Part shown: positions 1-44,014 of the stretch, one piece after another
Position numbering within the stretch: position 1 is the stretch's first letter
Layout of the letters: every line of letters begins with the position of its first letter
Sequence record: SRR31156797_2006
Length of the DNA stretch: 44,014 nt
Strand: one strand, 5' to 3'
Notes under the pieces: generated by a model
What the model saw: the letters and a program-made list of their open reading frames with translations, nothing else
Databases searched by the model: none
What the model was told of the DNA's origin: nothing
Position numbers and translations under genes: made by a program

Positions 1-1
1 G

Positions 2-319
2 TCCGGCGGTCAGCAGCAGCGTGTAGCAATTGCCCGTGCATTGGCTATGCAGCCCAAAATTATGCTTTTTGACGAACCTACCTCGGCTCTTGATCCGGAA
101 ATGATCAAGGAGGTTCTTGACGTTATGCGTGAGCTGGCTGAGCAGGGCATGACCATGATCTGCGTTACCCATGAAATGGGTTTTGCTCGCGAAGTGGCCG
201 ATACCATGGTCTTCATGGATAAGGGCCAGATCGTGGAATATGCACCGGTGAAGGATTTCTTTACCGCGCCCAAAGAAGAGCGCAGCCGTATGTTCTTGGA
301 GCAGATTTTGAATCATTAG
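2..319 (+). CDS. Polar amino acid ABC transporter ATP-binding protein (GlnQ family), 5'-truncated by the window edge
   Basis: Frame is open from nt 2: [33 protein letters not shown] (signature, Walker B, D-loop) and [13 protein letters not shown] (H-loop). Confidence 0.95.
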
Positions 320-330
320 GATTTTATATA

Positions 331-1158
331 ATGTCGTTAAATTTAATTAATAGTCGTCCCTTGATCTGGGCGCATCGCGGGGGACGTTCCCTTGCGGCTG
401 AAAATACACTGGCAGCAGCACGCAAGGCCAAAGAGGCTGGTGCAGACGGCTGGGAACTTGATGTGCAGGTTACCAAGGATGGAGAAGTCATTCTCCTTCA
501 CGACCTGAATCTGCTGCGTTCTACCAATGCCAGTGTTCATCCATTGTTTATCGGTAATCCTCCAGCTTTGCCGTGGAGATTCAGCCTTACTGAGATTAAA
601 CAGCTCAGCGCGGATATTTTCCCGCGCCGTTTCTGTCCTCCCAAATATATCGAGCAGCCGTGGCGGGAACTGCCGGAAAATCTTCCAGCAGATTTGCGTA
701 TCCCCACGCTGGTTGAGGCCCTGAAACTCAGCAGGGATCTTGATATGTGGGTCAATGTGGAGATTAAGGACCTCAGCAAAGCGGTTCCTGACTCACTTGC
801 CGGGGATATTGTGGAAAAGGTGCTCGGAATCATCCGGGAGCAATCCATGGATGATCAGGTGGTGGTTTCTTCTTTTAACCACGATTACGTGCGCAGGAGC
901 AAAGAAATCGCCTCGCATATTCTCACCGGAGTGCTGACCGAGCATAAGTATGCCGGAAATCCGCTTGAAGCGGCTCGTATAGCTAAAGCTGATGCATGGC
1001 ATCCGGGGTTTCGTTTTCTCTCCGCAGAGAAGGTCAAGGACGCGCGGGAAGCGGGACTGGCTGTTAATCCGTATACGGTTAATGAATTAGAAGATATGAA
1101 GCGACTTACAGAGTGGGGTGTGACCGGGCTGGTTACCGATTATCCGCAGAATGTATAG
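331..1158 (+). CDS. Glycerophosphodiester phosphodiesterase (GDPD, UgpQ-like), cytoplasmic
   Basis: WAHRGG..AAENT, ELDVQVTKDGEVILLHD, NVEIK, SSF, YTVN and GVTGLVTDYP motifs; no signal peptide. Confidence 0.93.
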   Translation: MSLNLINSRPLIWAHRGGRSLAAENTLAAARKAKEAGADGWELDVQVTKDGEVILLHDLNLLRSTNASVHPLFIGNPPALPWRFSLTEIKQLSADIFPRRFCPPKYIEQPWRELPENLPADLRIPTLVEALKLSRDLDMWVNVEIKDLSKAVPDSLAGDIVEKVLGIIREQSMDDQVVVSSFNHDYVRRSKEIASHILTGVLTEHKYAGNPLEAARIAKADAWHPGFRFLSAEKVKDAREAGLAVNPYTVNELEDMKRLTEWGVTGLVTDYPQNV

Positions 1159-1179
1159 ATTGATCGCAAATGCTTAATT

Positions 1180-1212
1180 AAAAAGGCCGATTCCAGATGG
1201 AATCGGCCTTTT
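1180..1212. terminator. Bidirectional intrinsic terminator
   Basis: AAAAAGGCCGATTCCAGATGGAATCGGCCTTTT, a perfect stem with A/T tails between convergent genes. Confidence 0.85.
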
Positions 1213-1282
1213 CTATATAAACGACTGCCGGAACAGTGCTGCATTGTCCTAAGGGGGAACCGGCAGTCGGAGGGGGGTGGAG

Positions 1283-2749
1283 CTAGACAAAACGGTCATA
1301 TTCGGGGAGGAGCTTGACCTTTTCCGTTTCTGTCCCTTTATGTTTGAGGGCAATGCTCCACGCATCGGCAAATGATTCATGTTGGCTGTTAATGTGGGCT
1401 GCTGATTCACCATCACCAGCTCGGCTGGCGTAATCCGCAAGGGTGGTCAGGGAGTCGGTGACCACATCCATCAGGCCCAGATTGCGTGATTCTGCGGCAC
1501 TTCTTCCAATTTCAGCCAGTTGCGTTCCAATATTTCTCATTTCAGCTGGTTCGCTTTTGCGGAGCATGGTTATGCCAATGTCGCGCAGGGTCTGGATATG
1601 CTGGGTAGCTTCTTCCCGCTTGTCTGCAAAGGTCGCCTGTTGTGCTGCTCTGGTTGTGTCCGTGGCTGCTGCGGACAACTCTTCTGTTCCCATGGGAAAA
1701 CGGATCAGGAAGGTCGGAGTTCCACCCGGGAGTTGCTTGGCTGCCTCCACTGTTTTGTTGCTTTGCATGCGCAGCAGGGCCGCTGAATGGGGCTGACCTG
1801 CGGAGTCGGCCTGCTTGCTGAGTTTGTTTTGGGTCAGGGTGACGTTGACCAGTGCCTCAGCATCACCACGCTCGGCTGCCTGCTCGGACAGGGTGGAAAA
1901 TCGCAGGATTATGGTATTCGCCAAAGGCGTATCGCCGGCTTCCCATGCAGTTTGTACAAGCGCGGGCAGGGTCTGCAGTGCGCTTGACAGGCTCACCGGG
2001 AAATCTGCGCGCGAAGCGGAACGGACCATCCCGTCGAGATCATCCAGTGTTTTTTTCAGCCCCGGATTATCGCCATTTTTAATGGCCTGCATGCCGCCAT
2101 CCAGTAGTGTCCGGCCTACACCGCTGCCATGTTCGCTGAACATGTCCATGTTGATGCGCAGCATTTTGTCGGCAAATCCTTCATTTCCGAAATTTTGCTG
2201 TGCGGTATGGCGCATTTGGCGCAGGGCCACGTCTGCGGTGCGTACCGGCCCCATTCTTCCTTTGCGGATTACTGCCTTGCCGGTGTCTGCGATGAGGTCG
2301 GCAATTATGCGTGCGGTATCTGTGTTGCCGTTATTCAGCGCTTCGCTGCCCAGATCTCCCAGAGTGAGCAGACCTCCGTTGCAGAGCGCTTCATCCCCCA
2401 TGCGCACGGCCTTACGCGAGAAATCCTTTAAAGTATGGCAATGGGCCTGAGCTCCGGTCCAGTCTTCCCGTTCCATGCACTGGCGTGCAGCATCGCGGGT
2501 ATCGCGCATGGAGAGCCGGAGTGTGTCGGTGTTCACAGCTTCAGCGGTTCGGTCTGTAACGGTTTTGCCTTTCCGGTCCGGTATATGGGAGTTAGGTGTC
2601 CGCGAAAGACTGTTTTTGGCTGTTTTGACCATCCTGCTGATAAGTGATCCGTTCGCACCTTCTTTGGCTGAGGTTGCAGTTGACTGTGATGTCTTTGCGA
2701 TGTTTCCTGTATTGTCGGGGGTGGTTAATTTTGTGTTGTTCAGCTTCAT
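1283..2749 (-). CDS. Hypothetical 488-aa protein with an S/T/N/K-rich N-terminus followed by alpha-helical repeats
   Basis: Long ORF; ATG at 2749 (MKLNNTK) is preceded by an AAGGAG RBS and a sigma54 motif, so the 2902 start in the ORF track is unlikely. Confidence 0.8.
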   Translation of the reverse strand: MKLNNTKLTTPDNTGNIAKTSQSTATSAKEGANGSLISRMVKTAKNSLSRTPNSHIPDRKGKTVTDRTAEAVNTDTLRLSMRDTRDAARQCMEREDWTGAQAHCHTLKDFSRKAVRMGDEALCNGGLLTLGDLGSEALNNGNTDTARIIADLIADTGKAVIRKGRMGPVRTADVALRQMRHTAQQNFGNEGFADKMLRINMDMFSEHGSGVGRTLLDGGMQAIKNGDNPGLKKTLDDLDGMVRSASRADFPVSLSSALQTLPALVQTAWEAGDTPLANTIILRFSTLSEQAAERGDAEALVNVTLTQNKLSKQADSAGQPHSAALLRMQSNKTVEAAKQLPGGTPTFLIRFPMGTEELSAAATDTTRAAQQATFADKREEATQHIQTLRDIGITMLRKSEPAEMRNIGTQLAEIGRSAAESRNLGLMDVVTDSLTTLADYASRAGDGESAAHINSQHESFADAWSIALKHKGTETEKVKLLPEYDRFV

Positions 2750-2786
2750 AGTCCAACTCCTTGAGAAATAATGTTGTATTTCAACT

Positions 2787-2802
2787 AGCAAAGAGAGTGC
2801 CA
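2787..2802 (-). promoter_or_regulatory. Sigma54 (-24/-12) promoter
   Basis: Minus strand reads TGGCACTCTCTTTGCT, matching the TGGCAC-N5-TTGCW consensus, about 40 nt upstream of the ATG at 2749. Confidence 0.8.
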
Positions 2803-2934
2803 TTTTAGATCTTCTTGAAATCAAGGTCGTTAGATGAGAGATAGGGGGGATGGTGATTGTTTTTCGCTGCCACTGTTGTGGGCAAAAATGGTGGGATGCC
2901 ACGATTGTTGGTAGTAATTTTAATTTAGGGATAC

Positions 2935-2975
2935 AAAAAAACGGTCGGTTCCAGATGGAGCCGACCGTTTTTTTT
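2935..2975. terminator. Intrinsic terminator (for the symporter on the minus strand)
   Basis: AAAAAAACGGTCGGTTCCAGATGGAGCCGACCGTTTTTTTT hairpin with tails on both sides. Confidence 0.85.
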
Positions 2976-2992
2976 GCGTGGAAAACAGGATG

Positions 2993-4279
2993 TTACTGCT
3001 GCGTGGCCTCGCGGACTTCCCAACATTCCTGATCAATTTCATTTTCGCTGTTGGCTACTGCGCAAGTTACAGCAAGGTCACCGGTAACGTTGGTACAGGT
3101 GCGGCCCATGTCGAGCAGGGCATCAATGCCGAAGATCATGGCATAAGCCAGTGCGGTGGGCGAACCGGCGGTGATTTCCAGGCCTACGGAGTTGAGCACG
3201 ATCATGAGCATGATTGCGCCTGCGCCGGGAATCCCTGCGGTTCCGAGGGATGCCAGAACAGTGGTTCCGATGACGGTAATCTGCTGGCTGGCGGTCAGGG
3301 GTTCACCAATGGCGTAACCGATAAACAGGGCGCATACCCCCTGATAAATTGCGGTACCGTCCATATTAATGGTTGCACCCAGCGGCAGGGAGAAGGAGTA
3401 TATACTTTTGTCTACACCCAGTTCTTTGTCTGCTACTTCCATACTGATGGGCAGCACGCCACTGCTGGATCTGGTTACAAATGCGGCAATGGATGCGGTT
3501 TTGACCTTTTTGAAGAAGGTCATGGGATTTATCTTGAAGAGCAGCAGGCCACCGCCATAGATAAAGAAGATATGGCAGGCAAAAGCAAGGTAAGTAGCGA
3601 TAACAACCACACCTAGCGGGCCGAACGCCTTGGAGCCCTGAGCCCCGAAAACAACAGCGATAAGTGCGAATACACCGATGGGAACATATTGCAGCACCCA
3701 GTCGATGATGATGTACATTACTTCAGCAAGGCCTTCGAAGAGATAGAAGAGGGAGTCTCCGGCATTTTTGATGCGTGCATCTTCGCTGTGGCGCAGTATG
3801 GAAATGGCAATACCTGTGATGATGCAGAAGAAGATGGTGGAGAGAACATCACCGGTAGTAATAGCTGCAAAGGGGTTTTTGGGGATGATGTTGATCAGGA
3901 TATCGAGAAAGGATGTTGCCTTGGGAGCTGCGACTTTAAGGGTCGCACCTTCTGCTGCCAGTTCGAGGCCGTTACCGGGCTGGAGGATGTTTCCGAAAAA
4001 GAGGCCGATGGCAACTGCGAATCCGGTGGTCAGCATGTAAAAGCCCATACACTTAGCGCCTACTTTACCGAGCTGGCTGGGTTTTACGCTGCCTGCCCCG
4101 ACAATGATGGTAGAGACGATAACAGGCATTACGATCATTTTCAGCGAACGGACCAATATATCTCCTAGCGGAGACAGTATTTTTGCTTCAGGACCTAGAA
4201 TAAGTCCTGCAATGGCCCCTAATACCAGACCAATAATGATTCGAATTAACAGGTTACTTTTGAAGTACCAAGAAAACAT
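2993..4279 (-). CDS. Dicarboxylate/amino acid:cation symporter (DAACS, GltP/GltT-like)
   Basis: LKMIVMP, IIPKNPF, TRSSSGVLP (HP1), PLGATINMDGTA (NMDGT), GTAGIPG (HP2) and DMGRTCTNVTGD (TM8) motifs. Confidence 0.95.
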   Translation of the reverse strand: MFSWYFKSNLLIRIIIGLVLGAIAGLILGPEAKILSPLGDILVRSLKMIVMPVIVSTIIVGAGSVKPSQLGKVGAKCMGFYMLTTGFAVAIGLFFGNILQPGNGLELAAEGATLKVAAPKATSFLDILINIIPKNPFAAITTGDVLSTIFFCIITGIAISILRHSEDARIKNAGDSLFYLFEGLAEVMYIIIDWVLQYVPIGVFALIAVVFGAQGSKAFGPLGVVVIATYLAFACHIFFIYGGGLLLFKINPMTFFKKVKTASIAAFVTRSSSGVLPISMEVADKELGVDKSIYSFSLPLGATINMDGTAIYQGVCALFIGYAIGEPLTASQQITVIGTTVLASLGTAGIPGAGAIMLMIVLNSVGLEITAGSPTALAYAMIFGIDALLDMGRTCTNVTGDLAVTCAVANSENEIDQECWEVREATQQ

Positions 4280-4534
4280 CTTCCCTCCTGATAATAATTA
4301 AGAGTGTGCTCAAAAAGAATTTTAAGAGAAATAAAATTCCGTTTATCGAAAAAATGTATGGGATTTTAAGAGAAATCCGGAAAAGTGTAGGGCTTGATAG
4401 CAGTTCTTGGTATTCTTCGCAAGGTTGGGGACGGATGGCTTTTGAAAGGCAAAAGGCGCTTACGTAAATCTTCTTTTTTAAGTGTATGTCTCAGTGCGGA
4501 TTGACATCACCAGACACAAATGTGATTTTTAAGT

Positions 4535-5335
4535 ATGAAAAAATATTTTCACAATTGCATGCCTAAATATCTGTGCGGCATTTTGATTCTGGTTGCAGCA
4601 TTTTCTTTTCTCATTTCATCTTCTGCATATGCGAAATCCAAGCTCCCGTTTTATCCCGGTGAAAAAATAGAATATAATCTTTATTGGACCGTGTTTCATG
4701 CTGGATATGCAGAACTGACTACGTCCAAGGGCAATGGAACTTCCGGTCCGATATTCAATGCAACAGCCCGCACAAATGATTTCGTAGATGTGTTTTACAA
4801 GGTAAGAAATCGTATCGAATCAATTACGACTCCGGGGATGGATTCGGCTCTTTATTATTTTAAAAAACAACGTGAAGGCGATTACCATAGGGATATAACC
4901 CTCCGCTTTGACTGGAATACCTTCTCGGTCACCAGATATGGTTCTGACGGGACATTTCGTCAGAAACTACCCATCTATCCCGGAGAGTTTGGTCCTCTGT
5001 CCATTTTGTTTTCATTTCGAACGCATCCTTTGGAAGTTGGTTATGAATTTATCTGTCCAATAACAGACGGTAAAAAGTCGGTCATCGGTAGGGCCATGGT
5101 TACGGGAAGAGAGACTATCGAAGTTGCAGGTAAAGAATATGATACTTTTGTGGTCGAACCAGAGATCAAGGATCTCGGTGGTGTTTTCAAGAAAAGCCCG
5201 GACGCAACACTTAAAATGTGGTTTACTGCTGATGAGCTACGCATTCCGGTAAAGGTTAAAAGTGAAGTTTCAGTAGGCCATTTTTCCGTAGAACTTTCCA
5301 AATACACTCCCGGTGACCCAGAGGCAAAATATTGA
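4535..5335 (+). CDS. Exported DUF3108-like protein
   Basis: Signal peptide (..SSSAYA|K), PFYPGEKIEY start, DVFYKVRNRIES, ETIEVAGKEYDT and MWFTADELRIPVKVKSEVSVG. The start may be the ATG at 4559. Confidence 0.75.
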   Translation: MKKYFHNCMPKYLCGILILVAAFSFLISSSAYAKSKLPFYPGEKIEYNLYWTVFHAGYAELTTSKGNGTSGPIFNATARTNDFVDVFYKVRNRIESITTPGMDSALYYFKKQREGDYHRDITLRFDWNTFSVTRYGSDGTFRQKLPIYPGEFGPLSILFSFRTHPLEVGYEFICPITDGKKSVIGRAMVTGRETIEVAGKEYDTFVVEPEIKDLGGVFKKSPDATLKMWFTADELRIPVKVKSEVSVGHFSVELSKYTPGDPEAKY

Positions 5336-5396
5336 AAATCAATGCTGTATAATATGGATTTAAAACTCATTCAGACTGAATTATTTAATAATCAAA

Positions 5397-6521
5397 ATGA
5401 CAAACAAAACATATAAGCCTGTTTTTACTTTTCCCTTTTTTAAACATTGTAAAAAGGTGTCTGTTCTTGTTCTTTTTTTAATGTGCTACACAATTTTACC
5501 CGTACAGGCACAGCAGCCTAAAATTAAGTATTCTACAAAGGATTCAAATTCCACTTCAGTTACAACTCCTGAGTTTTCGGACGAACTTATTGATAAGGCA
5601 TTAGAAGAGAGTGATGCGGATTTGCTTGATACAGTCCAAGTTCAATTGAGCAAACCACTTATGGCTTCAGCTAAGTGGATGGACGCTTTTTTGTCGGACG
5701 ATGACTTTACTGAAGAGGTCAATAAAACTTTCCTTCGGCTTCGCTTGGGATTTTATACTGAATTTGAAAATCCTGGACCGGATTCTAGGTCTGACCTGTC
5801 ACTTTTCTTGAATTTGCCTAATACCGAAGATCGGATGCAGCTTGTTGTTACAAGTATGCTGGACTCTGATGACGACGGGCTTACCGGGGTAGACAAAGCT
5901 GTTCGTGATTTTGAAACCCAGAATAAAGCGGAAAATACAGTGGGGTTACGTTATTTTTTGGTCCAAGGGGTGCAAAATAACCTTGGCCTTCATGCGGGGG
6001 TGTCCTTCCATGACAACAACCTCGAACTCATGGGGCAAATTCGCTACCGCTATAAATTTGATATTACCGATGATTGGGCTAGCAGATTTTCAGTTCGATA
6101 TAGGCAATACACTGCCAGAGGATTTGAAACTAAAGCTGCGTTGAGTTTTGAACGACAGGTTGGACATCTGTTTTTTACTACCGATCTGGAAAATTATTAC
6201 GAGGATCGAAACAGTCAATTCAACAACAATATTAATTTTCGGCTGTTTCAGCCATTGAATGAAGATCAGGCTCTTGAATATACTTGGGCCAATGGATTTG
6301 AGCACAGCAGTGATTATTCTGGATTTGAATCTCTAAAATTAGCAACCAAATTTCGCAGCAGATTTCTTAAAGACTGGTTGTTCTGTGAAATTGTTCCTCA
6401 AGTCTCCTGGGAAAGGGAATATGATTGGCGTACAAATCCCGGCATCATGTTTCGCTTTGAAATGAAGTTCGGTCAGAAATCAATGGAAGAGACTATGAAT
6501 AGACTTGTTAATTCTAAATAA
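5397..6521 (+). CDS. Putative outer-membrane beta-barrel protein
   Basis: Signal peptide (LPVQA|Q), alternating aromatic/hydrophobic strands, WMDAFL, LPNTEDRMQL and C-terminal PGIMFRFEMKFG. Confidence 0.6.
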   Translation: MTNKTYKPVFTFPFFKHCKKVSVLVLFLMCYTILPVQAQQPKIKYSTKDSNSTSVTTPEFSDELIDKALEESDADLLDTVQVQLSKPLMASAKWMDAFLSDDDFTEEVNKTFLRLRLGFYTEFENPGPDSRSDLSLFLNLPNTEDRMQLVVTSMLDSDDDGLTGVDKAVRDFETQNKAENTVGLRYFLVQGVQNNLGLHAGVSFHDNNLELMGQIRYRYKFDITDDWASRFSVRYRQYTARGFETKAALSFERQVGHLFFTTDLENYYEDRNSQFNNNINFRLFQPLNEDQALEYTWANGFEHSSDYSGFESLKLATKFRSRFLKDWLFCEIVPQVSWEREYDWRTNPGIMFRFEMKFGQKSMEETMNRLVNSK

Positions 6522-6645
6522 CGAAAAGCGCACGTCTGCCACATTTTTACCAAACATAGAGACTGGGCGCGTCCCACTTGACCCAATTTAATTTAGCGGT
6601 CACACTGGCGACCCAATTTATATATAAATATAAGGAGGCTGGCCC

Positions 6646-8403
6646 GTGAACCTGCAAGATACCCCGACCCTGAAAAATGCGCTGGCACTGAGCGCCGAGA
6701 AATATGCTGATCGTCCCGCTGTCTGCTTTGTGGGCGAAGCCCCCATGACCTACCGCGAATTCAAAATGCTGGTGGATGACATTTCTTTGCTGCTCCATAG
6801 CCGCAGCATCACCAAGGGAGACAAAGTTGCCATCCTGAGTGAGAACATGCCCAACTGGGGTGCAGCCTATCTTGCAATTACTTGCATGGGTGCCGTCGCC
6901 ATTCCGATACTCACCGAATTTCATGAAGGTGCAGTGCATCACATTTTGCGTCATTCCGAATCCAAGGCCATCTTTGTTTCAGAACGGTTGAAGCCCAAAG
7001 TGGATGAGTACGAATCGGACAACCTCCACACCGTCATCACTATCAATGACTTTTCACTTTCAACTGAGGACGGATTGCGCCAGACTTTCAAGGAAGGCAT
7101 GGCTCAAGCTCGCAAATCCTTTGAACAGGTCAAGGAGCAGGTCAAGGAACGAATCAGCAGGGAGCTTGAGAAATACACGGACATGGGCAAGGAATACGTT
7201 CGCCCATCAATGGAAATCGACGTTGATGACGTTGCCGCAATCTTATACACATCCGGCACCACGGGAAGCTCCAAAGGCGTCATTCTTACGCATCGCAATA
7301 TAGTGTTCAATGCTATGGCAAGTGCCAATATCATTGACGTGAACACCGAGGACCGTCTTGTTTCGGTCTTGCCGCTGGCACACACCTTCGAATGCACACT
7401 GGGCATGGTTCTGCCGCTTATTCATGGAGCTTCTATTCATTATCTTCGCAAGCCGCCCACGCCCAAAACCTTGCTTCCGGCCATGGTCAAGGTCAAACCG
7501 ACCCTGCTGCTCATCGTGCCGCTGATTATTGAAAAAATCTTTAAGAACCGCGTCCAGCCCAAGCTCAAGGGGTCTGGCATTATGCGTAACGTCATGAAGC
7601 TCGGTGCTGCTCGTAAAAAGCTTTATGCGGTCGCCGGTAAAAAACTCATGGAAGCCTTTGGCGGGCAGCTTCGCTGCATGCCCATTGGCGGTGCATTCCT
7701 GGCCCCTGAAGTTGAGGATTTTCTCGTACATGCCGGCCTGCCCTATACCGTTGGCTACGGCATGACTGAGACCAGTCCGCTCTGTTCCGGCGAAGCACCT
7801 AGTTCCGCCCGTTTCCGCTCTGCCGGACGAATTCTCAAAGGTATGGAAGTAAAGATCGACAATCCCGATCTCGAGACCGGAGAAGGTGAGATTCTGGTCA
7901 AGGGGCCCAACGTCATGCAGGGCTACTACAAGGCTCCTAAAGTCACGGAAGAAGTACTCATGGAAGACGGCTTTTTGCGCACCGGTGATCTTGGGTATAT
8001 TGACGAGGACGGATATATTTTTCTGCGTGGTCGCTTGAAGAACGTGATAATCGGCCCCAGTGGGGAAAATATTTATCCCGAAGAAGTCGAATCTATTATC
8101 GGTGAATGTGACTATGTATTGGAATCAATAGTCTATCGCGCTGAGGGCAGGCTCGTTGCCCGCGTTCATCTCGATTATGTCAAATTTGATGAAGAACGTG
8201 GCACCGGCAAAATGATTGAATCAAAAGCCCGCGAAGCCGTGCAGAAGCATCTCGAATCCATCAAGAAGACCGTCAACGGCAAGGTCTCCAGTTTCGCTAA
8301 AATCACAAAGATAATCGAACAAGACGAGCCGTTTGAAAAAACTCCCACTAAAAAGATTAAGCGCTATCTCTACATAGATGTGGAAGAGAACCAAAAACGA
8401 TAA
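6646..8403 (+). CDS. fadD: Long-chain fatty acid--CoA ligase (AMP-binding)
   Basis: YTSGTTGSSKG, GYGMTETSP, GEILVKGPNVMQGYY, TGDLG and GRLKNVI..SGENIYPEE; GTG start after an AGGAGG RBS. Confidence 0.9.
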   Translation: MNLQDTPTLKNALALSAEKYADRPAVCFVGEAPMTYREFKMLVDDISLLLHSRSITKGDKVAILSENMPNWGAAYLAITCMGAVAIPILTEFHEGAVHHILRHSESKAIFVSERLKPKVDEYESDNLHTVITINDFSLSTEDGLRQTFKEGMAQARKSFEQVKEQVKERISRELEKYTDMGKEYVRPSMEIDVDDVAAILYTSGTTGSSKGVILTHRNIVFNAMASANIIDVNTEDRLVSVLPLAHTFECTLGMVLPLIHGASIHYLRKPPTPKTLLPAMVKVKPTLLLIVPLIIEKIFKNRVQPKLKGSGIMRNVMKLGAARKKLYAVAGKKLMEAFGGQLRCMPIGGAFLAPEVEDFLVHAGLPYTVGYGMTETSPLCSGEAPSSARFRSAGRILKGMEVKIDNPDLETGEGEILVKGPNVMQGYYKAPKVTEEVLMEDGFLRTGDLGYIDEDGYIFLRGRLKNVIIGPSGENIYPEEVESIIGECDYVLESIVYRAEGRLVARVHLDYVKFDEERGTGKMIESKAREAVQKHLESIKKTVNGKVSSFAKITKIIEQDEPFEKTPTKKIKRYLYIDVEENQKR

Positions 8404-8412
8404 AAAATATCT

Positions 8413-8442
8413 AAAGGATTTAAGAGTTTTTTTAAGTCCTTG
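8413..8442. repeat. Degenerate copy of the tRNA-Val trailer hairpin; probably also a terminator between fadD and the Fe-S gene
   Basis: AAAGGATTTAAGAGTTTTTTTAAGTCCTTG versus AAAGGACTTAAGAATTTCTTCTTAAGTCCTTG at 9696-9727. Confidence 0.6.
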
Positions 8443-8457
8443 TTTTATCTATCCGTT

Positions 8458-9573
8458 CTATGGGAGACGGTTACTACGGTCTCCCTTTTCTTTTTCGATA
8501 CACTCGAACATCTCTTCATGGTTTTGTGGCGGCTTATGTCGTTGAGGGCGTTCTGCCAGAGTCAGAGCGTTTTGGGGACAGGAGTCGATACAGGCTCCGC
8601 AGCCAAGACAAACCTTTGTGTCCACCCATACCTTAGACTCATCTTCTGTTATTTGAATGCAGCGAGCATTACAGGCATTGATACATTGTCCGCATAGAAT
8701 ACAAGCCTCTTCGTCCAACTGTGCCAGAAATGGAGCCTTCGCAATACCATCGATAAATCCTTTATGCACACCAGACATGAGTTCACAGCAGCAAGAGCAG
8801 CAGTTGCAGATGAATGAGGGCTCTTCCCGAATATTGTCTGTGATATGGGTTAAGTTAAAACTGCGGGCGGTGTCGAGAATGGCCAGCAGTTCCTCTGTGC
8901 TTTTCTTTTCCATAAAGCCGCGACGTACCAAAAAACGTGCACCATCTCCAAGGGCGATACAGATTCCTTCCACCGGTGCATTTTTGGAGCAGGGTTGCTC
9001 TAAGTGTTCTTTTTGGTGGCGGCAAAAACACAAACCTGCTGCGCCGAATTCGGCATTTTTAACAATACGTCTAGCGTCTTCCCAAGGAGTTACCCGTGAG
9101 GAGGTTGGGATTTTATCTTCGTAGGTGAGGGCTCGTGTGAGTTGGGTCTCGGAACCGAAAAGTTCTTTTGCCTGCCCCACATCAAAAAGGTATTCACGCA
9201 TCAGTTGCGCTACCTCGGCCATGGGAAGGTCTGTACGTTTTTTCATGAACGTGTACTCAAAGAAGCCGATTATTCCGGGCAACAGAAGCCAATAAGTGGT
9301 GTCACTGCACGGCATGTCCATAAGCAACCCTTTGTCAGCCATTTGTTCCAAGTGTTTTTGCAACTCTTCGGAGTTGATACCTGTTGCCGAAACCAACTCA
9401 TCAAGGGTTGCTTCCTCAAGAGGGAAACGCGAAGCAATAAAGGCTTCCTGTTCACTAAACAGTAAGGCGAGGATTTCACGTAATTTTTCATGATCTACTA
9501 GACCTACGGGGTATTGGTTGAGGCGATCAATCAAGGGGATTAAATGTGATTTTCCCGATATTAAGTGACCCAT
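8458..9573 (-). CDS. 4Fe-4S dicluster-domain iron-sulfur protein with an N-terminal winged-helix-like region
   Basis: CILCGQCINAC and CLGCGACIDSCP ferredoxin motifs, plus CFCR..C..C and ICNCCSCCC clusters. Confidence 0.85.
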   Translation of the reverse strand: MGHLISGKSHLIPLIDRLNQYPVGLVDHEKLREILALLFSEQEAFIASRFPLEEATLDELVSATGINSEELQKHLEQMADKGLLMDMPCSDTTYWLLLPGIIGFFEYTFMKKRTDLPMAEVAQLMREYLFDVGQAKELFGSETQLTRALTYEDKIPTSSRVTPWEDARRIVKNAEFGAAGLCFCRHQKEHLEQPCSKNAPVEGICIALGDGARFLVRRGFMEKKSTEELLAILDTARSFNLTHITDNIREEPSFICNCCSCCCELMSGVHKGFIDGIAKAPFLAQLDEEACILCGQCINACNARCIQITEDESKVWVDTKVCLGCGACIDSCPQNALTLAERPQRHKPPQNHEEMFECIEKEKGDRSNRLP

Positions 9574-9695
9574 AAAAGGCTCCTTGGAGTATTAAAAATA
9601 GAGATATGGCCTGTTGATATTGAAGAGTCTATGTGTCTACCACTTCAGCTAAACATTATGTAGACCCGTGGTTTCCGATTTGCTTGTATACGAAA

Positions 9696-9727
9696 AAAGG
9701 ACTTAAGAATTTCTTCTTAAGTCCTTG
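9696..9727 (-). terminator. Hairpin/terminator downstream of tRNA-Val
   Basis: AAGGACTTAAGAA..TTCTTAAGTCCTT inverted repeat followed by a T-run on the minus strand. Confidence 0.75.
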
Positions 9728-9734
9728 AATCTTC

Positions 9735-9809
9735 TGGTAGGAACGAGCAGCTTTGAACTGCTGACCCCTTGCATGTCAAGCAAGTGCTCTACCCCTGAGC
9801 TACGCTCCT
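9735..9809 (-). tRNA. tRNA-Val (anticodon GAC)
   Basis: Reverse complement AGGAGCGTAGCTCAGGGGTAGAGCACTTGCTTGACATGCAAGGGGTCAGCAGTTCAAAGCTGCTCGTTCCTACCA folds as a cloverleaf; anticodon loop TTGACAT; encoded CCA. Confidence 0.96.
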
Positions 9810-9842
9810 ATTTTGTGTGCCGACTCGCTGTCGACGAAGAAG

Positions 9843-9871
9843 GTTCTACGTAAGAGGGCCTCTGCTGTCAA
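9843..9871 (-). promoter_or_regulatory. Sigma70 promoter of tRNA-Val
   Basis: TTGACA-17 nt-TAGAAC on the minus strand, about 33 nt upstream of the tRNA. Confidence 0.65.
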
Positions 9872-10057
9872 GCAGGTTTTTTAAGTTTTTGCATGATTCT
9901 ATCTCTTTTTCTGAATAATCAGGTGCTTGAGTGGGCTGGATGCGCTGCCGGGGGGCCTATTTTAGTAGATATTTCAATTAATAAATTATGATTATCAGGA
10001 AGATATTTGCTTGTTTAGGCTTTTCTAAGAGATAGCTCTCTGATACTAGTTTTTTCT

Positions 10058-10462
10058 ATGAGCGTGCAGAGTGAAGAAAAAATTTATAAGATCGGGCAGG
10101 CGGCCAAGCTTGTGGGCCTGAAATCGTACGTGTTGCGGTTTTGGGAGGGCGAGTTTGAACAGCTGGAACCGATTCGTACGGAATCCGGCCAACGTTTGTA
10201 CAACGATGAGCACATTGCGTTGATCAGTCGGATCAAGACTTTGCTGCACGATGAGGGCTTGACCATTGAAGGTGCTCGTAAGAGGCTTGATTCCCCGGAC
10301 GAGGTGTCTGGAGAAGTCTTTCTGGACACTGGGGCTCTAGCTTCAGATGCCGTATCCCAAATGCCCTTGTTCAGCCACGATGAATCTCAGGGAGCGCAGG
10401 ATAAAGAAATATTGCGTGAAATTAGAGATGAGTTGCTGGAAATTAAGGATTTATTGAAGTAG
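10058..10462 (+). CDS. MerR-family transcriptional regulator (no metal-binding Cys)
   Basis: YKIGQAAKLVGLKSYVLRFWE..F..L.P.RT.SGQRLY and LLHDEGLTIEGARKRL. Confidence 0.92.
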   Translation: MSVQSEEKIYKIGQAAKLVGLKSYVLRFWEGEFEQLEPIRTESGQRLYNDEHIALISRIKTLLHDEGLTIEGARKRLDSPDEVSGEVFLDTGALASDAVSQMPLFSHDESQGAQDKEILREIRDELLEIKDLLK

Positions 10463-10477
10463 TTATAACTGTTGTTT

Positions 10478-10529
10478 TAAAGAAGAAGGGGAAGAATCGA
10501 ACTTATCGACTCTTCCCCTTCTTCTTTTT
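10478..10529. terminator. Bidirectional terminator
   Basis: AAAGAAGAAGGGGAAGA..TCTTCCCCTTCTTCTTT long stem between convergent genes. Confidence 0.8.
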
Positions 10530-11335
10530 TATTGCATCGGAAATTTACGGGTGTCCCGTGAATGCAGGTAGAGGCAGAAGGCCACAAAGGCAGCCAGAAA
10601 TCCGGGCAGCATTGGTTCCCACGGTATTTTATGGAAAACAGGGATGACCATTGATGCCCCGTAGAGGGTGGCAAAGCAGGATATAAAAGCAAGATAGAAA
10701 GATCTTGATAGTGCTCCGGCTGCGGCAATGGCGATTCCTGTCCAGAAGACTTCTTCCGGTACAACGTGGGGGTTCAGTGTGTAGACCTTCCATGAAAGAA
10801 GCATAGTCCCGCCGGCGATAAGTGCCTCAAGGATCGGTGAGTATTTGTTTTGATCCATAAGGTGCATGGTCGCGCGCGGGAGCAAAAAACAGGAATAGAC
10901 ACACAGCCCCAGTGATAGGGGGAAGATGTAGAAAAATGCTTCGGTCATATAGGCCGGATTGGGGTCAGGGTTGAGCATGTTGGGCAGGAAACCCTGATAG
11001 TGGGCGTAAAACATAAAAGCCCCGATGAGTACGGCAATGCTTGGCCAGAGGATGGTTCCGGAAACTTTCCTATGCGGCTTAAGATTGAACTTCCTTGCAA
11101 TAATGAGCGGTATTATCGCTCCGAATACAGCCATATGTCCAAGGCAGAAGTAGAGCAGGGTGGTATCGCTCATTTTGCGAGCGAATCTACTCCCGACCAT
11201 TCTGGGCCAGTCAGAATTAATCAGGTGGTCCAGAAGGCCCGGTAATTTAACCATTGTCACTAAATATAATGCATAGGCGGCTAAGCTCGCCAGAAGTAGG
11301 TACCTCTTATTTTCCATGAGCATTATTTGCCTCAT
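10529..11335 (-). CDS. Hypothetical integral membrane protein (about 8 TM segments)
   Basis: 268-aa ORF with repeated hydrophobic segments; the start may be 11317. Confidence 0.7.
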   Translation of the reverse strand: MRQIMLMENKRYLLLASLAAYALYLVTMVKLPGLLDHLINSDWPRMVGSRFARKMSDTTLLYFCLGHMAVFGAIIPLIIARKFNLKPHRKVSGTILWPSIAVLIGAFMFYAHYQGFLPNMLNPDPNPAYMTEAFFYIFPLSLGLCVYSCFLLPRATMHLMDQNKYSPILEALIAGGTMLLSWKVYTLNPHVVPEEVFWTGIAIAAAGALSRSFYLAFISCFATLYGASMVIPVFHKIPWEPMLPGFLAAFVAFCLYLHSRDTRKFPMQ

Positions 11336-11518
11336 TCTAAGACTCTTGGCAAATCCTTCTTGGAATTTATTTCACGGAACAAGTCGGGCAAATAGCTTTT
11401 CATATTTAATAGTTTGATTTTATTTCTTGAGAAGATATAATTTGATGTGCATTTAATGACAAAAGAGTTTGTTTTTATAAACACTGTCCATAGCCAGCGC
11501 TAAACGGAGAGTTTGATA

Positions 11519-13684
11519 ATGAGTAAAGCAGTTAAAATTATTGTTGCAGCAGTGGCGGGACTGGTCCTGATCGTGGGCGTGGCGATGGTTCTTGCCGTAA
11601 TCCTGGTTAATCCCAATGATTACAAAGGTGAGATCGCAGACGCTGTGCGTGATAAGACCGGGCGTGAACTTGTTTTTGGTGGTGATCTTGAGCTTTCGGT
11701 TTTTCCGTGGATTGGGGTTAAGACCGGAGGGATTTCTCTTTCCAATGCTGCCGGATTTTCAGAGAAAAATATGTTCAGTCTTAAATCTGCAGATGTAAGC
11801 CTCAAGCTCTTACCATTGTTTACCGGTAGGGTTGAGCTTAAAAATGTTGATGTTGCAGACTTGCAGTTGTTTTTGATGCGGAACAAGGACGGAGTCACCA
11901 ACTGGGATGATCTGACCGGAGATAAAAAGAGTAAGCCTGAAGTGGATAAACCGTCACCTTCCGGTACATCGGAACTGAATCTTTCCGTTGGCGGGGTGAA
12001 TATCCAGAATGCCCGCGTGGTCTGGGATGATCGCAAGGATAATGTCCGGCAGGCAGTGGATGACTGTGATATCGTTGTCGAAGGTTTCGCTCCGGGCAGT
12101 CCTTTTAATTTCAATGTTCATGTGGTTCTTTCCTCCACTAAACCTGAGGTTAATGCTGATCTCAATACTACTGGACAAGCTTCCATTTCTGCGGACTTTA
12201 AGCAGCTCAGCGTAAAAGGTTTGAGTGTCGTGGTGGATGCCAGTGGTAAGGCTGTTCCCGGAGGTAAGGGACAGGTTAAACTTTCCGGTGATGCAGCACT
12301 TGATATGATTAAGGGGAGTGCCGATGTGACTGGGCTGGTGCTTGAGGCCTATGCTCTGAAGGCTCAGGGGTCACTTGCCGCTTCGGGCTTAAATTCCAAA
12401 TCCATTAATTTTTCGGGCGATATGAGTGTCCCCAGTTTTAATTTAAAGGATACGCTGGATAAAATGGGTATGGGGTTGAAAACCGCAGACAGCAAAGCTC
12501 TTACTTCAGTGGGTATGAATTTTAATTATACAGGCACGACTAATTCTGTTGAAATAAAAGATTTGCAGGTGAATCTTGATGAAACCACCATCAAGGGATT
12601 GTTCTCACTTGCCAATCCGGAGCGGCCCGATATCGTGGCTCAACTCGGTATTGATAAGATCAATGTGGATAACTACCTGCCTCCTGCCGCAGAGAAAAAG
12701 GTTGAGAAAAAAGAGGAAAAACCTGCTGAAAAGAAAGAATCCAAAGAGGAGCTTATTCCTGTGGAGCTGTTGCGTAAGCTTACCCTTAAAGCAGACCTGA
12801 ACATAAAACAGCTTATAGCCAAGAAAGCCAAAGTAACCGATATCGTGGTTCGTGCCCGTGCCAAGGACGGAGTGCTGACCGTGAAACCAGCCTCGTTTAA
12901 TGTAGCCAAGGGCGCCTTTACTTCTGCAGCAGTTGTGGATGTGCGCGGTAAGAGTCCTCTTATGTCAGTGACAGCAGGACTGACCGGATTGGATGGTGCA
13001 GACCTTTCGCAGCAGATGACCGGTGAGGACAAATTCTCCGGACAGATGAGTTTTAATACCGGGCTGAAAACACGTGGTAACGATATGAAAAACGTCTATG
13101 CCAATCTTAACGGCAATCTCGGGTTCAAGGTCCTGAACGGTTATGTTTCTGGTTTTGACCTTCTCTATCTTGCGGGTGATGCTTTCTCCGTTCTGACCGG
13201 AGGAGCTTTTGGCAAGCGGGACAGCAAGCGCACTGAGTTTGGTGAGGTTTCCGCTACTGCCAATATCAAAAACGGCGTTGCTGATAACCGTGACTTGTTG
13301 CTTAAATCTCCGCTGTTGCGTGCTTCCGGGGCCGGAAAGGTTAACCTGAATACCATGAAGATTGATTACGAATTGTACGCAAAAGTGGTAGGAACCCTTG
13401 AAGGACAGGGTGGTAAGGGCATGAAAGATCTCGTAGGTCTGACCGTTCCTATGACTATCACAGGCGATGTTGCCGATCCTTCTGTTATGGTTGATCTGCC
13501 TAGTTTTGCAGCCATTCTGGCTAAGTCTGGCTTCAAGGTTGTGGGCAGCGTGATTGAAGGTGTGGGAGATGTTCTTGAGGGGATCGGCGATACCTTCAGT
13601 GGTAAGAAAAAGTCCGGTTCAGATGACGACACCAAAAAGAATCCTGTTCAGGAACTTGGTGGAGCGATTAAAAAGTTATTCTAA
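11519..13684 (+). CDS. asmA: AsmA family protein
   Basis: N-terminal TM, then VNPNDYK.EI...V...TGREL...GDL.LSVFPWIG and NWDDL; C-terminal SPLLRASGAGKVNL..P.TITG....PS. ATG at 11519 fits the GGAG RBS. Confidence 0.9.
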   Translation: MSKAVKIIVAAVAGLVLIVGVAMVLAVILVNPNDYKGEIADAVRDKTGRELVFGGDLELSVFPWIGVKTGGISLSNAAGFSEKNMFSLKSADVSLKLLPLFTGRVELKNVDVADLQLFLMRNKDGVTNWDDLTGDKKSKPEVDKPSPSGTSELNLSVGGVNIQNARVVWDDRKDNVRQAVDDCDIVVEGFAPGSPFNFNVHVVLSSTKPEVNADLNTTGQASISADFKQLSVKGLSVVVDASGKAVPGGKGQVKLSGDAALDMIKGSADVTGLVLEAYALKAQGSLAASGLNSKSINFSGDMSVPSFNLKDTLDKMGMGLKTADSKALTSVGMNFNYTGTTNSVEIKDLQVNLDETTIKGLFSLANPERPDIVAQLGIDKINVDNYLPPAAEKKVEKKEEKPAEKKESKEELIPVELLRKLTLKADLNIKQLIAKKAKVTDIVVRARAKDGVLTVKPASFNVAKGAFTSAAVVDVRGKSPLMSVTAGLTGLDGADLSQQMTGEDKFSGQMSFNTGLKTRGNDMKNVYANLNGNLGFKVLNGYVSGFDLLYLAGDAFSVLTGGAFGKRDSKRTEFGEVSATANIKNGVADNRDLLLKSPLLRASGAGKVNLNTMKIDYELYAKVVGTLEGQGGKGMKDLVGLTVPMTITGDVADPSVMVDLPSFAAILAKSGFKVVGSVIEGVGDVLEGIGDTFSGKKKSGSDDDTKKNPVQELGGAIKKLF

Positions 13685-13715
13685 TTACTAAATATTAACT
13701 CATAGTTAATCGTTA

Positions 13716-13754
13716 AGACGGGGCGACCTTTATTAGGTCGCTCCGTTTCTTTTT
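13716..13754 (+). terminator. Intrinsic terminator after asmA
   Basis: ACGGGGCGACCT-TTATT-AGGTCGCTCCGT followed by a T-rich tail. Confidence 0.75.
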
Positions 13755-13840
13755 ATATAAACTGACAAGGTCTGGCAGAGGATGTCCTCTTTAAAGTATA
13801 GTCTATATCTAATTAAGTATAGTTATACGGAGCTAGATAA

Positions 13841-14110
13841 ATGAGGGAGAATGTACTCTATGATGTTTTGGTTCGTGAAATGAACCATGTGGAATCCGGA
13901 GTGAAATGCCCGGAAAAGGCGGCTTTGAGTGTGATGAATGAATTTGCTCACGAAAGCGTTTATGTTTCAACTCGATTTTTGAAGCATGCCGGGTTGGCTG
14001 CAAAGGTGGTTCAACTTAAGGATTATGGTGTGGAAACAGCGGATATTGCCGAGCGGCTGGGAATCAGCAAGCGGCATGTGCGCAGGCTCTATGCTTCAAT
14101 GAAGAATTGA
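13841..14110 (+). CDS. Small HTH DNA-binding protein, Mor/C transcription activator-like
   Basis: GGAG RBS; AALSVMNEFAHESVYVS followed by a C-terminal HTH (GVETADIAERLGISKRHVRRL). Confidence 0.6.
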   Translation: MRENVLYDVLVREMNHVESGVKCPEKAALSVMNEFAHESVYVSTRFLKHAGLAAKVVQLKDYGVETADIAERLGISKRHVRRLYASMKN

Positions 14111-14124
14111 TGGGAGGAGAAAGA

Positions 14125-14160
14125 AAAGGGGTCGGATGGTTATCACCCATCCGACCCCTT
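14125..14160. terminator. Terminator between the small HTH gene and tdh
   Basis: AAGGGGTCGGATGG..CCATCCGACCCCTT inverted repeat. Confidence 0.8.
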
Positions 14161-14165
14161 ATAAT

Positions 14166-15203
14166 TTATTTGGTCCAGTCGAGGATTACTTTTCCGGACT
14201 GGCCGCTACGCATCACATCAAAACCTTTTTGAAAATCATCGATTTTAAAGTGGTGGGTAATTGCGGGGTTTACATCAAGGCTGGACTGAAGCATGGAAGC
14301 CATTTTGTACCATGTTTCAAACATTTCACGACCATAGATGCCTTTGAGTTTCAGGCCTTTGAATACAACCTGATTCCAGTCAATGGCGGTGTTGTCCGGG
14401 AGAATTCCCAGCAGGGCGATGTTCCCGCCGTGATTCATCTTATCCAGCATATCACCGAATGCTATGGGGCTGCCGGACATTTCGAGACCCACGTCAAAGC
14501 CTTCGGTCATGCCTAGTTCGGCCATTACGTCTTCAAGTTTTTCTTTGCTGACGTTAACGGTGCGGGTCGCACCCATGCGACCTGCGATTTCAAGGCGGTA
14601 GTCGTTAAGGTCGGTGATAACGATGTGTCTTGCGCCGGCGTGGCGGGCAATAGCTACAGCCATCATGCCGATGGGGCCTGCTCCGGTGATGAGCACGTCT
14701 TCACCCACGAGGTCAAAGGAAAGAGCTGTGTGGGCTGCGTTTCCAAGGGGATCGAGGATGGAAGCCACATCATCAGAGATAGCTTCATTCAGCTTGAAGA
14801 CGTTGGCAGCCGGAACACATACGTATTCTGCAAAGCAGCCGGGTCGGTTAACGCCTACACCGATGGTGTTGCGGCAGAGGTGACGTTTTCCTGCGCGACA
14901 GTTACGGCAGTGTCCGCAGGTGACGTGGCCTTCTGCGGAAACGCGGTCACCAAGGGCCAGTCCTTGAACTTCGCCGCCCATTTTTTCAATGGTACCGACA
15001 AATTCGTGTCCCACGACCATGGGCACGGGGATGGTCTGCTGTGCCCAGCTGTCCCAGTTGTAAATGTGGATATCTGTTCCGCAGATGGCGGTTTTCTTTA
15101 CTTTGATCAGAACATCGTTGTGGCCGCATTCCGGAACCGGAACCTCTTCCATCCAGATGCCTTCTTCGGCCTTGCTCTTAACGAGGGCTTTCATGGTGCT
15201 CAT
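14166..15203 (-). CDS. tdh: L-threonine 3-dehydrogenase
   Basis: [34 protein letters not shown] Zn site, GAGPIG and [14 protein letters not shown]. Confidence 0.97.
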
Positions 15204-15221
15204 TCTATTTTGCCTTATATC

Positions 15222-16412
15222 TTATTTGATGATCTCGAGTTCACGGCCGACTTTAATGAATGCATCAACCGCTCTGTTAACCTGTTCCGGGGTGTGTGCT
15301 GCGGACATCTGGGTTCTGATGCGGGCCTGTCCGCGTGGAACTACCGGGAAGCTGAAGCCGATTACGTAAATGCCTTCTTTGAGCAGTCCTGCGGCCATTT
15401 TCTGGGCCAGAACAGCATCGCCGAGCATTACGGGGATAATCGGGTGGTTGCCGGGTACGAGGTCAAATCCGGCTTCTTCCATGCGAGTGCGGAAGATTCT
15501 GCTGTTTTCGTTCAGTCTTTCACGCAGTTCCGGTTTCTCAGCAATCATATCCAGAACAGCAATGGAAGTGGATGCAATGACCGGGGCAAGGGTGTTGGAA
15601 AAGAGGTAAGGGCGGGATCTCTGACGCAGCCATTCAATGATTTCCTTGCGTCCGGAAGTGTAACCGCCAGATGCTCCGCCGAGTGCTTTACCGAGGGTTC
15701 CGGTGATGATGTCTACGCGATCCAGAACGCCACAGTACTCAGGTGTACCGCGACCGTTTTCACCGATGAAGCCTACTGCGTGGGAATCATCAACCATGAC
15801 CAGTGCGCCGTATTTGTCGGCCAGGTCACAGACGGATTTGAGGTCGGCGATGATGCCGTCCATGGAGAAGACACCGTCGGTGACGATCAGTTTGTAACGG
15901 CAGCCTTCAGCAGTTTTGAGCTGTTCTTCAAGGTCGGCCATGTCATTGTTTTTGTAACGGAAGCGTTGAGCCTTGCAGAGACGCACACCGTCAATGATTG
16001 ATGCATGGTTCAGGGAATCGCTGATAACTGCATCTTCTTTGGTGAGGATGGTTTCGAAGAGGCCGCCGTTGGCGTCAAAGCAGGAACTGTAAAGAATTGT
16101 ATCTTCAGTTTTGAGAAATTCGCTGATCTTTTTTTCCAGCGCTTTGTGGACATCCTGCGTTCCGCAAATGAAACGTACTGAAGAGAGTCCGAATCCGTAT
16201 TTATCCAGAGCTTTTTTTCCCGTTTCAATGAGATCGGGGTTATTAGCCAGTCCCAGATAGTTGTTTGCGCAGAAGTTGAGTACTTCCTGACCACCTTTCA
16301 CCGAAATAAGGGCCTGTTGCTGGGATGTTATGATTCTTTCATCTTTGTAAAGACCGTTTGCTTTCAGCTCTTCGGTTTGGGCTGAAAGTGCCTGAAGTAA
16401 ATTATTTTTCAT
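15222..16412 (-). CDS. kbl: Glycine C-acetyltransferase (2-amino-3-ketobutyrate CoA ligase)
   Basis: [41 protein letters not shown] (PLP Lys) and [11 protein letters not shown]. Confidence 0.97.
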
Positions 16413-16643
16413 ATACGTTTCTCCCGTCCGTAAATAGTGTTGCTACGCGTTATTTAAAAAACAACATATTAAATTGTGTCAAGCAAAATTTACAGAATAA
16501 ATATTATGCAAAATTTAAAAAACGTTATTGATTTCTAAAAACAAGTCTTTATAATCAGATATTGACGGAATTGTTATTTTTCTCCTATGTATGTTTCGTT
16601 AAATGATAAAAAGTGAATTTATTTTAAGTAAAGGAGATTTCGC

Positions 16644-17105
16644 GTGAAAGAGCGTCCTTTGGTTCTTGATGATGTAGACCGTAAGATTATTGAAGAATTG
16701 CAGCGTAATGGGCGTGAGTCGTACAAAAATATCGCCCGTAAGCTTGGAGTTTCCGATGGAACAGTGCGCCTGCGTACAGAACGGATGATCAAAAATGATT
16801 ATTTGAGAATTACTGCTTCCGTAAATCCTCTTTACTTCGAAAACAGCCTTATCGCCATGGTCGGTATCAACCTTGAAGAAAGAGCTAATCCCGAGATTAT
16901 GGAAAAGATGTCTAAAGTTCCCGGAGTTCAGTCTGTTATGAACGTTTCCGGACGATTTGACCTCCTTGTTGAAGTTTTTGTCTCCTCACGAAATGCTTTT
17001 CGCCAGTTTCTGGTTGATGACTTGTCCAGTGTCGGCGGAGTAAAGTCTACTGAAACTTTCATGTTTCTTGAAGCTGCCAATAAATGGGCAGAACATAAGG
17101 AGTAG
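16644..17105 (+). CDS. Lrp/AsnC family transcriptional regulator, divergent from kbl-tdh
   Basis: LDDVDRKIIEELQRNGRESYKNIARKLGVSDGTVR HTH and VSGRFDLLVEV RAM domain; GTG start after AAGGAG. Confidence 0.93.
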   Translation: MKERPLVLDDVDRKIIEELQRNGRESYKNIARKLGVSDGTVRLRTERMIKNDYLRITASVNPLYFENSLIAMVGINLEERANPEIMEKMSKVPGVQSVMNVSGRFDLLVEVFVSSRNAFRQFLVDDLSSVGGVKSTETFMFLEAANKWAEHKE

Positions 17106-17122
17106 CACTGGCTACTCCTTAA

Positions 17123-18235
17123 TTATGGTCTAAGAAATCTTATATTTCCGTTTTTGTAAGGATCAATTTTCAATTGCCCGTCCGGGCAGACTCCACGAAA
17201 TGCAGGATCATTACAGTCTATCCGTTGGGAGGGTCTGTAAAGGCGTTGCTGAATAAGCTGAATTTTACGCTTACGCTTGCGGCGGAGCATATCGTCTACG
17301 TTTTTAACGTGTTCGTTCCAGCGTTTGTATGCTCGGTATGTCTTGCTGAGACTTTCGTAATCAACAGTTTCATGCTTGCGTCTGATTCCCAGCATGTTAA
17401 GCACCCTACGGGCAAAAGTTTCCTTGGGTTTAATTTTTATTTTTACCTTGGCTTTCTTGAGCCTTTCTCCGTGGCTGTCTGCTTCTTCGTCTTGTTTTTG
17501 TTCTTCCTTGATTTTGATGGCAGCAATGGTTTGCCGCAGGTCTTTGATTCGGCTGGATTTCAATTGCTCTGCTGTTTTGTCATTTTTTGAAAGCTGTTGG
17601 TAATCAAGCGATAAGAATACGTCTTGGCCGGTTTGCAACACCACCAGATCGTAGATAGATGCCATGTTCATTTCCGTATAAGGCTGATGGTAAAACAGTT
17701 CCTCTTCAACTTCCTTGATGTCTCGTTGAGTGTAGTCAAGATTGCCGCTGCGGTATGCTTCGAGGACTGCCTTTAGGGCCGGTGAGGGTTGGACTTCACG
17801 TGCTTTTACCGCCTTACCTCCAGATTTTATGATGGCAAGATCCTCTTTGCTGATCGAGTAATTAATTTTTGTTTCGGTTTTGTTGGCATGGGTCGGTAAT
17901 GTTCCGTTTTTCACCCTTTCGATGATTTCCTGTAATTCTTTTGATGGTTCTATCTCATCAGCTTTTTGTGGAGTGATCTCCTCTTTACTAGGGATAGGTG
18001 CAAGCCTTGGCTGCAGAATATCTGTATCAATGGTTTCATTGCTTTCTTCGAGGTTAAATTTCGGATCGAAGTTCTCGTCGCCATTCCGGGAAGGAGTTGT
18101 TTTGATGTGTTGAGAAGGTGCCGCCGCGCTGACTGTAGATATGAACAAGAGTAGTATCGTAGCAGTCACCGTTAATACCATGATTGTTCTTCTGCTAAGC
18201 ATTGAAATTTCTGGTGCGGATTGCCGTATGGACAT
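17123..18235 (-). CDS. Hypothetical exported protein
   Basis: 370-aa ORF with an N-terminal signal (RR..VLTVTATILLLFISTVSA); charged and helical; no recognised family. Confidence 0.65.
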   Translation of the reverse strand: MSIRQSAPEISMLSRRTIMVLTVTATILLLFISTVSAAAPSQHIKTTPSRNGDENFDPKFNLEESNETIDTDILQPRLAPIPSKEEITPQKADEIEPSKELQEIIERVKNGTLPTHANKTETKINYSISKEDLAIIKSGGKAVKAREVQPSPALKAVLEAYRSGNLDYTQRDIKEVEEELFYHQPYTEMNMASIYDLVVLQTGQDVFLSLDYQQLSKNDKTAEQLKSSRIKDLRQTIAAIKIKEEQKQDEEADSHGERLKKAKVKIKIKPKETFARRVLNMLGIRRKHETVDYESLSKTYRAYKRWNEHVKNVDDMLRRKRKRKIQLIQQRLYRPSQRIDCNDPAFRGVCPDGQLKIDPYKNGNIRFLRP

Positions 18236-18407
18236 GCTTCATCCTTGAAATATGTTGCTGTTCAGGCTGGCTTTTAGTTTTAATTAATTGTTTTATTACA
18301 AAAGAATCTTTTATCCTTTAGCAATTTATGTCAATATACGCTAAAGAGTTCGTACCTAGAAAAAATTTTCATTTATCACCTTAGAAATATTTGCTCCGGC
18401 GGAGAAT

Positions 18408-20690
18408 ATGGCCAAGTTTTTTAGAATACGAAAAGGACAGGTCCTACCATACAAGCTTCTTGTATATATATTGATTTGTAGTTCCTTTTTTACAATTCTC
18501 GGTACCAGCGTCCAGTTGTATATGGAATACCGCAGTGATGTCAGTGAGATTCAAAAAGGATTCGGGCAGATTGAACATAGTTATGTCAATACCATAGCCG
18601 CAAGTCTTTGGGATATTAATATTGACCATGTAAAAATCCAGCTTGAAGGGGCCTTGAAGCTACCGGGGATGCGGTATCTCGAGGTGGTTGAAATGTCATT
18701 CGGATCGGTTGATCCGGTTGCTTTTATCGGTAAAGTCCCTGATGGGGGCAATATAATTGAGAAAAATTTTCCACTGGTTCATGTCATTGACGGGAAAAGT
18801 GTTGAAGTAGGTCAGTTACGCGCTGTAGCTGATCTTGATAATGTTTTCAAACGGTTGCAATTAAGGGTTTTTGTGGTTCTGCTTACACAGGCCGTGAAGA
18901 CATTTTTAGTAGCTCTTTTTATCCTCATGATCATTCATTACATGGTTACCCGTCATTTGCAGACTATGGCTGAATACGCCCAGGATATGGATATCAGTAC
19001 CCTCGGCCGGGAGCTTGTGCTTAAGCGGCGCAAAAAAAACACCAAGCCGGATGAGATTGATCGGGTGGCGGAAGCATTTAATGAAATGCGTCTTAATCTG
19101 ATCAGGGATATTGCCGAGCGTAAAAAAGCGGAAGAAGCATTACGGCAATCTAATATGATTGTTGAAAAAAGTCCCATGGTTCTCTTTAAATGGAGAAACG
19201 AGTATGATTGGCCTGTGGAGCTTGTTTCCCAGAATGTCAGCCAGTTGGGATTTGATGCCGATGATTTTATGTCCGGCAGGGTGAAGTATGGTGAGGTGAT
19301 TCATCCTGATGACAAGGCTAAGGTGGAGGAAGAAGTCCAAGGATATGTTGATTCCGGTGTTGATCATTACCGGCATGAGTATCGGATCATAGATCCCACA
19401 GGCCGGGTTTACTGGATTGCTGATAGTACTGTGGTTGTCAGGGATGAATCTGGAGAAGTTACTTCTTATTTGGGCATTGCTTTTGATTTTACTGAGAAAA
19501 AGGCTGCTGAAAACGAGTTGGCCCGATTACGTAATTTACTTAAAAACACTATTGATTCCATGCCCACGATGCTGGTTGGTGTTGATGAGTCCCTGCGCAT
19601 TAATCAGTGGAACAGGTCTGCTGAAGAAGATACCGGCCTGACCTATGAACAGGTCTCGGGTACGCAATTAATGGATGTCTTTCCTCAGCTTAAAGACGAG
19701 CGGGATTTGATAATGGACTCGGTTGAAAAACTTGAGGTCCGTGAGAAGAATAAGATTCCGTTTAATTCAGATGGCCATATCCAGTATAAAAACATTAAAA
19801 TTTATCCATTGCTTGGAAGTGAAGATGGGCGTGGTGCGGTTGTCCTCATTGATGATGTGACCATGAAGTCCCGCCTTGAGGATATGATGATCCAGACCGA
19901 GAAGATGATGTCCGTGGGTGGTCTTGCTGCTGGAATGGCTCATGAAATTAATAACCCGCTGGGCGCAGTGCTTTCAGGGGTGCAGGGGACTGAAAGACGT
20001 CTTTCTCCTTCGCTGAAGAAGAATGTGGAGGTTGCTTCTGAATTGGGTTTGGATTTGAACAAGGTCCATCAATATATGGATAAGCGGGGTATTCTTGGCT
20101 ATCTGCGTGGTATCAGCGATGCCGGACGCAGAGCAGCTTCTATTGTTCGAAATATGCTTGAATTCAGCCGTAAAAGTGAGTCCTCTCGCATAAAGGTTCA
20201 GGTTAAAGGCATTCTCGAGAAATCCTTAAGTCTTGCGGAAAATGACTATGACCTTAAGAAAAAGTATGATTTTAAAGTCATTGAGATCCGCAGGGATTAT
20301 GAACAGAACCTGCCCGCCGTAAGCATTACCGAAACTGAGATTGAGCAGGTCTTTTTGAACATATTTAAAAATGCAGCTCAGGCCATGGCTGATAAGGAAT
20401 TCGCAGAAGAGCGCCCTACCTTGACCTTGAGAACCCGCAAAGACGGCGAATTTGTGCGCGTTGAAGTGGAAGATAACGGCCCGGGAATGGATGAAGATGT
20501 TCGCAAAAGGGTTTTTGAGCCGTTTTATACCACCAAGCGAGTAGGGCTTGGAACCGGACTCGGACTTTCAGTTTCTTATTTCATTATCACTCGTAACCAT
20601 GAGGGTGAATTTCTTGTAGAGTCTGAAAAAGGTAAGGGATCAAAATTCATTATCAGATTACCAGCTGGCGGGCGTCCCGAAAGCGCATAA
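18408..20690 (+). CDS. Membrane sensor histidine kinase (periplasmic sensor-HAMP-PAS-PAS-HisKA-HATPase)
   Basis: Two TMs, IHPDD PAS, GMAHEINNPL H-box, QVFLNIFKNAAQA, DNGPGM, FEPFYTTK and GTGLGL. Confidence 0.95.
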   Translation: MAKFFRIRKGQVLPYKLLVYILICSSFFTILGTSVQLYMEYRSDVSEIQKGFGQIEHSYVNTIAASLWDINIDHVKIQLEGALKLPGMRYLEVVEMSFGSVDPVAFIGKVPDGGNIIEKNFPLVHVIDGKSVEVGQLRAVADLDNVFKRLQLRVFVVLLTQAVKTFLVALFILMIIHYMVTRHLQTMAEYAQDMDISTLGRELVLKRRKKNTKPDEIDRVAEAFNEMRLNLIRDIAERKKAEEALRQSNMIVEKSPMVLFKWRNEYDWPVELVSQNVSQLGFDADDFMSGRVKYGEVIHPDDKAKVEEEVQGYVDSGVDHYRHEYRIIDPTGRVYWIADSTVVVRDESGEVTSYLGIAFDFTEKKAAENELARLRNLLKNTIDSMPTMLVGVDESLRINQWNRSAEEDTGLTYEQVSGTQLMDVFPQLKDERDLIMDSVEKLEVREKNKIPFNSDGHIQYKNIKIYPLLGSEDGRGAVVLIDDVTMKSRLEDMMIQTEKMMSVGGLAAGMAHEINNPLGAVLSGVQGTERRLSPSLKKNVEVASELGLDLNKVHQYMDKRGILGYLRGISDAGRRAASIVRNMLEFSRKSESSRIKVQVKGILEKSLSLAENDYDLKKKYDFKVIEIRRDYEQNLPAVSITETEIEQVFLNIFKNAAQAMADKEFAEERPTLTLRTRKDGEFVRVEVEDNGPGMDEDVRKRVFEPFYTTKRVGLGTGLGLSVSYFIITRNHEGEFLVESEKGKGSKFIIRLPAGGRPESA

Positions 20691-20714
20691 CTAAATAGTT
20701 AAATAAAACTTATG

Positions 20715-20749
20715 ATAAGGCCTTCCGTTTTGGCGGAAGGCCTTATTTT
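20715..20749 (+). terminator. Intrinsic terminator
   Basis: ATAAGGCCTTCCG..CGGAAGGCCTTAT followed by TTT. Confidence 0.8.
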
Positions 20750-20894
20750 GTGCTATACTGCTGTTTATACGAATTATAATTAATAGTTTTGCGCGATTCA
20801 CTTAAGTTATGTCCGTTTAGAACGATATGTAAATAATATATAATGGGTGGTGATTACATTTATTTTAGATAGAACCTGTCAGGAGGGTGCTTGA

Positions 20895-22985
20895 ATGAGA
20901 TTGGACATCAAGAATAAGCTGATACTGCTGATTCTAGCAGCTGTGTTGCTGTGTGCAGGCGGTATGGCTTCTATTTCTTTTGTGAAAATGACTGATATGG
21001 CTGAGACTGCTTTTGATGAGTCTTCACTCAGTGAATTGCAGCAGGTGGATAATTTTATATCCGAGTTTATGCATGAGGCAGAGCTGAACGCTAAATTTAT
21101 GGCTGGTGAACCGGCGGTCACTGAATCTTTTGGGAAGAACCTGAATCTGGTTCAGGATAAGAGTCTTGATGCGGTGAGAAGAGAGTGGATGAATGATAAA
21201 GCACGGGCTGCTTTTGACCTGATGGAAAGGATGGTTAAAAGTCACGATGCTTATGACTTCGCATTTTTTGGCATGGAGGACGGTGGATTCAACATGTATC
21301 CGGAGGATGGCATGCCTTCCGGTTATGATCCGAGGGCAAGACCGTGGTATACCGAAGCCATTGCGGGAGCTAAGGATACTTCCGTCAGTAAAGCATACAA
21401 GTCTACAACAGGTGTAGCAGTAAGCTCCATCACTTCCAAGATAAGAGATAACGGTCGGGTAATTGGTGTTGTCGGATTTGATATCAACTTGTCTACTCTT
21501 ACTGACGTTGTCTCGGCAATCAAGGTCGGCAAGACCGGATACATTATATTAATGGAAGGGGACAATACAATCCTCTCCGATCCATTAAATAAGGAATACG
21601 CTTTTAAACAGGCGGATAAACTTGATGATCCGGGTATGAACGAGCTGGCCGCAATGCAGGATGACTTTGCTCTGGTCAAACTCGGAGGCGAGGAAAAGTT
21701 CGTTCGTGTGTACACTTCCCCTGACCTCGGTTGGAAGATGGCTCTGCTTATTGATAAGAGTGAGATTATGGAAGGTGCTTATGATACCGTTAAGGATACT
21801 CTGCTCATGGGGCTTGGCATTGCTGTAGTGCTCTGTCTTTTTGGCTGGTTTGTCGCTAGATCTATTGCCAATCCTATTCAGATGCTTGTCGGGGCAGCGC
21901 AGTCTGTTTCCAAGGGGGATTTTGATGCCATTCCTGATGAATCCCGTTTTTCCGGAGAGCTGCTTACCCTGCAGCAGGCCTTGAAAGATATGGTTGTCGA
22001 TCTCGGTAAGTTGCTTAAGACAACCGAAGAGAAGGGACTCGAAGCAGAAGAGCAGACCAAACTTGCTAAAGAGGCTTTGGCCGAAGCGGAGGAAGCGCGA
22101 AATGCTGCTGAAAACGCCAAGCGTGAAGGTATGCTGCAGGCAGCCGGACAGTTGGAGCAGATTGTAGATCAGGTTACCAGTGCCTCTCAGGAGCTGTCCG
22201 CCCAGATAGAGCAATCCAGATCCGGTGCTGAAATCCAGCGTGAGCGTTCAGCTGAGGCTGCAACTGCCATGGAAGAGATGAATGCATCTGTTTTTGAAGT
22301 GGCACAGAACGCTTCTCAGGCTGCTGAAAGCGCAGATGATGCCCGCAAACAGGCTGATACCGGTGGTGGTATTGTTGATAATGTTATTTCCAGCATCGGT
22401 GAAGTTGATGCTGCTGCAGGTCAGATGGCCACAGGGCTTGAGAAGCTCGGTAAGAGGGCAGAGGGTATCGGGCAGGTTATGAATGTTATTACTGATATTG
22501 CTGACCAGACCAACCTGCTGGCACTTAATGCTGCAATTGAAGCAGCACGTGCCGGTGATGCTGGACGAGGATTTGCTGTTGTTGCGGATGAAGTCCGCAA
22601 GTTGGCTGAAAAAACCATGGATGCCACTAAAGAAGTAGGGGATGCCGTTTCAGCTATCCAGTCCGGAACCCGTAATAGTATTGGTGATATGGAAAAGGCT
22701 TCCGGTATGGTTGAAAGAAGTACAGCTTATGCATCAGAGGCTGGAGGATCTTTGTCCTCAATCGTAAATATTGTAGAGTCAACAGCAGATCAGGTAAGAG
22801 CTATTGCAACTGCGTCTGAGGAGCAGTCCGCCGCCTCTGAAGAGATTAACCGTAACACTGATGAAGTTAACCGCATTGCGGCTGAAACTTCACAGGCCAT
22901 GGAACAGTCATCGCAGGCAGTTCATGAGCTGTCTCGTCTTTCTGAAGACCTCAAGAATGTCATTGATGATTTGAAAAAAGTATAA
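20895..22985 (+). CDS. Methyl-accepting chemotaxis protein with a dCache sensor
   Basis: YDPRARPWY dCache motif, HAMP, and [38 protein letters not shown]. Confidence 0.97.
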
Positions 22986-23007
22986 AACCTGAATTCAAAG
23001 CTGATTT

Positions 23008-23042
23008 AAGAGCCGCTCTCCGCACAGGGAGCGGCTTTTTTT
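23008..23042 (+). terminator. Intrinsic terminator
   Basis: AGCCGCTC..GAGCGGCT followed by a T-run. Confidence 0.8.
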
Positions 23043-23436
23043 ATTGTCCAGTGCAGCTGAGGGATATTGGTTGGATGTATTTTTGAATTATAAATTGTGG
23101 AAAAATACAGTGAAACAGTTTTGTAACATGCGAATGTGATACAAGGTGTTACATTCTGCTTTGCGATAATAGGTTTAATTAAACTGTTGTATTAAATGAT
23201 ATGCTGTATAAATGCACGTAGTGTTGGGTTGTATTTTGCTTGTTTTGTAATTAGAAGGGGTGTTTGTATTGCGATTAGTGTGTCTAAGTGGTGTTGATTT
23301 TATATAATATATTGTTGCGGTATACACTTCCTCTCTTGATATTGTTTTAAAAAGTGGTTAGGTTCCGCTCTCAAAGATATGTGCGTTTTAGAGGGGGAAT
23401 GCATAAATCCGGCCTTTACTTCAGGGGGAAAATTCT

Positions 23437-24066
23437 ATGGTATCCAGTGTTGGACTGAAAAGACGGGTTTTGCGTGATGATGTTGTAGAGCACATCGTAA
23501 GCAGCATTTTGAAAGGACACCTGAAGCCCGGGGATAAAATTATTGAAACCAGAATTTCACGGGAGCTGCAGGTCAGCCAAGGGGCTGTACGGGAGGCGAT
23601 CAGGGATTTGACCGCCAGAGGTTTTGTTGAGACCGAACCTTATAAAGGTTCCCGGGTAAAAGTCCTGTCTTCCGATGAATTGTATGATTATTTTGCTGTA
23701 CGGAGTGAGCTTGAACCTTTGGCTCTTAGCTGGGGTTATGAGTTGAACAGGATTGACGTTGACGGCCTCATGGCTTCTGTGGAGAGTATGATTGCTGGGG
23801 TTGAGCGTAAGGATATGACTGCCTTAGGGCAGGCTGATCTTGATTTCCACAGGATCATTATGGAATGTTCCGGAAACGGTTCCCTTGTACGCTCATGGGA
23901 AGCTTTAGCTAATGATTACTGGATGTTTACTCTGGTCAAGCAGTATTTGGAAGATGGCGTAGACCTGAGTGCACATGCTCAAGAACACAAAGAAATTGTT
24001 GATGCTGTTAAAGCAAGAGATCTTGAGCTTATGAAAGAGCTTCTGCGGAAACATTTTTCACTTTAA
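23437..24066 (+). CDS. GntR-family (FCD) transcriptional regulator
   Basis: LKPGDKIIE..ISRELQVSQGAVREA HTH; DLDFH..I...SGN and EH..IVDA FCD motifs. Confidence 0.93.
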   Translation: MVSSVGLKRRVLRDDVVEHIVSSILKGHLKPGDKIIETRISRELQVSQGAVREAIRDLTARGFVETEPYKGSRVKVLSSDELYDYFAVRSELEPLALSWGYELNRIDVDGLMASVESMIAGVERKDMTALGQADLDFHRIIMECSGNGSLVRSWEALANDYWMFTLVKQYLEDGVDLSAHAQEHKEIVDAVKARDLELMKELLRKHFSL

Positions 24067-24088
24067 GTTTCTCTAGTACCTTTCAATG

Positions 24089-24748
24089 TTAACGCATTGC
24101 AGCGGCTATTTTTTGTTGCTGCCCTACATATTTGTTTTGCCGGGTGGAGCGGATGAATGATTTTACTCCCTTCACCCCGTTAATACCTGCGGCTATCTGC
24201 TTGGCTTTTACCGCTTCATTTATGCTGGCAACCCTGCCCATAAGTACCACATTACATTGTACTGACTTTACAGCCACATTGGCTCCCCATACAGAATCGT
24301 CATTGAGAAGTGCGCTTTTTACCGCCATTTGGATTACGTAGTCATCTGTCTTGGCGCATGCATTTGCGTCTTCAGCGAACAGATAGGTTGTGAGTGAATT
24401 AACGTCTTTCTTTTTCCTGACAATTTTGCGGATGAGCTGAAAATCTTCCTTGTTGTCATATTCTCCGATCACATAAATGTGTCCGTTATAGGAATATGTG
24501 CTCAGGTCCATAATATTGAGCTTCTTTTCGTTGAGAATTTCAGACTGGATGCTGGTTTCAAGTATTTCGTCTTCCACGATGGTCTGGAATCCGCGCTCAT
24601 CTGTGCCGATAGCATATGCATTGTAAACGGAACCAACTGATGACGGAATCATCATCGGTCCGGGTAGTGGCGGTATGAGCACTGAAGCGGAGCATCCGCT
24701 CATGCAGGTCAGGGCTAGCAGGGCAAGGCAAAATATTAATTTCCGCAT
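24089..24748 (-). CDS. Dual BON-domain lipoprotein (DolP/OsmY-like)
   Basis: MRKLIFCLALLALTCMSGC lipobox, DER..TIVED, DDYVIQMAVKSALL, VVLMGRV and INGVKGVKSF. Confidence 0.85.
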   Translation of the reverse strand: MRKLIFCLALLALTCMSGCSASVLIPPLPGPMMIPSSVGSVYNAYAIGTDERGFQTIVEDEILETSIQSEILNEKKLNIMDLSTYSYNGHIYVIGEYDNKEDFQLIRKIVRKKKDVNSLTTYLFAEDANACAKTDDYVIQMAVKSALLNDDSVWGANVAVKSVQCNVVLMGRVASINEAVKAKQIAAGINGVKGVKSFIRSTRQNKYVGQQQKIAAAMR

Positions 24749-24788
24749 CTCATTATCATCCTTGATTAGAGTTTCTGAGTGCAGATAA

Positions 24789-24804
24789 AGCAAAAGATGT
24801 GCCG
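24789..24804 (-). promoter_or_regulatory. Sigma54 (-24/-12) promoter of the BON lipoprotein gene
   Basis: Minus strand reads CGGCACATCTTTTGCT (GG-N10-GC), about 40 nt upstream of the ATG. Confidence 0.7.
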
Positions 24805-24821
24805 TTTTGTTTTAAACGTAT

Positions 24822-26303
24822 TTAGTTAATGAAACTTAAGAGTTTACGAATTCTATTTTTATATGTGTGTTCGTTCATTATAAGCTCCTGCCAATTTTTT
24901 GAAAGCTCTTTTTTCAGTTGCGTATTGCTTTTGATGAATTCTATCTTGGCTGGCAGGTCTGCTGGTGTTTTGAAGGTGCAGTAAGTAAACAGCTCTTCCG
25001 GGAAAATGGATAACCCCGGTGTGTAGTCACTGAGCAGGAAGCCTCCGGTAGACCATACATCGAAATTGCGTTGGGTGAGGCCGCAGGGTAGGAGCGGGCT
25101 GGTCATATTCAGGTTGATTCCGGCCCCGGCGTAGATTTTCGGCAGAGCAGTGAAGTAATCCACCGGGGGGCGCAGGTCTGCTGCGGGCAGGTATTGTCTC
25201 CAGCCTTCATCTCCGAAAATAGTGAGGTCCTTTCCGGCACTCTGCAGTGACAGAATCCGCCAGAGCAGGCCAGATTGTTCAGTCCTGTATCCTGTGGTGC
25301 GAACTTCCCTTCCGGGCCAGAATTTATCAAGGCTATCTTGTTCTGCCCACCATTCAAAGTCAGGTTTTGTGCCGTTTTCGATGGCCTTTAAAGCTGCTCT
25401 TTCGTCTTCTACATTAAAAGCACAGCCTGAGAAAAAGTGATTCTTTGCTGGGAAGCTGGAGCGTCCTACGAAAACCGTGCGTTCTTCCAATGCCGGATAA
25501 TATTTTAGTTGGGATTTGAATATCTGCGGGTCGGTGGCTAGAGGCAGGTGTCCGACTTTTTTCGCTCCGTGTTTTTCAAGTGCCGGAATGAACCAGTGGT
25601 CGGTGACCATGAGCGGGACTTCCTTCCAGTAAGTTGATTTGATGCCGGATAATATATGGAAAGGATTGTCCACCATCCAGACCGCTACTTTTACCCCGGC
25701 TTCGCGGAGCATGAAAAATGTTTCGCCCGCATTATCCAGTCCGTTGAAATTTACGCTAAGGATTAGTTCCGGCAATTCGCTGCTCAGTAAGTTCAGCAGG
25801 TTCTTGCGCATTGCGTCCGGATCAATAACCTTGTAAGAGAACCCCTCGGCCTCAAAGGCGCGGCAGAGTTCCGGGACCAGCAATGAGTTGTCATCTCCCG
25901 GAATCCAAACGGTTTTACTACGGCTCTTTCGCATTATTCCGGTGCGGCCAACGGTCAGTTTGGATAGCAGAGGCTCCCAGAAAGAAGGGAATAATCTTTT
26001 GTTGGGTGTATAAAGTATTACCCGGAATTCTGAGAGGTTTCCGGCTTTATCTTTGTCCAGTTGTACGAATTTTTTCGGGAGTGTGTATCCGGTCGGCAAC
26101 TGGTTCAGCATGTCCGGGCATTCTATATAATAAATGTGATTTTCCCGGGGGAAGAGAGCGGCAGCTTGAGCTGGAGTCGGTCCGAGGCCGAGGAATAGGA
26201 TTTTCCCCTTGCCGCCGAGGTCCTGAAAATATCTTTCACCTTCGGGCAGGGATTGCTCTAAACCGGATTCGTTTTTTATGCGGATTCTTTCAGGGCGTTG
26301 CAT
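24822..26303 (-). CDS. CgeB/DUF3880-like glycosyltransferase family protein
   Basis: WMVDNP, HLPLATDP, VFVG and IY....INLN......GLTQRNFDVWSTGGFLLSD..EHTYKNR. Confidence 0.8.
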   Translation of the reverse strand: MQRPERIRIKNESGLEQSLPEGERYFQDLGGKGKILFLGLGPTPAQAAALFPRENHIYYIECPDMLNQLPTGYTLPKKFVQLDKDKAGNLSEFRVILYTPNKRLFPSFWEPLLSKLTVGRTGIMRKSRSKTVWIPGDDNSLLVPELCRAFEAEGFSYKVIDPDAMRKNLLNLLSSELPELILSVNFNGLDNAGETFFMLREAGVKVAVWMVDNPFHILSGIKSTYWKEVPLMVTDHWFIPALEKHGAKKVGHLPLATDPQIFKSQLKYYPALEERTVFVGRSSFPAKNHFFSGCAFNVEDERAALKAIENGTKPDFEWWAEQDSLDKFWPGREVRTTGYRTEQSGLLWRILSLQSAGKDLTIFGDEGWRQYLPAADLRPPVDYFTALPKIYAGAGINLNMTSPLLPCGLTQRNFDVWSTGGFLLSDYTPGLSIFPEELFTYCTFKTPADLPAKIEFIKSNTQLKKELSKNWQELIMNEHTYKNRIRKLLSFIN

Positions 26304-26411
26304 TATCGGGATACTTGGCTTGTGGGCCGTAATAAGTTAATTTTCAGTCACCTTATAACGCAGTCGGTTGCAAAAGTCTTTTGCGGATCACTGCGAAACT
26401 AAATTCAGATT

Positions 26412-27011
26412 ATGAAACAATATCGCGATCATTATTTCAAAAGGGCCAAGAAGGAAAACTATCCCGCCCGTTCCGTATACAAGCTTCAGGAACTGGACAA
26501 GCGTTTCAAGGTTTTCGCAAAAGGCCAGAATGTTATGGATCTCGGGGCTGCTCCCGGTTCATGGACCCTTTTTGCCGCCAAGAAAGTCGGGGACACCGGA
26601 CGTGTGCTTGCAGTAGATATCCAGTCCACTGATACCGTCTTTCCGGATAACGCAACTTTTCTGCAGGCCGACGTATTCGAGGATTCCCCGGAATTATTGG
26701 CAGCCATGGATAAGCAGTTGCCTTATGACCTTATCATAAGTGACATGGCGCCCAAGACAACCGGAGTAAAGTTTGCCGATCAGGCTAATTCTCTTGAGCT
26801 TTGCGAGCGTGCGCGTGATATCGTGCCTAGCAGGCTTAAAGAGGGCGGTCATTTTATCGTTAAAATTTTCGATGGACCTGACGTTAAAGGGTATACTGAC
26901 TCTCTGCGCAAGATGTTTTCCAAGGTAAAAAGATTCAAGCCAAAGAGTTGCAGAGAGGAAAGCAAGGAATTCTTTATTGTCGGACTTGGCTTTCGTGGCG
27001 TTGAAGGTTAA
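26412..27011 (+). CDS. rlmE: 23S rRNA Um2552 2'-O-methyltransferase
   Basis: [34 protein letters not shown] and [11 protein letters not shown]. Confidence 0.95.
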
Positions 27012-27160
27012 GAAGACTGGTTCTTTGTAATGATTATTTAGTTTTTTATGCGTAACGGCGAAGCCTATTAAAGGGTTTAAGCCGCCGGAGGCATACATAT
27101 ATAAATACTGTCCCGCCAAATTTAAGAGCGACGGGACTTTGATATTCTCAGGAGGAAAAA

Positions 27161-27907
27161 ATGGCCGGACATAGTAAATGGGCTAACATCCAGCACAGAA
27201 AAGGTAGACAGGACGCCAAGCGCGGTAAGATTTTCACCAAAATGGCAAAGGACATCATCCTTGCAGCTAAGGGCGGAGGCGATCCGGCAATGAACCCCTC
27301 TCTGCGTCTTGCCATCTCCAAGGCCAAGGGCGTGAACATGCCCAACGACAAGATCGATACCGCGATCAAAAAAGGTACCGGCGAACTGGCTGGTGGTGAT
27401 ATTTCTGAAGTCATGTACGAAGGATACGGTCCCGGCGGTGTTGCTATACTTGTTGAAGCAGCAACCGACAACAAGAACCGTACTGTTGCTGAAGTGCGTC
27501 ATGCACTGGGCAAGGCCGGTGGTTCCATGGGTGAAGCAGGTTGCGTTGCATGGATGTTCGATAAAAAAGGCGTCATGGTTTTTGATGCTGAAAAGTATAC
27601 CGAAGATCAGCTGCTGGAAATCGGCCTTGAAGGCGGTGCCGAGGATGTTATCGCTGAAGATGAATCCCTCGAAGTGCATTGCGCTCCTGAAGATTTTACC
27701 GAAGTTCAGAAGGCTTTTGAAGCTGCTGAGTGCGAAGCAAAAAGCTCCGACCTCGCTTTCGTGCCCAAGAACCTCGTTGAAGTTGACGTTCCCAACGCCA
27801 AGAAGCTCATGAATCTCATGGAAAAGCTGGAAGACAACGACGATGTACAGAATGTACACGTTAACGCTGACTTCCCTGATGAGCTCATGGCTGAAATGGA
27901 AGACTAG
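27161..27907 (+). CDS. yebC: YebC/PmpR family protein
   Basis: MAGHSKWANIQHRK, YEGYGPGG, TDNKNRT and LEDNDDVQNV. Confidence 0.97.
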   Translation: MAGHSKWANIQHRKGRQDAKRGKIFTKMAKDIILAAKGGGDPAMNPSLRLAISKAKGVNMPNDKIDTAIKKGTGELAGGDISEVMYEGYGPGGVAILVEAATDNKNRTVAEVRHALGKAGGSMGEAGCVAWMFDKKGVMVFDAEKYTEDQLLEIGLEGGAEDVIAEDESLEVHCAPEDFTEVQKAFEAAECEAKSSDLAFVPKNLVEVDVPNAKKLMNLMEKLEDNDDVQNVHVNADFPDELMAEMED

Positions 27908-28414
27908 ATGGGTGAATCCGGTATTGTAATCATCGGCATTGACCCCGGAACCCGCGTTACCGGATACGGTATCGTCAGAGAACTTTCCGGGCAGGTATCA
28001 CTCGTGGATGCCGGGACAATCCGGACCAATACCAAAAAGCCCATGTGCTCAAGGCTGGGGGAGATCTATTCCCGTATAGCCGAGCTCATAAAAGACCATT
28101 CACCGGATGAGGCGGCAATCGAAAATGCGTTTGTCGCCTCTAATCCGGCTTCGGCCCTTAAGCTGGGGCAGGCTCGTGGCGCGGCCATGGCTGCCTGTGC
28201 CGTATCCGGACTTGTTGTTTCCGGGTACGAACCCACCAAGGTTAAGCGTAACCTTGTGGGTAGCGGACGGGCTGATAAATCGCAGGTCGCCTTCATGGTG
28301 GAGCGCATACTTGGGGTAAAGAACACCAAGTGGGCTAATGACACCACCGATGCGCTGGGCATTGCGATCTGCCACCTCAATGAACGACGATTCGCAAAGG
28401 TAGCCGGAAAATGA
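27908..28414 (+). CDS. ruvC: Holliday junction resolvase RuvC
   Basis: IGIDPG...TGYG, AAIE, LKLGQARG, GSGRADK.QV and DALGIAICH. Confidence 0.96.
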   Translation: MGESGIVIIGIDPGTRVTGYGIVRELSGQVSLVDAGTIRTNTKKPMCSRLGEIYSRIAELIKDHSPDEAAIENAFVASNPASALKLGQARGAAMAACAVSGLVVSGYEPTKVKRNLVGSGRADKSQVAFMVERILGVKNTKWANDTTDALGIAICHLNERRFAKVAGK

Positions 28415-29022
28415 TCGCCTATATTCACGGTAAGCTGCTCGAGGCCACAGACAAGTCCTGCATCATCCTCACTCCCGGCGGAGTGGGTTATGAACTTTTT
28501 CTGACCATTACCGCTATTTCCACCCTGCCGGAATCCGGTTCGGATGTGACTTTTTATGTTCATTCCGTGGTTCGCGAAGACGCTTTCGATCTCTACGGCT
28601 TTCCCTGTTTTGATGACCGTGAGGTTTTTCGCACCCTTATTTCAGTCGACCGCCTTGGCCCCAAAAAGGCGTTGGCGATCCTTTCTCAGTTTGGTCCCAA
28701 GGATTTGCAGGATCTCGTCTTTCGCGAGGATGTGAAGACTCTGTCTATCGTCCCCGGTATCGGGCCTAAGTCCGCACGCCAGATTTTGTGGTCCCTGAAA
28801 GACAAGATGGAGACTCTCAAATCAGCCACAGTACGCAGCGGAGCCTGTCCTGTGGAAGGTGACCGCAGTGAGTTTCTCGATGCCCTTTCCGGCTTGCGCA
28901 ATCTCGGTTACGGTGATGATGAAGTGCGCGAAATTCTCAAGGAAATCTTTGAAGAAGAGCCCGATCTTGACGCTGGTGGAGCTATCCGCGTAGCTTTGAA
29001 AAAGATTTCCCAGAACAAGTAA
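28411..29022 (+). CDS. ruvA: Holliday junction branch migration protein RuvA
   Basis: MIAYIHGKL, GVGYE, VREDA..LYGF, VPGIGPKSA and L.NLGY. Confidence 0.96.
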   Translation: MIAYIHGKLLEATDKSCIILTPGGVGYELFLTITAISTLPESGSDVTFYVHSVVREDAFDLYGFPCFDDREVFRTLISVDRLGPKKALAILSQFGPKDLQDLVFREDVKTLSIVPGIGPKSARQILWSLKDKMETLKSATVRSGACPVEGDRSEFLDALSGLRNLGYGDDEVREILKEIFEEEPDLDAGGAIRVALKKISQNK

Positions 29023-29046
29023 TTTTTCAGCAGGCAGTACCGGAAT

Positions 29047-30033
29047 ATGATGGAAAATAACGGTTCAGACGATCACATCAGACCGCAACGGCTGGCCGAT
29101 TTTATCGGTCAGGACGATCTGCGCGACAACCTTGATGTCTTTATTCAGGCTGCGCGCGGGCGTGGCAATGCCATGGACCATGCCCTTTTCTACGGTAATC
29201 CCGGTCTGGGTAAGACCACCCTCGCAAGGATCATTGCTTCCGAGCTTGGTGTTAATCTTATTACTACTTCCGGTCCGGTTCTGGAGCGTAGTGGAGATCT
29301 CGCCGCCATCCTGACTAACCTGTCCCGTAACGACATTCTTTTCATCGACGAAATCCACCGTGTGCCTGCCAACGTAGAGGAAGTGCTCTATCCGGCCATG
29401 GAGGATTTCAATATAGACCTCATCATCGGGCAGGGACCCGCCGCCCGTACTGTAAAGATCGACCTTGAACCGTTCACTCTGGTCGGAGCAACAACTCGTT
29501 TAGGGTTGCTTACATCCCCGTTGCGTGACCGTTTCGGCTGCATTTTCCGTTTAGAATTTTATTCCCCCGAAGAATTGGCTCGCATTGTTACCCGCGCCGC
29601 GAGAATTTTTGATCTTAAAGTCACAGACGAAGGCGCGCTGATCATTGGCAGGCGTTCGCGCGGCACACCGCGTATCGCCAACCGCCTCCTGCGCAGGGTG
29701 CGAGATTTCGCCACCGTGCATGGCGATGGGGTCGTAGATGGCGAGCTCGCCGACATGGCCTTGAACAAGCTGGATGTTGATCCTCTTGGCTTGGATTACA
29801 TGGACCGCAAGATTCTTTCTATTTTGATAGACCAGTTCGGTGGTGGTCCTGTAGGCGTGAAGACAATCGCCGTTGCTTGTTCCGAGGAAGTACGCACCAT
29901 TGAGGAAATTTACGAGCCATACCTGATTCAGTGCGGTTTCTTGAAGCGTACCCCACGTGGACGTGTGGCGACCGCACGTGCTTACCAGCATCTCCAGAAA
30001 GTTGCTTCTGGGGGGCAGGGGAGTTTGTTTTAG
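29047..30033 (+). CDS. ruvB: Holliday junction branch migration helicase RuvB
   Basis: [43 protein letters not shown] and EPYLIQ..RTPRGR. Confidence 0.98.
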
Positions 30034-30064
30034 GTAGGGTTTTATTTGAGTTGATATTTTTGGG

Positions 30065-30101
30065 AAAGCCCCTTGCAGCGTTGCTGTGAGGGGCTTTTTT
30101 T
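30065..30101. terminator. Terminator after ruvB
   Basis: AAAGCCCCTTGCAGC..GCTGTGAGGGGCTTTTTTT. Confidence 0.8.
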
Positions 30102-30102
30102 A

Positions 30103-30840
30103 TTAATTGCAATAAAGGTGGGTTGTCCATTCGCCCCATGATTTGCTCGTAATTTTTGCTTGTTCAAATCCAAATTTTGATTTGCTGTTCTTTACTTTCG
30201 AATAAATATCCGTGTGATTTAGCTGCACGGCAGTTCCTTTGGTCTCTGCATGGTAGTAGAAAGTTTGATGCTTTGTTTTGGTTAATGATGCTGCCTCATG
30301 AGGAGACAATTCCCACCAACCATCTGTGATCCAATTGCCATTTAACTGTTTATATTGAAGTGCAATGTAAATATTTTTATCGCAGTGATTCTCAAAACAT
30401 ATTTTGTCATATTTAGCAGATGCAGCATTATTTTGTTGGGACTCCTCAATGATTTCTGCAACTAGGTCAGAGGTAAACCCCGGAGGAATAAAAGCTTTGT
30501 AGTCCCCCCACCCAAAATCAACAATGTTAAAATTATCATCAATTTCCATTTTTACTTCAAGCCACAATGGTCCATCACTCCACGAACTTCTAGCATGAAT
30601 TTTGAAAATTATTTCTTTGTTTCCATTGTCTTTAAAGCTGGTTTTTTCATACTTCCAATACCTGTACTTGGCTGTAGGCCAAGCTTTTTTAAGAATGACG
30701 TATGCAATACCATCAATGAAGCTGTTGGTTGCTTCGTCTTGTTCTTTGCATTGTGCTGAAAAGGTTAGCGAGAAAAAAACAATGAGAATTAAAACAGTGA
30801 GACGAATAAATTTTGGTTTCAATCTAGACACATTGACCAC
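30103..30840 (-). CDS. Exported protein with a C-terminal DUF1036-like domain
   Basis: Signal peptide; ICFENHCDKNIYIALQY...WITDGWWELSP..YYHAE; visibly AT-rich. Confidence 0.65.
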   Translation of the reverse strand: MVNVSRLKPKFIRLTVLILIVFFSLTFSAQCKEQDEATNSFIDGIAYVILKKAWPTAKYRYWKYEKTSFKDNGNKEIIFKIHARSSWSDGPLWLEVKMEIDDNFNIVDFGWGDYKAFIPPGFTSDLVAEIIEESQQNNAASAKYDKICFENHCDKNIYIALQYKQLNGNWITDGWWELSPHEAASLTKTKHQTFYYHAETKGTAVQLNHTDIYSKVKNSKSKFGFEQAKITSKSWGEWTTHLYCN

Positions 30841-30938
30841 TCCTATTTTACGTTTAATAGTCTATATGTTAGATTTAGTTTTGAAGTCAATGTGTACTAA
30901 GTGTTAGCATCTCGTTTTTTGGATTGTTGTTGACCAGA

Positions 30939-30984
30939 TTAAAAACCTCCCCCGCTCACCAAAGCAAGCGGGGGAGGTTTTTAA
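30939..30984. terminator. Terminator closing the fdhE-moaA-transposase-like unit
   Basis: TTAAAAACCTCCCCCGCT..AGCGGGGGAGGTTTTTAA perfect stem. Confidence 0.85.
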
Positions 30985-31015
30985 TTTAATCCCAATCGAA
31001 ATAGCTTAAAAATCC

Positions 31016-31942
31016 CTAATCCACGTCAGGAACAATCTTACAAATATAAGTAGTCAATAAATCGAACAAATCTTTCGAACGATTATTGAACCTGAATTCC
31101 AGTTCCTTCAAATATAAAGGAAAGCGATGCGGGGAAATACCCTTGTAACGCTTAAAACGCTGCCGTGCGAATTGCCAGAACTCTCCCCCTGATATTTCTA
31201 TGTGCGGGGTGATGTCCGGGTATTTTCGGATGTAATCCAGCGGCAGGGAATCATCTCCGCAGAGGATCAGGGAATCGTATTTCTGGTAGCGGTCGGTGTG
31301 GATGATGGACCCGTGCCGGACCAGCTTGAGGTGGAAGTTGTGGTTGAAGTGGAACACAGATTCCGCAGTGATGTTCTGCATTAAATCGATGAACACCCAG
31401 CCGTTCTTTTCCATTATTCCGAATACGGGGATGGTACCAGTTGTCTTCTTTGAAGGTACCCCGGTCAGTTTTTTGTTCTTGAGATGGGTGTGCAGCCCGG
31501 TTTCTGCACTGAGCAACTGCTGGGCATCGATGGCCTGCGCTAGGATTGCAAAGCGTAGGGCGGTGATGGCCTTGTAGGTGGCGTTGTAGGAAAGCTCCAG
31601 ATCAAGTGAAATTGCATGCGCGGTGTGATCTTCGGCGAACATCTGGATAAGGCGCACCCATTCGCGGGCGGAAAGTCCGCCGTTGTTGATCCAGCGGCCG
31701 CTGAAATCCTGAAAGGTGTACTTGCAGGAGGAACAGCGGTAGCGGTCACCGTTGAGATTGTAGAGCTTGTGCTCCCGGCAGCGGGGGCAGAAGGCTTTGC
31801 GGTCTCCCAAGGCTTTGTGCAGCAGAAATTTTCTGGCTTCCTCCTCAGAGGATGTCAGTCTTTCCAGCAATTCATCATGGCTTTCGGAAGCATTAGAGTC
31901 GGATTCTTTTATCCGCCTATGGACGACATCTGTGTCTCGCAT
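31016..31942 (-). CDS. IS1595-family transposase-derived protein (Zn ribbon + HTH + degenerate DDE domain), probably catalytically inactive
   Basis: FCPRC..RYRCSSC Zn ribbon, [21 protein letters not shown]...Y and FW.FARQRF..YKGIS...[15 protein letters not shown]; overlaps the moaA 3' end by 34 nt. Confidence 0.85.
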
Positions 31943-32901
31943 ACACCTTCACATCCTGATCTTTGTTCTAAAAGATGGTACCCCAGCGGTTTATCGATAG
32001 TTGCCTCGGCAATTACTTTGCGCAGGGCATCGTCATCGAGTTCGGGATTCCTTAAAATATCACGCAGCCCATATGTTTTGTCGGAAAAAAGACAGGTGCG
32101 CAGTTGACCGTCCGAGGTAATGCGCAGCCTATTGCAGGTGGCGCAGAAATGAGAGCTTACCGGGGAAATTAGGCCCAGTCTCCCTTTGCCGCTATCAATG
32201 GAGTACATGCGTGCGGGGCCATGGTTTTCCGGCCGTGCTTTTTCCCTTTTTAGCTCTGCATATTGCTGGGCCTGTTCGAGGATATCATCAGCGGACCAGA
32301 ATCTGCTGTCAGACTTGGTGTCATCACCCATGGGCATGAATTCGATGAAACGCATGTCGATGGAATTTTCGCTGGCAAAATCGATGAAAGAATTGAGTTC
32401 CTTATCGTTGATACCTTTCATGGCAACAGCATTGACCTTGACCCTGATCCCGGCTGAGAGACAGGCGGAAATGGAAGCAAGCACATCATTTAAATGATCG
32501 CGTCCGGTTACTTCCTTGAAGGTTTCCCGGTCGAGGGTATCGAGTGAAATATTCAGTCGGTTTACGCCGATTTTTTTCAGTTCCGGCACCAGTGGTTCAA
32601 TGAGTGTCCCGTTGGTGGTGATGCGCAAGTCCATTTCCGGGTGGCTGTTCATCACTTGCGAAATGAAATCCATGAATCCCTTGCGGGCAAAGGGTTCTCC
32701 CCCGGTGAGTCGCAGCTTGGAAATGTTCATGGAAGCAGCAAGGTCCACCAGACGCAGCATTTCTTCGTAGCGCAATATATCCGGGTGGGGGATGTGCTTG
32801 AAGTCTTTGGTTACGCAATACATGCAACGCAGGTTGCAACGGTCGGTAACGCTCAGCCGCAGGTAGTTAACCGTACGGCCTATCTTGTCGGTGAGTACCA
32901 T
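31909..32901 (-). CDS. moaA: GTP 3',8-cyclase (radical SAM)
   Basis: [48 protein letters not shown] and C-terminal MSSIGG. Confidence 0.97.
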
Positions 32902-32902
32902 T

Positions 32903-33844
32903 CTAGAACCCCCAGACGGATAGGGTGCCCCGGTTGTAACCTTCTTCCACTGCTACGAAGTCCAGCGGCAGAGATTCAAGGTCATTGAGCGCGGGGACGG
33001 AAATTTTGTCCACTTCCCGGAAATCTGTGGTTTTCATGTAGGTCTTGCATGAATCGCAGACATCTACACGGTACCCCGGTGCTTCTTCCACAGTGAAAAA
33101 TTTGAGGCTGTCCGCGTTGGTGTTATCGCAGTATGCACAGGCCATCCGGCGTACACGGTATTCGGTATGGCAGAAGGAACAGTTGGCGTAGCGGAAGCCT
33201 TGGTTGTGATGCAGGGTGTGCATGAAGGGTACGGAGCCGCAGATGGGACAGTGACCGTGGTTGCGCGGTGCGGGCTGCTCCAGTTCAAAATCAAGCTCGT
33301 CATTGTCGGACCGTTCGGAGGTGTCCGCCTGCTGATGGGGGAGCTTTTCTTCCAGTGCTGCGGCAACAGTCTTAATGGAAGGAGTCAGTGCGGACTGGAT
33401 GAGAAAGCTCAGGGTGCGTGGTGCTTCGGGCATTTTTTCCGCCCAGCCCATGAAGAAATCATCATTAGTTTCAAGGTAGGCCTTGAAAGCCTGTTTCAGG
33501 TCCAGTTCGTCGGATTTGATGCTTGCAATGATCAGTGCGGTGGCCTCGGAAATGGGACCTTCTTCCTTACCCACCAGTTCCGCTAACTCATTAATAAGTT
33601 TGCAGGCCTGATCGTAGTCGTAGGTGAAATCTTCACGAGCGAGCAGGGGGCGTCCTTGCAGGTTGGCATCGTCGGGAGCAAGATCCGTCGGAATGGTCGG
33701 GGAGGAGTGCTGCTGGGCTTCCAGCTGGATTGCGGCAACATTTGAAATTAAATTAACAAGCTCTTCCGGGAGAAAAGGCTTTTCCTTCAGCTCGGATATT
33801 TTTTTATCCAGCTGTTCTTTGGCACTGCTGTAATCAAAATTCAT
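32903..33844 (-). CDS. fdhE: Formate dehydrogenase accessory protein FdhE
   Basis: [16 protein letters not shown]...RMACAYC and [13 protein letters not shown] (four CxxC). Start is either ATG 33844 or GTG 33856. Confidence 0.9.
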
Positions 33845-34039
33845 TATAAAAAACACTCCTTAAGGGGAACCCGGCAGTAGGGTTAGCCGGGTTTGTTTCA
33901 TTCCTGTTAAAAAAAGCATATGCCTTAATAGCGGCAGCTGCATAGGAGTGCTAATTAATCACGTTTTGACACAAAGTCTAATCGATTATTTGAAAAAAAT
34001 ATTATGAATAAAATGATATAATTTAAATGTGCGGAAAGA

Positions 34040-34828
34040 TTATAACCCTTTGATCCGGCCCTGATCGTTGTAAACCCAGAATCCGGTTTTGCTGATATTA
34101 CCGATGAGGGTTATGCCGATTTTGCGGGCCAGTTCCACAGAAAAACTGGTTGCCACGGCAGTGGAAGCCAGTATGGGAACCCCGATGCGTACAGCTTTGA
34201 GCAGGATTTCCGAGGCTACGCGTCCGGTGGAGACGATCATTTTGCCGTCAGTGGGCACATCTTCAAGGAAGCACTGGCCGACAATCATATCGATGGCGTT
34301 GTGTCGCCCTATGTCTTCACGGAAGTAGAGCATTTCTTCCGGGGTGCATAAGGATGAATTATGGCAGCCGCGGGTCTTGTTATAAAGAGTGGAGCGCGAG
34401 TGCAATTCATTGGCGTGGGTCAGGATCTGTTCCGGGGTGACGATCAGTTCTGATTTGATGGTCCGCTTTGAAATGGTGGAAACATTGCGGCCGAAGTTGG
34501 TGCCCTTGCCGCAGCCGGAAGTAATGGAGTATTCGAGAACCCGACCTTTCCAAGGATCATGGCTGGTGCTGATATCTGCGATGATGCGGTCGTCATGTTC
34601 GGTGATCTTCAGGTCGGTTACCTGGTCACGTGAGGAAATATAGGCATCGGATTTCAGGAAACCCACGGCCAGATAATCCGGGTAACGGGCTGTGGTCAGC
34701 AGGGTCACTACTTCACGGCCGTTAAGGTTGATGGTCAAAGGTATTTCAAGGATGCTGCTGATCTCTTTTTCCTTGAATTCACCACCGCAATATTCTTTTA
34801 CTGTATAGCTGAAACTTTCTTTCATCAT
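34040..34828 (-). CDS. fdhD: Formate dehydrogenase accessory sulfurtransferase FdhD
   Basis: EIPLTINLNG, LAVGFL, TSGCG, TRGCH, REDIGRHNAID and STGRVASE. Confidence 0.95.
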   Translation of the reverse strand: MMKESFSYTVKEYCGGEFKEKEISSILEIPLTINLNGREVVTLLTTARYPDYLAVGFLKSDAYISSRDQVTDLKITEHDDRIIADISTSHDPWKGRVLEYSITSGCGKGTNFGRNVSTISKRTIKSELIVTPEQILTHANELHSRSTLYNKTRGCHNSSLCTPEEMLYFREDIGRHNAIDMIVGQCFLEDVPTDGKMIVSTGRVASEILLKAVRIGVPILASTAVATSFSVELARKIGITLIGNISKTGFWVYNDQGRIKGL

Positions 34829-34851
34829 GCTCCACCTGATATATTTTATTC

Positions 34852-34880
34852 AGCATAGGGGGAACAGGCATGGCGGGCAA
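34852..34880 (-). promoter_or_regulatory. Putative sigma70 promoter of fdhD
   Basis: TTGCCC-17 nt-TATGCT on the minus strand upstream of the RBS. Confidence 0.45.
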
Positions 34881-35080
34881 GGCTTTAGTTTTTGCGTCTA
34901 TTTCAGCACACTTTTGGTGCAAAAATAGGTTAAGACTAAGAGTATAATTGTGCTCATATTGACATAGAGCGGTCTTTCTGGTCTACACCTACACTAGTCC
35001 AGCCTACTGTCTGGCGTGGTCTTAATTTGCGGATGATCTGGAATTTACGAATTTTAAACAGAGTTCTTTTTGGAGGAAAA

Positions 35081-35905
35081 ATGAAAAAACTTAAAGTATT
35101 GCTGCTTACTCTCGCTCTCGTTTCCCTGCTCGTTGCTCCGGGACTGGTAAAAGCTGAAACGCTGATGATGGCTACTACTACCAGTACAGATAACACCGGT
35201 CTGCTTGATGAACTTGCTCCCATGTTTGAAAAGGACACCGGCATTGAGCTGAAGTGGACTGCTGTAGGTACCGGTAAAGCTCTCAAGATGGGCCAGAACT
35301 GCGACGTAGATGTTCTTATGGTGCACGCTCCCGCAGCTGAAAAAAAATATGTTGATATGGGCGCACTCAAAGACCGCCGCGAAGTAATGTACAACGACTT
35401 CGTAATCATCGGTCCTGCTTCTGATCCCGCAGGTATTAAAGGTCTTCCGGTTGTGCAGGCTATGAAAGCTGTTGCTGAAGTAAAGGCTCCTTTTGTTAGT
35501 CGTGGCGACAACTCCGGTACCAACAAAAAAGAAATTTCTCTCTGGAAAGTAGCTGGTATGGCTGTTCCCGATAAAGCAGAATGGTACATCCAGACCGGTC
35601 AGGGCATGATCAAAAGTATCACTGTTGCTGAAGAGCGCGATGCATACATCATGACTGATCGCGGCACCTACATCAAATACAGCGCCAACAAGAACGGTTC
35701 TCCCGAACTGAAAGTACTGGTGGAAGGCGACAAGTCTCTCTTCAACCAGTACAGCGTACTGGCTGTTAACCCCAAAAACTGCAAGAGTGCCAAGTACGAA
35801 CTGGCAACCAAGTTCTCCGAGTGGATGGCTACTCCCAAAACCCAGAAAGCTATCGGCAATTTCAAGTTGCTCGGTAAAAAACTCTTCATTCCCAACGCTA
35901 AGTAA
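35081..35905 (+). CDS. tupA: Tungstate ABC transporter substrate-binding protein
   Basis: Signal peptide; ATTTST.NTGLL (TTTS signature), AVGTGKAL, MYNDFVIIGP..DPA, FVSRGDNSGT and DRGT; GGAGG RBS before ATG 35081. Confidence 0.93.
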   Translation: MKKLKVLLLTLALVSLLVAPGLVKAETLMMATTTSTDNTGLLDELAPMFEKDTGIELKWTAVGTGKALKMGQNCDVDVLMVHAPAAEKKYVDMGALKDRREVMYNDFVIIGPASDPAGIKGLPVVQAMKAVAEVKAPFVSRGDNSGTNKKEISLWKVAGMAVPDKAEWYIQTGQGMIKSITVAEERDAYIMTDRGTYIKYSANKNGSPELKVLVEGDKSLFNQYSVLAVNPKNCKSAKYELATKFSEWMATPKTQKAIGNFKLLGKKLFIPNAK

Positions 35906-35915
35906 ATCATGCTTT

Positions 35916-35946
35916 ATGAGTGGGGCTTCCATTAAGCTCCACTCAT
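35916..35946 (+). terminator. Intercistronic hairpin between tupA and tupB (partial terminator or mRNA stabiliser)
   Basis: ATGAGTGGGGCTT-CCATT-AAGCTCCACTCAT with only a weak U-tail. Confidence 0.55.
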
Positions 35947-36037
35947 TCTCCCCCTTTTATAATAAGTTTCGCTCTTGTTCTCTGTAAGCCCGTTTGGTAT
36001 TAATAGAATTGCCGTGAAAGGGAGGGCTTAAAACTAC

Positions 36038-36733
36038 ATGGATTTTATTTTAAACGGTTTCTGGCAGGCTTTTGTGCTACTCTTTTCCGCTGACCCGGAA
36101 ACATACTCCGCCATTTATACCACCGTCTGCGTGACGACCATTTCTATCAGTGCGACCTTGATTATAGGTGCGCCGCTGGGTTTTTTGCTCGGCTATCATG
36201 AATTTCCTGGCAAGAGGTGCTTGCGCCTTATTGCCGATACCATGCTTTCCTTTCCCACTGTTGTCATAGGTTTGCTCGTTTATGCCATGCTTTCCCGCAG
36301 AGGCCCCATGGGTGAAATGGAGCTTCTTTTCAGTGTGTCGGGCATAGCTGTGGGCCAGACCTTGCTTGGATTACCCATTGTTATTGCCATGATGGCTACA
36401 GCGGTAGAGAACCTTGATCTACGTCTTAAGCAGACTTTGCTCACTCTTGGTGCATCGCATGGGCAGATTTTGCGGACCATTCTCTGGGAAGCACGATACA
36501 GCCTTATCCTTGCTGCTGCTGCCGCTTACGGGCGTATTGTTTCCGAGATAGGTATTTCCATGATGGTCGGCGGAAATATCAAGTGGCATACCCGGACCAT
36601 TACTACTGCCATTGCCCTTGAAACAGGCAAGGGTGAGTTTTCCATGGGCATCGCACTTGGTCTCGTACTTATGATGATTGCTTTTGCGGTTAACTATTCC
36701 ATGTCCGGTGTCAGAAAAAGGGCGGGCCAGTAA
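36038..36733 (+). CDS. tupB: Tungstate ABC transporter permease
   Basis: PTVVIGLLVY..LSRRGP.G and YGRIVSEIGISMMVGGNIKWHTRTITTAIALET.KG. Confidence 0.93.
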   Translation: MDFILNGFWQAFVLLFSADPETYSAIYTTVCVTTISISATLIIGAPLGFLLGYHEFPGKRCLRLIADTMLSFPTVVIGLLVYAMLSRRGPMGEMELLFSVSGIAVGQTLLGLPIVIAMMATAVENLDLRLKQTLLTLGASHGQILRTILWEARYSLILAAAAAYGRIVSEIGISMMVGGNIKWHTRTITTAIALETGKGEFSMGIALGLVLMMIAFAVNYSMSGVRKRAGQ

Positions 36734-37380
36734 TGAAGGATTTGTTCAGGCTCGAGAATGTTTGCCAGCGGTATAATGGAAGGCAGGTCCTCTCTCTTCA
36801 GGATTTTTCAGTTGGTGAAGGGGCGATTGTCGGTTTGGCCGGTCATAACGGTAGCGGCAAGAGTACCCTCATGCGTATGCTCGCTTTTCTGGAAAGCCCG
36901 GATTCCGGTAAAATTTATTATGACGGCAGGGATGTTGAGGCCCCTGAGTTGAGCTTGCGCCGTGAAGTTACCATGCTTACGCAGGAGCCATATCTGCTCA
37001 AAAGGTCGGTGGAAGCAAATGTCACTTATGGCCTTGAACTTCGCGGTGAAAAAAATATTCACGACAGGGCTTGCGATTCCCTGATTCAGGTTGGTTTGGA
37101 CCCGGATAAATTTATGCACCGCAACTGGTTTGAGCTTTCCGGAGGGGAAGCGCAGAGGGTTGCCCTTGCCGCACGTCTGGTTTTGAATCCCCGGGTGCTG
37201 CTCCTTGATGAACCCACTGCCAGCCTTGATCTCGAATCCACGCAACTCATCCATGAGGCTTCGGTCTCTGCCCGCGAAGAACAAGGCACCACCCTTGTGA
37301 TTGTCAGCCACGACCATCTCTGGCTGGAAGAAGTTTCCGATACCATTTATCGACTGGAAAGCGGTCAGCTGGCCGGTTGA
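36733..37380 (+). CDS. tupC: Tungstate ABC transporter ATP-binding protein
   Basis: GHNGSGKST, LSGGEAQRVALAARL, LLDEPTA and VSHD; translationally coupled to tupB. Confidence 0.9.
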   Translation: MKDLFRLENVCQRYNGRQVLSLQDFSVGEGAIVGLAGHNGSGKSTLMRMLAFLESPDSGKIYYDGRDVEAPELSLRREVTMLTQEPYLLKRSVEANVTYGLELRGEKNIHDRACDSLIQVGLDPDKFMHRNWFELSGGEAQRVALAARLVLNPRVLLLDEPTASLDLESTQLIHEASVSAREEQGTTLVIVSHDHLWLEEVSDTIYRLESGQLAG

Positions 37381-38948
37381 TGCTCCGGTTTTAATAAGTC
37401 GTTTACGGTTTTTACCGGAGAAAAGGTGCTTAGGGGTACTTCAACAAAAATGGTCGTCCAGTCGGCCATAGCGCCGTTCCAGAGTCCGGGCAATTCCATT
37501 GCTTTAAGTTCTTTCCCGTCTTTTGATTTTACTGAGATGAAGCCGGAATCCTTATCTATTCTCTCAAGCAGGTTGAAGGAGTTGCCCTCATAATCGCGCA
37601 GCCCGCAGATGATATCCACCGGGTTGAAGTGTGTGGCTTTGGACATGCATGCAGCCTGATCCGGCTTACTCAGATCGACCTGACTTTTTTCCACGATCTG
37701 AGGTGCCGGAATGCCATCCGGTCCGGTTACCCAAAAAGGTCCACCTCCGGGTTCTCCCGTGTTCTCAACCATTCCGCAAATCCTGATTGGGCGGTTTAAT
37801 TTTGAAAGCAGCCATGTAGATTTTTCATTGTCTGCCATGTTGTTGTATTCAGCAGGCAGTGAGATGGAAAGGCGGTCGGTTATGAATTTTTCTGTTTGCC
37901 CCAGTTCTTCTGCCTTCTGTTTGATCTTGCGAATATGTTCGAATATTTCTTCTTGTAATTGTACCAGCAACCCGCCGAGAACCTGTTTATTTTCGATAGT
38001 GTCTTTTTTCAGGTGGTCCGGAGCTACGTTGTCTATATTTTTCAGAAAGACAATGTCACCTTCAAGTTCATTTAAGTTTATCAGCAGGGCTCCATGTCCG
38101 GCAGGCCTGAAGAGCAGTCTGTCATCACTTGTGCGGAATCCTTCGCCGCCGAGGTCCACTGCGATTGTATTGGTCTGCTTACTCTGTTCCGAGTATGAAA
38201 TATGAAATTCTGTTTCCGGGTAGCGCTTCAAAGTTTGGGAGACGTGCTCCATAATTCTTTCCCTGTGTTCGGGAGACACTGTGAAGTGGGCACGGACTTT
38301 ATTATTCTCATCTCTGGCATATTCAATGGATTCAACAATATGCTCTGCAAAGGGAGTGCGGGAATGTTCAGGGTAGCTGTGGAACGGGATCAATCCTTTA
38401 GGCAGATTGCCATACCCCAGACCTTCCGGGCTGAGTACATAGTGCAGAATAGTCCTGAAATCCATGTTCCGGCAGGCTTCTTTAATATCAATTCCGTTGT
38501 TAGCCATTATTTTATTTAGCTCATCATAAAAAGCGAATTTTTGCAGTGCCCCAATAAAAGTACGGCAGAAGGCGACGTTCTCATCTCTGCTATCGAGATT
38601 GGATATTTCATTTTCAGCAGAGTTGTAGACAGCCAGCAGGGACTTGAACATGCGCGTTGCTGCTCCTGAGGCCGGGACAAATTTTGTTATCCGGCCTTCC
38701 TGAACGGCCTGTTTGTATGCTGCCAGCAGACGTGGGCGGTCTGCATCTTCAATGATGGTTATGCCATCACCGGGAGTGCATGGCCTGAGCAGCGGAGTGC
38801 TTGGAAAACCTGAACGGAATCTTTGGATCTGTTCAACTATAGTCTCTTCCGCAACTCCGCTGTCGATAATCTGTTGAATAACTTTTTCAGCTTCTTTAAG
38901 TAGCGTTTCTAAGTCTTCTCTGCTGTTTTTCCTGTTTGATGATTTCAT
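37365..38948 (-). CDS. DUF4301 family protein (putative nucleotidyltransferase fold)
   Basis: KFVPASGAATRMFK, PKGLIPFH.Y, FRPAGHGAL, KNIDNV, NRPIRICGMV.N.GEPGGGPFW, ELPGLWNGAM and FSPVKTVNDLL. Confidence 0.85.
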   Translation of the reverse strand: MKSSNRKNSREDLETLLKEAEKVIQQIIDSGVAEETIVEQIQRFRSGFPSTPLLRPCTPGDGITIIEDADRPRLLAAYKQAVQEGRITKFVPASGAATRMFKSLLAVYNSAENEISNLDSRDENVAFCRTFIGALQKFAFYDELNKIMANNGIDIKEACRNMDFRTILHYVLSPEGLGYGNLPKGLIPFHSYPEHSRTPFAEHIVESIEYARDENNKVRAHFTVSPEHRERIMEHVSQTLKRYPETEFHISYSEQSKQTNTIAVDLGGEGFRTSDDRLLFRPAGHGALLINLNELEGDIVFLKNIDNVAPDHLKKDTIENKQVLGGLLVQLQEEIFEHIRKIKQKAEELGQTEKFITDRLSISLPAEYNNMADNEKSTWLLSKLNRPIRICGMVENTGEPGGGPFWVTGPDGIPAPQIVEKSQVDLSKPDQAACMSKATHFNPVDIICGLRDYEGNSFNLLERIDKDSGFISVKSKDGKELKAMELPGLWNGAMADWTTIFVEVPLSTFSPVKTVNDLLKPEHQPAS

Positions 38949-39159
38949 CTTGTTCTCTCCTGCACTGGAATCTGTTCAGATAGCGTTATTAATATATCAG
39001 GAATTTAGTTTGATTACTGTGCTTATAACATCTTGTGAGAAAGCATGCCATAATTGCCGGAGAAATTAATCGGCTTTTTCTAGATGCATAGATTTCAAGT
39101 GGATTTAGGACCTTCAAGCTGTTATCCTAGGCCTAATCCCCGTAGCCGTAGGAGGAGTC

Positions 39160-41622
39160 ATGAAAAGAAGCAGTTTCAAGGTCCAAAAGAAAAATGATCG
39201 CAAGAGCCTTACTGAGGACATCAGGAATCATGTAATTTATTCTCTAAGTAAGGAAGTTAAGGACGCCAGCGAGTGGGATGCCGGAAAGGCCCTTGCTCTG
39301 GCCTTACGAGACAGGCTGGTGGAACGGATGATTGAGACCCGTGACCGCTATCGCAAGGTTAAAGCCAAGCGCATGTATTACTTTTCCATTGAGTATCTGC
39401 TGGGCCGTTGTCTTGGTAACTCTCTGTGCAATATGGAACTTCTTGATCTCTGTGAGGACATATTCAAGGACCTCGGATACGATCTGGATGAAGTCCGGGC
39501 AAGTGAGCGTGACCCTGCTCTTGGTAACGGGGGGCTGGGCAGACTGGCGGCCTGTTTTCTTGATTCTCTGGCTACTCTCGATCTGCCCGGTTGCGGTTAC
39601 GGGATTCATTACGAGTATGGCTTGTTCCGGCAGTCCATCCATAATGGTTATCAAAAGGAACTTGCCGATTATTGGATGAAGGAGGGCATGCCCTTGCAGA
39701 TTGCCCGTCCGGACCAGTCAGTTATTGTTCCTCTTTACGGAAGGGTGGAAAGTGCGGTTACTCCCAGTGGGGAATATCTGCCCATGTGGGTGGACTGGGA
39801 TGATATTATCGGAGTTCCTTACGACATTCCCGTGGTCGGTTACGGTGGAAAGACTGTAAATTATTTGCGTTTATTTGCAGCCAGGGCTTCTGAAAATTTT
39901 GACATGGCTATCTTCAACCACGGCGATTACATCAGGGCCGTGCAACGTAAGATTGAATCAGAAATGGTTTCCAAGGTTCTTTACCCAACGGAATCTGTCT
40001 CTTTCGGTAAAGAATTACGGCTGGTTCAGGAATATTTTCTTGTTGCCTGCGGATTGCGGGATATCACTCGTAGGTTTCTTGCCCAGAATAAGAATTTTGA
40101 AGAGTTTGCCGAATATGTTGCCATTCAGCTTAACGATACCCATCCGGCCCTGACTGTTGTCGAGTTGATGCGTTATCTTGTGGATGAAAGACGTATTGAA
40201 TGGGAGAAAGCGTGGGAAATAACCAGCGCTACCTGCGCTTACACTAACCACACCCTGCTCCCGGAAGCTTTGGAGCTGTGGTCGGTTTCCTTGATTGAAA
40301 AGGTTCTGCCGCGTCATTTGCAGATCATCTATGAAATCAACAGCCGTTTCCTGAGAAAGGTGGAGGCCAAATATCCTGACGATAATGAAAAACTGCGGCG
40401 CATGTCTCTGATTTGTGAGGAGGGAACCAAGAAGGTGCGCATGGCCAATCTTGCGGTGGTCGGTTCCCACTCGATTAACGGTGTCTCCGAATTACATTCC
40501 GAATTGGTCAAAACCCGTTTGTTTCCTGATTTTTATGAGTTTACCCCGAAAAAATTCAACAATAAGACCAACGGGGTGACCCCGCGCCGTTGGATGCTTA
40601 AGGCCAACCCCGCGCTTTCAGCATTGCTTACTGATACTCTTGGAGATGGTTGGATCACTGATTTGAATGAACTGCACAAGCTGGAAGAGTATATCAATGA
40701 TAGTGAATTCCGGTCCCGGTTCATGGAAGCAAAGCGGAATAACAAGATTAAGTTGGCTAATTTTATGAATGCCACTTTGGACGTTAATATCCCGCCGGAG
40801 GCAATCTTTGATATTCAGGCCAAGCGTATTCATGAATACAAGCGGCAGTTGCTGAATGTTCTGCACGTAATGCATCTCTATCTTGAGCTGGTGGACAATG
40901 AGGTTGAACCTTCCTGTGCTCGGGCCTTTATCTTCGCGGGTAAGGCTGCCCCCGGTTATTGGGAGGCCAAGCAGATTATCAAGCTGATCCATTGCGTGGC
41001 CAATGTGGTCAATAATGATCCGCGAACTGAAGGGATGCTCAATGTTGCTTTTCTGCCTGATTATCGTGTCTCCCTCGCGGAGAAGATTATTCCCGCTTGC
41101 GATGTAAGTGAGCAGATTTCAACAGCCGGAACCGAGGCTTCAGGAACCGGAAACATGAAATTTTCTATGAACGGAGCTTTAACTGTTGGAACTTATGATG
41201 GTGCTAATATTGAGATGCTGGAAGAAGTGGGAGAAGATAATTTCTATCTTTTTGGACTGAAGCAGGAAGAGGTTGAAAAAGCCTTGCGCGAGGGGACTTA
41301 TCATCCCCGAGAAATCTATAACCATAGCCCTGAAATCCGGCAGGTTTTTACCGCTTTACTGGAAAATAGATTCTCACCGAATGAACCGGATCTGTTCCGC
41401 TGGCTGGTCGATAAATTGCTTACTGATAATGAGCAGTATATGCATTTGGCTGATTTTAAATCATACAGTGAAGCACAGAAGAGGATCGACAAGGATTATG
41501 CTGAAAGGGAAATATGGTCTGCTAAGGCCATTTTGAATACCGCACGTATGGGTAAATTCTCCACTGACCGGACCATGCAGGAATATGCAAAAGACATCTG
41601 GAATATTAAGGCTGTGAAGTAA
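39160..41622 (+). CDS. glgP: Glycogen/starch/alpha-glucan phosphorylase
   Basis: LGNGGLGRLAACFLDS, QLNDTHP, NKTNGVTPRRW, KRIHEYKRQ and EASGTGNMK (PLP Lys). Confidence 0.98.
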   Translation: MKRSSFKVQKKNDRKSLTEDIRNHVIYSLSKEVKDASEWDAGKALALALRDRLVERMIETRDRYRKVKAKRMYYFSIEYLLGRCLGNSLCNMELLDLCEDIFKDLGYDLDEVRASERDPALGNGGLGRLAACFLDSLATLDLPGCGYGIHYEYGLFRQSIHNGYQKELADYWMKEGMPLQIARPDQSVIVPLYGRVESAVTPSGEYLPMWVDWDDIIGVPYDIPVVGYGGKTVNYLRLFAARASENFDMAIFNHGDYIRAVQRKIESEMVSKVLYPTESVSFGKELRLVQEYFLVACGLRDITRRFLAQNKNFEEFAEYVAIQLNDTHPALTVVELMRYLVDERRIEWEKAWEITSATCAYTNHTLLPEALELWSVSLIEKVLPRHLQIIYEINSRFLRKVEAKYPDDNEKLRRMSLICEEGTKKVRMANLAVVGSHSINGVSELHSELVKTRLFPDFYEFTPKKFNNKTNGVTPRRWMLKANPALSALLTDTLGDGWITDLNELHKLEEYINDSEFRSRFMEAKRNNKIKLANFMNATLDVNIPPEAIFDIQAKRIHEYKRQLLNVLHVMHLYLELVDNEVEPSCARAFIFAGKAAPGYWEAKQIIKLIHCVANVVNNDPRTEGMLNVAFLPDYRVSLAEKIIPACDVSEQISTAGTEASGTGNMKFSMNGALTVGTYDGANIEMLEEVGEDNFYLFGLKQEEVEKALREGTYHPREIYNHSPEIRQVFTALLENRFSPNEPDLFRWLVDKLLTDNEQYMHLADFKSYSEAQKRIDKDYAEREIWSAKAILNTARMGKFSTDRTMQEYAKDIWNIKAVK

Positions 41623-41623
41623 T

Positions 41624-41655
41624 AAAAAAAGGACCGGGTTTCCGGTCCTTTTTTT
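41624..41655. terminator. Bidirectional terminator
   Basis: AAAAAAAGGACCGG-GTTT-CCGGTCCTTTTTTT. Confidence 0.88.
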
Positions 41656-41995
41656 ATTTAACTTTCTTCAGGCGAACGGCTGTGCCATAGCAGGAATAGA
41701 ATTTGTCGCCTTCAGGGTGGAATGAGACAGATTCTCTGTAGCCTACAATCGCATCGGCATTGGCATCAATTGCCTGCGCGATGAGGCCGTAGAATGCGTT
41801 GTCGAAGTTATAGCTTCGGCAGACTATCAGACCGAATGTTCCAAGGACTTCCCTGTTGGGGACATCTTCGGTGGTCACAATTTTTACTTTTCCGCCCAGA
41901 TAAAGATTGCGGGCCATATCAAGACGCTGATCTTTTTTAGCATCTTCAATGGTTCTGCTTGTTTTGCGGTTGGGGCTTCCGAACATTAACGCCAT
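41654..41995 (-). CDS. YbjQ/UPF0145-like small protein
   Basis: IVTTEDVPNREV..TFGLI, A....ADAIVG.R and YGTAVRL. Confidence 0.7.
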   Translation of the reverse strand: MALMFGSPNRKTSRTIEDAKKDQRLDMARNLYLGGKVKIVTTEDVPNREVLGTFGLIVCRSYNFDNAFYGLIAQAIDANADAIVGYRESVSFHPEGDKFYSCYGTAVRLKKVK

Positions 41996-42096
41996 ATTAA
42001 AAATCCTTTTTTACAGTCGATATTGATTGATGATTTCTGCCTCAAATATGAATTTATTTCAACTGAATGAATGTACTGTGTTTTGATACTGAGGTT

Positions 42097-44013
42097 TTAG
42101 TCAAAACCTATTTCAAGGAGGGAGATCTCCTTGTAAAGCAAATCCAGTTTTTCAGTTGTCTTTTCTAGTGCAAGCTCTGCATCTTCCTTCAGATCTGATT
42201 TACAGGTTTTCTCCAGTTCAAGGGCGGCCATAGCCAATTCGCCTGCAGAGATGTTTGCGGCTGACCCTTTTAAGGTGTGTGCTTTGTCTCCAGCTTCCTT
42301 GAGTTGGTCGGCTTGAAGCAGCTTTTGTATCTCTGAACTGAAGTCGATGTTGTAATCCCTGAAGTTGCGCAGGATGCTGACCAGAATTCCCATATCTCCA
42401 CCAATGCGTTCCAGAACCTCGGAAATATTTATCTCATGGTAATGAGTATTATCCTCTGGTGGGGTGGATGTTACTTCTTGCGGATTTGCCACCTCAGGCT
42501 GTTTAGTTTTTTGATCCTGTTTCAGGTGATTGCGAATGATGCTGATCATCTGTTCTTTATCAATAGGTTTAGGTATATAGTCATCCATGCCTGCAGCAAT
42601 ACATTTTTCTTTGTCCCCACGCATGGCGTGGGCTGTCATGGCGATAATCGGCAGGTCTTTCATTTTAAGATCATTGCGGATTGTGGTTGTTGCTTCGTAG
42701 CCATCCATTTCCGGCATTTGAATATCCATAAGAACGATGTCATAGCCAGCTTCCTGAACCATTCTTACAGCTTCAGCTCCGTTAGGGGCTGAAACAATTT
42801 CAATCCCGGTGGGTTCCAGTATCTGTTCGGCCACTTGCTGGTTGATGGGATTGTCTTCTACAAGAAGCATCCTGAAGGATTTGAATTCATTCTCCACAGG
42901 TTTTGACGGTTCGTAAGAATATTCTTTGGGAACATCATAGCCGAAAGTTTCCATGATGGAATTGAACAGGGTGGATTGTTTGAGCGGTTTACTGATCATC
43001 CTGTTGATTTGAGCATTTTGGGCTTTTGTCAGTGCGGTATTAAGCTCTGTTGCGGTGATCATCAGTATAGGGAGTTTTTCTTTGCTGTATGTCTTGCGGA
43101 TTTCAATACTTGCCTCGTCTCCGTTCATGCCGGGCAGTTTGAGGTCAATGATAAGCAGTTTGAACTGGTCTTCCTTTTTTTCTTCAATAAGCTTGATGGC
43201 TTCTTCCGCATTGGCAACGCTGGTGGGCTGGAAACCGAATTGTTTGAGATAGCGTACCAGCACGCTGCGGACCGCAAAGTTGTCGTCTGCCACCAGAACT
43301 GGCTTATTCTTCAGTTCTGGAGGAATTTCAAAGTCCACTAGGGATGTTTCCACCGCGACATTAGGAGTAATAGTGAAGAAAAAAGTGCTGCCGTCTTCCG
43401 GTCTGCTGCGGAACCAGATATTTCCGCCCATGAGGTTAACAATGCGTTTGGAGATGGAAAGCCCCAACCCAGTTCCTCCATATTTACGGGTAGTGGAGCC
43501 GTCAGCCTGCTTGAAAGCTTCAAAAAGATGGGGTTGCACATCCTCAGGGATCCCAATCCCCGTATCCTTGATGGCAAATACAATTTCAGATTTTGTGGCG
43601 TTTATCTGGTCGGCGGAAACAGTTACGATGATTTCGCCTTTGTTGGTAAATTTAAATGCGTTGGCTGTTATGTTGACCAGAACCTGACGCAGCCGCAAGG
43701 GGTCTCCGATAATGCGCTGCGGTACGTCGGGGCGGATGTCAATTACCAGTTCCGTCTGGGAGGCTACCATTTGTTCTACAAAAAGATCGCTGATGTCGTG
43801 GATGAGCTGGTGCAGGTTAAAATTAACCTCTTCGAGGCTGAGCTTCCCGGCTTCGATTTTTGAGAAGTCGAGAATATCATTTATGAGCCGCAGCAGGACT
43901 TTACCCGAACTGATGATAATTTTTATGAATTCACGTTGTTTAGAGGAAAGGTTGGTTTCCATGGTTAGGTCTGCCATTCCGATGATGGCGTTCATGGGGG
44001 TGCGGATTTCATG
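42097..44013 (-). CDS. Hybrid sensor histidine kinase (HisKA-HATPase-REC-REC-HPt), 5'-truncated by the window edge
   Basis: HEIRTPMNAIIG at the edge, DILDFSKIEAG, GDPLRLRQVL, DTGIGI, GGTGLGL, two receivers and AHTLKGSAAN HPt. Confidence 0.96.
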   Translation of the reverse strand, partial: HEIRTPMNAIIGMADLTMETNLSSKQREFIKIIISSGKVLLRLINDILDFSKIEAGKLSLEEVNFNLHQLIHDISDLFVEQMVASQTELVIDIRPDVPQRIIGDPLRLRQVLVNITANAFKFTNKGEIIVTVSADQINATKSEIVFAIKDTGIGIPEDVQPHLFEAFKQADGSTTRKYGGTGLGLSISKRIVNLMGGNIWFRSRPEDGSTFFFTITPNVAVETSLVDFEIPPELKNKPVLVADDNFAVRSVLVRYLKQFGFQPTSVANAEEAIKLIEEKKEDQFKLLIIDLKLPGMNGDEASIEIRKTYSKEKLPILMITATELNTALTKAQNAQINRMISKPLKQSTLFNSIMETFGYDVPKEYSYEPSKPVENEFKSFRMLLVEDNPINQQVAEQILEPTGIEIVSAPNGAEAVRMVQEAGYDIVLMDIQMPEMDGYEATTTIRNDLKMKDLPIIAMTAHAMRGDKEKCIAAGMDDYIPKPIDKEQMISIIRNHLKQDQKTKQPEVANPQEVTSTPPEDNTHYHEINISEVLERIGGDMGILVSILRNFRDYNIDFSSEIQKLLQADQLKEAGDKAHTLKGSAANISAGELAMAALELEKTCKSDLKEDAELALEKTTEKLDLLYKEISLLEIGFD

Positions 44014-44014
44014 G

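Follow-up and report, generated by a model that had tools for sequence, protein, structure and literature searches.

The DNA analysed here is the whole 44,014-nt stretch of sequence record SRR31156797_2006, hereafter the window, to which all coordinates refer. Its minus strand carries an operon for formate dehydrogenase (FDH) maturation that comprises fdhD, an fdhE-like gene and moaA. The last gene of this operon encodes a protein derived from an IS1595 transposase, which we designate by the working name T-like (31016-31942). Table 1 lists the genes and features of the locus.

The T-like ATG, at position 31942, is situated 34 nt inside the 3' end of moaA, with an AGGA sequence 10 nt upstream, and the terminator hairpin and its T run are found 3' of the T-like stop codon. 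The GC content of the ORF (0.46-0.54) is similar to that of moaA and fdhE, and that of the downstream DNA (30000-31000) is 0.36-0.39. On the other side of the operon, the divergent tupABC-like genes are kept beside fdhD in loci L001-L009. An earlier note on this DNA had described an intact ORF of host-like composition that starts inside an intact moaA and is followed by the operon terminator, and our analysis agrees on each of these points. Its description of a transposase gene built into an fdhE-moaA operon holds for the window; this placement, which comes without fdhAB, is confined to the Maridesulfovibrio lineage.

Table 1. Genes, protein domains and sequence elements at the T-like locus (window coordinates)
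Feature	Position	Strand	Evidence
Intrinsic terminator hairpin at operon end: 19-bp perfect stem, 10-nt loop, T run	30938..30985		Sequence
T-like gene, IS1595-derived, non-mobile host gene, 308 aa	31016..31942	-	ORF; PF12762 77.3 bits, PF12760 31 bits; orthologues found
DDE-derived core, residues 141-308; predicted docking face for REC-STAS regulator	31019..31522	-	Pfam match, residues 155-286
HTH, homeodomain-like, residues ~86-138 (K124, R130)	31529..31687	-	AF2 helices 92-103, 108-115, 119-135
Zn ribbon, residues 32-76 (C52, C55, C70, C73)	31715..31849	-	Pfam Zn_ribbon_IS1595 over residues 32-76
moaA (GTP 3',8-cyclase), upstream of T-like in same operon	31909..32901	-	TIGR02666 364.9 bits, cut-off 284
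fdhE-like formate dehydrogenase accessory gene	32903..33856	-	Pfam FdhE_central and FdhE_C
Second TGYCAAA heptamer copy, fdhD-fdhE spacer (lead only)	33962..33974	-	Sequence comparison
fdhD (sulfurtransferase, FDH maturation), first gene of operon	34040..34828	-	Pfam FdhD-NarQ 217.8 bits; TIGR00129 152 bits, cut-off 140.9
Candidate operator, tupA<>fdhD spacer, TGTCAA...GCACAATT element	34942..34966	-	Core kept in 10/10 aligned Maridesulfovibrio sequences
tupA/tupB/tupC-like genes, divergent from fdhD (names from the earlier note)	35027..37380	+	ORFs

Origin and domestication of the T-like gene

The ancestry of the protein is apparent from Pfam, where DDE_Tnp_IS1595 (PF12762) matches with 77.3 bits (cut-off 27) and Zn_ribbon_IS1595 (PF12760) with 31 bits (cut-off 25.4); the NCBIfam model transpos_IS1595 scores 40.2 bits, under its cut-off of 75. 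The part of T-like that should hold the first catalytic Asp is unmatched because only positions 22-153 of the 153 in the DDE_Tnp_IS1595 model align. The characteristic motifs are found at residues 52-55 (CPRC), 70-73 (CSSC), 145-151 (SAETGLH) and 214-217 (IHTD), followed by the last catalytic motif (247-256) and the IS1595 C-terminal tail motif (277-288). Every motif quoted in the earlier note is there.

When T-like is aligned to live IS1595 transposases, the catalytic columns are occupied by H151, D217 and E249. A clear loss is seen for the first Asp alone, and with H151 in the first column no intact D, D, N/E/H triad is found. Live relatives carry D-D-N in 14 of 14 cases, and E249 is an acidic residue at the column where the nearest of them have Asn. 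In an alignment of 78 T-like family proteins, the first Asp column reads D in 13, G in 35 and H in 11 (Asp being lost in 65), and the second reads D in 50, A in 16, G in 6 and N in 4. The four Zn-ribbon cysteines show no variation in alignment A1 and are retained by 77 of the 78 proteins; R130, E280 and N286 occur in all 78, and K124 in 76. Judging from these columns, catalysis is not the conserved property: the catalytic positions drift across the family. Because 12 of the 78 members, such as the L097 type, keep three acidic residues (D-D-D), some lineages may retain a residual DNA-processing activity. The claim that the protein is catalytically dead, which the earlier note proposed to check by alignment to DDE_Tnp_IS1595, is right as to the first Asp, but "dead" is too strong for the third motif of this protein, which keeps E249, and for those 12 members.

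The AF2 model of T-like has a pLDDT of 92.2, and the full model gave no match in the PDB at E<=0.001 with Foldseek and none with Z>=5 with VIA-align. Residues 86-138 weakly resemble the folds of DNA-binding domains from homeodomain, Myb and transposase proteins (Z 4.0-4.7, below the stand-out level). Folded alone (pLDDT 87.3), the C-terminal domain best matches the RSV integrase core 4fw1 (Z 3.0, rmsd 7.8 over 89 residues), with other integrase cores and the ISCth4 transposase at Z 2.4-2.9. Such low scores are compatible with a remote RNase-H-like core, yet they are no evidence for one.

The T-like locus lacks the terminal inverted repeats and target-site duplication of an insertion sequence (IS): no terminal repeats flank the ORF within 30700-32200, where a search for inverted repeats returned only the terminator hairpin and one internal palindrome. 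Neither are there several copies at variable positions, as judged from related genomes. PF12762 matches occur once per genome in four of five relatives, and the fifth contains the orthologue and a true IS; genome G124 has a single T-like orthologue plus 15 near-identical IS copies of 222-224 aa. The position of the gene is identical in 10 Maridesulfovibrio-type loci and conserved across genera, down to 38% identity. Its dN/dS against L001-L006 is 0.039-0.076, similar to that of its neighbours moaA (0.044-0.087 in five of the six loci, dS being saturated for L005), fdhE (0.054-0.156) and fdhD (0.024-0.101). The most constrained region of T-like is the DDE-derived part (0.007-0.036 in the five of six comparisons with finite dS).

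The earlier note had also seen no terminal repeats, and had proposed copy number, dN/dS and synteny with fdh/moa genes as tests of domestication. All of these came out in its favour, the last in 56 of 57 orthologue loci, where at least one of moaA, fdhE, fdhD and fdhA lies within 8 kb. Syntenic orthologues over long divergence combined with purifying selection are what is expected of a domesticated transposase, and domestication is supported by the single copy, the lack of terminal repeats, the selection and the deeply conserved synteny. Taken together, these comparisons show that an IS1595 transposase has been exapted as T-like, a host gene that is fixed, occurs in single copy and experiences strong purifying selection.

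Genomic distribution and linkage to formate dehydrogenase genes

A T-like family member is found at E<=1e-50 in 108 of 201 sampled Desulfovibrionaceae genomes, and a phylum-level sample yielded a match at E<=1e-20 in 9 of 301 genomes. The orthologue in Nitratidesulfovibrio vulgaris Hildenborough is AAS95065.1. A co-directional fdhA follows the T-like gene in 41 of 57 orthologue loci (within 1.2 kb in 40), and a small ORF followed by fdhAB lies directly downstream of it in 41. Directly upstream, moaA is found in 28 loci and fdhE in 9. In most genera other than that of the window, the T-like gene is located between maturation genes and fdhAB, or immediately 5' of fdhAB without an adjacent moaA or fdhE; in 9 of a set of 40 loci compared (L080, L081, L087, L088, L090, L091, L106, L107 and L114) it directly precedes fdhAB and no maturation gene is adjacent. 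In the window's genus, the T-like gene, both fdhAB loci and a sensor set composed of a binding protein, a kinase and a REC-STAS response regulator are hundreds of kilobases apart.

The T-like family comprises several paralogous clades, and several paralogues are divergently placed. Of 20 loci fetched for lower-identity matches, 13 adjoin FDH genes in three arrangements, although one of these 13 (L126) turned out to be an orthologue; members without FDH genes nearby are those at L118, L120, L133-L137 and L142-L144. One paralogue clade always adjoins a small HTH_1 protein and not a REC-STAS gene, and 11 paralogue loci pair the T-like gene with an HTH_1-only protein. This gene-order survey shows that the family has been kept across Desulfovibrionaceae next to periplasmic FDH genes. 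On the evidence of gene neighbourhoods, the tightest association of T-like is with the FDH enzyme genes and the sensor set (periplasmic binding protein, kinase and REC-STAS regulator), rather than with cofactor synthesis.

Motif searches for T-like yielded no clear operator. A TGYCAAA element was enriched, and we retain the TGTCAA...GCACAATT element of the tupA-fdhD spacer as a candidate operator and lead only; a similar element precedes the small ORF-fdhAB operon at L089, L092 and L094. In k-mer searches 5' of the small ORF, we mainly detected T runs and a sigma-70-like promoter immediately 3' of the stop codon of T-like. We rejected CCGGCCTGGG, the 10-mer "motif" found first, since it is coding sequence of a small ORF. 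An HMM of this small ORF found no copy in the window, at the fdhA loci of related genome G001 or at loci L118-L137.

A predicted signalling partner and possible function

The REC-STAS gene lies within 29 of the 57 orthologue loci. In a phyletic profile of the 201 genomes, 104 have both T-like and the regulator, 4 have T-like only, none has the regulator only and 93 have neither; this co-occurrence may merely mirror shared ancestry, because the profile counts ignore genome kinship. According to Pfam, the response regulator consists of REC and STAS domains only. Its control by phosphorylation is presumed.

We modelled a complex of the window's T-like protein (alignment A1) and the REC-STAS protein of G001 (alignment A2). 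Three ipSAE values of 0.77, 0.79 and 0.78 were obtained, against 0.00 for the best of three controls. Among solved complexes, 58 of 80 attain the ipSAE mark, as do 2 of 110 mismatched pairs; these counts are only roughly valid here because our own alignments were used. The runs share at least 94% of contacts, and the partner pLDDT is at least 85. In the model, the STAS loop docks on the former active-site face of T-like. Interface residues on the T-like side are conserved in the 78-protein family (D139 in 77, L205 in 76, D186 in 74, A140 in 73 and F199 in 70) and not in 14 live IS transposases, and a two-residue insertion, N202-F203, is also part of this surface. On the REC-STAS side, contacts involve four residues of the STAS loop: N183, G184 and A185, which do not vary, and S181, which hardly does. 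The REC-STAS protein is thus predicted to bind T-like.

Our preferred reading, which we consider evenly poised between right and wrong, is that the exapted transposase is the DNA-binding output of FDH regulation and that its core docks the REC-STAS response regulator. The Zn ribbon and HTH would still bind DNA, and T-like would regulate FDH genes. In most genera, the target may be the small ORF-fdhA-fdhB operon immediately downstream; in the window's genus, it may be the fdhD-fdhE-moaA operon that the T-like gene closes, and probably also the unlinked fdhAB loci. The periplasmic binding protein and histidine kinase would act as the sensor of a signal (formate and a metal oxyanion are possibilities) and cause phosphorylation of the REC-STAS protein, which itself has no DNA-binding part. 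The former catalytic core would have turned into a docking surface for this regulator, whose STAS loop, by binding or releasing T-like, may switch its action on promoters. We may further hypothesize, with somewhat more doubt than belief, a novel type of signal output in Desulfovibrionaceae, in which the STAS loop docks in the active site of a dead transposase, the Zn ribbon and HTH switch FDH operons, and each paralogue serves as the switch of its own FDH isoenzyme.

Alternatively, T-like may be a stand-alone regulator of FDH and Mo/W-cofactor genes, or may regulate them together with a different protein, for instance the small ModE-N-type HTH_1 protein, sensing tungstate, molybdate or another ligand in its remodelled core, the REC-STAS link being mere co-inheritance. 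We regard this as unlikely but deserving of serious attention: it fits the linkage and conservation data equally well, it has a parallel in TunR, cited in the earlier note, and it would account for the 11 loci with an HTH_1-only neighbour and for Maridesulfovibrio, where T-like shares an operon with fdhD-fdhE-moaA, points away from tupABC and is far from the sensor set. However, Pfam and NCBIfam scans (E<=0.1) detected no metal-binding, Mop/TOBE or ModE-like molybdate/tungstate-binding domain in T-like, the complex model passes clearly, on family-specific conserved residues, and none of the 104 genomes with the REC-STAS gene lacks T-like.

That T-like instead has no regulatory role and assists FDH as an accessory or maturation factor, such as a scaffold or chaperone working with FdhD, FdhE and MoaA and reusing its old DNA-binding parts for protein or RNA contacts, seems to us rather improbable. 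Such a role would suit a gene that closes the maturation operon here and follows moaA in about half of the orthologue loci, as well as a DDE-derived core more constrained than the N-terminus. It sits poorly with the essentially invariant Zn-ribbon cysteines and HTH residues K124 and R130, the nine loci where T-like precedes fdhAB with no maturation gene adjacent, the regulator-like divergent placement of several paralogues, and a predicted partner that is a signalling protein. We think it very unlikely that site-specific DNA cutting or recombination persists in some lineages, for instance as a DNA switch at FDH loci: the D-D-D members and the D217 and E249 of the window's protein would allow it, but 65 of 78 proteins lack the first Asp while the remaining protein stays equally constrained, the gene has no flanking inverted repeats, and its neighbours keep their order from genus to genus. 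Finally, the idea of a plain IS1595 insertion, whether still active or recently decayed, that landed after moaA by chance can be discarded, in spite of the Pfam transposase thresholds passed and the database name, as it is already refuted by copy number, missing ends, a position shared across genera down to 38% identity, dN/dS of 0.04-0.08, the sub-threshold NCBIfam score and the lost Asp.

Sulfate reducers have long been known to choose among FDH isoenzymes according to conditions. If regulation by T-like is true, this protein could be the missing regulator behind that choice; if the REC-STAS pairing is real, it would complete a candidate pathway of FDH control leading from binding protein to kinase, REC-STAS protein, T-like and promoter. 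In N. vulgaris Hildenborough (locus L082), a model strain for which genetic tools exist, the genes of this candidate pathway are neighbours.

Relation to known systems

To our knowledge, exapted transposases acting as regulators are well documented in eukaryotes and rare in bacteria. T-like would represent a whole family with paralogues, conserved at the family level and located beside an enzyme that attracts broad attention, since the Desulfovibrio FdhAB, a W/Mo-selenocysteine enzyme, is a leading catalyst of CO2 reduction. The T-like gene is annotated as "transposase" in databases, and studies of FDH loci can therefore overlook it. Our search of the literature available to us found no publication describing the gene or naming DVU0584 (the inferred tag of AAS95065.1) or DVU0581-0583, no phenotype or binding data for it, and nothing relevant on IS1595 in Desulfovibrio or on domesticated IS1595 transposases; none of the terms looked for occurs in the G20 fitness paper.

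IS1595-family transposases have the same order of parts as T-like (Zn ribbon, HTH, DDE-type core and C-terminal LKE.E.RFN motif), and their nearest live D-D-N members (P0144, P0149, P0153 and six more) are 29-39% identical to it. T-like differs from them in having H151 for the first Asp, variable catalytic columns, no inverted ends, a single copy in a fixed place, neighbour-like dN/dS, and new conserved residues and a two-residue insertion on the old active-site face.

Transposase-derived DNA-binding regulators include plant FHY3/FAR1, from Mutator-like elements, and bacterial TldR, from TnpB. As appears to be the case for T-like, a mobile-element enzyme was kept there for its DNA-binding part after mobility was lost. 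T-like, however, comes from another transposase superfamily, is bacterial, has expanded into paralogues of which many lie beside FDH clusters, and has a predicted STAS input. Also comparable is TunR, a regulator through which sulfate reducers respond to tungstate and whose DNA-binding domain is XerC/XerD-like; it was reportedly described by Kazakov and colleagues in 2013. It belongs to the same organisms and the same area of W/Mo enzymes, and it too is a DNA-recombination protein reused as a regulator; its ancestry is that of a tyrosine recombinase, whereas T-like descends from a DDE transposase, and it has a ModE-like sensor domain, none being detectable in T-like.

In STAS partner-switching modules such as SpoIIAA-SpoIIAB and RsbV-RsbW, a conserved STAS loop binds the partner under phosphorylation control. 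The predicted REC-STAS/T-like pairing resembles these modules in its partner-binding STAS loop; here, in contrast, one protein combines the STAS domain with a two-component receiver, and the partner is predicted to be a dead transposase, not an anti-sigma kinase.

Conserved linkage to formate dehydrogenase genes

The T-like gene, derived from an IS1595 transposase, begins with an ATG that falls 34 nt within moaA. Its neighbours in the window and related features elsewhere are listed in the table. The linkage of the T-like family to formate dehydrogenase (FDH) genes and to a sensor set (binding protein, histidine kinase and response regulator) is conserved. We compared 57 orthologue loci: 17 named ones, plus 40 stretches of 16.8 kb surrounding the best match in a variety of genomes. 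They were searched with the window proteins and with FdhA, FdhB, the REC-STAS regulator and the kinase and binding protein of the sensor set, these five verified by Pfam. In 56 of the 57, one or more FDH or moa genes lie within 8 kb, the exception being a locus that ends inside fdhA (L015). The fdhA gene is downstream of T-like on the same strand in 41/57 loci (within 1.2 kb in 40 of the 41), and the gene directly upstream is moaA in 28/57 and fdhE in 9/57. Usually T-like follows fdhE, an fdhD-like gene and moaA, in that order, and is separated by ~350-500 nt from fdhA and then fdhB. Where neither moaA nor fdhE is adjacent, T-like still lies directly 5' of fdhAB (for example, at the Halodesulfovibrio loci and at L080, L081, L087, L090 and L106). 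Maridesulfovibrio (L001-L009, L078) has the layout of the window, without adjoining fdhAB; in G001, a related genome, two full-length fdhA genes are found at 2.04 and 2.97 Mb, the sensor set at 1.14 Mb and T-like at 3.24 Mb. Three genes, in single genomes, were each recovered in at least two tblastn pieces (L103 moaA, L108 fdhA and L126 T-like), which could reflect frameshifts or assembly errors.

Features of the window and of homologous loci (L numbers) fetched from other genomes
Feature	Position	Strand	Remarks
T-like gene	31016-31942	-	308-aa ORF
moaA	31909-32901	-	upstream of T-like, same strand
fdhE-like gene	32903-33856	-	upstream of T-like, same strand
fdhD	34040-34828	-	upstream of T-like, same strand
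tupABC-similar genes	35027-37380		divergent from the fdhD/fdhE/moaA/T-like row
Terminator-like hairpin	30938-30985		19-bp perfect stem and T run, 3' of T-like stop codon
TG[TC]CAAA copies	33962-33974; 34942-34966		second copy inside longer element
Small ORF, examples	L080:9015-9230; L082:11673-12005	+; +	
Three-gene sensor set	L079:9069-13057; L140:4503-8487		conserved beside FDH loci
T-like paralogue	L119, L121, L125		upstream of second fdhAB
T-like paralogue	L124, L127-L132		divergent from fdhAB-fdhE cluster
T-like paralogue	L122, L123		after fdhAB-fdhE-fdhD

A small ORF of ~65-120 aa lies between T-like and fdhA in 43 of the 45 same-strand loci; its N-terminus has the motif PF.GLG and, in most loci, its C-terminus carries LGREIRGR, which ends ~28 nt before fdhA. 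This ORF matches no Pfam or NCBIfam family and was not found in the window or at the G001 fdhA loci. In several loci, a sigma-70-like promoter is visible by eye right after the T-like stop codon. The heptamer TG[TC]CAAA occurs in 19 of the 43 regions preceding the small ORF-fdhAB operon, where pairs at a distance of 23 nt, direct or inverted, are frequent; its density in the 43 regions is about eight times that across whole loci (2.22 versus 0.26 per kb). Both spacers of the window operon contain conserved related elements. The element could belong to another regulator.

Many genomes hold two to four further family members, at 28-42% identity. Among 20 loci fetched as lower-identity members, 13 adjoin FDH genes, one of which (L126) turned out to be an orthologue; FDH genes were not found within 8 kb at L133-L137, L118 and L120. 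Members of one paralogue clade (L118, L120, L122-L124, L127-L132) are always adjoined by a 117-139-aa protein consisting of HTH_1 only. This domain is of the LysR/ModE type (for example, L127:9279-9695 (+)), and the same neighbour is present at two clade loci without FDH genes. A member of 28% identity lies in the row NIR_SIR gene, T-like, NapC/NirT cytochrome, multihaem cytochrome (L135:7276-10919), which hints that the family serves other respiratory operons too.

The sensor set and a possible regulatory role

The sensor set consists of a Peripla_BP_6 binding protein, an sCache/PAS histidine kinase and a regulator of REC and STAS only, in which Pfam detects no DNA-binding domain. It adjoins T-like in 29/57 orthologue loci. 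Across 201 genomes, the regulator is found (E<=1e-35) in 104, all with the T-like family; T-like occurs alone in 4, the regulator alone in 0, and 93 have neither. Shared ancestry could lie behind much of this co-occurrence.

Modeled as a complex, the window T-like protein and the G001 regulator gave ipSAE values of 0.77, 0.79 and 0.78; the highest of three controls scored 0.00. Of 80 solved complexes, 58 attain the ipSAE mark, as do 2 of 110 mismatched pairs; these counts are approximate here as our own alignments were used. Contact agreement between runs was at least 94% and partner pLDDT at least 85. The verdict of the modeling tool is support, short of proof, for binding between the two proteins. 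On the T-like side, the predicted interface (residues 136-142, 177-190, 199-205 and 217-222) covers the old active-site face, and it falls on residues that the family conserves and 14 live transposases do not: in a sample of 78 family proteins (window and 77 loci), D139 is kept in 77, A140 in 73, D186 in 74, F199 in 70 and L205 in 76. The N202-F203 insertion at the interface is absent from 14/14 live proteins. On the regulator side, the predicted interface involves STAS-loop residues N183, G184 and A185 (invariant) and S181 (nearly invariant), together with the REC alpha4-beta5-alpha5 face.

We infer that the T-like protein binds DNA and regulates FDH genes, and that a signal would reach it via the REC-STAS protein. 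The AF2 model of T-like (pLDDT 92.2, pTM 0.89) had no Foldseek match at E<=0.001. With VIA-align, residues 86-138 weakly match homeodomain, Myb and transposase DNA-binding domains (1du0, Z 4.5 with an rmsd of 1.6 across 47 residues; 1tc3, Z 4.2; 7s03, Z 4.1); the core folded alone reached only Z<=3.0 against integrase cores. A rival reading keeps T-like as a regulator that acts without the REC-STAS partner; the predicted complex speaks against it. Less probably, T-like is a maturation factor, in keeping with its place behind moaA; its persistence next to fdhAB at loci lacking adjacent maturation genes speaks against this.

Drifted catalytic columns and loss of mobility

Pfam assigns residues 155-286 to DDE_Tnp_IS1595 (77.3 bits versus a cut-off of 27), matching HMM positions 22-153 only and leaving the stretch with the first catalytic Asp unmatched; Zn_ribbon_IS1595 scores 31 bits, and the NCBIfam IS1595 model scores 40.2, below its cut-off of 75. 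Every motif quoted in the earlier note, which described a domesticated, apparently catalytically dead IS1595-type transposase in the fdhE-moaA operon, is found in the protein. We aligned T-like to five true IS1595 transposases of related genomes, then to nine intact D-D-N representatives; alignment to true transposases places H151, D217 and E249 in the catalytic columns. Of these columns, just the first has clearly lost its Asp. Across the 78 family proteins the columns have drifted: Asp stands in the first column in 13 proteins (Gly in 35, His in 11), in the second in 50 (Ala in 16, Gly in 6, Asn in 4) and in the third in 46, where 16 have Glu and 13 a gap. Residual DNA-processing activity is an unlikely rival reading for the lineages that retain D-D-D (12/78). 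Unlike these drifting columns, the four Zn-ribbon Cys are kept in 77/78 proteins; R130, E280 and N286 are kept in 78/78. Invariant columns in an 82-sequence alignment are C52, C55, C70, C73, R130 and E280.

T-like has lost mobility and is strongly constrained. Its ORF has no flanking inverted repeats, as the earlier note had observed. Among five related genomes searched with Pfam, four have a single match and the fifth has the orthologue plus one true IS. By contrast, a live element is present in genome G124 as 15 near-identical 222-224-aa copies besides the single orthologue. By the Nei-Gojobori method (window versus L001-L006), dN/dS is 0.039-0.076 for T-like, 0.044-0.087 for moaA (five of six loci, dS being saturated in L005), 0.054-0.156 for fdhE and 0.024-0.101 for fdhD. 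Within T-like, the DDE-derived part is most constrained (0.007-0.036 in the five of six comparisons with finite dS) and the N-terminus least (0.13-0.23). Protein identity declines in parallel with that of neighbour genes over L001-L009. A plain IS is excluded by these data.

G124 is a Desulfovibrionaceae genome; its live element (L048, L053, L058 and others) is short, a true member of the IS1595 family, and retains the D-D-N triad intact. In the window, positions 30000-31000 have low GC (0.36-0.39 versus about 0.5), and a 245-aa ORF weakly matching DUF1036 (30103-30840 (-)) is located there, with the operon terminator on one side and ruvB on the other. The spot between T-like and ruvB seems to take up variable DNA, since this spacing differs across L001-L009.

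A word-based search returned 532 homologues; the best 120 named ones are all from Desulfovibrionaceae, most on one contig each. The 201 genomes are a sample of the family to which G001 belongs; matches at E<=1e-5 occur in 122, of which 108, the tamed family, reach E<=1e-50 and the other 14 are weak and IS-like. In a phylum sample, only 9/301 genomes reach E<=1e-20. In a representative library, 68 clusters pass E<=1e-30 and 1113 pass E<=0.001. A long branch parts the T-like family from five true IS sequences; in a tree with more representatives, intact D-D-N proteins lie near the root and all FDH-linked proteins deeper.

The Hildenborough counterpart

The T-like protein of L082 is identical to AAS95065.1 / Q72EJ4 of N. 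vulgaris Hildenborough, annotated 'transposase, putative'. In L082, moaA is followed by the genes for the regulator, the kinase and the binding protein, then by T-like, a 796-aa ADP-forming acyl-CoA-ligase-like gene, the small ORF, fdhA and fdhB. The ligase-like gene (L082:9015-11405 (-)), on the opposite strand, stretches the usual T-like-fdhAB gap to ~3 kb. Our literature search found no paper naming DVU0584 or DVU0581-0583; on IS1595 in Desulfovibrio, its domestication or the Pfam domains, the listings and abstracts covered gave nothing but eukaryotic examples (ciliates, Merlin) and unrelated studies. Since moaA is DVU0580 (PMC10102598) and the FDH operon is designated 'fdh1; DVU0586-0588' (10.1101/2022.01.18.476765), the order in L082 would make T-like DVU0584. 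The small ORF is probably DVU0586 of the 'fdh1' operon; in the papers covered, DVU0586 otherwise appears only as a transcript raised in biofilms (PMC3431258).
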